Source: an uncultured delta proteobacterium
Lineage (GTDB): Bacteria; Desulfobacterota; Desulfobulbia; Desulfobulbales; BM004
Length of the DNA stretch: 64,000 bases
Direction: 5' to 3'
Assembly: GCA_963783905.1 (NCBI GenBank)
Contig: CAWAPG010000002.1
Coordinates: 65,032 to 129,031 of the forward strand
Part shown: piece by piece, positions 1 through 64,000 of the stretch
Numbering within the stretch: position 1 is the stretch's first letter
Layout of the letters: each line of letters begins with the position of its first letter
Translations under genes and position numbers: made by a program
Notes under the pieces: model-generated
Told to the model about the DNA's origin: nothing
Databases searched by the model: none
What the model saw: only the letters and a program-made list of their open reading frames with translations

Positions 1-150
1 CGGAAAGGCAAGGGTTGACGGATTTACCGTAAATCAGCGGGTAAAAATTCCGCAATAATGGTAAAAGGAATGGTTGTAGCAAAGTGGCTGCTGTTTTAAT
101 TTATGAGGATATCGCTTTATAACTTGAAAAACTACACTGGAGGTTAAACT

Positions 151-636
151 ATGAGAAACAGGATTACTTGGTTGTTAAGTATTGCCGTATGCGTATTATT
201 CCTGGGAGGCATGTCCAGCCATGCTTTTGCCGAGGCCATGGGGCCGATGGATTTTGTTGCTGCGGCCAAGGCCAAGATCGTTGAGGTCACCCCGCAGCAG
301 GTCAAGGCCGACATGGATGCCGGCAAGCAGGTTATTCTGCTGGATGTCCGCGGCATTGAAGAATTTGAGGCCGGTCATCTTCCCGGTGCCATGAATATTT
401 CCCGCGGTGTGCTTGAGTTCAAGATCGGAGCGATGCTCCCGAACAGGAGTGCCAACATTGTTCTATACTGCCGCACCGGGGCCCGTTCTGCACTGGCAAC
501 CGAAGTGCTGCAGGAAATGGGATATACGAATGTCAAGAATATGGCCGGTGCCTTCAAGGCCTGGGGTGAAGCGGGCTACCCGATATACAACAGGCATGGT
601 GAATTCACCATGGTCGCCTTTGAGAAACAGGGATAG
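151..636 (+). CDS. secreted single-domain rhodanese-like sulfurtransferase
   Basis: N-terminal signal peptide (LLSIAVCVLFLGGMSSHAFA). Rhodanese fold motifs VILLDVRG..EF..GHLPGAMNI and active-site loop CRTGARS. SD GGAGG lies upstream of the ATG. Confidence 0.85.
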   Translation: MRNRITWLLSIAVCVLFLGGMSSHAFAEAMGPMDFVAAAKAKIVEVTPQQVKADMDAGKQVILLDVRGIEEFEAGHLPGAMNISRGVLEFKIGAMLPNRSANIVLYCRTGARSALATEVLQEMGYTNVKNMAGAFKAWGEAGYPIYNRHGEFTMVAFEKQG

Positions 637-660
637 AAGCGTTTTTTTAATTTGCACGGA

Positions 661-696
661 AAAAGGCTCCCGGCTTAGATGCCGGGAGCCTTTTTC
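661..696. terminator. bidirectional rho-independent terminator between convergent genes
   Basis: Perfect stem GGCTCCCGGC / GCCGGGAGCC (665-674 / 681-690) with a 6-nt loop, flanked by an A-run and a T-run. Confidence 0.7.
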
Positions 697-713
697 ATGG
701 AAAAATTATCGTA

Positions 714-1421
714 CTAGAAACGGCTCCGTTTCCTCCGGGAAATCTTGCCGATCACCCAGCCGAAGAGAAAAACACCGCCGCCGGCGAGAAACCATTTAAT
801 CATTCGGGAATCCGACAGCTTGTCGTATCTTTTCATCAGGGCGGCAGCATCTTCTTTCAGGACTTTATTCTCCTGCCGCAGGAGATCCCGCTCTGCAGCT
901 ATCTCAACAACATTTTCAGTCTGGGCCATCAGGGTATCATATTTTTCGGACATTGCCTGTTCGTTGTTCAATGCCTGTTCAAGTTTCAGTTGCAAGTCGG
1001 CAATTTTTTCCTGCATTGCGGAAATTTCCTGTTGGGATGTTTCCTGCCCGGTTTTGAGCTGCTGCTCAAGATTGCTTTTGGTTTCTTCCAGGGCGCTGAT
1101 TTTTTCCTGCAGAGAGCTGTTGCGTCCTGCAAGTTCTTCAATGCGCTGGCCTTTGGGAGGATCAGAGCTTATATACTGCCGCAGGACGTATCCTTCAACT
1201 CCGTCGGTGGTCCTCACTTTGAGATAGGATTTTCCTTCCTCCAGCACTTCAAGGGGAGTGCCTGTTTTCAAGGTTCTTATTATTTTGTACTGGGTGCTTT
1301 TCCCCTCTCTTAAGGTGATTACCAGCTCGTCTGTGACATAGCGTGTGTCTGCAGCGGCCCTTAATGCAATCACATTTGATGTGAGCAGGATAATGGTAAA
1401 AAGAATGGCGCTGAAACGCAT
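714..1421 (-). CDS. SH3b-domain protein with coiled coil and C-terminal membrane anchor (TIGR04211-like)
   Basis: Signal peptide, an SH3-like segment (RYVTDELVITLREG...GYVLRQYI), a long heptad-rich region and a C-terminal TM (WFLAGGGVFLFGWVIG) followed by RRKR. Confidence 0.75.
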   Translation of the reverse strand: MRFSAILFTIILLTSNVIALRAAADTRYVTDELVITLREGKSTQYKIIRTLKTGTPLEVLEEGKSYLKVRTTDGVEGYVLRQYISSDPPKGQRIEELAGRNSSLQEKISALEETKSNLEQQLKTGQETSQQEISAMQEKIADLQLKLEQALNNEQAMSEKYDTLMAQTENVVEIAAERDLLRQENKVLKEDAAALMKRYDKLSDSRMIKWFLAGGGVFLFGWVIGKISRRKRSRF

Positions 1422-1622
1422 TGCAGGTCTCCTGATAAAGTTGAGGCTGTTTTTCCGGGTACTTCCAGGATGTTGATCCGTCTTGCCGGTCCATTGTATT
1501 GCTTGATCAGAAAGGAACCTTAATGAACAATAGTTCCGGGTGTCAAGAGCGAAAAAGGCTGAAAGGGTTGTATGGTAAACCCCAGGTTGGATTACTCCGA
1601 TGTTTCACCGCAGCAGGAGAGG

Positions 1623-2390
1623 TTAAAGGGTTATGGTGGTTCCTTTTTCAGGCAGCACAATTTTTATTTCCGGATATTTCTTTTCCAGGCTTTCAATCGT
1701 TGTTTGCGCCCGGGCCCGGATACGGCGCTGCATATGAACCAGTGCCAGACGTTTCACCCCAGCATGACGGGCAAAATCAAGGCAGCCGGCAATGGAGCCG
1801 TGTCCCGGGGTTGTGTTTTCAAGTCCGTAGGCTTCATGGATTATGATATTGCATCCTGACGCCAGTGATCTGGTCTTGGAGGTCGGTCGGCCGTCACCGC
1901 TGTAAAATACTGCCTTGCCGTGGATTTCCAGCCTGAGAGAGAGGCAGGGCTGGGAATGGTCGTTGTAGGCCGTCTGCCAGACAGTGTCTGCCAATGTAAT
2001 TTGCTTTCCGGGTTCCGCTGTATGGAATAAGAGAGGAAAATTCAGGCGTGACAGCAGATCAGGATAGGCCAGTTCCATTGCCCTGGTAACCTTTGTTGCA
2101 ACTTCCGGAGGCCCCAGTATCTGCAGCGGTTTTCGCCGGCCTGTTTCCCAGAACCAGAGAAGCAGGAGGGGAGTGCCGAAAAAATGATCCCCATGCAAAT
2201 GAGATATCCACAGCATCTCCAGTTCTTCCGGGTTCGGCTCCAGGGAGAAGTATGCGGCAGGAACACTAAAGCCGCAGTCAAGCAGAATCCGCCCCGGCGC
2301 CTTATTGCCCGAATCCGTCGGCAGCAGGATTGAGGTGTTGCCCTGGTCGGCATCGCAGGCTTCACCGACCCCGAGAAAATAGATATTCAT
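1623..2390 (-). CDS. MBL-fold metallo-hydrolase (RNase Z/ElaC-like)
   Basis: Metallo-beta-lactamase signature HLHGDH, with downstream His/Asp ligand positions. Confidence 0.8.
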   Translation of the reverse strand: MNIYFLGVGEACDADQGNTSILLPTDSGNKAPGRILLDCGFSVPAAYFSLEPNPEELEMLWISHLHGDHFFGTPLLLLWFWETGRRKPLQILGPPEVATKVTRAMELAYPDLLSRLNFPLLFHTAEPGKQITLADTVWQTAYNDHSQPCLSLRLEIHGKAVFYSGDGRPTSKTRSLASGCNIIIHEAYGLENTTPGHGSIAGCLDFARHAGVKRLALVHMQRRIRARAQTTIESLEKKYPEIKIVLPEKGTTITL

Positions 2391-2431
2391 TATTCTGTTA
2401 CCTTGTACTTGGTTTACCGGCAGGGCAGAAA

Positions 2432-3358
2432 TTACTGCAGCTTATCCCCATCGGCAAGTTCTGCAATCACTTTTGCCAGGCCGCCTGTTACCCGCGCCAA
2501 AGAGTCATATTTAATTTTTTCCGGGGTATCCTGGGAGGTATGGTAGTACCTGTACCGGAAAAATGCGGTATCGGTAACCATGATCGCCCGATATCCTTCA
2601 CGCCAGAAGGACCAGTGATCAGACCAGCCGATGCCGGTGATCCAGCCGGGTGCGGCCGTTCCTTCGGCGGGGAATTTTGTGGTACGCCGAAAGGCTGCCA
2701 GGCTCGATGCAACCAGACGACGGGAGCGGATATTGCCGACAAAGCCGATAAAATTGGCAGTATGGGGATAGAAAAAACCAAAGGGAAATGGATAGTTTTG
2801 GCTGTCGGGCGCTTCCGTAAAATAGCCCATGGTTTCAAGGGAAAGCATGGCGACGATATTTTCCTTTTGACGGCGGGCGCGGGAGGCATAAACCCTGCTT
2901 CCCATATCCCGACGGAGAAAGAATGGGTGCTCTTCATTGGTGAAGGCCACGAGACGGATGGTTCTGGCCGGGTTGGTTTCGGCCAGCAGCCGTGAAATTT
3001 CAAGCAGTGACGCCACGCCGGAGCCGTTGTCATTTGCGCCGGGAGATCCCGGTACCGAATCGTAATGGGCCCCGACCAGGATAATCTGTCCGGCAAGAGC
3101 CCCGCCTTTGATTTCAATGATAAGATTGGGGGATTCCACCCCCTTTGCCGCATATACCTGGCGCTGGACCGGAAAATTCTGCACCTGCCAGACTCTTTCT
3201 ATATATTCGGCGGCGGCATAGAGTTTCTGCGGCCGCCAAATGTTTCTTTCTCCGATGTCTCCTGCCAGCATGAAAACATGGTCCCGGAGGTTGGCGCTGA
3301 TTTCTTTTTCCTGTTCTGCAAGGGGCAGGAAGGGACCGGAGTAGGATTCACCAACCAT
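2432..3358 (-). CDS. M28 family metallopeptidase (aminopeptidase); true start probably upstream of 3358
   Basis: Motifs GAHYDS, GANDNGSG and NEE are typical of M28. The in-frame upstream sequence (to 3457) encodes a signal-anchor KSKQRNLFIAAFTVLFFFVLFSVFV but has no ATG/GTG/TTG. Confidence 0.85.
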   Translation of the reverse strand: MVGESYSGPFLPLAEQEKEISANLRDHVFMLAGDIGERNIWRPQKLYAAAEYIERVWQVQNFPVQRQVYAAKGVESPNLIIEIKGGALAGQIILVGAHYDSVPGSPGANDNGSGVASLLEISRLLAETNPARTIRLVAFTNEEHPFFLRRDMGSRVYASRARRQKENIVAMLSLETMGYFTEAPDSQNYPFPFGFFYPHTANFIGFVGNIRSRRLVASSLAAFRRTTKFPAEGTAAPGWITGIGWSDHWSFWREGYRAIMVTDTAFFRYRYYHTSQDTPEKIKYDSLARVTGGLAKVIAELADGDKLQ

Positions 3359-3553
3359 TTGCGTTGTCCAGTGAACAAAAACAGAGAAGAGTACGAAAAA
3401 GAACAGAACGGTAAAAGCAGCAATAAACAGGTTTCGCTGCTTGGATTTTATTGCCTTTTAATCCATGGATTCGAATAGAGGAAACAGATTTAAGGCTTAT
3501 TGCCTGCGTCATACTGGGTTGATCCGGCACCCCCAATACATATCCTGAACCGG

Positions 3554-3970
3554 TCAGATGGTCGTATCATCAACGATAAAAAGGGAAGACCGGGCACCGA
3601 TACTTTTTTTCCTGACCCAGATCCTGGCCATGGGTACGGTCTCACCATCGATATCAACCATATTCATTATCTCTTCCACATACGAAATATCGGCGGTCTT
3701 GAATTCATAGTAGGAAGTTATCTTGCTGTACGGGTCGGTGATCAGGATAACTCTATTCGGATCATAGGGGTGTTTCCTTGGGGATCCGGTGAAGGAGATA
3801 TGAGTTTCTTTAAGGAGTTTCAGGTTTTTGGGCTTTTTATAAACCTGAATTTCGAACTTTTCATGCACATAGGGAAACAACTTAATCGGCATTTTCAACT
3901 CCTGATCGCAATAAAAGGGGCGGACAGCCATATCCGGATAATACCGCTGCAAAGCCGGGATCTGAAGCAA
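3554..3970 (-). CDS. conserved hypothetical protein (no family recognised)
   Basis: Clean 138-aa ORF with coding-like composition. Internal Met candidates exist (MAVRP, MPIKL). No motif identified. Confidence 0.5.
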   Translation of the reverse strand: MLQIPALQRYYPDMAVRPFYCDQELKMPIKLFPYVHEKFEIQVYKKPKNLKLLKETHISFTGSPRKHPYDPNRVILITDPYSKITSYYEFKTADISYVEEIMNMVDIDGETVPMARIWVRKKSIGARSSLFIVDDTTI

Positions 3971-4070
3971 AACTCCTGGTTACAATGCTTATATTGTATA
4001 TCAATAACTTTAAAAAAAGAAGATTTTTCTTGTAATGCCCGACACTAAGATACCGGTCATTTGATATGTA

Positions 4071-5813
4071 TCAATCAGATGCCTTCTGGACAGGCCACCA
4101 GTCAACCCTGATTCGGCGGATGGCATTAAAGCCGCCGCCGAGAACAAGGTTGTTTTCCCGTCCGACGGAGTCCAGAAAATTCTGGACCTCTGATGAACGG
4201 GTGCCGGCATCACAGATTATGATCATCTTTCTGTCATCCGGTAATTCCTTGTACCGGGAACGAATATTTACATAGGGAATGTCTATCCAGAGATCGGTGC
4301 CGAATTTTTCGACGAATGGCGCGGCTTCCTTGGGATGCCTGATATCCAGGGCAGCCCATTCGGGTTTGGTTCCGGGTTCCGCCATCCAGGCCAGAAAATC
4401 TTCAATGGCAACGGTGCGCAGCCGCCCGGCCGCGAGGTTGTCGGCAACGTTTGCCGTGGCGTTTAACGCATCCATTGCGGTGGAAAACGGCGGTGCATAC
4501 GCCATTTCCAGGGTGCTGAAATCCTCGATTGACGCACCTTTGGCAATAAGACCCGCTGCGGCATTGATCCTGGCCAGGATTGAATCGTTCATCGGACCGA
4601 AACCCTGGAGCCCCAGAACCTTACGACTGGTTTTGTCAAAAATCATCTGCAGCATGATCACCGCCTGGGTGGGGAAAAAATGGGCCCGGTCCGACTGGGC
4701 GGTAATGGCCACTTCTGCATCATATCCCAAATCTTTGGCAGCCGTGTAGCTGAGCCCGGTGCCCCCGATGCAGCAGTCAAACGCCTTCATGATGAAACTG
4801 CCAATCCATCCTTCAAACCGGGACGGAATGCCGGCAATATTATCGGCTGCTATTCGGCCCTGCCGGTTGGCAAGGGAGCCCATGGGCGCGTTGTTTTTCA
4901 TGCCGCTCACCAGGTTGGTTATTTCCACGCAGTCTCCGGCTGCATAAATAGCGGGATCAGAGGTTTGCATGCGGTTGTTCACCACAATTCCTCCCTGGGG
5001 TGAAACAAGAAGCCCGGCCGTTTGCGCCAGGTCACCGCGGGGCCGCACACCAACGGCCATAATAACCAGATCGGCGTCAATCGTCCGTTTTGAGGTCTGC
5101 ACCCGGCAGACTCTTCCATCTGCATCACCTTCAAGGCTGGTGGCTGATTCACCGGTGTAAACAGCAATATGGTTATCCCTGAGGTGTTTTTCCAGCATGG
5201 CCGCAAATGGCGGATCGACAATACGGGGAAGCAGCTGGTTCATGTATTCCAGCACCGTGGTTTCGATTCCCCATAGGTCAGCCAAAGATTCGGCCATTTC
5301 GAGGCCGATGGCGCCGCCGCCGATGACAACGGCTTTCGTCACCCTGCCCCGGGCCAGGTCGTCTTTTATGGCAATGGCGCGGTGCATGTTATTGACCACG
5401 TATACTCCGGCAAGATCTGCTCCGGGAATCTGCAGTCGGTTGGGAATGGAGCCGGTGGCAAGGACGAGATTGTCATAGGGAAGTTCATTCAGTTCGCCGG
5501 TATCCAGCTGCTGCACCCTGACGGTCCGGGCCAGCCGGTCTATGGCCAGCGCCCTGGTCCGAGTCAGCATGGTAACGCCCTTGGCGTCATTGAAAAAAAC
5601 CTCATCGCGGACAACATGGAAGCTTGTTGAACGCAGCTCTTTTTCATCGGAAACATCGCCGGAGACAAAGTAGGGGATGCCGCAGCCGCCATAGGAAATA
5701 AGATTGTCCTGGTCAACCATTACGACCTCGGCGTCCGGCAGCAGCCGCTTGACCCGGCAGGCGGTTTTGGGTCCGGCCGCCACCCCGCCGATGATTAAGA
5801 TTTTTTTAGACAT
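4071..5813 (-). CDS. CoA-disulfide reductase / NADH-dependent persulfide reductase-type flavoprotein with C-terminal rhodanese domain
   Basis: N-terminal GGVAAG FAD motif, redox Cys in SYGGCGIPYF and a second dinucleotide motif GGGAIGLE. The C-terminal rhodanese has active-site CDAGTRS. Confidence 0.85.
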   Translation of the reverse strand: MSKKILIIGGVAAGPKTACRVKRLLPDAEVVMVDQDNLISYGGCGIPYFVSGDVSDEKELRSTSFHVVRDEVFFNDAKGVTMLTRTRALAIDRLARTVRVQQLDTGELNELPYDNLVLATGSIPNRLQIPGADLAGVYVVNNMHRAIAIKDDLARGRVTKAVVIGGGAIGLEMAESLADLWGIETTVLEYMNQLLPRIVDPPFAAMLEKHLRDNHIAVYTGESATSLEGDADGRVCRVQTSKRTIDADLVIMAVGVRPRGDLAQTAGLLVSPQGGIVVNNRMQTSDPAIYAAGDCVEITNLVSGMKNNAPMGSLANRQGRIAADNIAGIPSRFEGWIGSFIMKAFDCCIGGTGLSYTAAKDLGYDAEVAITAQSDRAHFFPTQAVIMLQMIFDKTSRKVLGLQGFGPMNDSILARINAAAGLIAKGASIEDFSTLEMAYAPPFSTAMDALNATANVADNLAAGRLRTVAIEDFLAWMAEPGTKPEWAALDIRHPKEAAPFVEKFGTDLWIDIPYVNIRSRYKELPDDRKMIIICDAGTRSSEVQNFLDSVGRENNLVLGGGFNAIRRIRVDWWPVQKASD

Positions 5814-6074
5814 GGATGATAAACCTTTTGGGATTAATAGGAGATGATTTTTGCCAAACGAACGGTAAATACGATCGGAAAATATAAGGAAAATCCATTG
5901 CTGTCAAATAATTCAGCCCCGATATCTGTAGAGAAACAAGGTTATTGACTTCCTTGCGGCAGTTCCGGCGGCGATGGATGTGATCTAGAATCGGGACCGG
6001 GAAGATTTATAATTGTGGTGCCGATGGTGAAAACGCCCTGCCGGAATCAACCGGCAGGGCGGGATGGGCAGATA

Positions 6075-6227
6075 TTATTTCTTTGCTGAACAGGTGCAGC
6101 CGCAGCCGGAGGATTTTTTCTCCTCCTGTTTCTGCATGGTCCCTGCTTCGGAACATTCGGGACATTTCTTAGGCTTGCACCTGCCTTCCTTTGTCGCACC
6201 GCATTTTTCACATTTAAATACCGCCAT
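6075..6227 (-). CDS. 50-aa Cys-rich zinc-ribbon/metal-binding mini-protein
   Basis: The internal ATG at 6227 is preceded by SD AAGGAG. The product is MAVFKCEKCG...CPEC...GCGCTCSAKK (8 Cys in 50 aa). It is divergent from copA. The longer 103-aa ORF-track version has a non-coding-like N-terminus. Confidence 0.55.
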   Translation of the reverse strand: MAVFKCEKCGATKEGRCKPKKCPECSEAGTMQKQEEKKSSGCGCTCSAKK

Positions 6228-6653
6228 TGTATTCTCCTTATGTCTCTTTTTTATTTTTACCGGATGCTGGCAATTATTGCCGGTTCCCCGGTATCTGGTA
6301 AAGATCAGGGGGATGCAGTCCCCGGACTTTTGGAAAGCCCGGTACAGAATGGGTGAAATAATAATCATCCAAAATGATTTTGCCAATGGAGGCTGTTTAA
6401 AATTAGTTTAAAAAACAGAGAAAGCAGCAGCATCACCCTTTTGGTAAAATACTTCATTTCAGGGTTTGGGAAAGTATCCGCCGGATTGATCCGGGCACCA
6501 TCTGTGCTTATAGTTGTACAACAGGATTGCAGGAAGAGTTGATTGTTTAGGTGTTGCACGTTATTGTGGGCGCCGCAGAGGGAGAATGTGGTGCCTTTCG
6601 CTTTTTCTCCCATAACCCGCTAACCTCAAGGCCGGCATTATGCGCCTTGATGA

Positions 6654-9170
6654 ATGAGAAAATTTATGGCTGATTTACAAAAGAAGACCCTTGCCGTTAA
6701 AGGCATGACCTGTGCATCCTGTGCCGCCCGGATCGAAAGAGTGCTGTCGGGCCTGGATGGCATCGATACGGTTGCAGTGAACCTCGCAGCGGAAACCATG
6801 GAGGTGAAATGGGACGGGACAATACTTGCCCTGGAAGATATTTTTGCAGCCGTCGCCGGTCTTGGTTTTGAACTTGAAATGCCGAGCAGCAGGGTAACCC
6901 TGGATCTTGACATTAAGGGCATGACCTGCGCCTCCTGTTCAGCCCGTATAGAAAAGGTGGTTTCAAATCTTGACGGGGTGCAGTCCATGCAGGTTAACCT
7001 GGCCAGTGAAACCGGGGTGGCGGTTTTTGACCCCGAGGTCATCAGCAGGCGAAAGATACTGAAAACCATCAACGGCCTGGGCTTTGAGGCGGAGCTGCTG
7101 GGTGAACAGGATGAAAACCTGCTGTTGAAACAACAGCGGGAGACCCGGGAAAAACTGGCCAGGATGAAAAAAGAACTGATTCCGGCCTTCGGTTTTGCCT
7201 TTGTCCTGCTTCTGCTTTCCATGGGTGAGATGCTGGGCATGCCGCTGCCGCGGTTTCTGGATCCCCGTCATGAGCCGCTTCATTTTGCCCTGGCGCAGTT
7301 TCTCCTGGTATTGCCGGTCATATGGTCCGGCCGTCGTTTTTATCTCATCGGCTTTCCGGCCCTGATCAGGAAATCCCCCAACATGGATTCCCTCATCGCG
7401 GTCGGCACCGGCGCCGCCTTTGTCTATTCAACCTGGAATCTGGTGGAGATAGCTCTGGGCATTGATCCAATGACCCGGGTTATGGACCTGTACTTCGAGT
7501 CTGCCGCCGTTCTGATCGCCTTGGTATCATTGGGTAAATACATGGAGACGCGCTCCAAGGCCAAAACTTCCGATGCCATCAGTCAGCTCATGGAGCTTAC
7601 ACCTGATAAGGCAACCCTGGTGAAAAATCCGGGAACGGAAAAAGAGGAACAGGTTGTTATTCTGGTCTCCGAGATTGAAGCCGGCGACCTGATCCTGATT
7701 CGTCCCGGTGAACGGGTTCCGGTGGACGGCACGGTGAAAAAAGGCCATTCCAGCGTCGATGAATCCATGCTGACCGGCGAGAGTCTGCCGGTATCCAAAA
7801 CCGAAGGGGACAAGGTTATCGGCGGCACCCTGAACAAGAACGGCATGCTGCGGGTGGCCGCCGAGCGTGTGGGCCAGGATACTGTACTGGCGCGCATCAT
7901 TAAAATGGTGCGGGAAGCCCAGGGCTCCAAGGCTCCCATTGCCAACCTGGCCGACAGGATAAGTTTATATTTTGTCCCCATCGTCATGGTCATTGCAACC
8001 CTGTCCGGCCTGGCCTGGTATTTTATCGGTGATGCCCAGTTTTCCTTTGCCCTGCGGATATTCATCGCCGTCCTGGTAATAGCCTGTCCCTGTGCCATGG
8101 GGCTGGCAACCCCAACTTCGATCATGGTCGGCACCGGTAGAGGGGCCCAGCTCGGGGTTCTTTTTAAGAGCGGCGGGGCTCTGGAAATGACCCAGGGAAT
8201 CAATGCCCTGGTCTTTGACAAAACCGGGACCCTGACCTTTGGCAAGCCGCAGTTAACCGATTTTGAACCGGTGCCGGGAACTTCCATTCCTCCGGACGAA
8301 ATTTTAGCCCTGGTGGCAGGTGCGGAAAGCGTGTCGGAGCATCCCCTGGCCGAGGCAATTGTCCAGGAGGCACGGGCCAGAAAGTTGCCGCTGCAGGAGC
8401 CGGATTCCTTCGAAGCAATTCCAGGCAAGGGAATCAAGGCGTCCATTGGAGGCAGGGAGCTTTTGCTCGGCAACAGGGAGTTTATCAGGGAACGGGCAAC
8501 AAATTTTGCCGGCCGGGATGCCGATGCCAGGGCGGCCGAATTTGCCGCTGTCGGCAAAACGGCACTTTTCCTGGCCGTCGACGGCGAACTGACCGCATTA
8601 CTGGCCATTGCCGACCGGATAAAACCTGAAACGCCGGACACCATCAGCAGGCTGAAAAAGCTGGGAATCAAGATTTTCATGCTCACCGGCGACAATGAAG
8701 CAACGGCAAAGGCAATTGCTGCCCAGGCCGGTATCCAGGAGGTTATTGCCGAAGTTCTGCCCGATTTTAAGGCTGAAAAGGTGGCTGAACTACAGGGGCA
8801 GGGCATGAAGGTCGGCATGGTGGGCGACGGCATAAATGATGCCCCGGCCCTGGCCAAAGCCGATGTCGGGATCGCCATGGGCACCGGTATAGATGTGGCG
8901 GTAGAATCAGGCGATATCGTGCTGATGACGGGCGAACTCGGCGGGGTGCTGACGGCCCTGGCCCTCAGCCGGGCGACCATGCGCAACATCAGGCAGAATC
9001 TATTCTGGGCCTTTGCTTATAATGTCGTGGGAATTCCGGTTGCCGCGGGCCTGCTTTACATTTTCGGCGGTCCCACCCTGAATCCGATGATTGCCGGGGG
9101 CGCCATGGCCTTGAGTTCGGTGTCGGTGGTGAGCAATGCCCTGCGATTGCGTTTTTTCACCCCGGCCTGA
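6654..9170 (+). CDS. copA: copper-translocating P1B-type ATPase
   Basis: Two N-terminal HMA domains (GMTCASC twice), a CPC transmembrane motif, the DKTGT phosphorylation site and the GDGINDAP hinge. An alternative start lies at 6666. Confidence 0.95.
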
Positions 9171-9282
9171 TGATTTTTCCCGGCCGGGAGCTCCCACCAT
9201 AAAAAATTCTGAAGCTGTTCTCCTGATTATCTTCCCGGACCTGGTCCCAGGCTTTATCGATATTTGCCCGCCGGGGCCCGGG

Positions 9283-9876
9283 TCAGATTTCCTCCTCTTC
9301 TTCGGGCATGATTGAACGGGGCAGGCTGTCCAGGTCAAACTTTTCAGCCGCCCTAAATCCTGCCTGCAGGGCTTTGCCGTTCATTTCTCTGGTCTTCGGC
9401 GGCACCCTGGCAACAAGGGCATCCTCCAGATTTCGGGGGGCCAGCAAAGCGCAGAAATGCCCGAGGGCACCCAGGGCAACAATGTTGGCGACCAGGTCCT
9501 TTCCCGCCGTATCTCTGGCAATTTTGGTGAAAGGAAGTGTAACAACCCGGCTGGTGGGAACCTGGTCAACGAGCCCGGAGTCAACGAGCAGCAGACCATT
9601 CGGCTTAAAATCAAAACAGTAGGCATCGCAGGATGCCTGGTTCATGGCCAGCATCATATCGAGCTGTACCGCCTTCGGATAGTCGATCGGACTGCTGCTG
9701 ACGACCACCTCAGCCTTGCAGCGGCCGCCGCGTGCTTCGGGGCCGTAGCTCTGGGTCTGGCTTACATTATAGCCGGCAAAAATACCGGCCGCCTCCGCCA
9801 GAATAATGGAGGCCAGAACGATACCCTGTCCGCCGGCGCCGCTCAAACGAATTTCATATCGATCAATATCCATCAC
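9283..9876 (-). CDS. 2-oxoacid:ferredoxin oxidoreductase, gamma subunit
   Basis: Typical gamma N-terminus (IRLSGAGGQGIVLAS) and position at the end of the four-gene OFOR cluster. There is a 4-nt overlap with the beta subunit gene. Confidence 0.85.
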   Translation of the reverse strand: MMDIDRYEIRLSGAGGQGIVLASIILAEAAGIFAGYNVSQTQSYGPEARGGRCKAEVVVSSSPIDYPKAVQLDMMLAMNQASCDAYCFDFKPNGLLLVDSGLVDQVPTSRVVTLPFTKIARDTAGKDLVANIVALGALGHFCALLAPRNLEDALVARVPPKTREMNGKALQAGFRAAEKFDLDSLPRSIMPEEEEEI

Positions 9877-10751
9877 TCCTGGTTCCTCTTGGCCTTTTCC
9901 CTGATCTTTCCATATTCCTTGATATAATCCGGTTTATCCACATCAGCCAGGATGCCGATGGTAAATTTGTCATCAATGGAATCCGGTGGCATGCTTGAAC
10001 CTTTAGCACCGGTTATGGCATGGTCGTGCAACCAGTTGAGCATGGTAACCGGATCAGCCATATTATTGCGGCGGCCGAACTGGACATGGCAGTTGGACAT
10101 AACCTCAACAACGCTGAAACCGTTTTTTCTGATTCCCTTCTCGATAAGTTTGTCAAGCTGGGCGGCATGATATACGGTTCCCCGGGCGACAAAGCTTGCG
10201 CCGGCCGCAACCGCCAGTTCGGCGATGGAAAAGGCATGTTCAATATTTGAAAACGAAGAAGTGGTGGATTGCGCCCCATAGGGAGTGGTCGGCGATGCCT
10301 GGCCGCCGGTCATACCATATATCTGGTTATTGATAATGATGGCGGTGAGGTTGATATTGCGCCTGGCCGCATGGATAAAGTGGTTGCCGCCTATGGCCGT
10401 GGCATCGCCGTCGCCCATGACCACAATGACATTGAGGGCGGGTTTTGCCAGCTTGATGCCCGTGGCAAAGGCCAGTGCCCTGCCGTGGGTGGTATGCAGG
10501 GTATTAAAATCGACATAGGTCGGCATGCGGCCGGAACAGCCAATCCCCGAGGCAAAAACTATATCATCCTTTTCCAGACTCAGACGCTCAATTGCCCGGA
10601 TCAGGGCCCCGAGAACAATGCCGTTGCCGCAGCCCGGGCACCAGACATGGGGAAACTTTTTGTGGTGGCGCAGATACTTATGGCGCAGTTCGGTCATTCC
10701 TGCAGGCATGGTATGTCTCCGGTTTCTTTGTGGCATATTTTTCCGTACCAT
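9873..10751 (-). CDS. 2-oxoacid:ferredoxin oxidoreductase, beta (TPP-binding) subunit
   Basis: CPGCGNG motif and TPP-binding GDGD...GGNH motif. Substrate (2-oxoglutarate versus another 2-oxoacid) cannot be decided from sequence. Confidence 0.9.
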   Translation of the reverse strand: MVRKNMPQRNRRHTMPAGMTELRHKYLRHHKKFPHVWCPGCGNGIVLGALIRAIERLSLEKDDIVFASGIGCSGRMPTYVDFNTLHTTHGRALAFATGIKLAKPALNVIVVMGDGDATAIGGNHFIHAARRNINLTAIIINNQIYGMTGGQASPTTPYGAQSTTSSFSNIEHAFSIAELAVAAGASFVARGTVYHAAQLDKLIEKGIRKNGFSVVEVMSNCHVQFGRRNNMADPVTMLNWLHDHAITGAKGSSMPPDSIDDKFTIGILADVDKPDYIKEYGKIREKAKRNQE

Positions 10752-10757
10752 ACGGTA

Positions 10758-11897
10758 TTAAATCTTCTGAATTTCATTGAAAATTTCAAGCGGGGTAATC
10801 ATCTGTCCGTCAATCCGGTTATATTTAACAACCTCGGTGAGACCGGTGTTGACCCGTTTAACCTCGCGGCTGATCTGTCCCATGTTCATTTCCGGGACCA
10901 GGACCGCCCGGCACTGCCGCATTATGTTTACCACCGTATTTTTGGGAAAGGGAAAGAGGGTAACCAGCTGGATAAGCCCGGCCTTGATGCCTTGGGAGCG
11001 TGCCATGGCCACAGCGCGGCGACCGGAACGGGCGACGGCGCCGTAAGCAATCACGACGATCTCCGCATCTTCAACGTGCAGTTTCTTGGTCAGTTGAATT
11101 TCAAAAAATCCATTGGTTATTTTTCTGAACTGCCGTTTCAAAAAGGCCTCAATTTCATCGGGTCTCTCCGTGGGAAAGCCCTGGGTATCATGGACCAGGC
11201 CGGTAACGTGATGCCGGTAGCCTTCTCCCAGCGATGCCATGGGGGGTACGCCGCGGCTGTTGTCTTCATAGGGTTTGTACCATTCAGGCGGGACGGTGGG
11301 AACAATCCGATCCACCACTTCAATGGATTCAGCGGGCGGGACGGTAAAGGTTTCGCGGGAATGGGCCACCACCTCGTCAGAGAGCACCACCACCGGCACC
11401 CGGTATTTTTCCGAGAGGTTGAACGCCTTGACAATAATGGAAAAACATTCACTCACCGATGATACCGAAAGGACGATAACCGGATGATCGCCATGGGTTC
11501 CCCAACGGGCCTGCAGCACATCTCCCTGGGCCGGGCTCGTCGGCAATCCGGTGCTGGGACCGCCGCGCATAACATTGACCACAACACAGGGCACTTCAGT
11601 TATACAGGCATAGCCCAGATTTTCCTGCATGAGGGAAAAGCCGGGACCGCTGGTGGCGGTCATGCTCTTGACCCCGGTCAGTGAAGCGCCGATAACGGCC
11701 CCCAGACTGGCAATCTCGTCCTCCATCTGGATAAAGGTGCCGTCTACCTGGGGCAGCCGGCAGGACATGCGTTCGCTTATCTCGGAAGCCGGGGTTATCG
11801 GATAGCCGGCAAAGAAACGGCAGCCTGCGGCAATGGCTCCTTCAGCCATGGCTTCATTGCCCTGCAGCAGAATTTTTTTGCCGTTCAATTCAGCCAT
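10758..11897 (-). CDS. 2-oxoacid:ferredoxin oxidoreductase, alpha subunit
   Basis: The start is taken at the internal ATG 11897 (MAELNGKKILLQGNEA), which overlaps the delta-subunit stop (ATGGCTGAATTGA). The sequence is KorA/PorA-like throughout. Confidence 0.9.
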   Translation of the reverse strand: MAELNGKKILLQGNEAMAEGAIAAGCRFFAGYPITPASEISERMSCRLPQVDGTFIQMEDEIASLGAVIGASLTGVKSMTATSGPGFSLMQENLGYACITEVPCVVVNVMRGGPSTGLPTSPAQGDVLQARWGTHGDHPVIVLSVSSVSECFSIIVKAFNLSEKYRVPVVVLSDEVVAHSRETFTVPPAESIEVVDRIVPTVPPEWYKPYEDNSRGVPPMASLGEGYRHHVTGLVHDTQGFPTERPDEIEAFLKRQFRKITNGFFEIQLTKKLHVEDAEIVVIAYGAVARSGRRAVAMARSQGIKAGLIQLVTLFPFPKNTVVNIMRQCRAVLVPEMNMGQISREVKRVNTGLTEVVKYNRIDGQMITPLEIFNEIQKI

Positions 11898-12252
11898 TTT
11901 CTTTCTTTCTCCGGTCAGGGTAACGTTCATGGATGGAGAGGGCAAAATCAGGACAGTGAAATTCACAGAATCTGCAGCCGGTACAGCGATCCGGCTCGAT
12001 TATTATCGGCCGGTTGTTTTCATCTTTGGCAAAAACGCCGGCAGGGCAGAAGGCAACGCAGATACCGCATGCCTTGCACCAGTCGGCAAAAATTTTCTGC
12101 ACAAAAAGCTTCTTGCCTTTTTTATCCAATTTTTTTTTGGTTTCCCAGTAATTGTCAGCAGATTTTTGGGGAGCGGCTGGTGGATTTTTTTTTGTTTTTC
12201 CTTGCGGCATTGGTAAACCTGTCAGCGGATTTCTTCTTGGCGGTGTTTTCAA
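11890..12252 (-). CDS. 2-oxoacid:ferredoxin oxidoreductase, delta subunit (2x[4Fe-4S] ferredoxin) with Lys-rich N-terminal extension
   Basis: Two ferredoxin motifs (CKACGICVAFCP and CTGCRFCEFHCP). First gene of the OFOR operon. Confidence 0.8.
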   Translation of the reverse strand: MKTPPRRNPLTGLPMPQGKTKKNPPAAPQKSADNYWETKKKLDKKGKKLFVQKIFADWCKACGICVAFCPAGVFAKDENNRPIIIEPDRCTGCRFCEFHCPDFALSIHERYPDRRKKENG

Positions 12253-12416
12253 TCGGTATACTAAATCTTATCGGAATCATTGGATTTTGTCGATGGTTTT
12301 CCGGAAAATAATCGAATTGCACGGCTACGGGGCAATTTTTTAAGTTTCCCATTTTACCGCAGTATGGTAAACGGCACAGTAGAAATACGGATGGCCGTTA
12401 TCGGTAAGTAGCTGAT

Positions 12417-14168
12417 ATGGAGGAAAATTTGATGCCGGCAAAAAATTATAGATTCATCTATGACGAATATGGCAACACCATGGAAATCAAAGTCCGGGCC
12501 CGCGGGATCGGGGTGCACGGCAACAATTATGTCAACAAGGGTACAGCCTTTTCCGAGGAAGAAAGGCGCGAACTCGGTATAGACGGCAGCCTGCCGCCGG
12601 CGGTGAGACCGTTTGAACAGCAGGTTAAAAACAGCCTGGCAAAGGTCCTTAAAAAAGAAGATGACATTGAGCGCTATATTTATATGCGTTCCCTTTTTGA
12701 CAGGAATGTCACCCTGGCTCATGCAGTTATTGCCACCGATATTGCCCGGTTCATGGAAATAATCTATACCCCGACCGTGGGTCTTGCCTGCCAGCAGTAT
12801 TCCTCCATGTTCCGCTCCGCCAACGGGGTCCATATCTATCCGGGAAATATTGATAATACGGAGGAAATTCTGCATCGTTACGGGCATCGTGATATCCGCG
12901 TTGCCGTGGTGACAGACAACCAGGGGATTCTCGGGATCGGCGACCAGGGCGCCGGGGGCATAGCGATTTGTCTTGGCAAGCTGATGCTGTATACCCAGGG
13001 AGCCGGCATTGCACCCTGGCACTGCCTGCCGATATCCCTTGACGTCGGCACCAACAACGAGGACCTGCTGAAGAACGAAGAATATCTCGGCTGGCGGCAT
13101 CGCAGGCTGACAGGAGCCGAGTATGTAAAGTTCATGCAGCAGTTTGCCAAGGCATTTAAGGCGGTTTTTCCCCATGCCCTATGCCAGTGGGAGGATTTTT
13201 CGAAACAGAATGCCTTTGCGGTGAGGGATGCCTATCTGCATGACCTCATTTCATTTAATGACGACATCCAGGGAACCGGTGCCGTAACCCTGGCCGCCGT
13301 TTTTGCCGCCATGAAAGTCAAAAAAGAGAAGATCACGGATCAGGTTTATCTTGTTCATGGTGCCGGGGCCGGGGGTATCGGCATTGCTGAACAGATTGAA
13401 GCAGCATTGGTTGAGCACGGTCTCCGTGAAAATGAGGCCCGCAGAAGAATATTCACCCTTGACAGTCGCGGAGTTGTTACTACGGATAGAATGGTCGAAC
13501 CATATAAGGCCAAATATGCCAAGAATCCGGTTGAGATGAGCTGGCTGCAGGAATCGGGAGAAAATAACCTGCTGACCGCGGTAAAACGGGCCGGAGTCAC
13601 CGTCTTAATAGGAACTTCCGGTCAGACCGGCTGCTTTAGTCGGGAGGTGGTTGAGGCCATGACCGCGAACTGTGAACGGCCGGTCATCATGCCCCTTTCC
13701 AATCCCACGGAAAAGGCAGAAGCCGTGCCGGCGGATATTTACAAGTGGACCTCCGGCAAGGCCCTGGTTGCAACAGGCAGCCCCTTCCCGGCGGTGGAGC
13801 AGAACGGCAGGAAAATCAGGATCGGCCAATGCAACAATGTCTTCATCTTCCCGGGTGTGGGACTCGGCACCCTTGCCTCCGGAGCCAAGGAGGTGCTGCC
13901 TTCATTTTTTACCGCCGGAGCCAAGGCGGTTGCCGAACTGGTTCTCCGGGAGGACCTGGATGCCGGCATACTGATGCCGCGCGTCGAAAGGCTGAAGGAA
14001 GTAAGCAACAGTGTTGCCCTGGCCGTCGGGCTGGCCGCCATACGGGGTGGTGTAAACGGTCCCTGCGCCTTCAGCAAATATAAACACAAGGGTGATCCGA
14101 AACGGCTGAAAACACTGATAAAAAAAATGCGCTGGGAGCCCGGATATCTGCCGCTGATTCCCGCATAG
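12417..14168 (+). CDS. NAD(P)-dependent malic enzyme (oxaloacetate-decarboxylating)
   Basis: Full-length large malic enzyme pattern with ILGIGDQGAGGIAICLGKL and the dinucleotide motif GAGAGGIGIA. An alternative start lies at 12432. Confidence 0.9.
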   Translation: MEENLMPAKNYRFIYDEYGNTMEIKVRARGIGVHGNNYVNKGTAFSEEERRELGIDGSLPPAVRPFEQQVKNSLAKVLKKEDDIERYIYMRSLFDRNVTLAHAVIATDIARFMEIIYTPTVGLACQQYSSMFRSANGVHIYPGNIDNTEEILHRYGHRDIRVAVVTDNQGILGIGDQGAGGIAICLGKLMLYTQGAGIAPWHCLPISLDVGTNNEDLLKNEEYLGWRHRRLTGAEYVKFMQQFAKAFKAVFPHALCQWEDFSKQNAFAVRDAYLHDLISFNDDIQGTGAVTLAAVFAAMKVKKEKITDQVYLVHGAGAGGIGIAEQIEAALVEHGLRENEARRRIFTLDSRGVVTTDRMVEPYKAKYAKNPVEMSWLQESGENNLLTAVKRAGVTVLIGTSGQTGCFSREVVEAMTANCERPVIMPLSNPTEKAEAVPADIYKWTSGKALVATGSPFPAVEQNGRKIRIGQCNNVFIFPGVGLGTLASGAKEVLPSFFTAGAKAVAELVLREDLDAGILMPRVERLKEVSNSVALAVGLAAIRGGVNGPCAFSKYKHKGDPKRLKTLIKKMRWEPGYLPLIPA

Positions 14169-14225
14169 CTTTTTTTAAAGGACCGGTTGTTGGTCCGGAT
14201 ATAACCGCGGCCTGAAAAATCAGAG

Positions 14226-16694
14226 ATGAAACTCCGTTTAATTTTACTCATACTTTCACTCATGGCATTTGTTTTTGCCTCCACCGGCGGCTATTTTTAT
14301 TACACTTCCTTTAAGGAAGCTGCTTTCCGGGAGGCTGAAAGTGAGACACTCATCCGTCTGGAGCGGATCAACAAAAACCTTTCCACCCTGCTGTCCGAAT
14401 ATAATAAGCCGGTGCGTATTCTTGCCGGCATGCCGGAACTGCAGGAGTTGTTGAGTCATAGAAGTCCTGCAACATTACGGGCCGTCAACCGTACCCTCGA
14501 TCATTTTGCCGGCACGCTGCAGGCAGACGTGTGTTACCTCATGGATAACAAGGGCAACACAATTGCATCCAGCAACCGCAATGATCCTGACAGTTTTGTG
14601 GGGCAGAATTTTTCCTTTCGGCCCTACTTTCAGATGGCGATCAGAGGCCAGGCGGCAAGCTATCTGGCCCTGGGCACAACTTCCGGTAAAAGAGGGGTAT
14701 ATTTCAGTTACCCTATTTACGGCTACGGCAAAGAATTCTCGGACGGTATCGTCGTTATTAAAGGTTCCATTGAGATGATCGAACGGGAAATGGGTTTCAA
14801 CGGGGATGAAATTGTCATGGTTACCGATCCGAACGGTGTAATTTTCATCTCTAACCGGCCGGATTGGCTGTACCATACAGCCTGGAAGATTTCCGAGGAT
14901 AAGGCCGCAGAAATAGAAGCATCACTCCAGTTCGGCACAGGGCCTTGGGAATGGGTGGGACTGGAGGTTAGCGAGCAGGAGCATGTAGTGGACAGGAGGG
15001 GGAAGAAATTCCTGCTCCATCAGATCGAAATGGACAATTATCCGGGCTGGAAGGTCAATCATCTTCTCGATATGAAAAAGATCACCCAGAAGGCCTTCAA
15101 GCCGCTGGTGGTTTTTGTTCGTCCCATTGTTCTGGTTTTTTTCGTCGTCATGTGCCTCTCCGTGTTCATGCTCTATCGGCAGGCAAGTCTTGAGATAAAA
15201 CAGCGCCGGGCCGCAGAGGAGGCATTGCGGGAGAGTGATGCCCGGTATCGGTCCCTGTATCACAACACGCCGGCCATGCTCCATTCAATTAACCGTAATG
15301 GAGAAATTGTCAGTGTCAGTAATTACTGGAGCGAAATGCTCGGATACGAAAAAGAGGAGGTTATCGGCCGGAAACTGACGGATTTCTTTACGGAGGAATC
15401 GAAGATCCATGCGGAGAAAATCGTTTTTCCGGAATTTTTCCAGAAGGGCTTTTGCATGTATGTTCCCTATCAGATCATTAAAAAGAATGGCCAGGTGATT
15501 GACATTCTTCTCTCTGCTATCGGTGAGCGTGATGAAAAAGGAGAAATTCTCAGAACCCTTGCCGTCTCCATTGATGTCACTGACAGAAACAGGGCCGTAG
15601 AGGCGCTCAGGATTGCCAAGGAGGAGCTTTCAAGCTACTCCAAGGATCTGGAAAGGCAGGTCAGCATCCGGGCCCGGGAGATTACTAATATCTTAAAGTA
15701 TACCCCTGATGTGGTGTATGTCAAAGACCGGGAGGGCAGATATGTACTGGTCAACTCCCGGTTTGAGGAATTGTTCGGGGTAAGCAGTGAAGAGATCCGC
15801 GGTAAAACCGATTATGAGATAGTATCGAAAGAGGCGGCCGATGAATTTCGAAAAAATGATCTCCAGGTACTGCGGGATGGAAAATACATGCAGGTTGAGG
15901 AGCGTGTGGTTCATAACGGTGCAGCCCATACTTACCTGTCCGTCAAGTTCCCGGTGTATGACGAAACAGGGGCGGTCAACGGGGTGTGCGGCATATCCAC
16001 CAATATTACCGCGGTAAAAAGGGCCCAGGACCAGCTGCGGCGTCTTTCCGGCCGGATAATGGCCAGCCAGGAAAAGGAGCGCACAGCCATTGCGCGGGAA
16101 CTGCACGATGAACTGGGCCAAGTGCTCACCGCTCTGCGCATGGATGCGGTCTGGATGCAGGAGCGCTTAAGGAAAAGCGATGCTAAAATTGCTGAACGGG
16201 CTGGGACAATGTGCGAGTTGATTGATAAAACCATCAAAGATGTCCGTTCCATAGCTATTCGGCTGCGCCCGGGAGTTCTGGATGACCTTGGTCTGGTTGA
16301 CGCCCTGGATTGGCTGACGAGTGATTTTGAAAATCGCAGCGGCATCACCTGTATTTTTGAGCATGCCGATGTGCCGGAATTGAATGAAACCTTGTCTACG
16401 GCAGCGTACAGGATCTGCCAGGAAGCCATGACCAATGTGGCCCGCTATGCCAAAGCAAGCCGGGTGTCCGTTGTCTTGAAAGCGGATAAAAATATCTTAA
16501 GTCTTTCCGTTCGGGATGATGGCCGGGGGTTTGACACCTCCGGACTGGGAGAGTCTGAAGGGGTCGGTATTGCGGGCATGCGGGAGCGGGCAACCCTTGC
16601 CGGCGGCCGCCTGGAAGTAATCTCTGAAAAGGGCAAGGGGTGTCATGTCCTCTTCAAGGTACCGGTCGGACGGGATACAAAGGAGGCGGGATGA
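14226..16694 (+). CDS. sensor histidine kinase (extracytoplasmic Cache-like domain, two PAS domains, HisKA_3 + HATPase)
   Basis: Two TM segments bracket a roughly 270-aa periplasmic domain. PAS-like segments, the H-box HDELGQVLTAL, and the N and G boxes (DDGRGF, GIAGMRER) are present. Confidence 0.9.
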   Translation: MKLRLILLILSLMAFVFASTGGYFYYTSFKEAAFREAESETLIRLERINKNLSTLLSEYNKPVRILAGMPELQELLSHRSPATLRAVNRTLDHFAGTLQADVCYLMDNKGNTIASSNRNDPDSFVGQNFSFRPYFQMAIRGQAASYLALGTTSGKRGVYFSYPIYGYGKEFSDGIVVIKGSIEMIEREMGFNGDEIVMVTDPNGVIFISNRPDWLYHTAWKISEDKAAEIEASLQFGTGPWEWVGLEVSEQEHVVDRRGKKFLLHQIEMDNYPGWKVNHLLDMKKITQKAFKPLVVFVRPIVLVFFVVMCLSVFMLYRQASLEIKQRRAAEEALRESDARYRSLYHNTPAMLHSINRNGEIVSVSNYWSEMLGYEKEEVIGRKLTDFFTEESKIHAEKIVFPEFFQKGFCMYVPYQIIKKNGQVIDILLSAIGERDEKGEILRTLAVSIDVTDRNRAVEALRIAKEELSSYSKDLERQVSIRAREITNILKYTPDVVYVKDREGRYVLVNSRFEELFGVSSEEIRGKTDYEIVSKEAADEFRKNDLQVLRDGKYMQVEERVVHNGAAHTYLSVKFPVYDETGAVNGVCGISTNITAVKRAQDQLRRLSGRIMASQEKERTAIARELHDELGQVLTALRMDAVWMQERLRKSDAKIAERAGTMCELIDKTIKDVRSIAIRLRPGVLDDLGLVDALDWLTSDFENRSGITCIFEHADVPELNETLSTAAYRICQEAMTNVARYAKASRVSVVLKADKNILSLSVRDDGRGFDTSGLGESEGVGIAGMRERATLAGGRLEVISEKGKGCHVLFKVPVGRDTKEAG

Positions 16695-17329
16695 TAAAGG
16701 TACTGCTGGCGGATGACCACTCTATTGTGCGGGCCGGTTTGCGCCGCATCATAGAGGAAAGCAATGAAATGGAGGTGGTGGCTGAGGCGGATGATGGCAG
16801 AACCGCAATCCAGCTGGCCCGGGAAAAAAATCCTGATGTGGCGGTCATTGATATCTCCATGCCCGGGCTGGACGGGCTTGAAGTGATCAGTCAGCTTAAA
16901 ATTTATCTTCCGCGGCTGCCCATTATCATGCTGACCATGCACGAAGAGGAACAGTATGTGGTCCGGGCCATCGAGGCAGGGGCCATGGGATACGTCACCA
17001 AGCAGTCCGCCCCGGAGCATATCGTCAAGGCCGTCCATCAGGTAATGGCGGGTGCCAGGTACCTGACCGCAGAAGCAACTGAGGCCCTGGCCTTGAAGGT
17101 TGCCAGAGGAAAGGGGGGAAAGTCGTCACTGGATTCGCTTTCCAACCGAGAACTGCAGGTGCTGCGGCGGTTGGCAATGGGTCATACCAATCATGAGATT
17201 GCTGAAGCCTACGGGATCAGCATCAAGACCGTGGATACCTATCGGCTGAGGCTGCTAAAGAAATTGAATCTGCGCAACAATGCCGAGCTTTCCCGTTTCG
17301 CCATCCAGAATAAAATTATCGAAACATAA
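16691..17329 (+). CDS. NarL/FixJ-family response regulator
   Basis: ATG at 16691 with SD AGGAGG, overlapping the kinase stop by 4 nt. REC domain (VLLADDH...DISMPGLDG) plus LuxR-type HTH (LSNRELQVLRRLAMGHTNHEIA). Confidence 0.9.
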   Translation: MIKVLLADDHSIVRAGLRRIIEESNEMEVVAEADDGRTAIQLAREKNPDVAVIDISMPGLDGLEVISQLKIYLPRLPIIMLTMHEEEQYVVRAIEAGAMGYVTKQSAPEHIVKAVHQVMAGARYLTAEATEALALKVARGKGGKSSLDSLSNRELQVLRRLAMGHTNHEIAEAYGISIKTVDTYRLRLLKKLNLRNNAELSRFAIQNKIIET

Positions 17330-17433
17330 TGAGGCGGAAGATTTATTCTTCGGCGTTATCTCGATTCAGGAAAAACAGAAAACCCGTACTGCAGGAAAAG
17401 AAACATTTCCATGGGAGGAGATCCGGTCCAGGA

Positions 17434-19200
17434 TTAAAAAGGCCAGAAGGTCGGGATGAAAACAGCCGCCATGGCCAGAACGAAAAGATTGAGAGGAATT
17501 CCGAGCCACAGGTAGTCACGGAAACGATAGCCGCCAGGGCTGTAAACCATGAGGTTGGTCTGATAACCGATTGGGGATGCATAACAGGCACTGGCACCGA
17601 AACAGACGCCGACAATGAAGGGTTTAGGATCGACTCCCAAGGCGGTGGCGGTTGAAATAGCGATGGGCAGCATCAATACCGCAGTGGCATTGTTGCTCAG
17701 GATATGGGTGCCGACGCTCGTCATGAGAAGCAGCCCGGCAAGTACATACTTGGGTCCGAGGCCCAGGAAGAGGGACAGAAATGTATCGGCATAGATCTTC
17801 GCCGTACCGGTCTTTTCCATGGCGGTGCCGAGAGCGAGGGTGCCGATGATGAGGATTAAGACGTTGCCCTGCAGCGCCCGGTAAGCCTCGCGCAGCTGGA
17901 GACAACCGGTCAGCAGCATGAGGAAGACAGCCGCCACCGCACATTCCATGATATCTGCCATGCCGGTGCTGGCCGCCGTTATCAGGCCCAGAAAAATAAG
18001 AATAGCCCGCCAGGCTCTGTTCTTATAGATGATCTGGTCTTGAATATCCTCGACAATGATCGTATCAACCTCCCTGCGGATATGGGCCAGTTTTTCTTCC
18101 GGGCATTGGATCAGTATGATGTCTCCGGTTTTTAATACCAGATGTTCCAGCCTTTTAGCGCTATAGTGCAGCCCATGGCGCTTCACCGCCAGAATTGCAA
18201 TATCCGGATCCCCCCGGAGATCGGAACCGGCAAGAGTATCTCCACGCAGGGAAGAGTCGGGAGATACGATCAGCTCGACAATGACCGTATTATGTTGTTC
18301 CATAGCTGTTTCCGCCAGCTGGGGAAGTGCTGCTGCCCCGCTGTTGAGCACGGCGACTAGGTCGGTTGCCGGACCTTTCACAAAGAGAATATCGTCTGCT
18401 GTAAGCTGCAGCTGCTGCTGATCCGGATAAAAAATACGGGAGCCCCGGATAACCTCTAAAAGTTCCATATTGGGATAGATATCGTCAAAGACCTCTTTTG
18501 CGGTCTTGCCGATCAACGGACTTTCCTCGACCACCCGCAGTTCTGCCAGGTATTTTCTGTTCTCCCGGTCCTGTCGTTCACAGGTCGGCGCCGTATGTCC
18601 CGGTAAAATCCGACGGGCCGCCAGGGAAAGGAACAGGATTCCTCCCAGGGCGATGGGAACACCGAGAGGCGTGAGTTCGAAAAGCCCCAGCTGACCATAA
18701 CCGTAGGAAGCGCTTAAATCACTGACGATGATGTTGGTGGAAGTTCCGATGAGCGTTGAGGTTCCGGCCAGAATGGAGGCATAGGATATTGGAATGAGAT
18801 ATTTGGATGGACTGAATCCGTACTCGCAGCTCAGGCTGAAGATGATCGGGATAAATAGGACGACGACCGGGGTATTGTTGATAAAAGCGGATGCACATGC
18901 GACGATCAAAACAATCAGGAACAGAGCGCGCTTGGCATTGCCGCGGCTGTATTCAATGACTTTACGGCCCACATGGCCTACAACTCCAGTGCGCACCAGC
19001 CCCCGGCCGACAATGTACATCGCGCCTACGGTGATGACCGCCGGATTGGCAAATCCTGATACGGCCTCCAGGGGGGTCAGAATGCCGGAGACCATCAAGA
19101 CAACCATAATCCCTATGGCGGTTAAATCCACCGGGATTTTTTCTGTGACCAGCAAAATCAGGGTCGTTAGAATAAGGATAGAAACCAGCCAGATTTCCAT
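17434..19200 (-). CDS. SLC13/DASS-type anion permease with two central TrkA-C domains
   Basis: Multiple TM helices on both sides of a soluble duplicated TrkA-C-like region. The architecture is typical of the CitT/YbiR-like family. Confidence 0.85.
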   Translation of the reverse strand: MEIWLVSILILTTLILLVTEKIPVDLTAIGIMVVLMVSGILTPLEAVSGFANPAVITVGAMYIVGRGLVRTGVVGHVGRKVIEYSRGNAKRALFLIVLIVACASAFINNTPVVVLFIPIIFSLSCEYGFSPSKYLIPISYASILAGTSTLIGTSTNIIVSDLSASYGYGQLGLFELTPLGVPIALGGILFLSLAARRILPGHTAPTCERQDRENRKYLAELRVVEESPLIGKTAKEVFDDIYPNMELLEVIRGSRIFYPDQQQLQLTADDILFVKGPATDLVAVLNSGAAALPQLAETAMEQHNTVIVELIVSPDSSLRGDTLAGSDLRGDPDIAILAVKRHGLHYSAKRLEHLVLKTGDIILIQCPEEKLAHIRREVDTIIVEDIQDQIIYKNRAWRAILIFLGLITAASTGMADIMECAVAAVFLMLLTGCLQLREAYRALQGNVLILIIGTLALGTAMEKTGTAKIYADTFLSLFLGLGPKYVLAGLLLMTSVGTHILSNNATAVLMLPIAISTATALGVDPKPFIVGVCFGASACYASPIGYQTNLMVYSPGGYRFRDYLWLGIPLNLFVLAMAAVFIPTFWPF

Positions 19201-20037
19201 GGAACTGTTCCTCTAAGACTCCTCGAGTTTCCGGGTTTGGGCCTAATCCATCAATACGGGGGAAGAGGCATGGCGCGACTTTCCCCTACCTTCAGGGACG
19301 AATCTCTCTTTTCCCACCTGTTCAAAAAAATGGCTGTTTTTCAGCATATGAGACTGCTGATGTTAAGCGGATAGATTTATGGCGCAAAGTTTTTTCTCAG
19401 TTTGGAGTTTACAGTGCCCTCAATGTTGATTCGGGTGGTCATTGTTCCCGGCCGCGACCGGGATGTATCGTATGAGCCGCTATATGTGGGCCGCTGGGTC
19501 GTGGGTGGGATGTAAAAGGGGTCCTGGCCCGGGGAAAAACGTTCATAAGCCGGTCTGAAAAAACCGCATGCATTGATAATAATGATCCGGTTCCAGAAAC
19601 AGGGCATGGGTAACTTTTTGTAGATTGATGGAGCTATTTTCAGTAACAGCGGAAATGATCGGTAAAATCAATTGTTTTCTATACCCGCTTGGATCGCAAA
19701 GCTGAAGACCATGCTGTACCGTCCGATTTCTGCCGGGTATTTTTTTCTATAATGCGGCTCAGGATGGACTGTCAACTAAAATGATGATATTGCGGGGGAC
19801 AACCGCTGGTCAAAACCATACAAGAACCATTTGCCTTATATTTTGAGATGATTTCAAAAAAATATCTTTATTAACCCCTCAATTATGCTATAAATGTTGA
19901 CTGGGGAACTGCCGAAGTCACCTTTTGCACCGGCAGGGCCTGTCCTATCAGCAAAAAGGAGCAGGTTCGGGCGGGTATCAATTAAAGGTTTTTTTTCTTA
20001 ATCTGTCTGTAATGGAGCGAAATTATATCATAATTGA

Positions 20038-20400
20038 ATGCGAGAATGGGTCATGGAAATTAGCAAAAAGGAAACGGCGTTAATTGAAGAATGGATTGAA
20101 CTGCACCGGGAGATAAAAAAACTGGAAGATGAGCTGAACACGCTTTCCGTGAAGCTGAAGAAGATCAACAATAAACTTTATGCCCAAAACTCCAAGGAGG
20201 AACTGGAAGAGTTTCGGGATAATCTCGCCGGTGAGATAAAAAAACTTGATAAGAAGGCCGACAAGGATAAAATCAAGCAGTTGTCCAACTTAAAATCCAT
20301 TGTTGAGCATGATATCAACATTGATAAACTTGTTGAACAGGATATCGATATCGTGGAAAAAGGCATTGATATTGACTTGAAGGATTATAAAAAGTCTTAA
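20038..20400 (+). CDS. hypothetical coiled-coil protein (AT-rich gene)
   Basis: ORF only. It is Lys/Glu-rich with heptad character and a DI(N/D)ID repeat tail, and has no recognisable family. Alternative start at 20053. Confidence 0.4.
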   Translation: MREWVMEISKKETALIEEWIELHREIKKLEDELNTLSVKLKKINNKLYAQNSKEELEEFRDNLAGEIKKLDKKADKDKIKQLSNLKSIVEHDINIDKLVEQDIDIVEKGIDIDLKDYKKS

Positions 20401-20699
20401 ATGATCATAAGAGGTCGAAGAGCAGACAATAATTGAGTTGCTTCCCTGTCCGGGACTGGTTTTTTTATTTAGTGTAAGAAAATTTCCGACATGAAAATCA
20501 GAAGTCTCCGGATTGATTTTCCTGGTATTGCCTGGCAATAATACCAATAATAAGTTTAAAAGGGAAAGATTGGCTTAAGTGGTCCATTTGCTTTGCGGCC
20601 ATGTTCAACAGCTGTCAGGGAAAGTGTTTTGGCAGTGCCTGCAAAGATCGGGTACTGGGGCACTTTCATTTTTTAAATTTCAGAATGGAGGGTTTGATA

Positions 20700-21716
20700 A
20701 TGAAGAGAATTGCTAAACACGTAACAACCGGGATAGCGTTGCTGGCAGCAGCAGCAATGGTACTGGCTCTTGTGAGTACGGTATCGGCAGCACCCATCAA
20801 GATTCGTTTTTCACATGTTGTGGCGCCCAACACCCCGAAGGGGCAGGCTGCGGATATGTTCGCCAAACTGGCCAACGAGCGTCTTGCGGGCAAGGTGGAA
20901 GTGCAGGTGTTCCCGAACTCCCAGCTTTATACAGACGCGAAAGTACTGGATGCTCTGAGTACCGGCAGTGTGGAGATGGCAGCACCTTCAACAGCCAAAT
21001 TCACCTCATGGGTCCCGGAGCTGCAGCTTTTTGACCTGCCGTTTCTGTTCAAGAACAGTAATGTTCTCTATCAGACCATGGACGGAGAAGTTGGACAGAA
21101 AATGTTCAAACTGCTGGGCCAGAAAAATATGCTCGGCCTTGCCTTTTGGGACAATGGTTTCAAGCAGCTTAGCGACAATGATCACGTGATCAGGACCCCT
21201 GAAGATCTGGCCGGGTTGAAGTACCGCATCATGTCTTCAAAGGTGCTGGAAGCCCAGTTCAAGGCAGTTGACGCCAATCCGCTGGTTATGCCGTTCTCCG
21301 AAGTCTATTCGGCCCTGGAACAGGGTGTCATTGACGGCCAGGAGAATACCTGGTCCAATATTTATTCCAAGAAATTTTACGAAGTACAGAAATATATAAC
21401 TGAAACCAACCACGGCTATCTTGGTTATCTGGTCGTCACCAATGCCCAGTTCTGGAATCACCTTCCCGCAGATGTCCGCACAGAGCTGGAATCGATCCTC
21501 AAAGAGGTAACCGCCTGGATCAGGGTAAATGCCTTAAAGATCAATATGGAGCAGAAGCAATTAATCATTGATTCAGGTGTAAGTACGGTTACCGAACTGA
21601 CCGAAGCTGAAAAAGATGAATTTCGCAAGGCTTTCAAACCGGTGCATGACGAATTCCGTGATGTTGTAGGCGGTGATCTTATTGATGCAGTATATGATCT
21701 GAATGCAAAGAATTAA
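20700..21716 (+). CDS. dctP: TRAP transporter substrate-binding protein DctP family
   Basis: ATG at 20700 after GGAG, a signal peptide, and DctP-family motifs (IKIRFSHVVAPNTPKG, FWDNGFKQ). Confidence 0.9.
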   Translation: MKRIAKHVTTGIALLAAAAMVLALVSTVSAAPIKIRFSHVVAPNTPKGQAADMFAKLANERLAGKVEVQVFPNSQLYTDAKVLDALSTGSVEMAAPSTAKFTSWVPELQLFDLPFLFKNSNVLYQTMDGEVGQKMFKLLGQKNMLGLAFWDNGFKQLSDNDHVIRTPEDLAGLKYRIMSSKVLEAQFKAVDANPLVMPFSEVYSALEQGVIDGQENTWSNIYSKKFYEVQKYITETNHGYLGYLVVTNAQFWNHLPADVRTELESILKEVTAWIRVNALKINMEQKQLIIDSGVSTVTELTEAEKDEFRKAFKPVHDEFRDVVGGDLIDAVYDLNAKN

Positions 21717-21825
21717 TTTATAAAAAATTTTTAATAGTTTAAGACTTACTGTTAGAGTCTCCACTGCCAAAACGGTGGAGACTCTGACAGTACGATTATT
21801 ATTAAACGTTTTAGAAGACAGGTTC

Positions 21826-22416
21826 ATGGAAAGAGCAAAATCAGGCGTCATAGACCGCTTAGAGGAAATACTGATCTCCGTATTGCTCGGCGTTGCTACG
21901 ATCCTGGTGTTTGCCCAAGTGGTGGCCCGGTATGTCTTCAACGCTGGAATTACCTGGGCTCCCGAACTCGTTCAACACCTATTTTTATGGACGGTGATGA
22001 TAGGCGCCTCCTACGGCTTTAAGCACGGAGTCCACCTTGGAGTGGATGTGCTCATGAAGAAACTGCCTGAGGCACTGCGGCGGATAATGGCGTTATTTGC
22101 CGTGGTGATTTCCCTTTGTTTCACCCTGTACATGGCTTACCTGTCTTTCTTTTATGTCCACGATGCCTACAAGATGGAACTGATAACAGTGGACCTGCAA
22201 GTTCCCCAGTGGATACCAAACCTTGCTTTACCATTCGGCTTCACTCTCATATCAATTCGACTGGTGCAGGTCTTCTGGTGGATATATACCGGTCGCATGA
22301 TCAATGTCTCGATGAGCGGGGAGTTGCACAGCGATGAGATTGAAGATGTTACGCAAGGCTATACATCAGCTCAGTCGACCGAAGATGAGGATCCTCTGGA
22401 TTTGATCAAGGAGTAA
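21826..22416 (+). CDS. dctQ: TRAP transporter small permease DctQ family
   Basis: Four-TM small protein between dctP and dctM. The start is taken at the internal ATG 21826. Confidence 0.8.
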   Translation: MERAKSGVIDRLEEILISVLLGVATILVFAQVVARYVFNAGITWAPELVQHLFLWTVMIGASYGFKHGVHLGVDVLMKKLPEALRRIMALFAVVISLCFTLYMAYLSFFYVHDAYKMELITVDLQVPQWIPNLALPFGFTLISIRLVQVFWWIYTGRMINVSMSGELHSDEIEDVTQGYTSAQSTEDEDPLDLIKE

Positions 22417-22428
22417 AGGAGTCCCATT

Positions 22429-23733
22429 ATGGAAGCAGCAGTCATATTCATTGTTCTTGCTATCCTTCTTCTCCTCGGCGTTCCTATTGCAATCTGCCTG
22501 GGACTTTCGGCCGGCATTTATCTGCTGCTTTTTTTTCAAATTCCCGAGTGGACCACGACCACAAATGTGCTTTCTGGTATTCTGCCGAACAAGTTTTCAG
22601 CCACCATGGAGCATTTCACGCTCATGGCTATTCCGTTTTTCATTCTCAGTTCCAATTTTTTGTCAACCGGTGGAGTGGCACAGCGCATTGTCCGCTTTGC
22701 CAATGCCCTGGTGGGCTGGATGGCCGGCGGCCTGGCAATGGCCGGCATCATGGCCTGCATCCTTTTTGCTGCAGTTTCCGGATCGAGCCCGGCCACAGTT
22801 GTAGCCATTGGTTCCATCATGATCCCCGGCATGATTGAGGCCAACTATTCCAAGCGTTTTGCCGTGGGATCGATTGCCACGGCCGGCAGCCTGGGGATTT
22901 TGATTCCGCCGTCCATTGTTATGATTGTCTATGCAGTGGCCACTGAGCAGTCAGTGGGCAAGATGTTTATTGCCGGTATTGTTCCCGGCTTGATGCTGGG
23001 CGCTATGCTGCTGTTTGTCACCTGGGTGACGGCGGTCAAAAAAGGTATGCCCCGGCAGTCGAAGCCGACCTTAAAGGAAGTCTGGAAGTCCTTCTGGGAT
23101 GCCTTCTGGGGATTGTTGCTCATTGTAATGATTATCGGCGGGATCTACGGCGGCATTTTTACCCCGACTGAGGCTGCAGCCGTGGCAGCAGTCTATTCTG
23201 CTGTCATTGCCCTGTTTGTATACCGGGATATGGGTTTTAAGGATATTCCCCATGTTATGCTGGAATCTGCAAAAATGACCGCCATGCTTCTTTTCATCAT
23301 TGCCTGCGCCATGATTTTTGCCCATGTGCTGACCATGGAGCGCATCCCGCAGAATATTGCTGAGTGGCTTGTCGCTAAAGACATGTCCTGGTGGATGTTT
23401 CTTCTTATGGTCAACGTGATTCTCTGGTTTGCCGGTGACTTCATGGAGCCCTCTTCCATAATCCTGATCCTGGCACCCATTTTCTTTCCCATTGCCATGG
23501 CACTAAAAATCGATCCCATTCATCTTGGTATCGTTATGACCCTGAATATGGAGGTTGGCATGATCACGCCGCCGGTGGGGCTTAATCTCTATGTCGCCTC
23601 GGGTTTGAGCGGTTTGACCCTTGAGGAGGTCACTAAGGCTGCGCTGCCCTGGATGCTGGTGATGATTGTCGCCTTGATCCTGGTGACCTATATTCCGTGG
23701 ATCAGTCTCTTCCTGGTCCATCTCCTCTATTAA
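22429..23733 (+). CDS. dctM: TRAP transporter large permease DctM family
   Basis: A 434-aa polytopic permease with typical DctM sequence (GGVAQRIVRFANALVGWMAGGLAMA). Confidence 0.9.
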   Translation: MEAAVIFIVLAILLLLGVPIAICLGLSAGIYLLLFFQIPEWTTTTNVLSGILPNKFSATMEHFTLMAIPFFILSSNFLSTGGVAQRIVRFANALVGWMAGGLAMAGIMACILFAAVSGSSPATVVAIGSIMIPGMIEANYSKRFAVGSIATAGSLGILIPPSIVMIVYAVATEQSVGKMFIAGIVPGLMLGAMLLFVTWVTAVKKGMPRQSKPTLKEVWKSFWDAFWGLLLIVMIIGGIYGGIFTPTEAAAVAAVYSAVIALFVYRDMGFKDIPHVMLESAKMTAMLLFIIACAMIFAHVLTMERIPQNIAEWLVAKDMSWWMFLLMVNVILWFAGDFMEPSSIILILAPIFFPIAMALKIDPIHLGIVMTLNMEVGMITPPVGLNLYVASGLSGLTLEEVTKAALPWMLVMIVALILVTYIPWISLFLVHLLY

Positions 23734-24060
23734 TACCTCGTATGCCGGATTTACCGTATCTCCTTTGAAGTCGGAGTTTATGCCCTGCTTTTATGGGTGC
23801 TATCTATCACCATACTTTCCACATAGCTTTACTATGGCGAAAAGTATTCTTTCGCGGATCTACAGCAAATCCGGCATGCTTAACTAAGCGATAATTTTTA
23901 TATTCAGCAACTCCCATCTCTTATTATTCAATAATTCAAGAATTTTGTTGCCTCCATGTCTTGCGTGGGGGTAAATTGTTTGTATTCAATATGAAACAGT
24001 TTTTCAGTTGGAATATTGGGAAAATATTTATTCGATAACCAGTAAATGGAGGGTGGTACT

Positions 24061-24300
24061 ATGAGTGATGCAAATAAGGCATGTAAGAATTGCGGTATAA
24101 ATCTGCCCGGTGATTTTTCCGGCGATATTTGTCCAGGATGCGGCCTGACATACTGGAAGTGCGGCAACTGCGGTTTTCTGGTCACTGCACCCGTTGGCCC
24201 GGATACCTGCCCGAGCTGTAAGGAGAAGTGCGAATTCAGGAATGTGACCTGTTATACCCCTGACTGCGGCGGTCCGGGCAACATTGACCCGCAGCTTTAA
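24061..24300 (+). CDS. double zinc-ribbon / rubredoxin-like small protein
   Basis: ATG 24061 after SD GGAGGG. Four CxxC pairs are present (CKNC, CPGC, CGNC, CPSC) plus CGG near the C-terminus. Confidence 0.6.
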   Translation: MSDANKACKNCGINLPGDFSGDICPGCGLTYWKCGNCGFLVTAPVGPDTCPSCKEKCEFRNVTCYTPDCGGPGNIDPQL

Positions 24301-24353
24301 TGATTCTTTACTGATTCACAGCCTTACGTCCAAATCGACCAAAGAGGAGAATC

Positions 24354-25010
24354 ATGAAAAACCTGGCGGGTTTTGTTTTTGTGCTCTTGCTTATTACGGT
24401 TTTTTTCACCGGCGGCTGCCAGAAAGCCTATTACAGCACCATGGAGAAATTCGGGGTTCACAAACGTGACATTATGGTGGACCGGGTGGAAGAGGCCCGT
24501 GACAGTCAGCAGGAAGCCAAAGCACAATTTCAGTCTGCCCTGGAGCAGTTCAGCCAGGTCCTGAATTATAACGGAGGCAAGCTGGAAGACAAGTACGAGA
24601 CCCTGCAGGCGGAATATGATAGAAGCGAAGCCAAGGCTGAGGAGGTAAAAAAAAGAATCGATGCCGTAGAAAACGTGTCCGAAGCCCTTTTTGACGAATG
24701 GCAGGATGAACTCGACCAGTATACCAATAAGTCGCTGCGGCGTGACAGTGAGCGGAAAATGATTCAGACCAGGAGCCGGTATATTCAGATGATTAAAGCC
24801 ATGCGAAGGGCGGAGGCAAAAATTGATCCGGTGCTCAGGGCCTTTCGGGACCAGGTGCTGTATCTCAAACACAACCTTAATGCCCAGGCAATTGCCTCCC
24901 TGCAGAGTGAACTGGTCGGGGTGGAATCAGATATTGTCGTCCTCATTCAGGAGATGGAAAAATCCATCGGTGAGGCGAATTTATTCATCCGGACGATGAT
25001 TGAAGAATAG
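24354..25010 (+). CDS. DUF2959-like lipoprotein
   Basis: Lipobox FFTGGC. The helical sequence YYSTMEKFGVHKRDIMVDRVEEARDSQ resembles the DUF2959 family as I remember it. Confidence 0.65.
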   Translation: MKNLAGFVFVLLLITVFFTGGCQKAYYSTMEKFGVHKRDIMVDRVEEARDSQQEAKAQFQSALEQFSQVLNYNGGKLEDKYETLQAEYDRSEAKAEEVKKRIDAVENVSEALFDEWQDELDQYTNKSLRRDSERKMIQTRSRYIQMIKAMRRAEAKIDPVLRAFRDQVLYLKHNLNAQAIASLQSELVGVESDIVVLIQEMEKSIGEANLFIRTMIEE

Positions 25011-25234
25011 GACGGATTTTTGCAGGTGCAGCTCGAATATCCTGACTCTTTCTCCGGACTGGAAACGGTATAGCCCTGGAGGCGACACTCCATTTTCCGG
25101 TCAGATTTCCTTCCTGCCATTCTATGGATTATTTCGTGCATGATCCATGCCTCCTGGGGTATTGTAAAAAAGAAAGAGAAATATGAAGCCGGTATCCAAA
25201 CCATTACCCGGTAATTTGCAGAGGAGAGAAACCC

Positions 25235-25696
25235 ATGGCGCTTTTTTTAGTTCAGCACGGCAAGAGTTTACCCAAGGAGAAGGATCCTGATCAGTCCCTT
25301 TCCCAGGAGGGATTAACCGAAACCCGGGCCATGGCCACAATGGCTGCGGAAAATAATGTTCAGGTCATGCGTATTATACACAGCGGCAAAAAAAGGGCCC
25401 TGCAAACCGCCGAGATTTTTGTCAAAGCCCTGGAGCCTGAAGAAGGCATGAGCAAGGGCGCCGGCCTGGCTCCCCTGGATGATGTTGCCACATTTGCCGC
25501 CACCCTCAGAAATGATGAAAATATTATGATTGTGGGGCATTTGCCGTTTATGGAAAGACTTGTTTCCTACCTGGTTTCCGGATCGCAGGAAAGAGGCATC
25601 ATAAAATTTCAAAACAGTGCTGTCATCTGTTTGGATATGGAGGATGTATCAGAATCATGGTTTATCCGCTGGGCTCTGTTTCCACATTTTGATTAG
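25235..25696 (+). CDS. sixA: phosphohistidine phosphatase SixA-like (histidine phosphatase superfamily)
   Basis: Short histidine phosphatase with LVQHG near the N-terminus, HSGKKRALQTAEI, and VGHLPF near the C-terminus. Confidence 0.7.
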   Translation: MALFLVQHGKSLPKEKDPDQSLSQEGLTETRAMATMAAENNVQVMRIIHSGKKRALQTAEIFVKALEPEEGMSKGAGLAPLDDVATFAATLRNDENIMIVGHLPFMERLVSYLVSGSQERGIIKFQNSAVICLDMEDVSESWFIRWALFPHFD

Positions 25697-25716
25697 GATT
25701 ATTCATTTGGAGCATT

Positions 25717-26568
25717 ATGGTCGATGTAATCGAAAATTTTTTTCTAACATCCGGAAAGCATCAGGTCACCGCAGTGGGTTTGGGCGGAGAAGGAATACTG
25801 CGGACGTCAGGCCGGGCTCCACAGGCCGTTAAAGTCATTAAGGAGGCACTAGCGCAGGGTCTCGCATACTTTGATTCTGCACCGGCTTATCGTGACAGCG
25901 AACTGTACCTTGGAACAATCTGGCAGGAAAATCCTGCTGTCAGGCAGAAAATTTTTCAGGCCGGCAAATCGGGCAGCAGGGATAAAGCCGGTGCCCTTTC
26001 CGATCTGGAAAAAACCCTGAAAAGGCTGCACACCGATTATCTTGATCTGTGGCAGATCCATGATATCAGGAGCAAAGATGATCTGGCCGTTGTCAGCGGA
26101 TCAAACGGCGCTCTGGAAACATTTATCGCCGCAAAAAAAGCGGGAAAAGTTCGTCACATCGGGGTAACCGGCCATCATGATCCCCATGTTCTTGCCAGGG
26201 CGATAGCCGAATGGCCGGTTGATGCGGTCATGCTGCCGGTCAACCCTGTTGAGGAACTGCTGGGGGGATTTTTGCCAACTGCACTAACCGAAGCCCGCCG
26301 CAAGAATATAGCCGTGATCGGCATGAAGATTTTAGGGGCTTCCCATTATATCCTGCCCAAATTCAATATCACCCCTGATCTTCTGATCCGCTATGCACTC
26401 TCCCATGATATCTCCATGGGAATCGTCGGTTGTTCAACCCCGGATGAAGTCAGGACCCTGGCCGCAGCCGGCAGCTCCAAACCGGTTACCAATCGGGAAA
26501 GGGAACATATTTTAAATACGTTTAAACCATATGCCCGCAGGCTTGCTTTTTATCGGGGCGCAATATGA
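25717..26568 (+). CDS. aldo/keto reductase
   Basis: AKR pattern with FDSAPAYRDSE, YLDLWQIHD and GVTGHH. Confidence 0.85.
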   Translation: MVDVIENFFLTSGKHQVTAVGLGGEGILRTSGRAPQAVKVIKEALAQGLAYFDSAPAYRDSELYLGTIWQENPAVRQKIFQAGKSGSRDKAGALSDLEKTLKRLHTDYLDLWQIHDIRSKDDLAVVSGSNGALETFIAAKKAGKVRHIGVTGHHDPHVLARAIAEWPVDAVMLPVNPVEELLGGFLPTALTEARRKNIAVIGMKILGASHYILPKFNITPDLLIRYALSHDISMGIVGCSTPDEVRTLAAAGSSKPVTNREREHILNTFKPYARRLAFYRGAI

Positions 26569-26826
26569 TGTAATATACAAACAATCTTCCGCTAAAGTAC
26601 TTGGCCGGAAACCCGGTTGCGGGAAAAATGATCATGGTAAAAGCCGGGCCGGGCTTATTGTTGGGCCCATATACCTGAACAATCCCGGCAGATACGGAAT
26701 GAAGAACAAACATTAGATCTCAACCCAAGGGTCCATTGCAGGGTGCCATAATAAAGGCGATACCTGCAGCGGCTGCAGCCGTGAAAGATGTTGCCGCTAA
26801 GGCCCCGTCTATTGAGTAGGAGGGTT

Positions 26827-27405
26827 ATGGAATTATCACATTCAAGACATGAATCAAAGAAAATGGCGGGGCATTTTGGTCCACTGACCTTGCTTTTTCT
26901 GGCTGTCATGCTGTTGGCGGTTGCAGCCTGCAACAAAAAGGAAGAATCAGCACCGGTTGTACAGCGACAGGGATGGGTGAGCGATTATGCCGGTATATTA
27001 TCTCCGGAGGATAAATCACGAATATCGGATGAACTTGCAGCCTATGAAAAGGAAACCTGCCACCAGATTTTTCTGCTTATCGTTCCCTCCCTTGGCGGTG
27101 AGAAGATGGTGGAGTTTTCCCAAAGGACGGCAAAGGCATGGGGACTCGGCCAGCCGGGCTTTGACAACGGTTTTCTTCTCACCATAGCCATGCAGGAAGG
27201 AACGATTCGCATCGAGACAGGTTCGTACTTCGAATGGTTCATCCAGAATGGCACTGCGGCTAAAATATTGCAGGAAGTAATGCTTCCGCTGTTTAAACAG
27301 GACAAATTTGTGGAAGGTCTGGAGCGCGGGTTGGAAGAAATTATGGCTGCCGGCCGTCTCAAACCAATTCCTGCTGATCAGAAACCGGATATCTGCCGGC
27401 AATAA
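26827..27405 (+). CDS. TPM-domain lipoprotein (YgcG-like)
   Basis: ATG 26827 after a strong SD AGGAGGG, lipobox LAVAAC, and the TPM motif VSDYAGILSPEDKSRISDEL...QIFLLIVPSLGG. Confidence 0.8.
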   Translation: MELSHSRHESKKMAGHFGPLTLLFLAVMLLAVAACNKKEESAPVVQRQGWVSDYAGILSPEDKSRISDELAAYEKETCHQIFLLIVPSLGGEKMVEFSQRTAKAWGLGQPGFDNGFLLTIAMQEGTIRIETGSYFEWFIQNGTAAKILQEVMLPLFKQDKFVEGLERGLEEIMAAGRLKPIPADQKPDICRQ

Positions 27406-27410
27406 AAATA

Positions 27411-28211
27411 TTGCACGATATGGCTCATGGTGCCCCTCAATACGTTGCCTTTGGGAGTAGACTGATAGGTGTTCCCGAGGTACTGACCTTGGGCGTAAAG
27501 CCTAACTTTCATGATTATTCCGCTCTCCAGCAGCAGCAGATTCATGAGTCCAGGGTTATTTTATATCCGACTCTCAATTACGCCCAATTTTTTACCACCA
27601 TGGGGAAAAAGATCTTTCCCAGCGTTGAAACCTATCTCTACGCCGATGAAAAGTTGAAACAGACCACTCTTTTCAACCTGCTTGGCCTGCCGCATCCGAG
27701 AACAAGATTTTATCTGCAGCGGGATTTTACCCGCATTGAGGAGGATTTTGCCTTTCCTTTTATTGCCAAGATACCAAGGGCGTCGGCCCGGGGCAGAGGC
27801 GTTTTTTTAATCACCTGTCCGAAGGAGCTGGATCAGTATCTGCAAAAAACTAAAATTGCCTATATCCAGGAATATATCCCCCATGACCGAGACCTGCGGG
27901 TGATTTTGATCAACTATGAACCGGTGTTGGCCTATTGGCGCAAACGGTCCGCCCAGGATTTCAGAACAAACCTGGATCAGGGAGGAGAGATTGATTTTAC
28001 CGACATACCCCATGATATCATGCCCATGGTGCAGGATTTTGCCCGGCGGTGCAAATTCAATGATGTCGGCCTTGATCTGTTGACATATCAAGGGACCTGG
28101 TATCTGATTGAGGCGAATATGCTTTATGGGCGCGAGGGGTTAAAGAAAAAAAATATGGTTCTTAAGGAGATTATCCGGCAGAAATTGGTGGCAGGGACCC
28201 TTTTTGCCTGA
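27411..28211 (+). CDS. ATP-grasp (RimK-like) ligase family protein
   Basis: ATP-grasp motifs (FIAKIPRASARGRGVFL, EYIPHDRDLRV, EANMLYG). The start is TTG 27411 or ATG 27420. Confidence 0.8.
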   Translation: MHDMAHGAPQYVAFGSRLIGVPEVLTLGVKPNFHDYSALQQQQIHESRVILYPTLNYAQFFTTMGKKIFPSVETYLYADEKLKQTTLFNLLGLPHPRTRFYLQRDFTRIEEDFAFPFIAKIPRASARGRGVFLITCPKELDQYLQKTKIAYIQEYIPHDRDLRVILINYEPVLAYWRKRSAQDFRTNLDQGGEIDFTDIPHDIMPMVQDFARRCKFNDVGLDLLTYQGTWYLIEANMLYGREGLKKKNMVLKEIIRQKLVAGTLFA

Positions 28212-28282
28212 ATTTTGAAAAATGTCTACTGGAGCAATTCTATCTGAGCAGGAATAACTGAACAAAAACTGGAGGAAAACGA

Positions 28283-28651
28283 ATGGCTGAAGATGTGAAA
28301 AAAGAAGAAAAGCAGGCCGAGAAACCCCTGGATAAGATGACGGTGATTGAACTTCGCGAGGCAGCCAAGGAAGAAATTCCCGGCATTACCGGGGTGATCG
28401 GCATGAAGAAGGAAGAACTGCTGGAAGTTATCAAGGAAGCCAGAGGGATAAAGGATACTGCTCCAGCCAAGAAAAAGAAGATCAAAACCGCCGGGCCGAA
28501 GAAAAATATGTCCGTTAAGGAGATGAAACGGGAAATTGCCAGGCTTCAGGGCGAAAGAGAAACTCTGCGCCAGGAGAAAGACAAAAAGAAACTTGAAATT
28601 ATCCGTCGGCGCATAAACAGGCTGAAAAAAATGACCCGAAGGGCGGCATAA
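28283..28651 (+). CDS. Rho_N (SAP-like) domain protein with Lys-rich tail
   Basis: MTVIELREAAKEEIPGITGVIGMKKEELLEVI matches the Rho termination factor N-terminal helix-hairpin motif. The remainder is a highly basic coiled region. Confidence 0.7.
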   Translation: MAEDVKKEEKQAEKPLDKMTVIELREAAKEEIPGITGVIGMKKEELLEVIKEARGIKDTAPAKKKKIKTAGPKKNMSVKEMKREIARLQGERETLRQEKDKKKLEIIRRRINRLKKMTRRAA

Positions 28652-28849
28652 GGCCGCTGTTTTTCCTTTGCTTCCAATATCCATGCCCCAACAGGTTGGG
28701 CTCAAAAAAATGTAACGTGGTTTTTGAGGCCTTATGGGTTTCCCTTGGCGAGATTGATTACGAGCAGGGAAATCCAGGTATTTTTTTTCGTATGGAGAGA
28801 AATTTCCTGGTGAAAGGGCAGTCGTTGTGCCGGCGGGGACTTAAATCTA

Positions 28850-29614
28850 ATGAGCGGTTTTTTTATGGGCAGCGGGAAAAAGGAGCACCGGCATAAACTG
28901 AAGAATCAAGGCTTTGAAAATATATTGGCGGAGCAGAAGGACACTATTTCAGCAATAACTGGTGCGCGGCAAAAGCTGGAAATTGTCCTCAAATGCGACA
29001 CATCCGGCTCCATCGAAGCGTTAAATTCTGCGATCGATTCAATAAAGGTGCCCGGGGTAGCAATTGATATTATCAGTTCAGGTGTGGGCGCCATCAGCAA
29101 ATCAGACATCTTTATGGCGGAAACGGGCAGCAGGCTGATTATCGGCTTTGCAGTCGGACTTATGCCGCATATGGACCAGTTGGTCCTTGAGCACAATATT
29201 GAAATACGGCTCTTTGAGGTTATTTACAGGGTGCTGGAGGATGTTGCGACCATAGCCGGAAGTCTCATTCCTCCTGAATCAACAGAGGAAATAATCGGAT
29301 CTGCCAGGGTCATCGCACTTTTCAAAAGCAGCCGCAAGGGGATTATCATCGGCTGCGAAGTCACAGCAGGCAAGCTGGCGGCGGGCAATTCTTTCCGGAT
29401 CCTGGGAGTCATGGGACCCATATATTCCGGAACCATCAAGTCACTGCATATTGAAAAAGATGCGGTCAGTGAAGCGAAGAAAGGGCAGCGGGCGGGTCTG
29501 AAAATAAAAGATTTTAATAAGGTCAGAGTCGGCGACCTGGTTGAGTCCTATCGTTCAATCTCAGTCCGGCATGGCAAACCCTGGCAGCCCCAGGGGAAGA
29601 TTTATTATCCGTAA
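28850..29614 (+). CDS. stand-alone paralog of the translation initiation factor IF-2 C-terminal region (C1-C2 domains, no G domain)
   Basis: It is colinear with my memory of the IF2 C-terminus. LEIVLKCDTSGSIEAL matches LNLVLKADVQGSVEAI, then GVGAISKSDI, YRVLEDV, EIIGSARVIALFKSS and VRVGDLVE follow. Confidence 0.8.
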   Translation: MSGFFMGSGKKEHRHKLKNQGFENILAEQKDTISAITGARQKLEIVLKCDTSGSIEALNSAIDSIKVPGVAIDIISSGVGAISKSDIFMAETGSRLIIGFAVGLMPHMDQLVLEHNIEIRLFEVIYRVLEDVATIAGSLIPPESTEEIIGSARVIALFKSSRKGIIIGCEVTAGKLAAGNSFRILGVMGPIYSGTIKSLHIEKDAVSEAKKGQRAGLKIKDFNKVRVGDLVESYRSISVRHGKPWQPQGKIYYP

Positions 29615-29735
29615 GTGCAGAACTGTTTTAGTATCGCTGCAAATTCAGGATAATGCCTGATTTGCATAACAGAATGGTACAATTTTTTTCTGCGGCAATA
29701 AGATAATCGTGTCCTGAACCGGCTGTAGTTTTTTC

Positions 29736-29764
29736 TTGTATTTAGCCTTCCCCCTTGGTACAAT
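29736..29764 (+). promoter_or_regulatory. sigma70-type promoter candidate (TTGTAT-N17-TACAAT)
   Basis: -35 at 29736-29741 and -10 at 29759-29764 with a 17-nt spacer, about 135 nt upstream of the 46-aa ORF. Confidence 0.4.
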
Positions 29765-29899
29765 GTGGCAGTCCTAATGATAGCTAAATTTTAAAAAAAT
29801 AAATTATTTCAAGAAGTTGCTCGATAATTTTTATTCTGGTTTTTTTGATTTTGCCCTGAATCCTTTCGTGTTATCAATTAATATGTCCGGAGGTATCCT

Positions 29900-30040
29900 A
29901 TGCAAAGCAACATGAACACAAGGTCAGAATATCAACTACAGGATAGGCTCAGCAGAATTGCTGAAGGAATTTTGATGATGGCCGGGACGCTTACCGGCAT
30001 CTGGCTGTTGGCTGTAATAGCCATGTCCTTTATGAAATAA
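29900..30040 (+). CDS. 46-aa single-TM membrane peptide (not in ORF track, under 60 aa)
   Basis: ATG 29900 lies 7 nt after GGAGG. The product MQSNMNTRSEYQLQDRLSRIAEGILMMAGTLTGIWLLAVIAMSFMK has a polar head and a hydrophobic tail. Two terminators follow. Confidence 0.45.
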   Translation: MQSNMNTRSEYQLQDRLSRIAEGILMMAGTLTGIWLLAVIAMSFMK

Positions 30041-30050
30041 TTATATTATA

Positions 30051-30091
30051 CCGGTTTCCCCGTATTGCAAACCAGGGAAACCAGATTTTTT
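30051..30091 (+). terminator. rho-independent terminator
   Basis: Stem GGTTTCCC / GGGAAACC (30053-30060 / 30075-30082) followed by ATTTTTT. Confidence 0.6.
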
Positions 30092-30120
30092 ACCGGCTGA
30101 AGTAGTAAACCGGTACTAGT

Positions 30121-30149
30121 AAAAATCCGCTCCACGGCGGATTTTTTTT
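30121..30149. terminator. rho-independent terminator (bidirectional form)
   Basis: AAAATCCGC / GCGGATTTT stem with a 7-nt loop, an A-run upstream and T8 downstream. Confidence 0.7.
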
Positions 30150-30248
30150 GTCCAAAATCCTGTTTGCACAACTGTTGTTTTCAGGGCCTGGAAAGTGTAG
30201 ACTGCACAGCAAATTTTATAAACCCGTTGGCCATTTCCCGACAACATC

Positions 30249-30728
30249 ATGGTTCAGGAAACAGATTCCCAGGCAGATCTAAATACCATTAAGGCAGAGA
30301 TCAAAAAGGTATCCGACACCTTTGTGTTTTCTGTCCGGGATATTGTTCTTCATTTTCAGACGCTTATTTCGGCCAGGGCCTCGAGAATGCTTATGGAAGC
30401 ACCCGGGCTTTATTTTCCGGACCTAGGTTTCTATGTAATTTCCAGATCAGGAATGAACCGCGGCCACGGGTCCATGTATGAAAACTTTTATCATTTTTTC
30501 CCGGCCGAGAAGGGTACCTGTTATGGTTTTGTCCTGTACCCGGAAAGTTTTGTCAGGACCTGCCTGGACAAGATATTGCGCAAGACGACAAAAAATATTA
30601 CCCCGCAGCTGCGAATTTCCATGGAGAATGTATTCAACCGCAAACATCACAGGAAATTAAATCTGGTGGATTCCGGAATAGAAAAAGAGCTTATCCTTAA
30701 GCTCAAAAAAGATCTTGGTAGAAAATAA
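30249..30728 (+). CDS. hypothetical protein
   Basis: A 159-aa ORF with coding-like composition. No motif recognised. Confidence 0.5.
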   Translation: MVQETDSQADLNTIKAEIKKVSDTFVFSVRDIVLHFQTLISARASRMLMEAPGLYFPDLGFYVISRSGMNRGHGSMYENFYHFFPAEKGTCYGFVLYPESFVRTCLDKILRKTTKNITPQLRISMENVFNRKHHRKLNLVDSGIEKELILKLKKDLGRK

Positions 30729-31338
30729 CGGAATTCCAGGATGTGCTGCATCATCCGTAATCATGAAAATGCCCAGGAACGCCCGAACGCAGTTTAAAAC
30801 CGACCGTAAATATCGGAAACCAAGCGAACGTACCGCCCAATTTATTCTGGGCATATGGGATTGGTTCCATGATATTTTTACCTCCACATCCACGGTTGTT
30901 CCCCATGGCTATGTAACTCAACATACAGGAGATCATTTGCCGGCAGGCAGCGTGCTGCAGTACCCCAATATTCTTTTGGTTGAGGACAATCCACATACGG
31001 CTGAAGATTTTATTGCCGCCATCAAAAGTTTTTATGTTTTCGGTTCAGTCAATATCTTTGTTGCTCATACCTTTGTATCCGCGGTTACTTTTTTTGATAA
31101 TGAAGAGATCAATCTGGTTATCATGGATGCAGATCTGGACGACGAAGATGGCGATGGCTCCGTCCTGATCCAAAAGTTTCTTGGTGAACAACCGAAAATT
31201 CCTATTCTGGCAAACAGCAGCAGAAGAATCTCCAACCTGAAGCTTACCGGCTTAGGGGCAATTGAAATCCTGAATAAAAGCAGGGAAAAACTCACAAACT
31301 GGCTTTTGCTTCATGATCCGGCCGGCGCCTCGCGATAA
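30715..31338 (+). CDS. single-domain response-regulator receiver protein (start uncertain)
   Basis: The C-terminal 120 aa form a REC fold (ILLVEDNPHTAE..., acceptor region LVIMDADLDDEDGDG, PILANSS). The N-terminal 80 aa of the ORF look non-coding-like. Confidence 0.6.
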   Translation: MVENNGIPGCAASSVIMKMPRNARTQFKTDRKYRKPSERTAQFILGIWDWFHDIFTSTSTVVPHGYVTQHTGDHLPAGSVLQYPNILLVEDNPHTAEDFIAAIKSFYVFGSVNIFVAHTFVSAVTFFDNEEINLVIMDADLDDEDGDGSVLIQKFLGEQPKIPILANSSRRISNLKLTGLGAIEILNKSREKLTNWLLLHDPAGASR

Positions 31339-31665
31339 TGGATGAAACTGCGCCACGATCCTGTAATGAAAATAGGGGCTTTCAGGGTGAGGAATGTTAA
31401 TGCGCTATCAAGAAAGGTTCTGTTGAAATTTCTCTCAATCCGGGGACGTTTATTTTTTGGTGCGGAGCCATCGGCGCGCAAACCGCAGCGTAGAGGTGCA
31501 AATAAATTTTACATCTTTTTTTTTATGATATAGTAAATAAATAACTGATATTGATAACGAAGCGGGGATAAATGCTGTAACATCCTGTATCCCGCGATTT
31601 ATATCTATAAAGGGCAATGGCGAGGACTGTTCGCCACCATTACATACTCACGGCAGACTATAACA

Positions 31666-32124
31666 ATGTTACATTTTATCTGGAAGACCTTAAAAGACCG
31701 GGATCACAAACCCGATGAAGATGCAGCCGTCGTCGAAGAACGAACCAGTATAGCCGCAAGTGTTCTCCTTTTGGAAGCGGCACAGGCAGATCACGAATGT
31801 TCTGACAAGGAACTGAATCACGTCATTGAAACGCTGCGCACGGATTTCAATCTTTCAAGGAAACATGCCGAGGATCTTATTGATGTTGCTCATCATGAAA
31901 AGAACCGGGCGGTGGATCTTTTTGAATTCACCAATCATATCAATAATACATTCAGCAAAAATGAAAAAAAAGCGGTTCTTGAGGCGGTATGGCGGATTAT
32001 TTTTATCGATGGACAACTGGAAAAACACGAAGATCATTTTGTCCGCAAATTGACCCATCTCCTCAGGTTCACGCATAAAGACATGATAGATGCCAAGCTG
32101 AAGGCTCGGAAACAGCTGCAGTAG
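31666..32124 (+). CDS. TerB-family (tellurite-resistance TerB-like) protein
   Basis: TerB-like helical repeats (ECSDKELNHVIETL, FSKNEKKAVLEAVWRIIFIDGQLEKHEDHFVRKL). Confidence 0.75.
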   Translation: MLHFIWKTLKDRDHKPDEDAAVVEERTSIAASVLLLEAAQADHECSDKELNHVIETLRTDFNLSRKHAEDLIDVAHHEKNRAVDLFEFTNHINNTFSKNEKKAVLEAVWRIIFIDGQLEKHEDHFVRKLTHLLRFTHKDMIDAKLKARKQLQ

Positions 32125-32171
32125 TAAGACTATTTATTCCTCACCCTGCCGACCCTGATGGAGGCTGCGCA

Positions 32172-32642
32172 ATGGAAGCCCAAAAAGTTCTGGTCAAAGA
32201 AGATGACAAGGCAGTTATCACCTGCCCGTTCTGCCGGAAAATGAAAAAACTGTCCGTGGCCCGATTCAAGGAAAAAGGGAAGCGGGAACTGGTGGTTAAA
32301 TGCTGCTGTGATAATATTTTCTGCTTCTGTCTTGAATTCAGGAAATATCCACGAAAACCAGTAAATCTCATGGGCAGAAACATCAATCTGTCAAGACACA
32401 GAGAAAGTCAGGATATTATCGTCAAGAATATATCCCTGGGCGGGATCGGTTTTTCTCCTTACAAAGAACACAGGATCCGGAAAAATGATCGGCTGCAAAT
32501 TTCATTTGCTCTCAAGGACTGTCGTAAAACTTTCCTGGATACGCCGGTTGTTGTGCGTGCAGCCGGCCGGGACTATATCAGCTGTGAATTCAAAACCATT
32601 GAAAACTTTAAGGTTACACTCGGTTTTTTTCTCCTTAATTAG
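32172..32642 (+). CDS. PilZ-domain protein with N-terminal zinc ribbon
   Basis: The N-terminal part contains CPFC...CCC. The PilZ core (RKYPRKPV..., NISLGGIGF) resembles c-di-GMP-binding RxxxR / DxSxxG motifs in degenerate form. It is a paralog of 53115-53663. Confidence 0.7.
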   Translation: MEAQKVLVKEDDKAVITCPFCRKMKKLSVARFKEKGKRELVVKCCCDNIFCFCLEFRKYPRKPVNLMGRNINLSRHRESQDIIVKNISLGGIGFSPYKEHRIRKNDRLQISFALKDCRKTFLDTPVVVRAAGRDYISCEFKTIENFKVTLGFFLLN

Positions 32643-32653
32643 TCGGGAAAACA

Positions 32654-32968
32654 GTGAAACATCTGCTTGAACAGGTAAGAAAATTCCGCCGGGAAAGGGA
32701 TTGGGACCGGTTTCATTCCCCGAAAAATCTGGCTATGGCCCTGATGGTTGAAGCAGGCGAGCTGGTTGAGCATTTTCAGTGGCTGACCGAAGAGCAAAGC
32801 CGCAGTCTACCGCCTGACAAATTAGCAGAGGTGCGGGACGAGATCGGTGATGTTCTGATCTACCTGGTAAATCTTTGCGACAAGCTTGAGGTTGACCCGG
32901 TGGCGGCAGCCTATGATAAACTGGGGAAAAACAGGATAAAATATCCCATCACCAAGGTCGGCGGCTAA
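32654..32968 (+). CDS. MazG-like nucleotide pyrophosphohydrolase
   Basis: EAGELVEHFQW and EIGDVLIYL are typical of small MazG/dCTPase-type enzymes. GTG start. Confidence 0.8.
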   Translation: MKHLLEQVRKFRRERDWDRFHSPKNLAMALMVEAGELVEHFQWLTEEQSRSLPPDKLAEVRDEIGDVLIYLVNLCDKLEVDPVAAAYDKLGKNRIKYPITKVGG

Positions 32969-32991
32969 ACAATCAGGTACAGGGAATCCTC

Positions 32992-33264
32992 ATGCACTGC
33001 AGTTTTTGTCATAAGGAGTTCATCACCGCAAAGATCCATATAAGGGATGAATGTCCCAGCTGCGGCCGAGACCTGCATATATGTCTAAACTGTGCGTTCT
33101 ACGACGCCAATGCTTATCGCCAATGCCGGGAGTCTATCAGAGAACCGGTCCATGATAAGGAAAGAGCGAATTACTGTGATTTCTTTCGGGGTTCTGAAGG
33201 TGGAAAACAGGAAGAGGACTCAGGGAGTCAAGCCCGGGAAAAATTGAACGGGCTGTTCAGGTAA
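32992..33264 (+). CDS. Cys-rich zinc-ribbon hypothetical protein
   Basis: CSFC, CPSC, CLNC and further Cys residues. No family name recalled. Confidence 0.55.
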   Translation: MHCSFCHKEFITAKIHIRDECPSCGRDLHICLNCAFYDANAYRQCRESIREPVHDKERANYCDFFRGSEGGKQEEDSGSQAREKLNGLFR

Positions 33265-33295
33265 GAGAATTCGGCATCTTTGCTGCAGGCGGAAT

Positions 33296-33841
33296 TCAAG
33301 TGAGGGACGCCTCCTTTCTGCATAAACGGTCAACACATTTAAGCAGGGTGGGAATTCTGTATTTCCCGTGCATCCGGGTTATGAGAAATTTTGCTCTTTC
33401 CGCGGCGATTCCATCTGCGGTGACATAAAGAGGTTTGCGGCTTTTGCCGCGCAGCACTTCACATGAACGCGGCGTATCCCTGAAAGGTGTTTTGGCAACC
33501 CCGATAACTCCAATATTTTCTCCCACGATATTGCGCAGGTGTTTGCCCAGACCAGGCTCTCTGCTTCTGCCGAGATGGACAAAACCGTCAATGAGAATGC
33601 AGTCGGGTGCTGTCTGGATTTGTTCCAGCAATGCTTCTATGCAGGGCAGCTCCCGGCGGTAAAAATGTCCCGGTATGTAATTATCGGGGATGGGGCAGGT
33701 GACCACCATCTCCTGCAGCGGTTTTTTATCGGCCCAGTCGTGGAAGAGGATGCCACCGGCCAGGGCCGTTTCTTTTTGGTAGGCAACATCGACGGCAATA
33801 ATCATGCTAATGTTCAGGCAATTCTGTTTAAAAAGACTCAA
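33296..33841 (-). CDS. nfi: endonuclease V family protein
   Basis: IIAVDVAY, YIPGHFYRRELP, ILIDGFVHLG and GVIGVAKTPF match endonuclease V catalytic and fold motifs. Confidence 0.7.
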   Translation of the reverse strand: MSLFKQNCLNISMIIAVDVAYQKETALAGGILFHDWADKKPLQEMVVTCPIPDNYIPGHFYRRELPCIEALLEQIQTAPDCILIDGFVHLGRSREPGLGKHLRNIVGENIGVIGVAKTPFRDTPRSCEVLRGKSRKPLYVTADGIAAERAKFLITRMHGKYRIPTLLKCVDRLCRKEASLT

Positions 33842-33933
33842 TAACCCCTGAAAACAAGGATTTTCTTCCTTTCCAGCAGCGATCCTTTATCAGATGAATC
33901 TTATCTTTTTCAGCAGATTTCTGGTGGGGCAGG

Positions 33934-34587
33934 TCACTTTCCTTCAGCACTCTGTTTAACGGGCTTTGTCTCCGCCGCCTTGGTCTTAGGCGGGGTCTTG
34001 ATCTCCCTGAGGGCTTCCTTGGTTTGGGAAATCTGCACGTCAATTTTAGCGCCTCTGGAAATAGAGATATATTCTTTATAGAATATTTCCCCTTTGCCGC
34101 TGGAATTTGCCCCTATCTCGATATCATCACCCTCAAGTTTTCCATTAAATTCACCGTCTATAAATATTTTGCCCCCTGCCTTTATTTCTCCTCCATTGAA
34201 CTTGCCGGATATTTTCACATCCTTTCCTGCGGTGATGTTTCCACCACTAAGTTCACCCTCAATATCAACACTGCCTTCTTTTGTTTCTATATTCCCCTTG
34301 CAGATTCCTTTTATCAGGATGTTTGAATTTTGCATTGATGATATATTACCTTCAACGTCTCCGCTTAATTCCAAATCACAGGTAACGTTAATATCTCCTA
34401 TCAGCTTGCTGCCTTTTAAGATTTTATTCACACTTGAACCCCTAAGAGGTGTTCCAGATGGCACACTGGAAATTTTTTTTGACACATCTTCATTCAGGTC
34501 GTTTTTTTCTTCCTTTTTGTTTTCACTGCCTGCTGATTTAATTTTTTCTTCGTATAAATTCCTTTTATTAAACATTCTGTCCTCCAT
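33934..34587 (-). CDS. bactofilin (polymer-forming cytoskeletal protein)
   Basis: Repetitive beta-helix windings (GDINVTCDLELSGDVEGNI, GNIETKEGSVDIEGELSGGNITAGKDVKISG, etc.) and a Lys/Pro-rich tail. Confidence 0.85.
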   Translation of the reverse strand: MEDRMFNKRNLYEEKIKSAGSENKKEEKNDLNEDVSKKISSVPSGTPLRGSSVNKILKGSKLIGDINVTCDLELSGDVEGNISSMQNSNILIKGICKGNIETKEGSVDIEGELSGGNITAGKDVKISGKFNGGEIKAGGKIFIDGEFNGKLEGDDIEIGANSSGKGEIFYKEYISISRGAKIDVQISQTKEALREIKTPPKTKAAETKPVKQSAEGK

Positions 34588-34822
34588 TTATATAGCAGGT
34601 GATAGCGATAAAATTGCTAATTTCAGGCCGCACTGAATATCGAAGTAATCATGTCAAATCGACCCGAATCCAGTTTGTAAAATAATATAACTTCAAACAA
34701 GCCGGCAACAAAAAACCGGCCGTGCCAAATGATGCTACTATTTTTCAAACTATCCTGCCACTTCGTAATAAAATGACAATTGACATTTAGCGTGTCTGTC
34801 ATCAGTATCTTCCTGTTTTTCG

Positions 34823-34877
34823 TAAAAAAAAGCCGGAGAAGGAAATTTTCATTCCCGCTCCGGCTTTAATTTTTTTA
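34823..34877. terminator. bidirectional rho-independent terminator downstream of the two-CW gene
   Basis: Stem AGCCGGAG / CTCCGGCT (34831-34838 / 34858-34865) flanked by A8 and a T-run. Confidence 0.65.
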
Positions 34878-34961
34878 TGCTGCAGTTTTCTTAAACTCTT
34901 TGATCAATCCATAAAGTTTTGATGTATTATAGGAATTTTAAAGGCAGTTGAAACTAATGTG

Positions 34962-35255
34962 TCACGTTGAGCTAATAGAATTGGCCTGCTGAATACAATC
35001 CGGATGTCGTATTTCAATTTTTTCCCAAAATTCCTTCTGAGCGTTGAGATTTTTTAATTTTTTTATACTTGAAACATATGCTTCTGCTTTAAGTATATAT
35101 ACGATACAGTCTTTACAGTTCTTTGAAACATTATGATGAGTCTCATTCCTTTTGGCAATTTCCCAACACGGGGTTTCAGGTTCATGCCTGGCAGGACAAT
35201 CAAGATTATCACAACTCATCATTTCCCAGCAGCTATAACTAGAATCGGAATCCAT
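34962..35255 (-). CDS. two-CW-domain small protein
   Basis: N-terminal SCWEMMSC..CPA....PCWEIA matches the two-CW (CW...C...CP...CW) Cys motif known from deltaproteobacterial signalling proteins. There is no obvious output domain. Confidence 0.6.
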   Translation of the reverse strand: MDSDSSYSCWEMMSCDNLDCPARHEPETPCWEIAKRNETHHNVSKNCKDCIVYILKAEAYVSSIKKLKNLNAQKEFWEKIEIRHPDCIQQANSISST

Positions 35256-35424
35256 ATAAACACCTACATTGGTTTTACGTTTTTAATAAAAAAGTTTATG
35301 ATCATTAGCCTTTAGCTAATTAATTTGCAAGAATTAAGCCAGTCTTAAAAGAAACACATATCTTACTGTTTTATTGGAAAAATTATATTGAAAAAGAAAA
35401 GTGTTCCTGGAATTGAATTTGAAG

Positions 35425-35466
35425 TGTGTATAATATTCAATACAATGTGTATAATATTCAATACAA
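35425..35466. repeat. perfect 2 x 21-bp tandem repeat, each unit an inverted repeat TGTAT-N8-ATACA containing TATAAT
   Basis: TGTGTATAATATTCAATACAA occurs at 35425-35445 and again at 35446-35466, in the 466-bp AT-rich intergenic region between the two-CW gene and the Anbu operon. Confidence 0.9.
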
Positions 35467-35721
35467 ATTGTAAAAAAATTTATACCACTGAACAAAGGGC
35501 CTTTTAATGGATGCCCCCTTTGCATTTACGAAGTCAGCTAAACTCAGTGCCAGCTATCATAACTGCCACAAAGTGGTATTTTACTTTTCATGACCCAAAA
35601 ACTTTTCCGTGTGTCTCTATAATTTATATTATTGTTGCTTCCGGGCAATAATAAAATTAACCTTCACAGTTATACGCTGAATTAATTTTTAAACTCCAAT
35701 CTCAGATAAGATGGAGAGTAT

Positions 35722-37167
35722 ATGGATTTTGCAAACTATCAACTTGAAAGTTTCTTTGACGAATTATTTGAAGAACAAGGCAAGCCGCGACAGGGTTCTA
35801 AGCTGCTCGTCGAGAAAATAGAATCTCTTTCCTCTGAAAATCTTCTCACCAAACAGAGGGCTGCAGAAACTATGTTGCTGCAGATGGGGATCACATTTGC
35901 TGTATATGGCAGTGATGAGGGTGCAGAGAAAATTTTCCCCTTCGACATCATCCCTCGTATTGTAGAGGGAAAGGAATGGGATCAAATCGAGTCGGGACTC
36001 AAGCAGCGCATTTTTGCCCTGAATGCATTTCTCGAGGATATTTACAATGAGCAAAAGATAATAAAGGACCGTATCGTTCCTGAAGAGGTTATTCTTTCCA
36101 GTAAAACATACCGCAAGGAGTGTGAGGGATTCAGCCCGCCGCGGGGTATCTGGTGCCATGTAACTGGAACAGATCTGGTGCGGGACAAAGATGGGACCTT
36201 TTACATTTTGGAAGATAACCTTCGCTGTCCTTCAGGGGTTTCCTATGTCCTCGAAAACCGTCAGGTCCTGAAACGCACCTTTCCACAGGTTTTCGAAGCA
36301 TCCAATGTCCGACCCGTAGATGATTATCCAAATCGGTTATTGGATATCCTGGAGTATCTTGTGCCCGAAAATGTTTCCAATCCGACTATCGGCGTGCTTA
36401 CTCCAGGTTCATACAATTCCGCCTATTTTGAGCATTCTTTTCTGGCGCGTCAGATGGGGGTCGAGCTTCTTGAAGGCCAAGATCTTGTAGTGTACGATGG
36501 ATTTGTATATATGCAGACCACCAAGGGATTGCAGAAGGTGGACGTGCTTTACCGTCGTATTGATGATGATTTCATCGACCCACTTGCATTCAGGCCGGAT
36601 TCACTGCTTGGAGTGCCCGGCATCATGGAGGTATATAAATCTGGTCGACTGGCGATGGCGAATGCTCCAGGTACCGGGGTTGCGGATGACAAGGTAGTGT
36701 ATGCATACGTTCCGAAGATCATCAAGTATTACACAGGAGAAGAACCTATCCTGCCGAACGTACCCACCTACATATGTGCAGACCCCAAAGAATGCACTTT
36801 TGTCCTGGAAAATCTGGATAAACTTGTTGTAAAAGCTGCCAATGAATCCGGGGGGTATGGCATGCTCGTTGGTCCGCACGCCACAAAAGCGGAAAGGGAT
36901 AAATTTGCAGCATTGATCAAAGAAAACCCGAGAAACTATATGGCGCAACCGACGCTTGCCTTGTCGTGTGCCCCCACGATTACGGCAGGTAATATTGCGG
37001 GAAGGCATGTTGATCTTCGGCCCTATATACTTTACGGAGAAGATATTTATGTATTGCCTGGCGGCCTGACACGGGTTGCTTTGCGTAAAGGATCACTGGT
37101 GGTGAACTCCTCACAGGGAGGAGGCAGCAAGGATACCTGGGTCGTGGATCCTTCGGAAAAAGTATGA
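35722..37167 (+). CDS. circularly permuted type-2 ATP-grasp protein (COG2308 family)
   Basis: Sequence is typical of the family (ILEDNLRCPSGVSYVLENR, GVPGIMEVYKSGRLAMANAPGTGVADDK). First gene of the Anbu-type operon. Confidence 0.9.
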   Translation: MDFANYQLESFFDELFEEQGKPRQGSKLLVEKIESLSSENLLTKQRAAETMLLQMGITFAVYGSDEGAEKIFPFDIIPRIVEGKEWDQIESGLKQRIFALNAFLEDIYNEQKIIKDRIVPEEVILSSKTYRKECEGFSPPRGIWCHVTGTDLVRDKDGTFYILEDNLRCPSGVSYVLENRQVLKRTFPQVFEASNVRPVDDYPNRLLDILEYLVPENVSNPTIGVLTPGSYNSAYFEHSFLARQMGVELLEGQDLVVYDGFVYMQTTKGLQKVDVLYRRIDDDFIDPLAFRPDSLLGVPGIMEVYKSGRLAMANAPGTGVADDKVVYAYVPKIIKYYTGEEPILPNVPTYICADPKECTFVLENLDKLVVKAANESGGYGMLVGPHATKAERDKFAALIKENPRNYMAQPTLALSCAPTITAGNIAGRHVDLRPYILYGEDIYVLPGGLTRVALRKGSLVVNSSQGGGSKDTWVVDPSEKV

Positions 37168-37192
37168 TTTTGTTGTCTTGAGGAGGATGTTA

Positions 37193-38167
37193 ATGCTTAG
37201 CCGAGTAGCCAATTCAGTTTACTGGATGTGCCGGTATATTGAACGGGCCGAAAATGTTGCCCGGTTTATTAGTGTCAATTTAAATCTGCTCCTTGATATC
37301 CCGCTTGCGGCAAACCTGCAATGGGCCCCAATGATTGCAACGACCGGCGACCGGAAAGAGTTCGAAAACCTTTATCCGGACTACTCCCAGGAAAAGGTAA
37401 TAAATTTCCTGACGTTTAACCGGCAATATGGCAATTCCATCCTTTCCTGCCTGCATGCTGCTCGTGAAAACGCACGCTCGGTACGCGAAATAATCTCCAT
37501 CGAGATGTGGGAACAGCTCAATCGTTTCTATATTGAACTCAAAGAGGCGGAACATTCTGGCTTTGCAACGAACGATCCGCATAAGTTTTTTCTTATGATA
37601 AAAATGCGCGGGCATATGTTCTCAGGCCTGTTGTATTCCACGATGAGCCATGGTGAAGCATGGCATTTTGCCCGCATGGGGTTAATGATTGAGCGCGCTG
37701 ACAAGGTGTCCCGAATCCTCGATGTCAAGTATTACATGCTGCTGCCCACCGCAGATAATGTCGGCAGTCCCTATGACAACATTCAATGGGCTGCAGTGCT
37801 GAAATCAGCCAGCGCTCACGATATGTATCGTAAAAGGTTCCATCGGATAACACCGACCAATGTGGCCGATTTTCTCATCTTCGATGCCGAGTTCCCGCGC
37901 TCAATAAGACATTGCATGGGTAATGCCTTTGAAGACTTGCACAAGATAACGGGATCACCATATGGAGTTGCCCGAAACTCTGCCGAGAAATATTTAGGCC
38001 GCCTGACGGCGGATTTGAACTATTCAGATATTACGGATGTAATGAAAATTGGGATACACGAATATCTTGACTCTTTTCAGGTTCGGCTTAACGAGGTTGG
38101 CCGGGAGATTAGCTCAAGTTTTTTCAAAGTGCTTCCATCTGAGGAACCTGCGGCATTCCAACAATAA
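37193..38167 (+). CDS. alpha-E domain protein (COG2307 family)
   Basis: MLSRVANSVYWMCRYIERAEN is the hallmark N-terminus. ATG 37193 lies 6 nt after AGGAGG (the ORF track starts at TTG 37178). Confidence 0.85.
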   Translation: MLSRVANSVYWMCRYIERAENVARFISVNLNLLLDIPLAANLQWAPMIATTGDRKEFENLYPDYSQEKVINFLTFNRQYGNSILSCLHAARENARSVREIISIEMWEQLNRFYIELKEAEHSGFATNDPHKFFLMIKMRGHMFSGLLYSTMSHGEAWHFARMGLMIERADKVSRILDVKYYMLLPTADNVGSPYDNIQWAAVLKSASAHDMYRKRFHRITPTNVADFLIFDAEFPRSIRHCMGNAFEDLHKITGSPYGVARNSAEKYLGRLTADLNYSDITDVMKIGIHEYLDSFQVRLNEVGREISSSFFKVLPSEEPAAFQQ

Positions 38168-38268
38168 TGATTGAATGTTCCGTTTGATTTTGCATTGTTT
38201 TTTGAAATAACATTAGACACACGATTGAGCTGCATTTAATTTATTAATAAAATATTGGAGGGAAATGC

Positions 38269-39012
38269 GTGACCTTTTGTCTTGGAATGCGAACCCATGA
38301 AGGGCTTGTCGGTATTGCGGATACGCTCATTACATCCGGAAACGAGCTGACCCTCGGTAAAAAGCTTACCTGTATCAACCATGGGAACGGTTGTCTATTT
38401 CTGCTGACCTCCGGCCTCAGGTCCGTGCGTGATAAAACGATAACCTATTTTGAAGAACACCTGAGGGAAATTGACAAGCCCTATAACCGTATGTTCAAAG
38501 TGGTGAATGCTTTTTCCAAAAAAATACGACAGGTGTCAAAGGAAGACAAAGCATTTCTTAAGGAAAGCGGCCTGCATTTTAATATCCATTGCCTGATTGG
38601 CGGACAGATGCCGGAAGACAATGAGCATGCACTCTATCTTATCTATCCTGAGGGCAACTGGGTGGAGATCTCGGAGGAAACCCCGTACCAGATTATCGGT
38701 GCCCCGGCGTATGGGAAACCGGTTCTGGACAGAACTTTTACGAACAATGATTCCCTGGAGTTTGCTGTGAAAGTAGGTTTTCTTGCCTTTGATTCAACGC
38801 GGATAAGTGCTGCAGATGTTGATTTTCCCGTTGATCTGGTCCTTTACCGGAGAGACACTTTCCAGATGATTGAACACCGTTATGAACAGGAGGAGCTCAG
38901 CGATATTTCCACCTGGTGGGACAGTGCTCTGCGTCAGGCGATAAAGGACCTTCCTGGTGAATGGATGGAGCGCATCCTGGCTAAGTTAAATCCGGGGACC
39001 GCTAAGGTTTAG
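38269..39012 (+). CDS. Anbu (ancestral beta-subunit) proteasome-homolog Ntn hydrolase
   Basis: GTG start 6 nt after GGAGGG gives M-TFCLGMRTHEGLVGIADT, so Thr would be residue 1 after Met removal. The position between the alpha-E and transglutaminase genes is the canonical Anbu context. Confidence 0.8.
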   Translation: MTFCLGMRTHEGLVGIADTLITSGNELTLGKKLTCINHGNGCLFLLTSGLRSVRDKTITYFEEHLREIDKPYNRMFKVVNAFSKKIRQVSKEDKAFLKESGLHFNIHCLIGGQMPEDNEHALYLIYPEGNWVEISEETPYQIIGAPAYGKPVLDRTFTNNDSLEFAVKVGFLAFDSTRISAADVDFPVDLVLYRRDTFQMIEHRYEQEELSDISTWWDSALRQAIKDLPGEWMERILAKLNPGTAKV

Positions 39013-39014
39013 AC

Positions 39015-39866
39015 ATGATCTTCCATGTAACCCACAAGACTAACTATATATACTCTGCCCAGGTCTTTCTGGAACCTCATATAGTTCGTCTCAGTCCACG
39101 AAACGATGCAAATCAGAAGATCAGCAATTTCTCTTTTGCAGTGGAGCCTCATCCTGCAGGTATTCATCACTTTAGGGACGCAGAGGATAATTGCGCGACC
39201 TGCATCTGGTTTGAGGAGAAAACGGCAACACTTACTATTGTCACTTCATTTGAAGTGCAAACTTTCGGCAAGAATCCATTTGCTTACCTGGTGACAGACA
39301 ATGCTTTTCTGCAATTGCCCGCTGCATATGAAAACTTCGATGCAACTGCACTGGAACCTTCCCGTGCTGCTATTGACATGGATGATGCGGTGGCAGCATT
39401 TGGCAAATCGGTCTTTGAAGATTCAAATGGCGATACCCTGCAATTTTTGACTCGATTATGCATGGCTATCTACGAAAATTTTAAAATGGAAACCAGAGAG
39501 CATGGTCCACCTTTTCCGCCCTCCTTTACCTTTCAAAGTAAAAGAGGGACCTGCCGGGATCTTGTTTTATTGTATATGGCAATATGCCGCAGTTTTGGAC
39601 TTGCGGCCCGGTTCGTGAGTGGCTACCAGGAGGGGGATCCTGATATGGATGATCGTCAACTGCATGCCTGGGTTGAGGTGTATATACCTGGAGGTGGCTG
39701 GCGGGGATATGATCCGAGTCATGGTCTCGTTGTAACGGATCGCCATATAGCTCTTGCAGCCAGTTATGATCCAGCAGGGGCTATTCCCGTAAAAGGAAGT
39801 TTTCGGGGAACAGGAGTTGCAGCGACAATAGACTATCTCATTTTATTATCTGCCCTTGCTGATTAA
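39015..39866 (+). CDS. transglutaminase-like cysteine protease family protein
   Basis: Catalytic core GTCRDLVLL...HAWVEVYIPGGGWRGYDPS (Cys-His-Asp triad context). Confidence 0.9.
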   Translation: MIFHVTHKTNYIYSAQVFLEPHIVRLSPRNDANQKISNFSFAVEPHPAGIHHFRDAEDNCATCIWFEEKTATLTIVTSFEVQTFGKNPFAYLVTDNAFLQLPAAYENFDATALEPSRAAIDMDDAVAAFGKSVFEDSNGDTLQFLTRLCMAIYENFKMETREHGPPFPPSFTFQSKRGTCRDLVLLYMAICRSFGLAARFVSGYQEGDPDMDDRQLHAWVEVYIPGGGWRGYDPSHGLVVTDRHIALAASYDPAGAIPVKGSFRGTGVAATIDYLILLSALAD

Positions 39867-40021
39867 CTTAGAGAACATATTGCAGCAAAGCGTAACCTAA
39901 TTTTTAACCGAAAACCGGGACAAATTATCAGACATCAACCAGTTTCAATAATTACTATGAAGGCAGAAATATATCCTGTCTGTAAAGTTTAGATTGCAAA
40001 TTTTATCTATAGAATTCTGAA

Positions 40022-41563
40022 ATGAAATTGATTGGAAATCTGATTATTGCAATTCTTCTATTCATCCCCCAAATTGCAGGTGGAGTCTGCATCCAGGGTG
40101 ACTGTATTAATGGTTATGGCACTGCTGTCCTGCCTGACGGCAACAGATATGTCGGTGAATTCAGGGAAGGCGTTCGAAGCGGCAGGGGATCGATGACGTA
40201 TCCGGATGGCACAAAATATGTAGGTGACTGGCTGAACGATGAACCCCATGGAAAAGGTACGCTTATATCTATCGACAGATTCGAATACACTGGAGAATTT
40301 GTCAATGGAGTTCGGCAGGGTCAGGGGACCCTGGAAACTGTAGACGGGATAAGATATGAAGGTCAGTGGCGGAACGATGCCCCGCACGGGCAGGGAAAGT
40401 TCATTGACCCCGGCAAAGAAGAATTCGTCGGCCAATTTGAGAATGGACGGCGCAATGGACGGGGCGAGGCAACATACACGGATGGTACAAGGTATAAGGG
40501 GCAGTGGGCAGATGATCTGCCAAACGGACAGGGCATAAAGACATTGGCGGACGGAATGCAGTATGCCGGGAATTTCAAGAATGGTTTAATGTTTGGCAGC
40601 GGCACGATAGTTCTGCCCGATGGAAGCCAATTTAAAATACAATGGCAAAATGATACTCCTGAGGAAAAAGAGGAGACAGGGCCTGGGGCACAATTCTCGG
40701 GCAAAAAGGAGCAAAAAGACTGGTACATGATCTCGTCTCTTAAAGAAGTACGAGGTCGGCATAGCCGGGAATCCCGGGAGTCTGCAAGTCATGTGGAAGT
40801 TTCAGCACAGGAGTTAGCCTCCAGCCCGGAACCAATTCCTCCTCAGGAACCTGAGGTTGCTGTTAAGACCGCGGTAGAGGTTTCCCCCCAGCCCCCTGAA
40901 GATGAAAATTCTGCAATTAGAGAGCAGGCTCAACAAATAAAAACGGACAACAAAATCCCGATAGTAGAACCTGAGATTGCTGTTGAGGCCGCGGTAGAGG
41001 TTTCCCCTCAGCCCCCTGAAGATGAAAATTCTGCAATTAGAGAGCAGACACAACCAATAGAAGCGGACAACATAATTCCGACGGTAGAAGAAGCTGAGAA
41101 GGCGGTACCTGAAGCTGTCATGCCTGCCAAAGGAGAAGAAGAACCAGGTTCCCTAAAGGGATATGCACTATATTATGAAACCACAAATGGAATTAAATAT
41201 GCCCGTATAGCTAAAGGTGCCAATATCCGTTCCGGCCCATCGCTGACGACAGAAGTCCTGCGTACTGTGCCGTCAGGATATCCCGTAGTTGTCTTGGAAC
41301 AGCAGGAAGATTGGTTCCTGGTCCAGGATTTCAGGAAGAGAAAGGGTTGGGTCTATGAATCACTGCTTACTGCGCCTGAAACTGTAATAATTAAAGTTTA
41401 TAAGGGAAACTTGCGCCGTGGCCCCAGTTTAACAGATGATGTCATTGTGCAACTGGATTACGGGACAGTGGTATCAGTTGTAGAAACTCGAGGTGATTGG
41501 CTGCGGGTAAGTGATTCTGGCAATGTAACAGGCTGGCTGCACAGAAAGGTCATCTGGCCTTAA
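40022..41563 (+). CDS. secreted MORN-repeat protein with acidic/Pro-rich tandem-repeat linker and two C-terminal SH3b domains
   Basis: Signal peptide; at least 8 MORN units (YVGEFREGVRSGRGSMTYPDGTKYVGDW...); two 40-aa repeats; SH3_3-like segments (ANIRSGPSLTTEVL...GWVYESLL and LRRGPSLTDDV...GWLHRKVI). Confidence 0.85.
   Translation: MKLIGNLIIAILLFIPQIAGGVCIQGDCINGYGTAVLPDGNRYVGEFREGVRSGRGSMTYPDGTKYVGDWLNDEPHGKGTLISIDRFEYTGEFVNGVRQGQGTLETVDGIRYEGQWRNDAPHGQGKFIDPGKEEFVGQFENGRRNGRGEATYTDGTRYKGQWADDLPNGQGIKTLADGMQYAGNFKNGLMFGSGTIVLPDGSQFKIQWQNDTPEEKEETGPGAQFSGKKEQKDWYMISSLKEVRGRHSRESRESASHVEVSAQELASSPEPIPPQEPEVAVKTAVEVSPQPPEDENSAIREQAQQIKTDNKIPIVEPEIAVEAAVEVSPQPPEDENSAIREQTQPIEADNIIPTVEEAEKAVPEAVMPAKGEEEPGSLKGYALYYETTNGIKYARIAKGANIRSGPSLTTEVLRTVPSGYPVVVLEQQEDWFLVQDFRKRKGWVYESLLTAPETVIIKVYKGNLRRGPSLTDDVIVQLDYGTVVSVVETRGDWLRVSDSGNVTGWLHRKVIWP
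40847..41086 (+). repeat. 2 x 120-bp in-frame tandem duplication inside the MORN/SH3 gene
   Basis: Units 40847-40966 and 40967-41086 are roughly 85 percent identical overall, with a nearly identical core of about 60 bp (GCGGTAGAGGTTTCCCC.CAGCCCCCTGAAGATGAAAATTCTGCAATTAGAGAGCAG). Confidence 0.9.
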
Positions 41564-41820
41564 GTAAAAAATCAAATTCCAAGCAATGGCAGGCCGACCA
41601 TTCATGGCCACCAGACTTTGCGCATTTTGAAGATATCTTTGCTGAAGTCAAATAGGTGATTCATGATCCGGTTGTCCGCCCGGCCCCGCTTAAACGGTCC
41701 ATCCTAAAGTCAGTGAAATCTGTATTTGAATGAAAGAACTCTCACTTGCTGTGGCATGAAAAATGTTTGGGGAAGGCCATTCCGGTAAAATTTTTGATTG
41801 ATACGCAGGTAATAGGCTGT

Positions 41821-43425
41821 TCATGGTTTTTGGCCTGCCGCAGCCGGCCGGCTTTTTTGTCGGTGGCCCTCAATGATAAGAAGGGCCAGAAAGATGACGC
41901 CGATCACGGCGAAAATAAAAGAGTTTCGGAAGGTGTCCTGGAAGGCTAAGCTCCGGGCCTGTACTCCTTGGGCGGTGCCAAGCAGGATACGGGCCTTAAT
42001 CTCGGCCAGTCCCGGAGGAAAGTATCGGGTCAGCTCGGTGGAACGCTGGGCAAGCCACTGGTTTATGTAGCTCGTGTTCTGCAGTAAGGCAATATTTTCA
42101 AAATGAACGGCCTGGCTTTTTTCTAGATGGTTCGTGGCAATGGCGGTCCCCAGCGAACCTCCCAGGAAGCGCAGATAGTGCATGAGGCTTACCCCCTGGG
42201 CCGTCTTATCGCCTAACTTGCCCAGAGCCAGGGCGGAAACAGGGGCAAAGAAGGCTCCAAGGGAGATGCCTAGGGGGATAGTCAGCAACGCCGCCTGGAC
42301 TGAAGGCGTGTAGTAGTTCAGTGAGGGGATCAAAAAGTAGCTGGTGCAGAGGTAGATCGCGGCGCTGACCACCAGTACCTTCTGGGGCCCGTAACGGTCG
42401 CTGAGTATCCCGGCCAGGGGTGATATTATTGCGATGAAGATGGCGAAGGCCAGCATGTGCAGGCCAGTATTAAAGGTGGGCAGCATTTTCAGGGTCTCAT
42501 AGTAAAGGGGCAGCATGTAGAAGAGCTGATAGATGGAAAGACCCATGGTGGTGAAATAAAACCCCATGGAAAGAGTATATTCCCGATTACGGAAGATGGT
42601 CGGGTCGATCAGCTTATACTCGGAGAGTAATTCTGAAAGGAGATACAGCAGCAGAAATATTCCTGCCGCAAAACTCAATGTCACAATGAGATCGGACTGG
42701 GTCCATCCCAGTTGCTGTCCCTTGGAGAGAAGAACCAACAGGGATGCAGTGAAGGCGCCGATCAGCAGATAGCTGATAAAGTTAAAGTGTAAGCGCTGCC
42801 GATGTCGAACCACGAGGGGCAGGAAGAAGAAGCCTGCCACAAAGTTCAACAGGCCAACCGGCAAGTTGATTAAGAAGACCCAGCGCCAGCTCAGGTGCTC
42901 CGTAAGCCATCCACCGACTGTTGGACCCAGGGAGGGAGCAAAGCTCACCCCCATGGCGAAGATGCCCATAGCCAGCCCCTTTTTCTTAGGTGGATAGATG
43001 GAAAAAAGGATTGTCTGGGCCGAGGCCATAATGAAGGCTTCTCCGAAGCCCTGGATGACCCGGGAGCTGATCATTTCGGTCAGTGATCCTGCAAGGCCGC
43101 AAAGGGCGCTTGCCGAAGTAAAAATGACCAATCCTATAAGAAAGAGGCGCTTCAGCCCAAGAACTTTGGACAGGTTGTGAGTTAACAGCAATCCAATCGC
43201 CGCCGATGTCATGTAGGCGGTAATCACCCACTGGATGCCATAAAGATCAGTAGCCAGCGGCCCCATCATTTTGGGCACCACTACATCAACAACGGTGGTG
43301 TCGAGGATGGCCATGAAGGCGCCGGTCATGACGATCAAGGTCAAAAAGGCGCGAAGACCCGGCGTGATTGTTTCGTAGATGGGGGGCTCTGATATGAGCG
43401 ATTGTTGGTCCTTGGCGGGTGGCAT
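41821..43425 (-). CDS. MFS drug:H+ antiporter, DHA2 (EmrB/QacA) family, 14 TM
   Basis: A 534-aa MFS protein with the DHA2 N-terminal pattern (LDTTVVDVVVPKM, WVITAYM). It is paired with a HlyD-family gene. Confidence 0.9.
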   Translation of the reverse strand: MPPAKDQQSLISEPPIYETITPGLRAFLTLIVMTGAFMAILDTTVVDVVVPKMMGPLATDLYGIQWVITAYMTSAAIGLLLTHNLSKVLGLKRLFLIGLVIFTSASALCGLAGSLTEMISSRVIQGFGEAFIMASAQTILFSIYPPKKKGLAMGIFAMGVSFAPSLGPTVGGWLTEHLSWRWVFLINLPVGLLNFVAGFFFLPLVVRHRQRLHFNFISYLLIGAFTASLLVLLSKGQQLGWTQSDLIVTLSFAAGIFLLLYLLSELLSEYKLIDPTIFRNREYTLSMGFYFTTMGLSIYQLFYMLPLYYETLKMLPTFNTGLHMLAFAIFIAIISPLAGILSDRYGPQKVLVVSAAIYLCTSYFLIPSLNYYTPSVQAALLTIPLGISLGAFFAPVSALALGKLGDKTAQGVSLMHYLRFLGGSLGTAIATNHLEKSQAVHFENIALLQNTSYINQWLAQRSTELTRYFPPGLAEIKARILLGTAQGVQARSLAFQDTFRNSFIFAVIGVIFLALLIIEGHRQKSRPAAAGQKP

Positions 43426-43436
43426 GGTTGTGGTTA

Positions 43437-44576
43437 TTACTGGCGTTTGATCTCCACCTCGCCTCCGAGGCCCACCCGAAGCAAGGAGAGGTCGCCATCT
43501 GTGATGACGATCCTTACCGGTATGCGCTGAGCCACCTTTGTGAACTCACCGGCCGAGATATCACGCGGTATCAGGGAAAAGGTGGCGGCTGAAGCAGGCA
43601 TGACTTCCTGGACCACCCCGCTGAAAAGCTTGTCAGGATATGCATCCAGCGTCAGTTCCGCCGGAGCGCCGGCTTTCACGCCCTTAATTTTATTCTCTTC
43701 CAGCAGGGCGACGGCAAAAACATCCTCAGGATCCACCAGAGCGAAAACGGCCTGGCCAGTATCTACCACGTCGCCAAGACTTGCAAAGCGGCGGGCTACT
43801 CGACCGCTAAGGGTGCTTTTCAGGTTGCACTTGTCTAGTTTGTCTCGAGCCTGTTCCACGGAGGCAGTAAGGGCTTTGATTTTTTGTGTCTGCGCTGCAA
43901 TCGACTGCTCGGCCTCCTTGACCAGCAGACGGTTACTGACAGCCAGTTCAACTTTCTTCCTGGCAGCCGCCGAGGCGGCCGCCAGGGCCTGCGCCCCTTT
44001 GCTGAGCGCTTTCTGTTCTTCACGGCGCGCTGACAGTTCAGTGTTAACTTCCTCGACCTTGCGAGCGTCAATGGCTTTGTCCTCGGCCAGTTCGACGTAA
44101 CGTTTTCGGTCCCGTTCCGACTGGGTGATCACCGCTGCAACCGAGGCTGCTCTGGCTTCCAGCGCAGCCATTTCTGCCTGGATCCTGGTCACCTCATCAC
44201 CCGCGATCTCCTCGTTTAATATGCTTTCTTTTGCCAAGCGCTCCCGGCTTAACTCGCGTTTTTTCAGTTCGTTGCGGGCCTCCTCCAGTTCTGCCTCCAG
44301 CCGGTTGACGTCCAACCGATACTGCTGATCATCAATGGTGGCCAGAGTTTCACCATCCTTTACATCTTCGCCTTCGTTTTTATTCATGGTGGCAATGCGG
44401 CCGCCGACTTTATCGAAACCCAGATTGACCAGGCTATCAGTTCGGATAAAGACTGCATCAGTTGTTGCATAGGCCAACCGATGCCGGATGAAACGTACGG
44501 CAGTCACACTCAATACCACAATGCCGCCAATGAGGATAATTATGGCTATAGCTCTTTTTCGTGGTAATTTATTCAT
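43437..44576 (-). CDS. HlyD/EmrA-family membrane fusion (periplasmic adaptor) protein
   Basis: N-terminal TM, a long coiled-coil hairpin and a beta-barrel C-terminus (VRIVITDGDLSLLRVGLGGEVEI). Confidence 0.9.
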   Translation of the reverse strand: MNKLPRKRAIAIIILIGGIVVLSVTAVRFIRHRLAYATTDAVFIRTDSLVNLGFDKVGGRIATMNKNEGEDVKDGETLATIDDQQYRLDVNRLEAELEEARNELKKRELSRERLAKESILNEEIAGDEVTRIQAEMAALEARAASVAAVITQSERDRKRYVELAEDKAIDARKVEEVNTELSARREEQKALSKGAQALAAASAAARKKVELAVSNRLLVKEAEQSIAAQTQKIKALTASVEQARDKLDKCNLKSTLSGRVARRFASLGDVVDTGQAVFALVDPEDVFAVALLEENKIKGVKAGAPAELTLDAYPDKLFSGVVQEVMPASAATFSLIPRDISAGEFTKVAQRIPVRIVITDGDLSLLRVGLGGEVEIKRQ

Positions 44577-44977
44577 GACAGTTTTCAGTTTGAATGTGTT
44601 GCTAAATCAGGAGAGAGGTCTTTGGGGCCTTGATCCCGATAATGGCGGGGATTATTAAGTAATGGCATATTTAGCACGTGCTGATAATAGGGCGGTGACA
44701 TCAAACCGCCCTGAATCCTGACAGTTAGACAACCTATAAGAAACACCGGACGAGTGTCAACGAAAAATCAACCCAATAATTCTCTATCCACTTGCAGTCA
44801 GCATATCTTACTGCAATGTTGACTATAAGAGGAAGAAATACCAGTTACGATATCCTCTGGCAATGGTATCATAAATGGTTTGTGAAAGGTCTTTATTTAA
44901 AGAATCAAAGCAGTTATATAATAATGACATTACTTCCTGTTAAATAGTGCCAAAAGAACAAATATATTCACGAAAGT

Positions 44978-45463
44978 ATGCTGACAATTGACTTCAAACC
45001 AATCGGCGTTATCCATTCTCCTTTTAAAAAGCCCGAAGATATGCCGATTCAGCCTGCTGCTGCTCAAGGTATATTGGGATCGGTGGAAATAATGTCCGAG
45101 TATATTGAGGGTCTGGATGACCTGAGCGGCTTCTCGCACATGTATCTCATATATTTCTTTCACCTGTCACATGGTTACAACTTACACGTTATCCCTTTTC
45201 TGGATACCACACCCCGAGGCCTGTTCGCAACTCGGGCTCCAAAGAGGCCCAATCCAATTGGTCTTTCTGTTGTTAAAATCAATAAAATCAATGAGAATAT
45301 TATCGAAATTGAAAATGTGGATATTATTGATGGAACACCATTGCTTGATATCAAACCATATGTTCCGGAAATGGATGCTTCTGAAAACTGCAAAACAGGC
45401 TGGATTAATCAATTCAGGTCCATGATAAAAAAACAAAAATCTGATAAAAGATTTTCAGAGTAA
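44978..45463 (+). CDS. trmO: tRNA (t6A37-N6)-methyltransferase TrmO/TsaA family
   Basis: IGVIHSPF, FSHMYLIYFFH, RAPKRPNPIGLSVV and GTPLLDIKPY are TsaA/YaeB hallmarks. Confidence 0.85.
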   Translation: MLTIDFKPIGVIHSPFKKPEDMPIQPAAAQGILGSVEIMSEYIEGLDDLSGFSHMYLIYFFHLSHGYNLHVIPFLDTTPRGLFATRAPKRPNPIGLSVVKINKINENIIEIENVDIIDGTPLLDIKPYVPEMDASENCKTGWINQFRSMIKKQKSDKRFSE

Positions 45464-45705
45464 AAGCAATTTGTTTTATGTGACTCTTCTTTTCCAGCTC
45501 TAGTTCTCTTGGCAGATCCAGATTAAGATGCAGTTTGGTTCTCCAGCGTGCACTACCAGCCGGTTAAGACCCATATGAATAAATATGGTGCGGACAATTT
45601 GCTGAGACTAATGAAGCTTGACGAGGCATGGGAAGAAATTTACATTCTTCCACGAAGCGAGTCAAAAAACAAACCGGCGCATTTTTTCTTTTATCGAGGT
45701 GAGAA

Positions 45706-46065
45706 ATGTCGAAGAAATATATGATGATAATTAGCCATTCCAATGATGAGCCTCATCGGACAAGTGTAACCATGGGGCTGATATCCTGTCTGGTTTTAGA
45801 AGGAGCCGATGTTGCTTTGTTTTTCATGTCAGAGGGAGCAAAAATGGTTCAAAAAGGTGTGGCGGAAACCATTGTAGAAAAAAATATAGCTCCAGTTCGT
45901 GATTCTCTTTCAATAATTCTTGAGGGGAATACTCAATTGTATGTCTGCAAAATTGACTTGAAGAAATTTGGTATACCGGAAAACGAATTGCTTGATGGTG
46001 TAAAAATTGTCGACCTGATGGACGTATCTGCTCTTATGTTGGAGAGGGAGACAGTCAGGTGCTAG
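45706..46065 (+). CDS. DsrE/DsrF-like family protein
   Basis: A 119-aa Rossmann-like small protein with a DsrE-like layout (MMIISHSNDEPHR...ALFFMSEGAKMV...LYVCK). Confidence 0.65.
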   Translation: MSKKYMMIISHSNDEPHRTSVTMGLISCLVLEGADVALFFMSEGAKMVQKGVAETIVEKNIAPVRDSLSIILEGNTQLYVCKIDLKKFGIPENELLDGVKIVDLMDVSALMLERETVRC

Positions 46066-46630
46066 CATATGTTTCCCTGGCAAGCAGATAATTGCACAAT
46101 TGAGTTTTCAGCGTTTTGGATACAATCCTGTGATCAAACTGAATAGTTCCGTTGCCAAAGCGTGCCGCCATTTTGAGCTTTTTGTTTCGAATGGCTAAAC
46201 AATATCTTGTGTTGATATACTCCCTGGGTTCCATGTGATGCTCAATGGCAGCCTTGAATTCGATCCTGTCTGGCTCCAAATTTTCCACTGACAGGTTTCA
46301 GGGGCTACTCCCATACGTCGTACGATCGCGGAGATGACAGTCTCCCTGGTGAATTCATAGATGACTTCTGGTGAGCCATATCAGGGTCAGCAGCTCAAGA
46401 TTAAAAGCGCTATTGCTGCCGTCCTTGATTTGAAAACAGGGTACATGCATCAAATCTACCTGGTTTTACAAGATAATAGCCTCAGTCATACCCGAGAACA
46501 ACCGCTCTTTTTTCTTTCTGTATCACTTTGCTGTAATCTGCCGAAACAGCACTGCGGAGACTGTTGAGAATCTTCGTGTATGAGGTTTGAGAGTTATCTT
46601 GTGCTTTTGCTTTTCTGTTTCTTTTCATAA
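46055..46630 (-). pseudogene. degenerate gene remnant, possibly a site-specific recombinase/integrase C-terminal fragment
   Basis: Coding-like stretches are spread over three frames with stops (MKRNRKAKAQ...; ...EFTRETVISAIVRRMGVAPE...; ...HHMEPREYINTRYCLAIRNKKLKMAARF). There is only a weak resemblance to the tyrosine recombinase C-terminal region, and an AT-rich tract follows. Confidence 0.25.
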
Positions 46631-47112
46631 TGTTTCCCCATGGAAGTAGATTTTAGAGATCCCGGTTCATTTTACATTTTAATGTAAGTAATCCAAGAAT
46701 CATGCCACCCTGGTTTGTTAATTCATATTTCCCATATTTTCAGGAGGTTAAGGTATAATACATGAATTTTTGTGATGGCAAAATAATAACATTTTTGTAA
46801 AAATTATACAAAACGGCTCACGATTTATAACAACTTTGCAATAAATGAGCTGTGCTGCTGATGCCTCAGATATTATCGTTGGAAAAAAAGTGACTACTCC
46901 TGGAGGGGAGATGCCTAGATTGATAAAAAAATGGGAAAACTTTCACCAGAGAGACTCTAACAGAATTCTTTTAGCTTAATCTGCATATTTACCCATTAGG
47001 CATTTAATATAACAGCAAATTATTGCTATAAATGTGGACTCCTGAATGTTTCCTGGAAGGTCAATATGTCCAGGGGATGTGCTGACCTGAAAAGAGGGGC
47101 CGGAACCATGTC

Positions 47113-48516
47113 TCATGCAGCGGGATATGAGGCCACGGCCCGGACGTAGTTTCGGCAGTTGTTCTCCTGCCAGCCGGTGTAGCCCATACGGGTATTGATA
47201 TACCATGAGGTGTTTTCAGAACGCCGATCACAACTCCAATACCAGTGTCCTTCCTCTTGCCAGACATCATTTGGGCAACTGCTTTCGGGAAGTTTTGGAT
47301 CGTTCACCAGGGTCAGCAGCTCATTGACTGTTGGCAGCCGCCATGTAGATATTTTGAATTTCTGTTTGTCATTCAGGGTTTCAATAAAGGAATCGGCTTG
47401 AACACGATTTACCGGCAAACCGTTATCTTTTCTTTGCCAGATCAGACCCGTTCTCATGTCAATGACTAAATTTTCAGTCTGATCAGTAAAGATATTTTCC
47501 GTGTACCGTTCCGGCTGCCAGAGCTCATTGACATGAAAAGCTTTCCTGGCATTTGTGCCGGATACCCTGATCGGGCTTGTCCGGATTTTTCCCATGGTTT
47601 CTCTGGAGTCCGGTTTCTGTTCTCTGATGACTTGACATGTTGCGTCTATTTTTCTCTCCAGGTGCAGTTCAAGATTTTTGAGAGCAGCAGCCATTTCATA
47701 GGCGTTCTGAAACCGCGCGGCAGGGTTCCGCGCAAATGCCCTGCTGAAAAAATCATCCCAACTTCTTTCGTAAATGGGATTGATGCGGCTGAGTGGGAAA
47801 CTATTCATCTTCGGCAGTTCACCGGTAAGCATTCTGTAGAGCATAACGGCGACGGAATACAGGTCAGAACGCTGATCCGCGTTTTCAGGGTTTTTGTTCT
47901 GCTCCGGGGCGATATAATATGGCGAGCCGATTTTCAGCCCCGCACTGTCAATGATCTCTTCATCCTCGTGCATTGCTAAGCCGAAGTCGCATATCTTTAC
48001 TGTATCCGTATCCGTCACCAGGATATTATGCGGTTTTATATCCCGGTGGATAATGGCGGCATCATGAATAAACCGAAGTCCTTCAAGGACTTGGCAGCCG
48101 TAATCCAGAACTTTCTCGGGGTTGATGATACGGGTTGGTTTTTCCACAATAAAATTCTCATTGATCATCATGCCGATATTTATGCAGTGATATTCCATAG
48201 TAAAGTATGGTGGTTGGCTATCCAGGTCCAGGTCCAGGACTTTCACGATATGGGGATGGTTTAAGCCGCCCATTTTTTTTGCTTCCGCGGTAAAAATATT
48301 CTTCAGCTTTTCCATTCCCAACAGATCAGCCAACGGTTGTGACGGGTGCAGAAGTTTGAGGGCGACAATCTCCTCACTCTCCGGTTCAATTGCCCGGTAG
48401 ACGATGCTCATTCCTCCGTGGCCGATGGGTCCGAGGAGTGTGTAACGGCCGATTTTTTTTGAATGCGATCTTTTTTTCATGAAACCAGATGCGCTAACGG
48501 AGGAGCCTGGTTGCAT
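47113..48516 (-). CDS. Hanks-type Ser/Thr protein kinase with C-terminal DUF1566 (Lcl C-terminal-like) domain
   Basis: Kinase motifs GHGGMSIVY, VALK, HRDIKPHNILV, DFGLA and APE. The C-terminus has TGLIWQRKD...WRLPTVNELLTL...VRAV. An alternative start lies at 48480 (MKKRSH). Confidence 0.9.
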   Translation of the reverse strand: MQPGSSVSASGFMKKRSHSKKIGRYTLLGPIGHGGMSIVYRAIEPESEEIVALKLLHPSQPLADLLGMEKLKNIFTAEAKKMGGLNHPHIVKVLDLDLDSQPPYFTMEYHCINIGMMINENFIVEKPTRIINPEKVLDYGCQVLEGLRFIHDAAIIHRDIKPHNILVTDTDTVKICDFGLAMHEDEEIIDSAGLKIGSPYYIAPEQNKNPENADQRSDLYSVAVMLYRMLTGELPKMNSFPLSRINPIYERSWDDFFSRAFARNPAARFQNAYEMAAALKNLELHLERKIDATCQVIREQKPDSRETMGKIRTSPIRVSGTNARKAFHVNELWQPERYTENIFTDQTENLVIDMRTGLIWQRKDNGLPVNRVQADSFIETLNDKQKFKISTWRLPTVNELLTLVNDPKLPESSCPNDVWQEEGHWYWSCDRRSENTSWYINTRMGYTGWQENNCRNYVRAVASYPAA

Positions 48517-49225
48517 TGAACGTCGGGAAATCCAACCTGCGGAGTTTGTTTACGGTTTTCATTACGTCATATTCCACTTCTCTGAAAGTTACGCTGCCAT
48601 GTTCTCTGTCCCAGACTATATATTTGGCATGATTATTGAGTCCGTCTCTAGGCTGCCCGACACTTCCGGGGTTGATAAGATATTTCCTCTCGTTTTTGAG
48701 ATACCGGGTTGAGGGTAAAATATTCTGTCCCAGGATGGGATCTTTTCCCTCTTCAAAGAAGTTCATTGTGTGAGTATGGCCGTAAAAACAGATGTTTTCT
48801 TGGAAAGATGTGAAAAGTTTATCCAGCATTTTGTTGCTTGGAGAAAAAAGATAGGCTGTTTGAGATTTCGGGGGACAGCCGTGAACCAGTCGGGCGCCAT
48901 GGTGGATTGTTACTGGCTGGAGCCCGAAGGCATATGCCAAACTTTCTTCAGAGAGCATGACTCTGGTCATGTCGAGGGATTTTTTCGGATCCGGGTTCAT
49001 CCTTAGATAATAGACGGGGTTACCCAGAGCGTATTCGTGATTTCCCTGGATAGAGATTACCTGCAGTTTGATGAGTTTCTGCGTCACTTCATCCGGATCG
49101 GGCCCATATCCGATATTGTCCCCCAGGGTGACAATATCGGATATTCCTTCTGCACGTATGTCCGCAAGAACCGCGTCAAGGGCTGCCAGGTTTGAGTGAA
49201 TATCTGCAAGCACTGCTGTTCGCAC
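48494..49225 (-). CDS. metallophosphoesterase (PPP-type Ser/Thr phosphatase-like)
   Basis: Motifs DIHSN, GDNIGYGP, GNHE, and GHTH downstream. It lies immediately upstream of the kinase gene on the same strand. Confidence 0.8.
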   Translation of the reverse strand: MRTAVLADIHSNLAALDAVLADIRAEGISDIVTLGDNIGYGPDPDEVTQKLIKLQVISIQGNHEYALGNPVYYLRMNPDPKKSLDMTRVMLSEESLAYAFGLQPVTIHHGARLVHGCPPKSQTAYLFSPSNKMLDKLFTSFQENICFYGHTHTMNFFEEGKDPILGQNILPSTRYLKNERKYLINPGSVGQPRDGLNNHAKYIVWDREHGSVTFREVEYDVMKTVNKLRRLDFPTFNATRLLR

Positions 49226-49544
49226 TGCCTGGTGACCTCATTGGTATCTATTGTTTAAAGATCAGGAAAATTCTTCTTGTTCAAATATACCAGAAAAACA
49301 AGCAGAGTGGAAAAGTGAATATTGAAGTGGAAGGACAATTCCGGCTTTTCGTGCATAATGGGGTACGCTGTCCAGGGGGTAGCGACGCGGGCAGGGAAGC
49401 CATTGCGCCGTATATCGTGCGCAATCCGTTTTCCGGCAGGAAGATCAGATGCATGCCTGATTACATTTTGAATTAATCGTAGTTTTTATCCTTTTAGGAA
49501 AAATAAGTTTTTATGCCATACGGTTCATCCAATGTTAAAATGCA

Positions 49545-50387
49545 TTATTCGGATTTCACAACGAGTACAGCGCAACCAGCATTCCCAATGACCTTTTCTG
49601 TTGTGCTTCCCATAAGTAATTTTCTAACCCCTGTTTTTCCATATGTCCCCATGACAATAAGATCAATACCCATGCCGCCCGCCGATTCAACAATCACATT
49701 AGACGCTTTTCCTTTAGGGGTCAGGGCTTCTGCTGAAATACCTTCCGTTTTCGCCAGTTCAAGAGCATCACGTGTATAAGTTTTTGCATCTTCCTGCTCA
49801 CTTTCATCACGCATTGAGGATAATGCAATAATATGACTTCCGGTTTTCTTTGCAATGTTTATAGCTTCGTTAACCGCGGTAATAGAATGGGGTGAACCAT
49901 CAGTGGCAACTAGGATCTTCTTATATCCTATCTGCGCGGCCTTTGGCACGACCAAGACCTTGCAGGGTGCATCAGCAATAACTTTCGCAGCGACTTCACC
50001 AATAAGCAACCTTGCTACTCCCTGATAACCCTGTCTGCCGATTACGATCATGTCAACTTCTTTGGCGGTCGCCTCTTCGATGATGGCTTTTGCAGGAGGC
50101 ATTGATTCAAGAAAAACAGTTTCACAGGTTACCCCATCTTCTTCAGCCTGTGCTTTAATGGATTCAAGGTGTTTGATCGCTGCTTCCTCTTCCATTTTAA
50201 AATAATTAGCACCAATCGTTGCATACTCAGGATTTGTCTCGATAGCCATGCACACGTATATTTTGCTTGAGCATTTTGCAGCAAACTTGATTGCCTCCCG
50301 TATTGCTCCTTCGCTGTTCTCAGTTCCATCGGTTGATATAAGTATTTTTTCCAATTTAGAGATGGGGCAAACCGGTCCTGTTGTCAT
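49545..50387 (-). CDS. tandem universal stress protein (2 x UspA domain)
   Basis: Two Usp units each end in the ATP-binding-type motif G-x2-G-x9-GS(T) (GRQGYQGVARLLIGEVA; GTYGKTGVRKLLMGSTT). Confidence 0.9.
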   Translation of the reverse strand: MTTGPVCPISKLEKILISTDGTENSEGAIREAIKFAAKCSSKIYVCMAIETNPEYATIGANYFKMEEEAAIKHLESIKAQAEEDGVTCETVFLESMPPAKAIIEEATAKEVDMIVIGRQGYQGVARLLIGEVAAKVIADAPCKVLVVPKAAQIGYKKILVATDGSPHSITAVNEAINIAKKTGSHIIALSSMRDESEQEDAKTYTRDALELAKTEGISAEALTPKGKASNVIVESAGGMGIDLIVMGTYGKTGVRKLLMGSTTEKVIGNAGCAVLVVKSE

Positions 50388-50685
50388 GGTGATCTCCTTT
50401 TACTTTTAATTATAAATTTACTTTGTAGTGTAGCTTACTTGTCATAGATTTACATGGGAATTATTCATTTTTGATCTAAGAACATAGAAAGTATACAGGA
50501 TGGGTGGTTAAGAATGAAAATTAAATTAGTTGTAGTTTTTGTTGGTAGACTCTGGGGAAAACTACAGAGATGAGGCGAAACTTACCAGGTCTCCCCATGG
50601 AAAATGACAGCTTTCAATCAAAAACGTGTAACATTCCTGAAATATCTATGCACGCATCAGACATACTGACACAAAAAACAAAGGA

Positions 50686-50790
50686 TCTCCCACCTCAGGA
50701 AGGGGCCTTTGTTTTTTGTGCCGATATAATAACCGGTCAGATATCTTGAAGCTTTAAGAATCATACACAAGTCAATTATCTTTTTGTTAC
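50686..50790 (-). repeat. copy A of a ~100-bp repeated element (58-bp core 50733-50790 plus spacer and hairpin)
   Basis: The reverse complement of 50733-50790 matches 53684-53741 at 55 of 58 positions. The adjacent spacer is similar, and the hairpin-like GGATCTCCCACCTCAGGAAGGGGCC lies at 50683-50707. Confidence 0.85.
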
Positions 50791-50829
50791 GTGTAGAGAG
50801 CAGCTATACGTAACAAAAGTTGCTTTTCC

Positions 50830-51741
50830 TTAACAGATTAATTCCCCCTGTGCTTGGTCTTGAATGTATTTAGTATTACTGTGAAAAGAATTTTCTGCTT
50901 TGGCAAGTTCCCGACCGAGGTAAGCTGCGTGATCCATTTGCGAAACTAATTGCATGTTTAAAATTGTTGAACAAATTGTTGGAGCGTCTTTGCCCTCGAT
51001 GATATGTAATAGCCGCCCATTATTTTTATAATGCTCGACATAAAGAGGATTTTCATGTCCTTTCCTGACTAAAATAATGAAATAACCTTCACGATCCAAT
51101 TGCAGTCGTTTAGCAGGCTCTGCCTTGATGATGTTAACAAGACGAACATAAAGACCATGTTCGTATGGGGCAGATTCGATAGAATCCAACAATTGAATTT
51201 CTTTTTTCAGATTATCTATATCGGTGTAATGCAATAAATTATGGATCGTTATCTGCTTTCTGAATTGTGCTATTTCTTGTGCTAACGTATTTCTAAGAAT
51301 GGGACGGGCTCCTGATGCATCAACAATTCTTTGCTTTTTGTTGATTCCTTTTTTCTGCAAGTTGATTATCGCATCACCTGGGCGATGGCCGCTAACTTCT
51401 TTACCGATTATAACAAGATGACGAATAAAGGGGTTGCTGATCAGATTTTTTAAAACATATTCAACTCCTATATTTTCTGTAGTCAAATTGCCTATGATTG
51501 CAATATTTTTGAGAAGGGCAAAAAAGGGTCTTTCGATAATGTGGGAATCTCCCAAAGAGAGTATGGCAATTGAGGCTGTCGGGTTCAAAACTGCATAGTC
51601 CCCAGGCTGGACAGGCCAAAAATCAGGGGTAAACTCTTGAGGAGAGGTTGTGGTCATATTGATGGGCTCAATTGCAGATTCCTCCATCGAATTCAACATG
51701 TCCATTGTTTCATTGTAGGTATTGAATGCCGGAACTGGCAA
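50830..51741 (-). CDS. MtrA-like (tetrahydromethanopterin S-methyltransferase subunit A homolog) protein fused to DUF4346; N-terminal boundary unresolved
   Basis: WPVQPGDYAVLNP...IAILSLG...IAIIGNLTTENIGVEYVLKNLISNPFIRHLVIIGKEVSGHRPGDAI follows the MtrA pattern. The C-terminal YFIILV...VEHY segment is DUF4346-like. The ORF-track start is a TTG without SD, and it is in frame with the upstream ORF across one TGA. Confidence 0.75.
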   Translation of the reverse strand: MPVPAFNTYNETMDMLNSMEESAIEPINMTTTSPQEFTPDFWPVQPGDYAVLNPTASIAILSLGDSHIIERPFFALLKNIAIIGNLTTENIGVEYVLKNLISNPFIRHLVIIGKEVSGHRPGDAIINLQKKGINKKQRIVDASGARPILRNTLAQEIAQFRKQITIHNLLHYTDIDNLKKEIQLLDSIESAPYEHGLYVRLVNIIKAEPAKRLQLDREGYFIILVRKGHENPLYVEHYKNNGRLLHIIEGKDAPTICSTILNMQLVSQMDHAAYLGRELAKAENSFHSNTKYIQDQAQGELIC

Positions 51742-51762
51742 ACATGGTTTACAACCCAGTCA
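51723..51762 (-). other. in-frame UGA followed by SECIS-like hairpin (candidate selenocysteine insertion site)
   Basis: The TGA codon is at 51762-51760. The hairpin UGCC-AGUUCC-GGCA (51740-51727) is extendable to 51744-51723 across a UU/UU internal loop. The apical loop begins 24 nt after the UGA and has G at loop position 2. Confidence 0.35.
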
Positions 51763-52017
51763 TTGATGCAGATCAATTTCCCCCGCATCTTCAATCCACT
51801 GCGAAAAGTCTCTTTCAGCAGCGGTGAGTCCGTTATCAACCTTCTTGCTGAGGCTTACCTCTTGAATTGTATCCAAGATTGAGGCCATCATATCTGCGTG
51901 GAAACACGAACAAGTGCGGCATCGCTCATGCTGCATGATCTTTACAAATTCACGATGCACTTTTTTTATGGCTATGATTTTTTCATCCAGAATTTTCATT
52001 ACCTTTCCTACTAACAT
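51760..52017 (-). CDS. small Cys-containing hypothetical protein (or N-terminal part of a TGA-read-through fusion with the MtrA-like ORF)
   Basis: The likely start is ATG 51999 after AGGAAAGG (MKILDEKI...). It contains CRTCSCFH and ends ...EIDLHQ-TGA in the same frame as the next ORF. Confidence 0.5.
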   Translation of the reverse strand: MLVGKVMKILDEKIIAIKKVHREFVKIMQHERCRTCSCFHADMMASILDTIQEVSLSKKVDNGLTAAERDFSQWIEDAGEIDLHQ

Positions 52018-52514
52018 ATCAACGGGTATACTTTCCAGAGGGCTGGTCGATTAAAGATGTTTACTGATTATCTTTAGTCTTGGGATTGTGTTCTATTAAC
52101 GATGTCTATCTTTTGTGACTTGTAAAATATTTCTGAATTTTTAAAGGGTTCACTGGACATCTAAAGTGAACACTGATAAGGAAATAAGGGATAAAAATTG
52201 GTGGCTTCACCGGTGGCTTTAAAATCCGATAGGCTGTCTGTTGGAAACAGAGGGTTTGTTGCACACTAATAATGACATTTCATGGCTAGTTCAGTTAATA
52301 TAAGATCTTGGTATCAAGATAGCTACAAAAAGGCCGATTGATCTCCGTTTCCAGGCAACAGAGAATGGCAATCTGGTTCAGTATGATGCACATCTCGTGT
52401 GGGCTCGGGTGAACGATGACGGGACCATGGATTACGGCAAGAAATATACACGAAATTAACCAGATAATATCATATTAATATTTTTATAATATCACTAAAT
52501 TTTAATTCGTCCGC

Positions 52515-53095
52515 ATTTAAAGGTTTAAACCCCCGCCTTTTAGGCGGGTAGCTTTAAGCTAGCTGTTGAATTATACTTTCTGGCATGGAATACCGACAGA
52601 GTAGTCACACCAAGTACAAAATAGAATATCATTTTGTATGGGTAACCAAATATCGTTATCATATGCTTCAAGGCGACTTGGCAGATCGAGTTCGTGATCT
52701 TGTTCGTCAAACCTGTGAGTATTTTGAAATTCAGATATTGCGAGGTGTTGTAAGTAAAGATCATGTTCATATCTTGGTTTCTGCCCCGCCGAATATGTCT
52801 CCATCTGACATAATGAAAAGGGTGAAAGGGCGAACATCTCGGAAGATATTTGAAGAGTTTCCTCATGTAAAGAAGCGTTATTGGGGCCGTCATTTTTGGG
52901 CACGAGGCTACTTTTGCGTAACAGCCGGTGAACTTACCAAGGTAATGATAAAGGAATATCTCGCTCATCATTTTGAACGTGATCCCAATGATGGATTTGA
53001 GGTTGAGCCTTAAACCGGCTGCGTGAGCCTGCCGGTATTGCTGGACTTTAAGTCCGCGCTGTTAAACCCACCTACTTCAAGTAGGTGGTTGTTTA
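52515..53095 (+). mobile_element. IS200/IS605-family insertion sequence (IS200-type, tnpA only); ends approximate
   Basis: A Y1 transposase gene is flanked by subterminal hairpins: CCCGCCT-TTT-AGGCGGG at 52532-52548 on the left and CCACCTAC-TTCAA-GTAGGTGG at 53068-53088 on the right. A TTAAACCC motif lies next to both. Confidence 0.7.
52585..53013 (+). CDS. tnpA: IS200/IS605 family Y1 transposase TnpA
   Basis: YHFVWVTKYRY, the HUH motif DHVHILV, and the catalytic Tyr region WARGYF. Confidence 0.95.
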   Translation: MEYRQSSHTKYKIEYHFVWVTKYRYHMLQGDLADRVRDLVRQTCEYFEIQILRGVVSKDHVHILVSAPPNMSPSDIMKRVKGRTSRKIFEEFPHVKKRYWGRHFWARGYFCVTAGELTKVMIKEYLAHHFERDPNDGFEVEP

Positions 53096-53114
53096 GTAAT
53101 TATAAGGTACTAAT

Positions 53115-53663
53115 ATGATCAGGCCTAATTCTAAAGTTCCCACAGTATATGTGAGGCCGGACAATACCGCTGTAATAACTTGTCCCCAATGCGGCCGCCA
53201 GAAAGACTTAATGGCTGATGCATTCAAGGGATACAATTACAAGTCCCAGCTTAAAATCAAATGCAGTTGTCAAAATGTATTTAGGATCAATCTCGAATTC
53301 CGTAGAGGCATTCGCAAGATAACTCGTATAACAGGCACCTATATAAATCATTCACAGAACGGCAGCAGTGGAAATCTTACCATTCATGATATTTCTTTGT
53401 TCGGATTGGGATTTAGCCAATTAGATAAAAATAATTTTCAATTAGGTGATGAGCTTAGTCTTAAATTTATTCTTAATGATGAACATAAAACTGAAATCAA
53501 GAAAGAAGTTGTTGTCAGGTCTATTCGACAAAATACAATTGGATGCGAGTTTAAAAAATCTGAAGATTCTTTCAGTCCCTTGGGATACCATGTAATAAAC
53601 GAATTAATAGGCATTATGCTTCCTTTAATCGTATCAATTTACCCTTTTCTCATCAGCAGATAA
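53115..53663 (+). CDS. PilZ-domain protein with N-terminal zinc ribbon (paralog of 32172-32642)
   Basis: It has the same layout as the 32172 gene: CPQCGRQ...CSCQNVFRINLEFRRGIRK...IHDISLFGLGF. A hydrophobic C-terminal tail is added. Confidence 0.7.
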   Translation: MIRPNSKVPTVYVRPDNTAVITCPQCGRQKDLMADAFKGYNYKSQLKIKCSCQNVFRINLEFRRGIRKITRITGTYINHSQNGSSGNLTIHDISLFGLGFSQLDKNNFQLGDELSLKFILNDEHKTEIKKEVVVRSIRQNTIGCEFKKSEDSFSPLGYHVINELIGIMLPLIVSIYPFLISR

Positions 53664-53683
53664 TTGTCGATATCTGTCTCTAT

Positions 53684-53791
53684 GTAACAAAAAGGAAATT
53701 GACTTTTGTATGATTCTTAAAGCTTCAAGATATCTGACCGGCTATATTAGCACATAAAAAGGCCCCTCCCACCTCTGGAAGGGGCCTTTTT
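53684..53791 (+). repeat. copy B of the ~100-bp repeated element (core 53684-53741 plus spacer plus terminator hairpin)
   Basis: GTAACAAAAAGGAAATTGACTTTTGTATGATTCTTAAAGCTTCAAGATATCTGACCGG is followed by the terminator GGCCCCTCC...GGAAGGGGCC TTTTT (53761-53791). Confidence 0.85.
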
Positions 53792-54078
53792 ATGTGCACT
53801 GATACCAGCAGATTCTGGAACGCATTTTGAAAAGTTGTTTTTTCCTAATAAGTTACTTGATTTTTCGTAGAAGATTTTGGCAGACACCCAACCACGTCCC
53901 AACTTCGGAAGGTATTTTGGGGAAATTTTTTCCTAGTGAAAATTCTTTGCCTCAATTGGGGTTGGAATTTCGACCCACCAGATACCCACCAAGGGGGGAC
54001 TCTTAGGTGATTACGATTTGGGAAAAGTTCCTCGTGATTCTATTGTTCTGTTTCGCTGATAGGCATTTCAATGCCTCC

Positions 54079-54486
54079 TTACTTCAATCTGTTGTAATCT
54101 TCATCCGCTACATGCTCCAGCCAGGTAACCGGGCCTTTTTCGGGGTTGACCTCAATGGCGAGGTGAACAAACCAACTGTCCCTGGCCGCACCGTGCCAGT
54201 GCTTGAGATTGGCGGGAATCTCGACAACATCCCCACGATGAAGTTCCCGGGCCGGCTTTCCCCATTCCTGATAATAGCCTCTGTCACCTGTTACTAGTAG
54301 GATCTGACCACCCGCGTGTTTGTGCCGGCAGTTGCGGCATCCTGGCTCAAAGGTCACGTTGCCCATGGGACAACTTGTGCCGAAAGTCGTCAACATTTTG
54401 AGCCAAACCGTTCCGATAAAATTATCACTTTCGAATTTCTCTCCAATGGAAAAAATTACACTATTGCTCAGATCGTTTGCGTTCAT
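54079..54486 (-). CDS. cupin-domain protein
   Basis: The cupin motifs H-H-x-GGQ and the G-D/H region (RHKHAGGQILLVTGDRGYY...GDVVEIPANLKHWHG) are present. Confidence 0.8.
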   Translation of the reverse strand: MNANDLSNSVIFSIGEKFESDNFIGTVWLKMLTTFGTSCPMGNVTFEPGCRNCRHKHAGGQILLVTGDRGYYQEWGKPARELHRGDVVEIPANLKHWHGAARDSWFVHLAIEVNPEKGPVTWLEHVADEDYNRLK

Positions 54487-54599
54487 GATTTACGTTCCTT
54501 ATATCTAGACCACCTGGAGTTGAACATGTTGCTGGCCATCGAGTGCTTCAAATCATGCATCCTCACGTCAGGCAATCCGGCAGCTATTCTGGCGTTGTT

Positions 54600-54893
54600 T
54601 CAGGCATCCAGGGCGATCTCAATGAAATCCCTTGCGTCCAGGTGATACTCAATGGCGGTCTTCACCTCGTCCCCTGCCAGCTCCAGATCTTCCGGGGACA
54701 GTTCCAGGGCCTCCTCGCCCATGCGTTGCACTATCGTGGAGATGAGGGTCTCCGATTTGGTTGTGGGAATAAAAAAACCCCATGACCGGGAATGGCCAAG
54801 GGGCTGCTGGGTAATGACATTAAAAATCTGTAAACTGTTTTTTCTCTCAACTCGTCTTTTGTAATATCGAAAGCTATTTTTAAAAAAATTCAA
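54600..54893 (-). CDS. hypothetical protein (only the C-terminal ~60 aa look coding)
   Basis: ORF only. The acidic helical tail is GEEALELSPEDLELAGDEVKTAIEYHLDARDFIEIALDA. The start is unclear. Confidence 0.3.
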   Translation of the reverse strand: MNFFKNSFRYYKRRVERKNSLQIFNVITQQPLGHSRSWGFFIPTTKSETLISTIVQRMGEEALELSPEDLELAGDEVKTAIEYHLDARDFIEIALDA

Positions 54894-55328
54894 ATGGAGG
54901 TAGAAATAGTGAAAAAGTACTTAGTAATAGCAGCTTTGGTCGGAATTCTAAGTTTCGCGAGTGTTTCCATGGTAAGTGCGCGTGGAAACCATGGCCATGG
55001 TCATGGTATGGGTTATGGATATGGTGATGATTGCGGATATTGTAACAACTGGTCTTATGATGGTCAGGATAAAGAGAAGGTGGACACTTTTCTTAAAGAA
55101 ACGCAAGAAACCAGAAAACAACTTGCGGTCAAAAGAAGTGAACGGAGAGCTTTGATGAGTCAGGATAATCCTGATGAAAAGAAAGTAGGCAAACTGACTG
55201 GTGAAATCTTTGATCTGAAAAATCTGTTGGATGAAAAAGCAAAAGGGGCTTTTGGTGATAATCCTCCTTTTCGCCATAAAGGTTCCAGGGGAGGATTTGG
55301 TAACTGTGGTAGAGGACCACGCAATTGA
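54894..55328 (+). CDS. periplasmic Spy/CpxP/ZraP-family protein with His/Gly-rich metal-binding N-terminus
   Basis: Signal peptide, GNHGHGHGMGYGYGDDCGYC, then LTxxQ-type helical region (KQLAVKRSERRALMSQDNPDEKKVGKLTGEIFDLK). Confidence 0.65.
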   Translation: MEVEIVKKYLVIAALVGILSFASVSMVSARGNHGHGHGMGYGYGDDCGYCNNWSYDGQDKEKVDTFLKETQETRKQLAVKRSERRALMSQDNPDEKKVGKLTGEIFDLKNLLDEKAKGAFGDNPPFRHKGSRGGFGNCGRGPRN

Positions 55329-55562
55329 TGAACCACTAAACATGGTTATTTGATTAAAAGCGTTTTCAGAAGATTGGAAGCGCTTTTTTATTTGGTTGCA
55401 ATAAGATAAATTAATTACTCAATATATCCACTGAATATGTTGAGTCAGATTTTGTCTGACAAAACTCAAGATTGTGGCAAGAAAGATGGATTATTAAAAA
55501 AGTTAGACATGGCGGCCATAAATCATTATGTCAATTAGGTAGTCTAATTTTCGAGACTTTAT

Positions 55563-58500
55563 GTGACAAGGCTGAAAATAGAAGCAGGCAACCTCATAAG
55601 TTACTTTCCCGCACGGGATGAAGCTCGTGAAGCCCTCCGGCAGTTAAAGAAGAAGGGTTTCCACCGCACCGCACTGGTGCACAAAACTGCGGGTGGAGAT
55701 CTACGCAAATGGGACCCCTTCATTTGGCGCCGGGTTATCGGGATGACCCTTGTCGCCATCTTGTTCGGGGGGGTCACCGGTATCGCTTCCATGGTCTTCC
55801 CCCGGCCGTCGTGGGTTATTCTCGGAACCTTATCCGGAACGACTTTAATCCTGATCGGTGGATTAATCGGCAGCCTCCTCGGAATGATATGGATACGACG
55901 TTCGAAGTACGGCGTCGATCGTATATTGCTCAAGGATCACGCCCGATGGTTAGTATCTGAAGAAACGCTCCTTGTTATCCAGGCACCGCTCGAAAACTTG
56001 CGACTGGCAGTGGCGGTACTTCGGGAAAGCAGTGACATCCCGCCTACGGTCTTTGTTTTGCATCCAAAACGCGAGCGGCGCAGAGACATGCGAAGCCCCG
56101 GGGTCTTTCTCTCCCCGACCCAATTGAAGGAACATGCCCGGCGCCTTGCCAAAGATCATCAAGTAGAGCAAAAACCACAAGGGAACGATGAATTACTCAA
56201 GCGTATCAAAAGAGCCCATCAGTGGGTCTGTCAAATTTGCTCGGATCTGACTGAAGCGAGCCGATTGGAACAGAGTGCGACCCCGGTCGCTGAGTGGATC
56301 ATTGATAATGAGTTCATTCTCGAGGGCAACATCCGTGACATACTCCTGAACCTGCCACGGCACTTTTACCGGCAACTGCCCGCGCTTGACAGTGAGCCCT
56401 CTCGGGGGTTGCCGCGCATCTACGAAATGGCGAAAGAGCTTGTCTTCCCTACGGACCTCCGCCTCGACCGGGAAAACATCCCGGCCTTTATTGAAGCCTA
56501 TCAATCTGTGTCCCCGCTGACCATTGGTGAACTATGGGCGCTGCCCCAGATGCTGCGCATCGCCTTGATTGAGAGTATAGAGAATCTCGCCATTAAAGCC
56601 CTTACTGACTTGCAAGAGCTGCAAGTCGCTGATTTCTGGGCAAACAGGCTGATTGCATCAACCCGGAGGGATCCAAACCAACTCTTCTCTATCCTGGCAG
56701 ATCTTGCTGAAAAGAAACCAAATCCGACACCCTTTTTTGCTTCTCAACTTGTCAGCCGTCTCTATGACGAGGCAGCCGCCTTAGTGCCCGTTCAGAGCTG
56801 GCTTGAACGAACTCTCCGAAAATCATTGAATGATCTCAACCAGCGTGAGCAAAATCGCCAGACCAAAGATCAGATATCTATAGGAAATGCATTTACCAGT
56901 TTACGCCTGCTCTCTCTGTTGGACTGGAGAGAAATTTTCGAGCAGCTCAGCCGGGTGGAACAGCGGCTTCGACTTGATCCATCAGGCGTTTATCCTTTAA
57001 TGGATTTTGATACACGGGATCGATATCGTCGAGCGATTGAAGAATTATCCCGGGGGGCCGGTCAGACTGAAGAACAAGTGGCTCAAGACGCTGTCGAAAT
57101 GGCAAGAAAAGCCCTGCATGAATCGGCAAAGGATGTGCGATGGATTCACGTCGGCACCTATTTGATCGGCAAAGGAAGGCGACAGCTTGCCCGGGCCATA
57201 AGGTGTTATGAAACACCACGTTACCGCTTTGTGCAATGGATATACCGGCATCATTCTCTCGTATACTTCACTGGTTTCAGCTTTTTCACCATGGCACTCA
57301 TTTTCCTTGTCATCGAATTCGGCATGCAAGATGACTCGCCCGGCGCCCGGCTCTTAATGGCTTTCCTCATGCTGATCCCCATCAGCCAACTTGCGCTTGA
57401 GCTAATCAATTACCTCATCACCCGGCTTCTGCCCCCCCGCGTCTTACCCAAAATGGATTTTGAGGAATCGAGCATTCCCGATAAATTCCGAACTCTGGTC
57501 GTTGTTCCCATAATGATGGTGGACGAGAAGACCATCCGGGCCGAGGTGGAGAAGCTTGAAATCCGTTACCTGGCCAACAAGGACGACAACCTGTTCTTCA
57601 GCCTCTTCACCGATTATATGGATTCGGATCAATTTCACCATGAGGATGAGGAGCAACTCCTTCAAATTGCCATCGAAAGCCTCAAAGGTCTCAATGACCG
57701 GTATGGTGGTGAACGCTTCTTTTTATTCCATCGAAACCGTACCTGGAGCGAGTCCGAGCAAAAATTTATCGGTTGGGAACGTAAGCGCGGCAAACTGGAG
57801 GAACTCAACAGCCTGATTGATGGAACGCGGCCTGAAGATGCAGAGTCCTTGGTCTTCGTCGGCGACCCGAATCGTCTTTCGAACGTGAGGTTCGTCATTA
57901 CCCTGGACAGCGATACACAGCTACCTCATGGCACTGCCCGGAAAATGATCGAGACGCTTGCGCATCCTCTGAACCAGCCGCGATTCGATGGTGAAGGCAG
58001 GATTATGGCCGGCACCTATACCATTATCCAACCGCGCGTCAGCCTGACTCTTCCGAGCACAAGCGCTTCGCCATTCAGTCGGCTCTTCGCGGACGCGGTC
58101 GGCATTGATCCATATACCAATGCTGTTTCCGATGTCTACCAGGATCTCACCGGTGAAGGGTCTTACCATGGAAAGGGTATTTATGATGTGCGCGCCTTCA
58201 GTCGTGTGCTTTCAGGAAAGTTCCCTGAAGAGCGGATACTGAGCCACGATTTGATAGAAGGGGCTCATGTCCGGGTCGGCCTGGCCAGTGATATTGAACT
58301 ATATGATGAATTTCCCAAGGGGTACCTGATCTATATCAACCGCCAGCATCGCTGGATTCGCGGTGATTGGCAAATCGCGGATTGGATCCTGCCGCGTGTT
58401 CCCCAACCGGATGATAGGAGAGGTATAAACCCCCTCTCCCTATTCAACCGGTGGAAAATTTTTGACAACTTACGCCGGAGCCTGATTCCTGTGGCCAGCC

Positions 58501-61500
58501 TGACCCTGCTTATTGCCTCCTGGCTTATATCCGCTCAGTTGGTTTGGATTTCTACCCTTGTGGTTTTTCTGCAAATGTTTTTTGATCCTTTGGCGCAGCA
58601 TTTTACAATGGTGACCAGCCGCCAGGGGTTGAAGAGTTTCTCCTTTTCAAAGGTGCTCCATGATCTTTTGCGAGTAGCTGCTGACGCGGCATTGCTCCCG
58701 CATCAGGCCGGCCTGGCTTTAGATGCCATCGTGCGGGTTTATTACCGCCGCTTGATTTCCCACCGGGGCTTGCTCGAGTGGTCTTCGGCCCAGGCGAGTC
58801 CGGGCAAGAATCCCGGTGGGCAGTTACTGTATAGAGCTTCCCTGGGCCTGGTGACCCTGTTCAGCGTAATTGTCGGCTGGGCCGTACAGTTTTCGATGCC
58901 ATCACATCTTGTGTTGGCGGGCCCCTGGCTCATCTTGTGGTTTTTTTCTCCTTTGCTCGGCTGGTATTTGATTTACCGGCCACCCGGCAAACCAAAGCAA
59001 ATACTGCTGCCCTTAAAGGACAAATATTTTCTGCGGAAGATCGCCCGGCGAACCTGGCGCTATTTTTCGGATTTTGTCAATGATGAGTCCTCCTGGCTCC
59101 CGCCGGACAACTACCAGGTTTCGCATCAGGACCGGCTGGCAATGCGAACCAGTCCAACGAATATTGCCCTCTGGCTGCTTAGTGTTCAGGCTGCCCATGA
59201 TTTTGGATATCTGACTGTTGATCAGGTCGTCGAAAAGCTGGAACATTCCATGCAAACAATCGGCAAACTGGAGCGCTTTGAGGGGCATCTGCTGAACTGG
59301 TACGATATTCAATCACTGACCCCTCTTGAACCCCGCTACGTATCTTCCGTGGACAGCGGCAACCTGCTTTGCGCCTTGTGGACTCTGGAGAATGGACTTG
59401 ATGAGCTGGTCCGGAAACCGGTAATGGGGGCAAAAATCTTTGCAGGTCTGCGTGACACCGCCGAAGAAATCATGGGACTGGTTGCCGAGCGGGAAAGTGC
59501 TGTCGGTTTTGATGCACGGTCCCTGGGCGAATTGATCCGCGCCTCGGAGTCTCCGCCAACCCGCATCGTCAACACCTTGCGACTGCTGCGAAAAACGGCT
59601 GGCGACGTAAGATTTCTGGCCAATAAGGCCTGCTCTTCCAAGGCCGTTCCCGCCGAAACCGCCTATTGGGTCGGACAGATGGAAAAGCAGCATACGAACT
59701 GCCTGGAAATCGCCGATCGCTATCTCACCTGGATCGAAATCCTTGCTGAAAAAAAGGAGGAGGAGATCGCCGAGTTGGTTCCGGAGGCTGCGCAAGCAAT
59801 CCGCAAGAACCTGTCACAAGCGCCATCGCTTATCGATCTCGCCAACGGGCAAATCCAGTGTATCCATATTCTCCAGTCGATCCGCGAGACGGCTCCTTCG
59901 TCCGCGATCTCCCTGCTCGAATGGCTTGACCGTATTATTGCGGCATTCGAACAGTCGAAATGGCTGGCCGGCGAAATGCTCGGATCAGTTGCACGGCTCG
60001 GCCAAAATGTCCGGGACTTATCCGAAGCGATCAACATGCGCTTCTTATATGACCGGAAAAGGCGTTTATTCTCAATCGGCTACAATGTCTCCGAAGGCCG
60101 CTTGGACAATTCCTACTATGATCTTCTGGCGAGCGAAGCACGGCTGGGAAGCTATGTTGCCATTGCCCGGGGAGACGTTCCGCTTGAACATTGGTTCTCC
60201 ATGAGCCGCCCCTTTAATGCCATCGGTCGCAGGCGTGTGCTGCTCAGTTGGACCGGTACCATGTTCGAATACCTGATGCCGCTTCTTTTTCAACGCTCTT
60301 ACCGGAACTCTCTCCTGGATAAGGCAATGCGTGAAGCCGTGACCATCCAAATTGCCTATGGTCGCAAGCGGCGGGTGCCCTGGGGAATATCGGAGTCTGC
60401 CTATGGTGATCTGGACCTTAACAAGACCTATCAATATAGGGCCTTTGGCGTGCCGGAACTCGGCTTGAAGCGTGGCCTGGAAGAGGAGGTGGTTGTTGCA
60501 CCCTATGCCACCCTTCTGGCCATCAATATTGAACCGGATGAGACTGTAAGGAACCTGAAAAGGTTGGCCGAGTTAGGGCTTCTGCAGGAATACGGTTATT
60601 ACGAAGCAATGGATTTCAGCCGGCAATCGAGCCGGGGGGGGGAGGGTGGCCTGGTTGTCCGGGCATACATGGCTCATCATCAGGGCATGGGTTTTCTGTC
60701 ATTATCCAACTTTCTCCATGGTAATCCCCTCCAGCGGCGGTTCCATGCCGACCCGCGCGTACTGGCCTTTGAGCCGATTCTCCAGGAGAGGATCCCCCTT
60801 CATCCCCCGCTGCACCACATCGCCATGCGTGAAAGAGTTTCTTCTTTGGTCAGGATCGGGGAAGTCACCCCCTCGGTAAGCAAATTCGACACCCCCAACA
60901 CCAAAACGCCGAAGACCCAGATGCTCAGCAATGGCCGTTATGGTCTGATGATTACCAACTCGGGCGGTGGATACAGCCAATGGGGCGGCCATGAGATAAC
61001 CCGCTGGAGAGGGGATCGGACCCTGGATCCATGGGGAGTCTTTTGCTACATCCATGAAGCCGGTTCAGGACGATTATGGTCAAACACTTATAATCCGGTG
61101 GGCGGCAAGCTTGAAGGATATAACGTCGATTTTGCCCTCGACCGTGCCGTTTTCCGCCGGACCGACAAAGGCATCCAAACCAATACCGAGATTGTCGTCT
61201 CACCGGAAGATGACGTCGAGATTCGGCGCATTACCCTGATAAACATGTCCGGTCGTTCGCGCCGGCTGGATATTACGAGCTACGTTGAGCTCTCGATGGC
61301 GCCCCATAATGCGGACAGACAACATCCGGCCTTCAATAAGATGTTTATCCAAACCGAATCAGTGCCCGAACAACAGGTGCTTCTTGCTTTCCGCCGCCCC
61401 CGCAAGGAAAACGACCCGCCAATCTTCGTCGGGCACCGCTTTACGATTGAACACCCCCAGGATGAAAGCCTGCGGTTCGAAACCGACCGGCGCTCATTCA

Positions 61501-64000
61501 TCGGCCGGGGGAGGACGCTGGCCAACCCGATGGGGGCTTTCCAGGAACCCGGCAATAACCAGGGGTTTGTCCTGGACCCGATCCTCAGCCTGCGGCAGAG
61601 TGTCACCCTGGAGGCCGGCCAGACCGTTCAGGTATCGATGGTTCTCGCCGCCGCCGAGACCCGCCCACAGATCCTGACCATGATGGACAAGTTCAGCGAT
61701 CCCCATGCCATCGAACGGACTATGGATGTGGCCTGGGCCAGCGCCCAACTGGAGCTGCGATTGCTCAGAATCCAGTCCGATGAAGCCCGCCGCTTTCAGC
61801 AGCTGGCAAGTCACCTGCTGTTTCCCAACCCGTTGCTGCGACCTCCGGAAGACCGCATAGTCAAGAACCGCAAAGGTCAAGCCGGCCTCTGGCCCTATGG
61901 CATCTCCGGCGACCTGCCGATTGCCCTGGTCACTATCTCCGAGACCCGGGATATCAGCCTGGTGCGGCAAATGCTCCAGGCTCATACCTATTGGCGCAGG
62001 CACGGCCTAATCGTGGACCTGGTGATCATCAACGAGGAAGCGGGGGGCTATGAGCGGCCGCTGCGGGAACGGCTCGAAAGTCTGGTCCAGGCGCATTCGG
62101 TCTTTACCGGGATTGATCAGCCCGGCGGAACTTTTCTGATCAGTGCCGATCAGATTCCCAAGGAAGATTTGACCCTGCTCATGGCTGTTGCATGCGAGGT
62201 GTTGGTTGCCGCCCGCGGCACATTGCCCCAGCAGTTAGGCGTCTCAGGAGAGGTCCCCGAACTGCCCGAACCTATGGCGGCGCGAATTGTGCCCCGCGAT
62301 CCTTCACTTCAGCTGCCCTTTCTAGAATTAGATTACTTCAACAGCCTCGGCGGTTTCACTCACGATAGGCGTGAGTACGCAATCTATCTCGGCCCTGACA
62401 CCCATACACCCGCACCTTGGGTGAATGTAATCGCCAACCCTACTTTCGGCACCCTGGTCAGTGAAACGGGGGCCGGGTTCACCTGGTATGGCAACAGTCA
62501 GCGCAATCGCCTTACCCAGTGGTCAAATGACCCGGTGATGGATCCATCGGCCGAAGCCGTGTATATCCGCGATGAGGAAAGCGGCCTGTGCTGGACGCCG
62601 ACTGCGATGCCGATTCGCGAGGAAACCGCCTATCGGGCCAGGCATGGGGCCGGCTACACGGTATTCGAGCATAACAGTAACGGCATCGAGCAGGAGCTGA
62701 CGGTCTTCGTGCCGGTTGATGAACAGGGCGGCGAGCCGATCAAGCTCCAGAGGCTGCAGTTGAAGAACGACTCGGGCAGGGCTCGCCGGCTGTCGATCAC
62801 CTACTATGTCGAATGGACCCTGGGCGAGAGCCGTGAGGCTTCGCAAATGCATGTGGTGACCTCCTGGGATGAGGAATTCCAGGTCCTGCTCGCCCGCAAC
62901 CGCTATCATCCCGATTATGGAGATCGCTTGGCCTTCGCGGCCCTGAGCGAGTCGGTCGAGTCATACAGCGGCGACCGCACAACCTTCATCGGCCGCAATC
63001 AATCACTGCGGAACCCCAAGGCGATGAAGCGGACCAGGCTTTCAGACCAGGTAGGGGCGGGCTTTGACCCTTGTGCCGCACTGCGGGTTACACTTGAGAT
63101 CGCTCCTGGCGAAACAGCTGAAATAACATGCATGTTGGGCCAGGGCGAGTCAATGGAGGAAGTCCATAAGCTGGTGCAGACTTACCGGGAAAGTTTGGTG
63201 TTAAATACCGCGCTGAGCCAAACAAAAGCATGGTGGGATGAACAGTTGGGCGTGATCGAAGTGCATACCCCCGAACTTGCAGCAGACCTGATGATCAACC
63301 GATGGCTTCTATACCAAAGCCTGAGCTGTCGGATCTGGGGACGGTCCGCTTTCTACCAGTCCAGCGGCGCCTTCGGCTTTCGTGATCAATTGCAGGACGT
63401 TATGGCTTTTCTTTACTCGAATCCTGAACTGGCGCGAGAGCATATCCTGCTGGCGGCAAGCCATCAGTTCAAGGAGGGCGATGTCCAGCACTGGTGGCAT
63501 CCACCAGGCGGGGCAGGTATCCGTTCACGTATTTCCGATGACCTGCTGTGGCTTCCCTATGTTGTTGCTCAGTATGTCCGGATAACCGGCGATGTGGAAA
63601 TACTGCATTCGGAAATACTCTTTCTGGACGCACCTCTGCTGGAAGACGATCAGCATGAAATTTTTCTTGCTCCTGACCTCTCGTCCGAAGGCGGCACCCT
63701 GTTTGAGCACTGTCAACGGGCGGTCACCTGCGGTCTGACAACAGGGTCCAATGGTTTGCCCCTGATGGGTACAGGGGACTGGAACGATGGAATGAACCTT
63801 GTGGGTGCCGGCGGTAAAGGAGAAAGCGTTTGGTTGGCGTGGTTCCTTGTGGATGTGCTTCAGGGTATGGTTGAATTATCAGATTTACTGGAACTGCCGG
63901 ATCTGAGCCAAGCCTATCAGCAAGACAGGAAAGCCCTGATTCAATGCGTCGAACTTTCGGCTTGGGATGGGGATTGGTATTTTCGGGCGACCTTTGACGA
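55563..64000 (+). CDS. cyclic beta-1,2-glucan synthase-like giant protein (N-terminal membrane module + GT84 glycosyltransferase + GH94 phosphorylase domain), 3-prime partial
   Basis: The frame (codon starts divisible by 3) is open from the TAA at 55545-55547 to the window end. No complete + ORF in this frame appears in the track, consistent with an unclosed ORF. Motifs: AEWIIDNEFILEGNIRD...LPRIYEMAKEL, GT84 FVITLDSDTQLP, and GH94-type VRAYMAHHQGM, YQSSGAFGFRDQLQD, AWDGDWYFRATFD. The start is tentatively GTG 55563. Confidence 0.9.
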   Translation, partial: MTRLKIEAGNLISYFPARDEAREALRQLKKKGFHRTALVHKTAGGDLRKWDPFIWRRVIGMTLVAILFGGVTGIASMVFPRPSWVILGTLSGTTLILIGGLIGSLLGMIWIRRSKYGVDRILLKDHARWLVSEETLLVIQAPLENLRLAVAVLRESSDIPPTVFVLHPKRERRRDMRSPGVFLSPTQLKEHARRLAKDHQVEQKPQGNDELLKRIKRAHQWVCQICSDLTEASRLEQSATPVAEWIIDNEFILEGNIRDILLNLPRHFYRQLPALDSEPSRGLPRIYEMAKELVFPTDLRLDRENIPAFIEAYQSVSPLTIGELWALPQMLRIALIESIENLAIKALTDLQELQVADFWANRLIASTRRDPNQLFSILADLAEKKPNPTPFFASQLVSRLYDEAAALVPVQSWLERTLRKSLNDLNQREQNRQTKDQISIGNAFTSLRLLSLLDWREIFEQLSRVEQRLRLDPSGVYPLMDFDTRDRYRRAIEELSRGAGQTEEQVAQDAVEMARKALHESAKDVRWIHVGTYLIGKGRRQLARAIRCYETPRYRFVQWIYRHHSLVYFTGFSFFTMALIFLVIEFGMQDDSPGARLLMAFLMLIPISQLALELINYLITRLLPPRVLPKMDFEESSIPDKFRTLVVVPIMMVDEKTIRAEVEKLEIRYLANKDDNLFFSLFTDYMDSDQFHHEDEEQLLQIAIESLKGLNDRYGGERFFLFHRNRTWSESEQKFIGWERKRGKLEELNSLIDGTRPEDAESLVFVGDPNRLSNVRFVITLDSDTQLPHGTARKMIETLAHPLNQPRFDGEGRIMAGTYTIIQPRVSLTLPSTSASPFSRLFADAVGIDPYTNAVSDVYQDLTGEGSYHGKGIYDVRAFSRVLSGKFPEERILSHDLIEGAHVRVGLASDIELYDEFPKGYLIYINRQHRWIRGDWQIADWILPRVPQPDDRRGINPLSLFNRWKIFDNLRRSLIPVASLTLLIASWLISAQLVWISTLVVFLQMFFDPLAQHFTMVTSRQGLKSFSFSKVLHDLLRVAADAALLPHQAGLALDAIVRVYYRRLISHRGLLEWSSAQASPGKNPGGQLLYRASLGLVTLFSVIVGWAVQFSMPSHLVLAGPWLILWFFSPLLGWYLIYRPPGKPKQILLPLKDKYFLRKIARRTWRYFSDFVNDESSWLPPDNYQVSHQDRLAMRTSPTNIALWLLSVQAAHDFGYLTVDQVVEKLEHSMQTIGKLERFEGHLLNWYDIQSLTPLEPRYVSSVDSGNLLCALWTLENGLDELVRKPVMGAKIFAGLRDTAEEIMGLVAERESAVGFDARSLGELIRASESPPTRIVNTLRLLRKTAGDVRFLANKACSSKAVPAETAYWVGQMEKQHTNCLEIADRYLTWIEILAEKKEEEIAELVPEAAQAIRKNLSQAPSLIDLANGQIQCIHILQSIRETAPSSAISLLEWLDRIIAAFEQSKWLAGEMLGSVARLGQNVRDLSEAINMRFLYDRKRRLFSIGYNVSEGRLDNSYYDLLASEARLGSYVAIARGDVPLEHWFSMSRPFNAIGRRRVLLSWTGTMFEYLMPLLFQRSYRNSLLDKAMREAVTIQIAYGRKRRVPWGISESAYGDLDLNKTYQYRAFGVPELGLKRGLEEEVVVAPYATLLAINIEPDETVRNLKRLAELGLLQEYGYYEAMDFSRQSSRGGEGGLVVRAYMAHHQGMGFLSLSNFLHGNPLQRRFHADPRVLAFEPILQERIPLHPPLHHIAMRERVSSLVRIGEVTPSVSKFDTPNTKTPKTQMLSNGRYGLMITNSGGGYSQWGGHEITRWRGDRTLDPWGVFCYIHEAGSGRLWSNTYNPVGGKLEGYNVDFALDRAVFRRTDKGIQTNTEIVVSPEDDVEIRRITLINMSGRSRRLDITSYVELSMAPHNADRQHPAFNKMFIQTESVPEQQVLLAFRRPRKENDPPIFVGHRFTIEHPQDESLRFETDRRSFIGRGRTLANPMGAFQEPGNNQGFVLDPILSLRQSVTLEAGQTVQVSMVLAAAETRPQILTMMDKFSDPHAIERTMDVAWASAQLELRLLRIQSDEARRFQQLASHLLFPNPLLRPPEDRIVKNRKGQAGLWPYGISGDLPIALVTISETRDISLVRQMLQAHTYWRRHGLIVDLVIINEEAGGYERPLRERLESLVQAHSVFTGIDQPGGTFLISADQIPKEDLTLLMAVACEVLVAARGTLPQQLGVSGEVPELPEPMAARIVPRDPSLQLPFLELDYFNSLGGFTHDRREYAIYLGPDTHTPAPWVNVIANPTFGTLVSETGAGFTWYGNSQRNRLTQWSNDPVMDPSAEAVYIRDEESGLCWTPTAMPIREETAYRARHGAGYTVFEHNSNGIEQELTVFVPVDEQGGEPIKLQRLQLKNDSGRARRLSITYYVEWTLGESREASQMHVVTSWDEEFQVLLARNRYHPDYGDRLAFAALSESVESYSGDRTTFIGRNQSLRNPKAMKRTRLSDQVGAGFDPCAALRVTLEIAPGETAEITCMLGQGESMEEVHKLVQTYRESLVLNTALSQTKAWWDEQLGVIEVHTPELAADLMINRWLLYQSLSCRIWGRSAFYQSSGAFGFRDQLQDVMAFLYSNPELAREHILLAASHQFKEGDVQHWWHPPGGAGIRSRISDDLLWLPYVVAQYVRITGDVEILHSEILFLDAPLLEDDQHEIFLAPDLSSEGGTLFEHCQRAVTCGLTTGSNGLPLMGTGDWNDGMNLVGAGGKGESVWLAWFLVDVLQGMVELSDLLELPDLSQAYQQDRKALIQCVELSAWDGDWYFRATFD

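Follow-up and report, generated by a model that had tools for sequence, protein, structure and literature searches.

The GTPase IF2, a translation initiation factor, is normally encoded by a single essential copy of infB, usually within the rimP-nusA-infB-rbfA operon. A 64,000-nucleotide stretch of DNA from an uncultured member of the Desulfobulbales, called the window below, carries a gene whose product resembles the C-terminal part of this factor. Is this gene a damaged infB, a second initiation factor, or a protein with another task? Our results describe a gene that is real and conserved among uncultured bacteria of the sulfur cycle; its product, to judge from the sequence, probably binds tRNA ends without GTP.

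A gene for IF2 domains C1 and C2

The frame that begins at the first ATG (28850-29614, forward strand) codes for 254 amino acids. Translation is likely to start at the second ATG (28865), which gives 249 amino acids, because nearly all top homologues begin at this second methionine; in relatives, an SD-like purine-rich stretch precedes the equivalent ATG. Upstream, an in-frame TGA (28811-28813, forward strand) closes an open frame of 266 codons and excludes reading a G domain into the gene, and the paralogue genes of relatives are likewise short closed frames without a G domain. No conserved leader RNA was found when relatives were compared. Selenocysteine at C49 was considered and rejected: in two genomes a TGA falls within the HMM match, yet the core contains no stop, and Ala occupies that position.

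The Pfam model of the C1 domain (IF-2, PF11987) matches residues 30-132 with 94 bits (cut-off 27), and EF-Tu-D2-type barrel models match residues 160-230. The model of bacterial IF2, TIGR00487, is matched at its end only (positions 363-585 of 587; 166 bits, below the cut-off of 424). The alignment of the protein with E. coli IF2 683-886 is ungapped; adding 646 to a position gives the E. coli number, and adding 597 the P. aeruginosa number. Domain C1 (domain III; 28970-29269, forward strand) keeps K48, D50, G53, E56, A57, V79, G80 and Y126, and C2 (domain IV; 29279-29563, forward strand) is a six-stranded beta-barrel. The paralogue thus consists of IF2 domains C1 and C2 plus a basic N-terminal tail, and lacks the G domain. 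A sequence-only reading of the window had proposed a gene complete by itself, colinear with the IF2 C-terminus, with both C-terminal domains and no GTPase domain. All four points hold, since TIGR00487 is matched by its tail alone, the stop lies upstream, and tblastn finds no piece of a G domain near the gene.

The same reading had called for a canonical nusA-infB locus elsewhere in the genome. The host genome (3.2 Mb, 100% complete) has one on another contig (C15): flanked by nusA and rbfA lies an intact infB of 905 amino acids, the fMet pocket of which is intact too. Its product is 34% identical to the paralogue. The two folds of the paralogue are those of bacterial IF2 (Z 15-17.5). Of what defines a bacterial IF2, the paralogue has C1 (PF11987) and the C2 beta-barrel; it lacks domain N and the translational GTPase G domain with domain II that TIGR00487 describes. 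Its gene lies outside the nusA-infB operon, whose copy is that on C15, and is non-essential and patchily distributed, most searched genomes being without it. It has gained the basic N-tail and a C-terminal extension with a W-x-P-x-G motif. Because the G domain is absent and the residues of the fMet pocket are replaced (see below), we do not class the protein as an IF2.

A split IF2 whose G domain is supplied by a separate gene was also considered; none was found, and the long PF00009 matches all look like ordinary factors. Replacement of IF2 by the paralogue was rejected as well: one carrier (G538) lacks infB, but it has an N gap at the expected infB site (L117:1005-1104), directly preceding ylxP-rbfA.

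Distribution of the family and its gene neighbourhood

A protein search yielded 710 proteins whose length is similar; the top 120 measure 238-302 amino acids, mostly about 249, and are 57-89% identical to the query. Genome scans gave 47 paralogue loci, in Thermodesulfobacteriota and Nitrospirota. In sampled genomes, where kin are not independent, the gene is present in 10 of 401 Desulfobacterota, 33 of 151 members of the host's order and 13 of 121 members of a Nitrospirota class; all 13 of the latter also have a canonical-type IF2 match. A profile search at all lengths separated about 15 short representatives (210-303 bits) from ordinary IF2 (under 200 bits), and no fused form was found, the longer matches all being ordinary IF2 at no more than 37% identity and without the family-type end. 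Stand-alone members, about 220-255 amino acids long, form one clade (SH-aLRT 98) in a quick tree with 64 rows from the family and 65 from IF2; as this tree has neither bootstrap nor archaeal outgroup, no donor is claimed. The family is under purifying selection, with dN/dS of 0.12-0.26 in close pairs and 0.18-0.24 for pairs of the window gene within its own subclade.

Conservation in relatives, which the sequence-only reading had made a condition for a genuine paralogue, is therefore evident as family-wide homologues in one clade with patchy presence in two phyla. That the gene is an artefact, a frameshifted infB or a decaying pseudogene, can practically be dismissed: a few relatives have frameshifted C-termini (L045:6046-6891, P0136, P0138 and P0144; sequencing error or local decay), against which stand the intact infB elsewhere, hundreds of full-length homologues sharing one length, a single clade with dN/dS well under 1, and a pocket that is remodelled.

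No NCBIfam family fits the 40 members tested, and the ESM Atlas clusters of the family bear only automatic IF-2 names. In mostly non-subscription literature we found neither a published description nor a curated family for a stand-alone C1-C2 protein; the family is an undescribed derivative of a known factor, hidden because database labels of its members read "IF-2" or "hypothetical". The ESM Atlas also holds clusters with the IF-2 domain only (212-283 amino acids) from Actinomycetota and Pseudomonadota, which are probably IF2 fragments. No carriage by phage or plasmid was found. One copy in a genome of another family (G527:C96:19122-19868) is host-genus-like, scoring 429 bits against 260-340 for others, and possibly reflects transfer or misbinning. 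Spread to Bacteroidota was rejected: the "Flavobacteriaceae chromosome" concerned (CP070731) is a patchwork of pieces of about 1.2 kb between 100-N gaps, and the Desulfobulbales fragment inside it is likely contamination.

Upstream of the paralogue lies a gene for a basic protein of 122 amino acids (28283-28651, forward strand; pI 10.1) with a Rho_N-like N-terminus. Its own PF07498 match is sub-threshold (E 0.0017; 18.7 bits against 24.9), and many homologues carry PF07498. The homologues as a whole, found in 209 of 401 genomes of the phylum, have about 110-130 amino acids, share an invariant T-V-x-x-L-R and carry a basic helix at the C-terminus; they make up a separate phylum-wide family, apparently unnamed. 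Some databases mislabel the small protein as Rho. A weak terminator-like hairpin at the end of its gene (28642-28658, forward strand) is not conserved in relatives.

The sequence-only reading had treated the two genes as a functional pair and suggested a survey of their co-occurrence. The survey speaks against a pair. A two-gene module would account for the genes being adjacent and co-oriented throughout the host genus, and is nonetheless highly improbable. By profile search the small protein adjoins the paralogue at 9 of 56 loci, all from the host genus or a contaminant from it. Outside the genus, among 138 genomes of the order, 23 have the paralogue and 13 the small protein, and none has both (2.3 expected); one extra weak small-protein match in order genomes sits in a 479-amino-acid frame. 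Five of nine other carriers in the phylum set do have the small protein, always on a different contig. The intergenic region is unconserved (76-211 nt), and what is shared within the genus is a whole block: neighbour and paralogue together with the TPM and ATP-grasp genes and those further downstream. The two genes adjoin through synteny at the level of the genus, and the Rho_N-like gene is a chance neighbour.

Outside the genus the neighbours of the paralogue vary freely, so gene context gives no functional clue. Translation genes adjoin it at two single loci, where by-eye inspection of translations places the paralogue after a SelB-like gene or an ispH-rpsA-sppA-ihfB-like run (L008:3962-6750 and L014:2002-6699), arrangements unrepeated elsewhere. 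Within the genus-level block, the RimK-like ATP-grasp gene at 27411-28211 (E 4.5e-15) is under all NCBIfam cut-offs. On the other side of the paralogue, 634 nt (29615-30248) separate it from the next conserved gene in the window, against 120-180 nt at four related loci (L003, L004, L005 and L010); the extra length, with a 46-amino-acid ORF (29900-30040) and hairpins, looks like an insertion in the host genome.

The fMet/A76 pocket and the surfaces around it

The pocket of IF2 that receives fMet-A76 consists of 12 residues, listed by Sprink et al. (PMC4783127). Their conservation was scored over 149 rows of the family and compared with 19 rows of Desulfobacterota IF2. The protein of the window retains six of them, five are replaced family-wide, and F809 has become K (K or R in 142/149). 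Of the retained six, F804, I812, C815, S844 and G862 each occur in 145-149 of the 149 rows, and K849 is variable across the family. The replacements are R846 to H (138/149), R847 to I (140/149), F848 to E or G (140/149), E860 mostly to Q (122/149) and C861 to V or A (146/149). [quoted passage not shown] Since the replacements are themselves conserved, the site has been rebuilt, not decayed.

In the window this region lies at 29441-29497 (forward strand), with S198 kept and H200, I201 and E202 in place of R846, R847 and F848; E860 and C861 have given way to R214 and A215, where the family has Q and V, and G216 is retained. The remodelling noticed from the sequence is thus a property of the family, with one correction: of the ECG triplet said to be replaced, E860 and C861 have changed and G862 is kept in 149/149 rows.

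The C2 domain as a whole has a net charge of about +5 in the family against 0 in IF2, and is better conserved (0.58 against 0.51 in the IF2 set). Its beta1-beta2 loop, FKSSRKG (residues 158-164; 29321-29341, forward strand), keeps F804; compared with that of IF2 it is both more basic and better conserved. An AMGP hairpin replaces the invariant R832 of IF2. K218, which is K in 139 and R in 8 of 149 rows, appears to be in register with a lysine that lines the A76 pocket of eIF5B, a factor that takes unformylated Met-tRNA (PMC4236685).

In C1, V79/G80 and Y126 correspond to P. aeruginosa V676/G677 and Y723, Y126 being E. coli Y772. In compact IF2, V676/G677 stack on A2660 of the sarcin-ricin loop (SRL) and Y723 on A1067 of H43, and the other partner of this tyrosine is the catalytic His of the G domain (PMC9192638), the domain absent here. 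G80 is retained in 148/149 and Y126 in 142/149 rows. The basic, His-containing N-terminal tail (residues 6-40; 28865-28969, forward strand) is predicted to be disordered (pLDDT below 50); its family median is 37 amino acids with 12 K+R, 3 H and 3 D+E, and it is short or missing in some Nitrospirota members. The C-terminal extension with W245-x-P-x-G (29564-29611, forward strand), not present in IF2, is ordered in the model (pLDDT 93 across the last block).

The AlphaFold model, built from 149 sequences, has pLDDT 92 and pTM 0.62. It is nearer to extended, tRNA-holding IF2 (TM 0.68-0.79) than to compact IF2-GDP (TM 0.42); at this pTM the orientation of the domains is not firm, and AlphaFold may be reproducing extended structures that are already known. 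A constitutively compact C1-C2 form is not supported, the model being extended and about 20 A rmsd away from 7unq/7unt.

Candidate functions

We consider it likely, from the features of the sequence, that the protein binds tRNA ends in some setting. RNA binding is suggested by the basic tail, the basic loop and the retained pocket scaffold, and specificity for the formyl group appears to have been lost. As a tentative proposal, somewhat short of probable, we suggest a GTP-independent accessory factor that, at the ribosome, holds on to the 3' ends of non-formylated tRNAs. The 3' half of infB would long ago have been duplicated, and the copy would have become a non-essential translation factor that needs no GTP. 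Its basic tail and the C1 surface with V79/G80 (for the SRL) and Y126 (for H43), which in IF2 stacks on 23S rRNA, would dock it at the factor site, and the C2 barrel would grip the 3' CCA of a non-formylated P-site tRNA, deacylated or plain aminoacyl. With the GTPase missing there would be no IF2-like cycling, so the role of the protein would be to stabilise a paused state or to check it, not to start translation; such states could be idle, stalled or mis-initiated ribosomes, the tRNA state and the condition being guesses.

The retained scaffold residues, the conserved I/E in place of the formyl-cradling R847/F848, the eIF5B-like K218, the basic, well conserved C2, the extended model and the purifying selection are consistent with a holder of tRNA ends. 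For docking at the ribosome speak G80 and Y126, retained although the catalytic His partner of Y126 is absent; they may be retained for folding instead. The main weakness of a ribosome-bound role is that the chief anchors of IF2 are missing: the complete factor binds the ribosome mainly via G and domain II, and C2 touches rRNA weakly (PMC9192638, PMC4611024). Further points against docking are the net acidic C1 (-5) and the loss in the family of D833 (P. aeruginosa D784), a contact between C2 and the SRL in the compact state; against a role in translation, the neighbours are not translation genes, the two loci above excepted. RqcH-type quality control was rejected as a setting: none of the 151 order genomes searched gave an NFACT_N match above the cut-off.

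A more specific version, a hitherto undescribed factor that recognises non-formylated or deacylated P-site tRNA and keeps ribosomes checked or idle, seems to us a rather speculative possibility; were it true, slow-growing anaerobes would gain a quality-control or hibernation step without known counterpart. No function has been assigned to the C1 domain of IF2 by itself (PMC4611024), and a naturally selected C1-C2 protein with a rebuilt pocket offers a way to test both the GTP-free roles of these domains and formyl specificity. The protein is small, soluble-looking and easily expressed; its value is limited because the genes around it give no hint of function and its hosts are uncultured.

The tRNA might instead be bound off the ribosome, the barrel and flexible tail holding free tRNA and C1 docking proteins; this is possible but doubtful. 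The best functional precedent is the tRNA-binding Pbp11 (PF0907, NF041207) of Thermococcales, a GTPase-free, stand-alone EF-Tu-domain-II-like barrel whose tRNA binding needs a flexible N-tail (PMC9540759). A flexible N-tail is also present in the paralogue family, 4 of 40 members match the Pbp11 HMM weakly (best E 8e-5), the PF0907 structure is matched with Z 12.4 (4pgo), and the C2 domain of IF2, when isolated, matches the complete factor in binding the acceptor end of tRNA (PMC4611024). The retention of C1 and of the rRNA-stacking residues would be left unexplained, however, and the tail is short or missing in the Nitrospirota members mentioned. The paralogue is not a Pbp11: it scores 12.8 bits against a cut-off of 100 (E 0.085) and has an additional C1, which separates tail from barrel, whereas Pbp11 is archaeal, consists of the barrel alone (about 100-116 amino acids) and binds the proteasome ATPase PAN.

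A factor for ribosome assembly or rRNA binding, with the rebuilt pocket taking a protein or an rRNA end, is unlikely. Trypanosome mt-IF-2, whose structures were matched in the fold search with our model, might offer an analogy, being a case of IF2 domains used outside initiation: it has a role in small-subunit assembly, and its domain IV pocket is filled by protein density, not tRNA (PMC8784144). The conserved basic loop and new conserved surfaces would also suit such a factor. In contrast to the paralogue, mt-IF-2 is a full-length GTPase whose assembly role rests on its N-terminal domain (PMC8784144); patchy presence (10/401 genomes) would be unusual for an assembly factor, and linkage to rRNA or assembly genes is missing.

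Quite improbable is regulation in trans of IF2 or another translational GTPase, in which the C1 of the paralogue docks on the G domain in place of that of IF2. Two elements that in IF2 are turned towards the G domain, the KxDxxGxxEA start of helix 9 and the strand preceding G80, are conserved, but E730K and A741R alter this same surface, the intramolecular C1 should out-compete the paralogue, and no stand-alone IF2 G-domain gene was found that it could complement.

A spare or decoy carrier of fMet-tRNA with IF2-like specificity is very improbable. All determinants for fMet-tRNA reside in the isolated C2 of IF2 (PMC4611024), six pocket residues remain, contact with the formyl group is partly made by the backbone (PMC4783127), and the host genome encodes fmt; yet R847, F848, E860 and C861, conserved in 18-19 of 19 rows of Desulfobacterota IF2, are replaced throughout the family. 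The factor that handles unformylated Met-tRNA, a/eIF5B, has domains III-IV homologous to those of the paralogue and a lysine two residues past the pocket Gly/Ala. It is a full GTPase, unlike the paralogue, which has no G domain and no archaeal/eukaryotic-type sequence: a/eIF5B models give 43-62 bits against cut-offs of 468-756, with E 5e-17 compared to 1e-48 for bacterial IF2. The resemblance of the two pockets is probably convergent.

Follow-up and report, generated by a model that had tools for sequence, protein, structure and literature searches.

A complete and apparently functional Anbu-2 operon on the chromosome of an uncultured Desulfobulbaceae-like bacterium

The window, by which we mean the whole stretch of 64,000 nucleotides analysed, belongs to the chromosome of an uncultured Desulfobulbaceae-like bacterium. 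ORF calling and profile searches revealed four genes on its + strand between positions 35722 and 39866, in the order ATP-grasp (35722-37167, 481 aa, ATG start), Alpha-E (37193-38167, 324 aa, ATG start), Anbu (38269-39012, 247 aa, GTG start) and transglutaminase-like (39015-39866, 283 aa, ATG start), separated by gaps of 25, 101 and 2 nt, the last of which places the transglutaminase-like start codon 2 nt past the Anbu stop. These ORF coordinates agree with a sequence-only reading of the same DNA, which had described four tightly spaced same-strand genes with exactly these gaps, and its assignment of the genes to COG2308, COG2307, Anbu and COG1305 is borne out by Pfam and by phmmer searches against the PDB. 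We regard the identity of the locus as the four-gene Anbu operon as practically certain. The definition of this operon goes back to Valas & Bourne 2008 (PMC3235984) and Iyer et al. 2009, and the window locus is an intact, ordinary copy of the kind described since 2008-2009, belonging to the less studied Anbu-2 type. A Shine-Dalgarno sequence is present at every one of the four starts, for example GGAG 5 nt before the ATG of the ATP-grasp gene. The ORF listing places the Alpha-E start at TTG 37178, but we chose ATG 37193 instead because it is preceded at a distance of 6 nt by GAGGAGG (37180-37186) and because homologues begin with MLSRVA. As the four genes lie on the same strand with short gaps, have a Shine-Dalgarno sequence at each start and show no terminator-like site in any of the three intergenic gaps, we infer that they are co-transcribed.

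The first gene (35722-37167, +) encodes a circularly permuted type 2 ATP-grasp protein, which matches the Pfam families PF14403 (CP_ATPgrasp_2, E 2.7e-168, profile positions 1-374 of 374) and PF04174 (E 3.7e-142, entire profile covered) and aligns over residues 13-475 with the structure 3n6x from the PDB (E 1.4e-167), the nearest solved ATP-grasp, annotated as a putative glutathionylspermidine synthase. It shares 51-54% identity over its full length with the ATP-grasp genes of four Anbu-1 operons and is predicted to be an ATP-dependent carboxylate-amine (amide bond) ligase. The Yersinia ATP-grasp has been reported to liberate phosphate from ATP (PMC6376114). The product of the second gene (37193-38167, +) is an all-helical Alpha-E protein (PF04168, E 3.5e-100, profile positions 1-294 of 294) with 27-37% full-length identity to the Alpha-E proteins of Anbu-1 operons. 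Its Glu-Arg motif occurs twice (E17-R18 and E167-R168), both copies being invariant among 30 homologues, and its AlphaFold2 model (mean pLDDT 86.5) consists of 16 helices and no strand. Neither a sequence search nor a fold comparison turned up a solved relative (best Foldseek E-value 0.9), and Foldseek gave no functional clue from this fold. The 101-nt spacer between Alpha-E and Anbu (38168-38268, +) ends in the ribosome-binding site GGAGGG and is conserved in length and sequence in the closest relatives only; across 45 loci the corresponding gap has a median of about 38 nt and a range of 2-134 nt. Its predicted RNA fold is no better than that of shuffled sequences (z = -1.0), and the sole ORF inside it, which begins at 38176 and has 11 codons, shows no conservation.

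The third gene (38269-39012, +) encodes an Anbu-2 type Ntn hydrolase that resembles proteasome beta subunits. A phmmer search against the PDB returned only Anbu chains (5loy, 5nyj, 5nyf, 5lox and 5nyw, E 1.4e-34 to 7.5e-23), identifying the protein as Anbu and not as a member of a non-proteasome family, and the generic Proteasome Pfam profile scored just 24.5 bits. Using a low-confidence model (mean pLDDT 55), Foldseek likewise placed Anbu at all ranks from 1 to 26 (E 4e-13 to 4e-10, TM 0.6-0.7), followed by 20S subunits (E 2e-6). The GTG at 38269 is directly followed by ACC (Thr), and the in-frame stop codon TAA at 38248-38250, 21 nt upstream, leaves no earlier start codon; the protein thus has no propeptide, as had been noted from the GTG-Thr start. 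This feature is not special to the window copy, as a missing propeptide is a general Anbu property (PMC5666114). A Met-Thr start is found in 80/80 relatives. Removal of the initiator Met leaves Thr1 free. Thr1, Asp17 and the catalytic Lys (K31 here in mature numbering, Lys32(33) in the family definition) do not vary among Anbu-1 and Anbu-2-like sequences, and neither does the C-terminal helix motif W..LR......LP, of which W217, L221, R222, L228 and P229 are common to Anbu-1. The alignment to 5loy extends to residue 230 of 247, and the low-confidence model predicts C-terminal helices at 207-226 and 230-240, the H5 region that joins the two ring layers in Anbu.

As regards its subtype, the window Anbu shares 56-93% identity with proteins from Desulfobacterota, Planctomycetota, Verrucomicrobiota, Acidobacteriota and Nitrospirota and just 27-35% with every alpha-, beta- or gamma-proteobacterial match (Anbu-1), placing the protease in the Anbu-2 branch at the level of sequence. 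From the alignment with Anbu-1 sequences its S1 pocket is predicted to consist of I20, G29, T46, R50 and R53, the equivalents in Pa-Anbu being T20, F30, T48, L52 and S55. The motif SGLRSVRDK is near-invariant over 80 loci and replaced by AGNLATTQ in Anbu-1, and position 19 is Leu in the window's own clade and Arg in most relatives and in Anbu-1. Fuchs 2017 (PMC5666114) described the Anbu-2 S1 pocket as basic and predicted acidic specificity; as R50 and R53 would line this pocket, cleavage probably takes place after an acidic residue.

The fourth gene (39015-39866, +) encodes a transglutaminase-like protein with matches to Bact_transglu_N (PF08379, E 3.7e-21) and Transglut_core (PF01841, E 6.1e-19). 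Its Cys-His-Asp triad is intact, as the motifs GTCRD, LHAWVE and GYDPSH align to Cys, His and Asp of the ‘putative cysteine protease’ 3isr (E 9e-6), and full-length identity to the counterparts in Anbu-1 operons is 24-26%. The gene may not be obligatory, since it is absent beside Anbu in about 9/80 related loci. Judged from the sequences, all four proteins are full-length family members with intact catalytic residues, and the operon is complete and apparently functional.

The conserved Anbu neighbourhood that had been recognised here indeed recurs, the order ATP-grasp, Alpha-E, Anbu and transglutaminase being found in 54/80 related loci, spread over at least six phyla (Desulfobacterota, Nitrospirota, Acidobacteriota, Planctomycetota, Verrucomicrobiota and Omnitrophota). 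The genes that flank the cassette in the window are not found beside it in these related loci, and the conserved unit therefore comprises the four genes. In three loci (L011, L013 and L016) the Anbu and transglutaminase genes are replaced jointly, which together with their 2-nt spacing suggests that they form a sub-module. The same four families also make up the Anbu-1 operons of Klebsiella, Ralstonia, Limimaricola and Paracoccus.

The first gene is preceded by an AT-rich region of 466 nt (35256-35721, +; GC = 0.36 in the 34-36 kb bin), which is predicted to hold the promoter and 5' UTR. Within it a stretch of 21 nt is perfectly duplicated in tandem (35425-35466), and sigma-70-like matches occur in it at chance frequency (13 seen vs 12.0 expected). 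Neither this region nor the 101-nt spacer gave an Rfam match at E<=1, and in the closest relatives (L002-L005) no part of the upstream region except the ribosome-binding site is conserved. For Anbu operons of alpha-, beta- and gamma-proteobacteria a sigma-54/nitrogen control has been reported: in Pseudomonas the operon is one of the most strongly induced sets of genes when nitrogen is limiting, and PP_2685 and PP_2688 of Pseudomonas putida are induced about 16-fold with nitrate vs ammonium. Sites of the sigma-54 consensus TGGCAC-N5-TTGCW are found upstream in 14/69 related loci vs 3/69 on the antisense control, but the window operon has none with up to two mismatches on the + strand of 35256-35721, and so the nitrogen control cannot be transferred to it from Pseudomonas. 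This induction in Pseudomonas, the Anbu-2 subtype and the reversed order of the last two genes (see below) go beyond what the sequence-only reading had noted.

Taken as a whole, we consider it rather probable that the locus is best explained as a complete, apparently functional Anbu-2 operon together with a working model of ligation and hydrolysis, the core of which, the coupling of ATP-dependent amide ligation with amide hydrolysis, perhaps at acidic residues, we propose only tentatively. In this model all four genes would be transcribed together, and ATP-grasp and Alpha-E would activate a carboxylate with ATP as an acyl-phosphate and join an amine to it, so that a protein or peptide would acquire an amide or isopeptide bond. 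Anbu, as a split-ring multimer with Thr1, and the Cys-His-Asp transglutaminase-like protein would then attack amide bonds in this substrate, one hydrolase degrading the marked substrate and the other removing or remodelling the mark or freeing ammonia from Gln. Anbu itself would probably cleave after an acidic residue (Glu/Asp or a glutamyl-type adduct), and by analogy with Pseudomonas the most likely setting would be the turnover of proteins or peptides when nutrients (nitrogen) are limiting. The model is supported by the intact catalytic residues, the linkage of the four genes in at least six phyla, the predicted basic S1 pocket, the phosphate release by the Yersinia ATP-grasp, the induction in Pseudomonas and the reaction of Thr1 of Pa-Anbu with epoxomicin and MG132 (PMC5666114). 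Against it stand the missing sigma-54 site, the loci without a transglutaminase gene beside Anbu, the uninformative Alpha-E fold, the failure of Anbu-2 of C. hutchinsonii to bind proteasome inhibitors (PMC5666114), the inactivity of Anbu-1 on chymotryptic, tryptic and acidic (Z-LLE) reporter substrates and its failure to form a stable complex with the other operon proteins (both PMC6376114), the observation that co-expression left Anbu unchanged (Fuchs 2017, PMC5666114), and the lack of a tag-like small gene within or next to the window cassette. A tagging/degradation or peptide-synthesis role had already been proposed for the Anbu operon in earlier literature, with which the suggestion made for this locus is in line. 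A literature search found no later functional paper, and the window copy makes the role of the operon no easier to find out.

A possible but distinctly less favoured explanation is a small-molecule or polymer pathway, the ‘peptide synthesis system’ of Iyer et al. 2009, in which ATP-grasp and Alpha-E would synthesise either a poly-amide or a non-ribosomal peptide, such as a gamma-glutamyl-type compound or a storage polymer rich in nitrogen, which Anbu and the transglutaminase-like protein would trim or mobilise. The glutathionylspermidine synthase annotation of 3n6x fits this idea, as do the lack of both a tag gene and an unfoldase linked to the cassette and the inactivity of Anbu on protein-type reporter peptides; moreover, the Arg-lined pocket would suit a poly-acidic polymer, and the induction in Pseudomonas by nitrogen limitation would fit the mobilisation of a nitrogen store. 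However, neither a transporter nor a further biosynthetic gene is conserved beside the cassette, and the split ring of Anbu with its many active sites led Fuchs 2017 to favour processive protein degradation and to regard the synthesis model as less likely.

It is unlikely that Anbu is non-degradative and acts as a specific transpeptidase/ligase or as a de-modifying amidase that transfers or reverses the bond made by ATP-grasp, even if peptidase activity has never been measured for any Anbu (PMC6376114), Iyer et al. (as cited in PMC6376114) proposed a deubiquitinase-like role, and the sub-module of Anbu and transglutaminase would agree with such a function. Connectase shows that a proteasome homologue can act as a specific protein ligase, but it is monomeric and without helices H1/H2, whereas Anbu has retained the beta-subunit core in full and assembles rings, and Pa-Anbu reacts with classical proteasome inhibitors. 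Solitary Anbu genes do exist on the Azospirillum plasmid L081, in Acidithiobacillus L084 and in a few of the 80 loci, and ATP-grasp and Alpha-E genes are also found in Anbu-less genomes, but it is highly improbable that the four genes are mere neighbours without a common pathway and Anbu a stand-alone housekeeping protease, as they stay side by side in at least six phyla although all the flanking genes differ, and also in the distantly related Anbu-1 operons.

A further reading of the Anbu-2 operon, which we put forward as speculation with little prospect of being right, would be a glutamylation-type marking and degradation of proteins: ATP-grasp and Alpha-E would attach Glu or another acidic residue to target proteins as a tag, the Arg-lined S1 pocket of Anbu would recognise this mark and cleave at it, and the transglutaminase-like protein would edit it. 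If true, this would be a bacterial tagging-proteolysis without ubiquitin, Pup or unfoldase, and the inverted gene order, like the exchange of Anbu together with transglutaminase, would reflect a specificity module that co-evolved apart from the ligase module.

Among the known systems the Pup-proteasome of actinobacteria (PafA, Dop and 20S core) might by analogy share the proposed logic of an ATP-dependent amide ligase working via an acyl-phosphate, an amidase and a Thr1 protease encoded together. In contrast to it, the window has no Pup-like tag gene, AAA+ unfoldase or alpha subunit, and the fold of the ligase is ATP-grasp instead of glutamine-synthetase-like. HslV of HslVU is also a bacterial proteasome beta homologue with a Thr1 nucleophile, but it needs the AAA+ partner HslU and is heat-shock regulated, whereas Anbu lacks both an ATPase partner and heat induction and assembles into a split ring. 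The classical Anbu-1 operons, such as those with P. aeruginosa PA1733, of Y. bercovieri and of P. putida (PP_2685-2688), share the four families, alignable over full length, with Anbu identities of 27-32% in the operons compared, and their Anbu has the same Met-Thr start, Thr1/Asp17/Lys triad and C-terminal helix. They differ in an amphiphilic S1 pocket (T20, F30, T48, L52, S/T55), that of the window being predicted as basic, and in their order ATP-grasp, Alpha-E, transglutaminase, Anbu, seen in all four examined and stated as the ‘conserved order’ (PMC6376114), so that the last two genes are reversed relative to the window; only 1/80 relatives (L076) shows this classical order. A close counterpart in the literature is Anbu-2 of Cytophaga hutchinsonii (CHU_3460, PMC5666114), which did not bind proteasome inhibitors and whose pocket, compared by its published residues (I20-A29-R46-R50-T53), agrees with the pocket predicted for the window in 3/5 positions, both appearing basic but with the second Arg of the window at 53 and not at 46. 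The published range of Anbu-2, which also takes in bacteroidetes, matches the relatives of the window Anbu in delta-proteobacteria, planctomycetes and verrucomicrobia, and the Anbu-2 operon and the window have in common the missing propeptide, I20, a small residue at 29 and R50 as well as the linked ATP-grasp, Alpha-E and transglutaminase genes.

The four genes that the sequence-only reading had assigned to an Anbu operon were recovered as open reading frames on the + strand between 35722 and 39866, and Pfam and PDB matches, joined by fold matches for Anbu, placed them in the expected families, leaving practically no doubt about the identity of the cassette. The first gene (35722–37167, +) matches the entire CP_ATPgrasp_2 profile (E 2.7e-168) as well as the structural-genomics entry 3n6x (E 1.4e-167), and its predicted product is a full-length member of the ATP-grasp family. 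For the Alpha-E gene (+, ending at 38167, with possible starts at 37178 and 37193) ATG 37193 is the likely start, since GAGGAGG ends 6 nt before it and the resulting N-terminus MLSRVA is that of 30 homologues. With this start the gaps between the four genes are 25, 101 and 2 nt, as had been read from the sequence. The gene matches the entire Alpha-E profile (E 3.5e-100) and encodes the Glu-Arg motif twice (E17-R18 and E167-R168), both pairs being invariant among the 30 homologues; the Alpha-E motifs are intact. The Anbu gene (38269–39012, +) is followed by the transglutaminase-like gene (39015–39866, +) with Bact_transglu_N and Transglut_core domains, in which a Cys-His-Asp triad is present and aligns to 3isr. 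None of the four proteins matched an NCBIfam model, and the corresponding RefSeq names are ‘circularly permuted type 2 ATP-grasp protein’, ‘alpha-E domain-containing protein’, ‘proteasome-type protease/peptidase’ and ‘transglutaminase family protein’.

The Anbu gene starts, as previously noted, with GTG directly followed by ACC (Met-Thr-Phe-Cys-Leu-Gly). An N-terminal propeptide is ruled out by the in-frame TAA at 38248–38250, with no start codon between it and the GTG, and the absence of a propeptide is a trait of the Anbu family. Against the generic Proteasome profile the protein reached only 24.5 bits, and among PDB sequences it matched exclusively Anbu entries (E 1.4e-34 to 7.5e-23). Foldseek matches 1–26 of a low-confidence model (pLDDT 55, from an alignment of 12 sequences) were likewise all Anbu chains, and the 20S subunits followed with E-values worse by about six orders of magnitude. 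The catalytic residues of Anbu are in place, with a free Thr1, Asp17 and the Lys, and so are the residues conserved in the C-terminal helix. Anbu proteins have been divided into two subtypes (Fuchs et al. 2017, PMC5666114). The window protein is 56–93% identical to proteins from Desulfobulbaceae, Candidatus Electronema, Desulfovibrionaceae, Nitrospirota, Acidobacteriota, Planctomycetota, Verrucomicrobiota and Kiritimatiellae, but shares only 27–35% identity with each alpha-, beta- or gamma-proteobacterial match. Its five pocket positions are I20, G29, T46, R50 and R53, and the motif SGLRSVRDK is nearly invariant across all 80 related loci. In the published pocket of the Anbu-2 from C. hutchinsonii (I20-A29-R46-R50-T53) the second Arg is at a different position. 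Judged by similarity, the protein falls with Anbu-2, to which its pocket residues may also point. All solved Anbu structures belong to Anbu-1. Residue 19, within the substrate-binding strand, is Leu in the window and its closest relatives L001–L008 (ADTLITSG) and Arg in most Anbu-2-like proteins and in Anbu-1 (ADTRITSG or SDSRTNAG).

To describe gene order, the window proteins were searched by tblastn against the 80 related loci. The order ATP-grasp, Alpha-E, Anbu, transglutaminase was found in 54 of them, and seven contig-end fragments are compatible with it. In nine loci the first three genes follow the same order and a transglutaminase was undetectable by tblastn, four carry an inverted ATP-grasp/Alpha-E pair, two have a distant transglutaminase-like gene upstream instead, one (L076) shows the classical order, and three gave a match to Anbu only, two of these being cut by a contig end. 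In contrast, the transglutaminase precedes Anbu in all four Anbu-1 operons compared (Klebsiella, Ralstonia, Limimaricola and Paracoccus), and the locus tags PP_2688 to PP_2685 of P. putida agree with this. Thus, the order in the window is typical of its own branch and not the ‘conserved order’ of Anbu-1. In four loci from Kiritimatiellae or Verrucomicrobiota (L043, L055, L063 and L075) the position after Anbu is taken not by the transglutaminase gene but by a glycerate-kinase-like one.

Three of the related loci, from Desulfobulbaceae or Pseudomonadota MAGs (L011, L013 and L016), resemble the window closely in ATP-grasp (80–82% identity) and Alpha-E (73–77%) but only at 61–62% in Anbu and 46–47% in the transglutaminase, and in all three the ATP-grasp/Alpha-E pair is inverted relative to the Anbu/transglutaminase pair. 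This identity contrast together with the inversion suggests that the cassette consists of two exchangeable two-gene halves, which fits the junctions, tight within the halves (25 and 2 nt) and looser between them (101 nt). The neighbours of the cassette in the window, encoding a bactofilin, a 97-aa Cys-rich ORF, a MORN/SH3 protein, an MFS transporter and an HlyD-family membrane-fusion protein, do not recur in any related locus. Clustering of all ORFs from the 80 loci revealed no fifth conserved neighbour; the large extra clusters are antisense ORFs of GC-rich genomes. By these comparisons the unit comprises four genes, which are linked across phyla. A hidden gene for a tag or peptide was rejected, as the sole ORF in the 101-nt spacer has 11 codons and is unconserved.

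The 97-aa ORF (34962–35255, −), divergent from the operon, contains two CWE motifs (SCWEMMSC...CPAR...PCWEIA...CKDC) and had no match in Pfam, NCBIfam or PADLOC; upstream of it lies a sigma-54-like TGGCTTAATTCTTGCA at 35341–35326, although matches of this kind are about as frequent in the window as expected by chance. The downstream gene (40022–41563, +) encodes a protein that combines seven MORN repeats with two bacterial SH3 domains, with an in-frame tandem repeat of 2 × 120 nt (40847–41089, 89% identical) in the linker, and is not conserved beside Anbu operons elsewhere. A stand-alone 254-aa ORF (28850–29614, +) matches only IF-2 C-terminal domains (IF-2 domain and EF-Tu domain 2); it follows a small Lys-rich ORF (28283–28651), and no GTPase domain is found upstream. 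The 181-aa ORF at 33296–33841 (−) matches only positions 16–129 of the 198-position endonuclease V profile; this copy may be truncated or divergent. A 303-aa protein (50830–51741, −) combines a domain like MtrA, the subunit A of tetrahydromethanopterin S-methyltransferase, with a pterin-binding DUF4346 domain, which is unusual for a bacterium of this lineage.

We infer that the four genes are co-transcribed, as they share one strand and short gaps, have a ribosome binding site at every start and show no terminator-like site in the gaps. Promoter matches are at chance level (13 vs 12.0 expected) and terminator-like sites below it (3 vs 6.7), and neither kind falls between genes of the cassette. 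Neither the 101-nt spacer (z −1.0) nor the 155 nt 3' of the last gene (z −0.06) folds better than shuffled sequences, leaving a riboswitch, attenuator or clear terminator there unsupported. Rfam at gathering thresholds gave no match anywhere in the window, and at E ≤ 1 none within 35200–40100; the window contains no tRNA gene. The length of the Alpha-E/Anbu spacer is not conserved among the related loci (median about 38 nt).

In Pseudomonas, the Anbu operon is strongly induced under nitrogen limitation. In 14 of 69 related loci of the Anbu-2 type, sites resembling the sigma-54 consensus (TGGCAC-N5-TTGCW, up to two mismatches) were detected in the 400 nt preceding the ATP-grasp gene, compared with 3 of 69 in the antisense control; among the 14 are L034, L074, L061, L046 and L036, and in the planctomycetotal L034 the match is perfect and lies 31 nt before the gene. 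Neither the window nor its closest relatives carry such a site. The AT-rich region of 466 nt in front of the ATP-grasp gene lacks the consensus, and a TGG...TTGCA-like string at about 35508–35525 was dismissed because its GG-to-GC spacing is 11 instead of 10 nt. Alignment with the four closest loci revealed no conserved upstream element besides the ribosome binding site. The same region contains a perfect 21-nt tandem duplication (TGTGTATAATATTCAATACAA twice, 35425–35466), each copy with TATAAT and a TGTAT-N8-ATACA inverted repeat, which is private to the window and absent from the closest loci L002–L005; it could be a doubled promoter/operator or a recent slippage event. On an Acidithiobacillus caldus megaplasmid (L084) an Anbu-1 gene lacking its usual partners is located some 4 kb from glnL, which encodes the nitrogen regulator NR-II, and also near a large transglutaminase-family gene; the proximity to glnL agrees with the connection to nitrogen reported in Pseudomonas.

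Regarding function, the ATP-grasp protein from Yersinia hydrolyses ATP to phosphate (PMC6376114) and Thr1 of the P. aeruginosa Anbu reacts with proteasome inhibitors (PMC5666114), while published work found no peptidase activity, stable complexes or substrate for Anbu. The model that we tentatively favour, while giving it somewhat less than even chances, is that the ATP-grasp/Alpha-E pair would carry out an ATP-dependent amide ligation and that, coupled to it, Anbu and the transglutaminase-like enzyme would hydrolyse or edit amides, all on a shared protein or peptide substrate, with Anbu-2 probably cutting after an acidic residue. A role of the same enzymes in a small-molecule or polymer pathway is unlikely, though the strongest of the alternatives. 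The confident Alpha-E model (pLDDT 86.5, 16 helices) cannot discriminate between the readings considered here, as no structural relative of it turned up in the PDB (best E 0.9). That Anbu might act as a transpeptidase or de-modifying amidase, by analogy to connectase, seems improbable. Four unrelated neighbours would be hard to reconcile with the linkage across phyla and are very improbable, and a defence system found no meaningful match in PADLOC.

The Anbu operon is among the most widespread bacterial gene clusters with a proteasome homologue. It was described by Valas and Bourne in 2008 (PMC3235984) and by Iyer et al. in 2009, whose proposals are cited here as related in PMC5666114 and PMC6376114, and three groups studied Anbu structures in 2017–2018. 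Since 2008 no substrate, in vitro protease activity or phenotype has been reported except the nitrogen-limitation induction in Pseudomonas. The absence of an established role, also part of the sequence-only reading, holds: a 2021 survey still lists Anbu without known function (PMC8665760), and we found no later literature assigning one to the operon. What may help the field are the near-invariant SGLRSVRDK pocket motif and the Anbu-before-transglutaminase order, both characteristic of the Anbu-2 branch, the two apparently exchangeable halves, and the fact that Anbu-2 and Alpha-E are still without solved structures; together these suggest looking at acidic substrates and at the Anbu/transglutaminase pair. 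In summary, the earlier finding is correct but the system was already known, and the window adds one further intact Anbu-2-type member (nearest protein 94% identical) from an uncultured Desulfobulbaceae-like organism, a sulfate-reducer lineage related to cable bacteria, with subtype, branch-specific gene order and two-half modularity as modest refinements of the known operon.

What the first reader, a model, noticed from the sequence alone, without database searches (positions are those of the whole stretch)
50830..52017. In-frame TGA joins a small Cys-rich ORF to the MtrA-like/DUF4346 ORF: candidate U-x-x-C selenoprotein with SECIS-like hairpin
On the minus strand the 79/85-aa ORF (good SD at ATG 51999, contains CRTCSCFH) ends ...EIDLHQ at a TGA (51762-51760). 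The MtrA-like ORF continues in the same reading frame. Read-through gives ...HQ-U-L-G-C-K-P-C-L-P-V-P-A-F..., a Sec-x-x-Cys(-x-x-Cys) redox-type motif. The downstream ORF has no credible initiation signal of its own: the ORF-track start is a TTG at 51741 with no Shine-Dalgarno, and the first in-frame ATG is at 51705, also without one. The MtrA-homologous part only begins about 40 codons later. From 20 to 33 nt after the UGA the mRNA can form UGCC-AGUUCC-GGCA (51740-51727), extended by U-A and G-C pairs across a UU/UU internal loop (51744-51723). The apical loop has G at position 2, and its distance from the UGA is within the range reported for bacterial SECIS elements. Deltaproteobacterial anaerobes are among the most selenoprotein-rich bacteria. 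A read-through product would be about 389 aa: a Cys/Sec-rich N-terminal module fused to a corrinoid-protein-like MtrA domain and DUF4346. I am not aware of this family being described as a selenoprotein.
Basis: partly seen in the sequence, partly recalled or inferred. Interest (0 to 1): 0.75.

Follow-up and report, generated by a model that had tools for sequence, protein, structure and literature searches.

The report
New selenoprotein: MtrA-like corrinoid protein
The apparent stop codon that splits this gene in two most likely encodes selenocysteine, so a widespread vitamin-B12-type protein of unknown function is a previously uncatalogued selenoprotein that annotators routinely cut in half.

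Summary
On the minus strand, an 85-aa Cys-rich ORF ends at TGA 51762-51760. It is in frame, with no gap, with the MtrA/DUF4346 ORF.

- **Codon at this position:** 53 other loci (20 species-representative genomes, 33 metagenome contigs; a few are the same or near-identical contigs) also carry TGA, never TAA or TAG. 79 loci carry TGT or TGC. Over 2,600 full-length (~390 aa) relatives exist; in all 56 aligned, Cys fills this column as the first Cys of an invariant CxxCxxC.
- **Nearby Cys form:** one TGT gene (P0017) is 92% nucleotide-identical to a TGA gene.
- **Hairpin:** UGCC(R)-GUUC-(C)GGCA lies 23-24 nt after the UGA and fits the published bacterial SECIS model. Its stem never varies in 42 distinct sequences, including three synonymous sites. 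Other four-fold sites in the gene vary freely, and so does this region in Cys forms.
- **Not shown:** stem covariation, Sec machinery (absent from the 64 kb) and selenium incorporation.
- **Novelty:** the family is missing from a 2026 catalogue of prokaryotic selenoproteins and from NCBIfam's selenoprotein models.
- **Function:** unknown. Many relatives sit beside ArsR-type regulators, and Cys forms also beside MerC, thioredoxin and CcdA genes.

The parts
50830..51999 (-). Proposed single selenoprotein gene of 389 codons plus stop. An alternative upstream ATG at 52017 would give 395 codons. Residue numbers in the other parts use the 395-residue frame.
   Evidence: Continuous frame across the TGA. 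The 390-position NCBIfam model NF002128 aligns to residues 13-392. tblastn matches in related loci span residues ~5-395. Homologs start at the position of ATG 51999 (MKILDEK / MDVREEK).
52002..52009 (-). Shine-Dalgarno-like AGGAAAGG ahead of ATG 51999.
   Evidence: Read directly from the sequence.
51904..51921 (-). First Cys motif, C-R-T-C-S-C (residues 33-38).
   Evidence: All three Cys are invariant in 56 of 56 full-length homologs.
51760..51762 (-). In-frame TGA, the proposed selenocysteine codon (residue 86). The next base is C.
   Evidence: TGA in 53 other loci and TGT/TGC in 79; never TAA or TAG. Aligned to an invariant Cys.
51742..51762 (-). U-L-G-C-K-P-C, a Sec-x-x-Cys-x-x-Cys motif.
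   Evidence: The Cys forms read C-L-G-C-E-V-C.
51723..51744 (-). SECIS-like hairpin. The core stem is UGCC/GGCA (51740-51737 with 51730-51727) and the loop is AGUUCC. The lower pairs are U-A and G-C. The loop begins 23 nt after the UGA.
   Evidence: Fold. Stem positions are invariant in 42 distinct homologous sequences. Synonymous-site constraint is confined to this hairpin. The constraint is absent in Cys forms. The stem is broken in the TGT relative.
51163..51624 (-). MtrA-like corrinoid-binding domain (residues 132-285), including the conserved Gly-His at 51390-51385 (His211).
   Evidence: Pfam PF04208, 118.8 bits. PDB 5LAA matches at E = 4e-27 with the GH motif aligned. The model of homolog P0017 matches 5L8X and 5LAA at TM 0.87. 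His211 is invariant.
50857..51099 (-). PterinBD-DUF4346 C-terminal domain (residues 307-387).
   Evidence: Pfam PF14251, 78 bits.
50833..50835 (-). C-terminal Cys (…GELIC), the last codon before the stop.
   Evidence: This column is Cys in 75 of 79 aligned homologs.
50781..50819 (.). Inverted repeat with a 16-bp stem directly after the TAA stop (50832-50830). It is probably a terminator.

Best explanation
The two ORFs are one gene, 51999 (or 52017) to 50830 on the minus strand. It encodes a ~389-aa selenoprotein.

**Decoding (inferred).** UGA 51762-51760 is read as selenocysteine by the standard bacterial route. The hairpin 23 nt downstream (UGCC-AGUUCC-GGCA, with a G-U start to the loop) would act as a SECIS element. 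It would bind SelB carrying Sec-tRNA(Sec) while the ribosome sits on the UGA. That UGA is in the weak UGA-C termination context.

**Protein layout.** The product has four parts:
- a helical N-terminal module with six invariant Cys positions (CxxCxC ... UxxCxxC), Sec being the first residue of the second motif;
- an MtrA-type corrinoid-binding domain that keeps the Gly-His motif, in which the His ligates cobalt in archaeal MtrA;
- a DUF4346 domain;
- a conserved C-terminal Cys.

**Role of Sec (inferred).** Sec sits in what looks like a cofactor- or metal-dependent redox centre serving the corrinoid. It is either a ligand or redox partner of an Fe-S or metal site, or a selenolate that receives or hands on a methyl group or a thiophilic metal.

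**Shown versus inferred.**
- Shown: the single conserved reading frame, the Sec/Cys pair, exclusive use of TGA, and RNA-level constraint on the hairpin.
- Inferred: SelB-dependent Sec insertion and the chemistry of the Cys/Sec module.
For: 1. **One reading frame.** NF002128 (390 positions) aligns to residues 13-392 across the TGA. tblastn matches in 68 genomes run through the site without a frame change.
2. **Sec/Cys pair.** P0017 (387 aa, 52% identical) has LDLHK-C-MGCRPCLPVP aligned at the TGA. 44 genome loci and 35 metagenome loci carry TGT or TGC there. That Cys is invariant in 56 of 56 full-length homologs, out of a family of more than 2,652 proteins of ~380-410 aa.
3. **TGA only.** 20 species-representative genomes and 33 metagenome contigs carry TGA at this codon, at 43-87% amino-acid identity to the window. 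None carries TAA or TAG.
4. **No conserved restart.** The codon after the TGA is CTG in most loci.
5. **Hairpin fits the bSECIS model** of PMC13188914. The loop is 4-6 nt with G then U. The upper stem is 4-5 bp. The spacing is 23-24 nt. The 66-nt MFE is -11.1 or lower in 42 of 42 sequences.
6. **RNA-level selection.**
   - Of 29 four-fold sites in conserved codons, only Pro+10 (CCG, 19/19) and Ala+11 (GCA, 18/19) are constrained (0.0 and 0.3 bits).
   - The next lowest are Val+9 and Pro+8, which are also in the hairpin. All the other sites score 1.2-2.0 bits.
   - With 42 distinct sequences, G24, G33 and A36 are 42/42, 42/42 and 41/42.
   - The same region in 42 Cys forms is unconstrained.
7. 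**Broken stem in the Cys form.** L069 (TGT) and L070 (TGA) are 92% nucleotide-identical. The Cys form has CCGACA where the Sec form has CCGGCA, which breaks a stem pair.
8. **Standard genetic code.** TGA ends 6 of 19 Pfam-supported genes in the window, never with C as the next base.
Against: - No selA, selB, selD or tRNA-Sec was seen in the 64-kb window. No tRNA-Sec or recognisable selenoprotein gene was seen in the flanks of the 21 related Sec-type loci examined. Sec decoding in this genome is therefore assumed from its Desulfobacterota-type relatives.
- No compensatory base changes support the hairpin, because its stem never varies.
- The isolated 36-nt hairpin folds at -7.3 kcal/mol, just short of the model's -7.5, and 9 of 200 shuffles fold as well.
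- The conserved peptide LPVPA constrains 10 of the 14 core nucleotides by itself.
- There is no experimental evidence of selenium incorporation.
Confidence: 0.9

Rival explanations
1. The TGA is an ordinary stop. The 79/85-aa Cys-rich protein and the ~300-aa MtrA/DUF4346 protein are made separately, by reinitiation or translational coupling, and then associate.
For: Every public gene call examined in this clade splits the locus, for example P0242 (85 aa) plus P0001 (291 aa), and the 94-aa and 308-aa genes abutting in L070. A sigma-70-like match overlaps the hairpin at 51741-51712, but the number of such matches in the region equals the chance expectation.
Against: - The break would fall inside an invariant CxxCxxC motif that is continuous in 79 loci and in every full-length protein aligned.
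- Only TGA is ever used, in 54 loci including the window.
- The two parts are always in the same frame with zero spacing.
- No start codon or Shine-Dalgarno motif is conserved downstream; the next codon is mostly CTG.
- A split would not explain the synonymous-site constraint on the hairpin.
Confidence: 0.04
2. The UGA is recoded as a sense codon, but not to selenocysteine. Cys could be delivered by a tRNA-Sec-like Cys tRNA through SelB and the same hairpin. Alternatively, a near-cognate tRNA (Trp, Cys or Arg) could read through the weak UGA-C context.
For: The UGA-C context is present in 38 of 42 distinct sequences. The machinery could not be inspected. From my own knowledge, tRNA-Sec-like tRNAs that insert Cys at UGA have been described in some anaerobes (Mukai et al. 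2016).
Against: - A genome able to encode Cys directly has no evident reason to keep a UGA and a constrained hairpin across 54 lineages.
- When Cys is used, as in P0017, the codon is TGT and the hairpin decays.
- Desulfobacterota are the most selenoprotein-rich bacteria.
Confidence: 0.04
3. The TGA is a sequencing or assembly error, or a recent nonsense mutation in a decaying gene.
For: The window comes from a metagenome-type assembly, and an IS200-family transposase gene lies just upstream.
Against: The same TGA occurs in 53 independent loci, with both flanks under protein-level conservation.
Confidence: 0.01

Closest known systems
Bacterial selenoprotein genes with an in-ORF SECIS element (archetype: E. 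coli fdhF; consensus bSECIS model of Zhang and Gladyshev as summarised in PMC13188914)
   Same: An in-frame UGA aligned to Cys in homologs. A stem-loop shortly downstream inside the coding sequence. A small apical loop beginning G-U. A 23-24 nt spacing, within the 16-37 nt range. The organisms are Desulfobacterota-type, a Sec-rich group.
   Different: The protein family itself is not among the families in Table 1 of the 2026 review. It has no selenoprotein-specific NCBIfam model. The hairpin's upper stem is short (4-5 bp). Sec machinery and selenium incorporation are unverified here.
Cys-form DUF4346/MtrA-like proteins (NCBIfam NF002128, PRK00964.1-6; e.g. P0121 of Methylomonas, Dechloromonas sp. 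ARDL1, Candidatus Tenderia electrophaga)
   Same: Same four-part architecture and length (~390 aa). Same six invariant N-terminal Cys positions, the same Gly-His motif and the same C-terminal Cys. An ArsR-type regulator is a frequent neighbour in both forms.
   Different: ~30% identity. The window scores 255 bits against a cutoff of 568. Cys replaces Sec. The residues after the motif read WPAVAQN rather than LPVPAF. There is no conserved hairpin. Extra CGC tails are present. The Cys forms sit in MerC-gene-thioredoxin-CcdA clusters that were not seen next to the Sec forms.
Archaeal MtrA, the corrinoid subunit of the Na+-pumping methyl-H4MPT:CoM methyltransferase (PDB 5L8X, 5LAA, 8Q3V, 9QTQ)
   Same: The corrinoid-binding domain matches in sequence (E = 4e-27) and in fold (TM 0.87). 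The TENxGxE and Gly-His motifs are conserved.
   Different: There are no mtrB-H neighbours. The C-terminal membrane helix is replaced by DUF4346. An N-terminal Cys/Sec module is added. TIGR01111 scores 113 bits against a cutoff of 249. The organisms are bacteria that are not methanogens.
Glycine reductase selenoprotein B (GrdB) and proline reductase PrdB
   Same: They share a U-x-x-C-x-x-C motif, as cited in PMC13188914.
   Different: No sequence or domain relationship: the Pfam scan gave no GrdB hit. The cofactors and the chemistry differ.
HgcA/HgcB mercury-methylation corrinoid system
   Same: It is a corrinoid protein with known selenoprotein variants (Table 1 of PMC13188914). hgcAB is reported to be under an ArsR-like regulator (bioRxiv 10.1101/2022.10.17.512643, listed). 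Cys-rich partners are thought to handle a thiophilic metal.
   Different: The corrinoid-binding fold is unrelated (CFeSP type versus MtrA type). Cobalt ligation is Cys-on versus the His expected here. No methylation activity is known for the present family. The resemblance is one of architecture and context only.

Membership tests
Bacterial selenoprotein gene (Sec-UGA plus bSECIS) | An in-frame UGA inside a continuously conserved coding region | tested here: met
   homology runs across the TGA in one frame with no gap.
Bacterial selenoprotein gene (Sec-UGA plus bSECIS) | Homologs with Cys (TGT/TGC) aligned to the UGA | tested here: met
   79 loci carry TGT/TGC, and the Cys is invariant in 56 of 56 full-length proteins.
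Bacterial selenoprotein gene (Sec-UGA plus bSECIS) | The UGA, not UAA or UAG, is conserved among orthologs | tested here: met
   TGA in 53 other loci, and no TAA or TAG.
Bacterial selenoprotein gene (Sec-UGA plus bSECIS) | bSECIS geometry: 3-9 nt apical loop, 4-16 bp upper stem, G in the first two loop positions followed by G or U, and 16-37 nt from the UGA to the loop (PMC13188914 Fig. 2 legend) | tested here: met
   The window has a 4-bp stem, loop AGUUCC and a 23-nt spacing. Most homologs have a 5-bp stem, loop GUUC and a 24-nt spacing.
Bacterial selenoprotein gene (Sec-UGA plus bSECIS) | bSECIS minimum free energy of -7.5 kcal/mol or lower | tested here: inconclusive
   The window's isolated 36-nt segment gives -7.3. 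Its 66 nt from the UGA give -11.3. All 42 distinct homologs give -11.1 or lower over 66 nt. The result depends on which segment the criterion is applied to.
Bacterial selenoprotein gene (Sec-UGA plus bSECIS) | The hairpin is under selection as RNA | tested here: met
   Synonymous-site constraint is confined to the hairpin. It is absent in Cys forms. The stem is broken in the TGT relative. The covariation test itself is uninformative because the stem is invariant.
Bacterial selenoprotein gene (Sec-UGA plus bSECIS) | selA, selB, selC (tRNA-Sec) and selD in the same genome | not testable with these tools
   Only 64 kb are available. The window holds no tRNA and no sel gene among the 20 largest ORFs scanned. 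The source contig could not be retrieved.
Bacterial selenoprotein gene (Sec-UGA plus bSECIS) | Selenium demonstrated in the polypeptide | not testable with these tools
   This needs 75Se labelling or mass spectrometry.
MtrA (PF04208), corrinoid-binding domain | Sequence and fold of the cobalamin-binding domain, with the conserved His in the Gly-His motif | tested here: met
   (118.8 bits against a cutoff of 25). (5LAA at E = 4e-27, with GH aligned). (TM 0.87 for homolog P0017). That this His ligates cobalt is from my knowledge of Wagner et al. 2016; it was not tested here.
MtrA as a subunit of the MtrA-H methyltransferase complex (TIGR01111) | A score above the equivalog cutoff, a C-terminal membrane anchor and mtrB-H neighbours | tested here: not met
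   TIGR01111 scores 113 bits against 249. The C-terminus is DUF4346. The neighbours scanned on either side are Usp and IS200 TnpA, and no neighbour gene other than the ArsR-type regulator is conserved across the Sec-form loci.
NF002128 (PRK00964.1-6), the ~390-aa Cys-form family | A full-length match above the curated cutoff | tested here: not met
   255 bits against 568. The alignment does cover 380 residues, and the architecture and invariant residues are shared. The window's protein is therefore a divergent sister clade, not an equivalog.
GrdB/PrdB UxxCxxC selenoproteins | Homology to PF07355 / TIGR04483 | tested here: not met
   No such hit in the Pfam or NCBIfam scans. Only the motif is shared.

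The most novel reading that the evidence does not exclude
The whole family, Sec and Cys forms alike, may be an ArsR/SmtB-controlled, corrinoid-dependent enzyme that acts on a thiophilic metal or metalloid such as Hg, As, Sb, Se or Te. It would transfer a methyl group to or from that element. The six-Cys/Sec module would hold the element next to the cobalt centre. That would make it a second system, independent of HgcAB, linking B12 chemistry to metal(loid) transformation, with Sec marking the reactive ligand.
Probability: 0.15. Interest if true: 0.85.

Novelty: new member of a known kind. Interest (0 to 1): 0.58.

Why it matters
- **Annotation.** It would add a family to the bacterial selenoproteome. 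It would also correct a systematic error: in every public gene call examined for this clade, the gene is split into an ~85-aa orphan and a truncated 'DUF4346 / MtrA' protein.
- **Function.** The Sec position flags the first residue of the CxxCxxC motif as the chemically critical site of a widespread, uncharacterised corrinoid protein family with more than 2,600 members. That gives an entry point for working out what these proteins do.
- **Possible role.** The recurring ArsR, MerC, thioredoxin and CcdA neighbours point towards metal(loid) or thiol-redox biology.
- **Why surveys missed it.** All the Sec forms found come from uncultured MAGs and metagenome contigs. This may explain why surveys based on isolate genomes did not find them.

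Tried and rejected
- **First genome-contig scan.** A scan with the single protein found nothing. The scan with an alignment worked.
- **Covariation.** RNAalifold and pair counting gave no compensatory changes because the stem is invariant. I used a synonymous-site test instead.
- **Rfam.** A permissive search of 50600-52600 gave only chance-level hits.
- **Other selenoprotein genes.**
  - A scan of the window for ORF pairs joined by TGA found no other convincing case.
  - The same scan on the flanks of related loci gave only spurious candidates. The best-looking one, L009 6337-7089, is an ordinary gene with junk upstream.
- **tRNA-Sec.** None in the window or in 22 related loci.
- **Source contig.** Attempts to reach the 312-kb source contig or its taxonomy failed.
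- **Structure prediction.**
  - The Cys loops came out at low confidence, so the model says nothing about the metal site.
  - Foldseek against the PDB matched only the MtrA domain.
- **Literature.** Searches for DUF4346, and for MtrA combined with selenoprotein, MerC or ArsR, found nothing on this family.
- **Internal promoter.** I considered an internal promoter for the downstream ORF and rejected it. The single match at 51741-51712 is within the chance expectation.
Full report
**1. The observation**

- On the minus strand an ORF runs from ATG 52017 to a TGA at 51762-51760. A second ATG at 51999 follows AGGAAAGG.
- The ORF encodes 85 (or 79) residues, including CRTCSCFH, and ends ...EIDLHQ.
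- The next codon is in the frame of the 303-aa ORF that ends at TAA 50832-50830.
- Read-through gives HQ-U-LGCKPCLPVPAF.
- The downstream ORF's only in-frame starts are TTG 51741 and ATG 51705. The deposited protein P0001 (291 aa) uses the ATG.
- Pfam places MtrA at residues 132-285 and PterinBD-DUF4346 at residues 307-387 of the 395-residue read-through.
- The hairpin at 51744-51723 folds as drawn. It gives -7.3 kcal/mol for 36 nt, with z = -2.4, and 9 of 200 shuffles fold as well. On its own it is unremarkable.

**2. One gene or two**

The 390-position NCBIfam model NF002128 aligns to residues 13-392, straight across the TGA.

In a search of 5.8 billion proteins, nearly every close relative is a 285-320-aa protein covering only the C-terminal three quarters of the read-through. 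One is different: P0017, at 387 aa and 52% identity, covers 98%. It has LDLHK-C-MGCRPCLPVP, with Cys exactly at the TGA. Two truncated relatives, P0025 and P0069, start at MGCKPC. In those cases the gene caller started immediately after the stop.

**3. The codon across relatives**

A scan of one genome per species returned 68 loci.

- In 20 of them the aligned codon is TGA. All are Desulfobacterota-type MAGs, although two are labelled Pseudomonadota or Hyphomicrobiales. The context is H-x-*-[LM]-[GD]-C-x-P-C-[LV]-P-V-P-A-[FY].
- In 44 it is TGT or TGC. These are Gamma- and Betaproteobacteria (including Methylomonas methanica, Dechloromonas, Thiobacillus and Accumulibacter), Zetaproteobacteria, Chloroflexota and Nitrospirota.
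- In 4 the site is not covered or was not detected.

A metagenome scan added 33 TGA loci and 35 Cys loci.

TAA and TAG never occur. The N-terminal module is always in the same frame, with no spacer. A few of the loci counted are the same or near-identical contigs.

Relatives of the full-length Cys form number more than 2,652 proteins, and those listed are 380-410 aa long. The six N-terminal cysteines (CxxCxC ... CxxCxxC) are invariant in 56 of 56 aligned full-length sequences. The TGA column is the first Cys of the second motif.

TGA is otherwise an ordinary stop in this window. It ends 6 of 19 Pfam-supported genes, and none of those has C as the following base.

**4. The hairpin**

In all 42 distinct sequences from 55 TGA loci, the 14-nt core UGCC-R-GUN-C-CGGCA lies at +23 to +36 from the U of the UGA. 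A lower UGU/ACA extension flanks it.

- Every stem position is invariant, or nearly so.
- Most sequences form a 5-bp stem with loop GUUC. The window forms a 4-bp stem with loop AGUUCC.
- This satisfies the published bacterial SECIS constraints (PMC13188914, Fig. 2 legend): a 3-9 nt loop, a 4-16 bp upper stem, G in the first two loop positions followed by G or U, and a 16-37 nt spacing.
- The energy criterion is met over 66 nt (-11.1 or lower in 42 of 42). It is missed by 0.2 kcal/mol for the window's isolated 36-mer.

Because the stem never varies, RNAalifold and pair counting show no compensatory changes. I therefore asked whether the invariance goes beyond what the conserved peptide LPVPA demands.

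- Across 19 Sec-form genes there are 29 codon columns with a conserved four-fold-degenerate codon family.
- Third-position entropy in those columns is 1.2-2.0 bits, with four exceptions.
- Two are Pro+10 (CCG in 19/19; 0.0 bits) and Ala+11 (GCA in 18/19; 0.3 bits), which form the 3' arm.
- The other two are Val+9 and Pro+8 (1.1 bits each), in the loop and the 5' arm.
- The third base of the Leu/Val codon at +7 is G in 42 of 42 sequences.
- In 42 distinct Cys-form sequences the same region varies freely, at 1.2-1.9 bits.

A natural experiment agrees. L069 (P0017; TGT) and L070 (P0025; TGA) are 92% nucleotide-identical. The Cys form has CCGACA where the Sec form has CCGGCA. This changes Ala to Thr and breaks a central stem pair.

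**5. What could not be shown**

- The window contains no tRNA gene.
- No sel gene is among its 20 largest ORFs.
- No second candidate selenoprotein turned up in the window.
- The flanks of related loci gave nothing either.
- The rest of the source genome could not be reached.

Sec decoding is therefore inferred. It rests on the comparative signature above and on the fact that Desulfobacterota head the lists of selenoprotein-rich bacteria.

**6. What the protein is**

*MtrA domain.* It matches archaeal MtrA structures in sequence (5LAA, E = 4e-27, with the Gly-His motif aligned). It also matches in fold, using an AlphaFold model of P0017 (mean pLDDT 86.6; TM 0.87 to 5L8X and 5LAA). His211 is invariant. 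From my own knowledge, the equivalent His ligates cobalt in MtrA (Wagner et al. 2016).

*Not a true MtrA.* TIGR01111 and NF002128 both score below their cutoffs. There is no membrane anchor and there are no mtr neighbours.

*N-terminal module.* It is predicted to be helical. The two Cys loops have low confidence, as expected for a site that needs a cofactor. Nothing in the PDB matches this module or DUF4346.

*Genomic context.*
- An ArsR/SmtB regulator with a CVC motif lies nearby in 39 of 70 loci. In the Sec-form loci L001 and L013 it is directly upstream.
- In the Cys-form proteobacterial loci the gene sits between a MerC-like gene (13 loci) and a membrane-anchored thioredoxin gene (18 loci), with a DsbD/CcdA gene close by (19 loci).
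- In the window itself the neighbours are an IS200-family transposase gene upstream and a universal stress protein gene downstream.

*Most likely mechanism.*
- Shown: the gene is one conserved reading frame, with a Sec/Cys pair and a hairpin under RNA-level constraint.
- Inferred: SelB-dependent Sec insertion, directed by that hairpin.
- Inferred: the product is a corrinoid protein whose Cys5-Sec module forms a redox or metal centre.
- Open: whether that centre is an Fe-S cluster that reduces cobalt, or a site that binds a thiophilic metal(loid) or accepts a methyl group.

**7. Comparison with what is known**

The recoding mechanism is the standard bacterial one. The protein family is what is new.

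- Table 1 of a May 2026 review of prokaryotic selenoprotein families has no entry with MtrA, tetrahydromethanopterin, PF04208, PF14251 or NF002128.
- No paper in the library mentions DUF4346.
- NCBIfam release 20 returned no selenoprotein-specific model for this protein.
- The supplementary family list of BSepDB was not available to check.
- The U-x-x-C-x-x-C motif recalls GrdB, but there is no homology.
- The closest analogy by architecture and context is HgcA. It is a corrinoid protein with selenoprotein variants and reported ArsR-like regulation. Its fold is unrelated.

**8. Verdict**

This is a genuine selenoprotein gene with high probability (about 0.9). It is a new member of a known kind and is systematically split by annotators.

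Interest is moderate to high. New bacterial selenoprotein families are still reported regularly, so the discovery type is not surprising. This one, however, marks the reactive residue of a large uncharacterised B12-type protein family with a suggestive metal-related context.

Noticed in passing
L021-L068 (e.g. L067 1007-1399, L034 7143-7550, L037 3607-4338, L051 5582-5971); Sec-form L001 1092-1484 and L013 5162-5593: The family has a conserved gene neighbourhood. An ArsR/SmtB regulator with a CVC motif occurs in 39 of 70 loci. A MerC-like membrane protein gene lies immediately upstream in 13. A membrane-anchored thioredoxin gene lies immediately downstream in 18. A DsbD/CcdA transmembrane protein gene occurs in 19. 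This suggests a metal(loid) or thiol-redox operon built around a corrinoid protein.
   Followed up: partly
L069 1085-2248 versus L070 5534-6745: A Cys (TGT) form sits among the Sec-form sequences: its closest relatives are Sec forms, and it is 92% nucleotide-identical to one of them. It carries a G-to-A change (Ala to Thr) that breaks the hairpin stem. This looks like a recent Sec-to-Cys replacement followed by decay of the SECIS element.
   Followed up: yes
window 52585-53013 (+): An IS200/IS605-family Y1 transposase gene (Pfam Y1_Tnp, E = 8.5e-43) lies about 570 bp upstream of the selenoprotein gene, on the opposite strand. In relatives L001 and L013 an ArsR-type regulator lies directly upstream of the gene. 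The window has none, so the insertion may have displaced it.
   Followed up: no
window 50781-50819: A long inverted repeat with a 16-bp stem lies 11 nt after the gene's stop codon. The scan scores it as a terminator on the plus strand. It probably acts in both directions.
   Followed up: no
window 50833-50835; C-termini of L053, L040 and L031 ORFs: A Cys near the C-terminus (…GELIC in the window) is conserved in 75 of 79 homologs. The proteobacterial Cys forms (seen in L053, L040, L031) add a CGC-containing tail. This could be a seventh functional thiol, reminiscent of the C-terminal Cys pair of HgcB.
   Followed up: partly
window 51759 and the aligned position in 42 distinct Sec-form sequences: The base after the UGA is C in 38 of 42 sequences, which is the weakest bacterial termination context. 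The six genuine TGA stops checked in the window are followed by T, A or G.
   Followed up: partly
L012, L014, L039; L040, L054: One MAG (MFD05684.bin.2.99) carries three near-identical copies of the Sec-form locus on different contigs. Dechloromonas sp. ARDL1 has two apparently identical Cys-form copies about 1.4 Mb apart on its chromosome. These are either duplications or, for the MAG, assembly redundancy.
   Followed up: no
window 54894-55328 (+): This ORF encodes a signal-peptide-bearing protein with a His/Gly-rich stretch (GNHGHGHGMGYGYG). It looks like a ZraP/Spy-type periplasmic metal-stress protein. I did not scan it against any library.
   Followed up: no
A2 columns 2-22 (window 51761-51741): RNAalifold also proposes a weak 5' helix that includes the G and A of the UGA (pairs 2-22, 3-21, 4-20, 7-17, 8-16). 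It shows G-C to G-U changes but no compensatory ones. It could be a lower SECIS stem or simply chance.
   Followed up: no
L001 516-871: A tmRNA gene (tag peptide ANNYDYALAA) lies just upstream of the ArsR-selenoprotein gene pair in the closest species-level relative.
   Followed up: no
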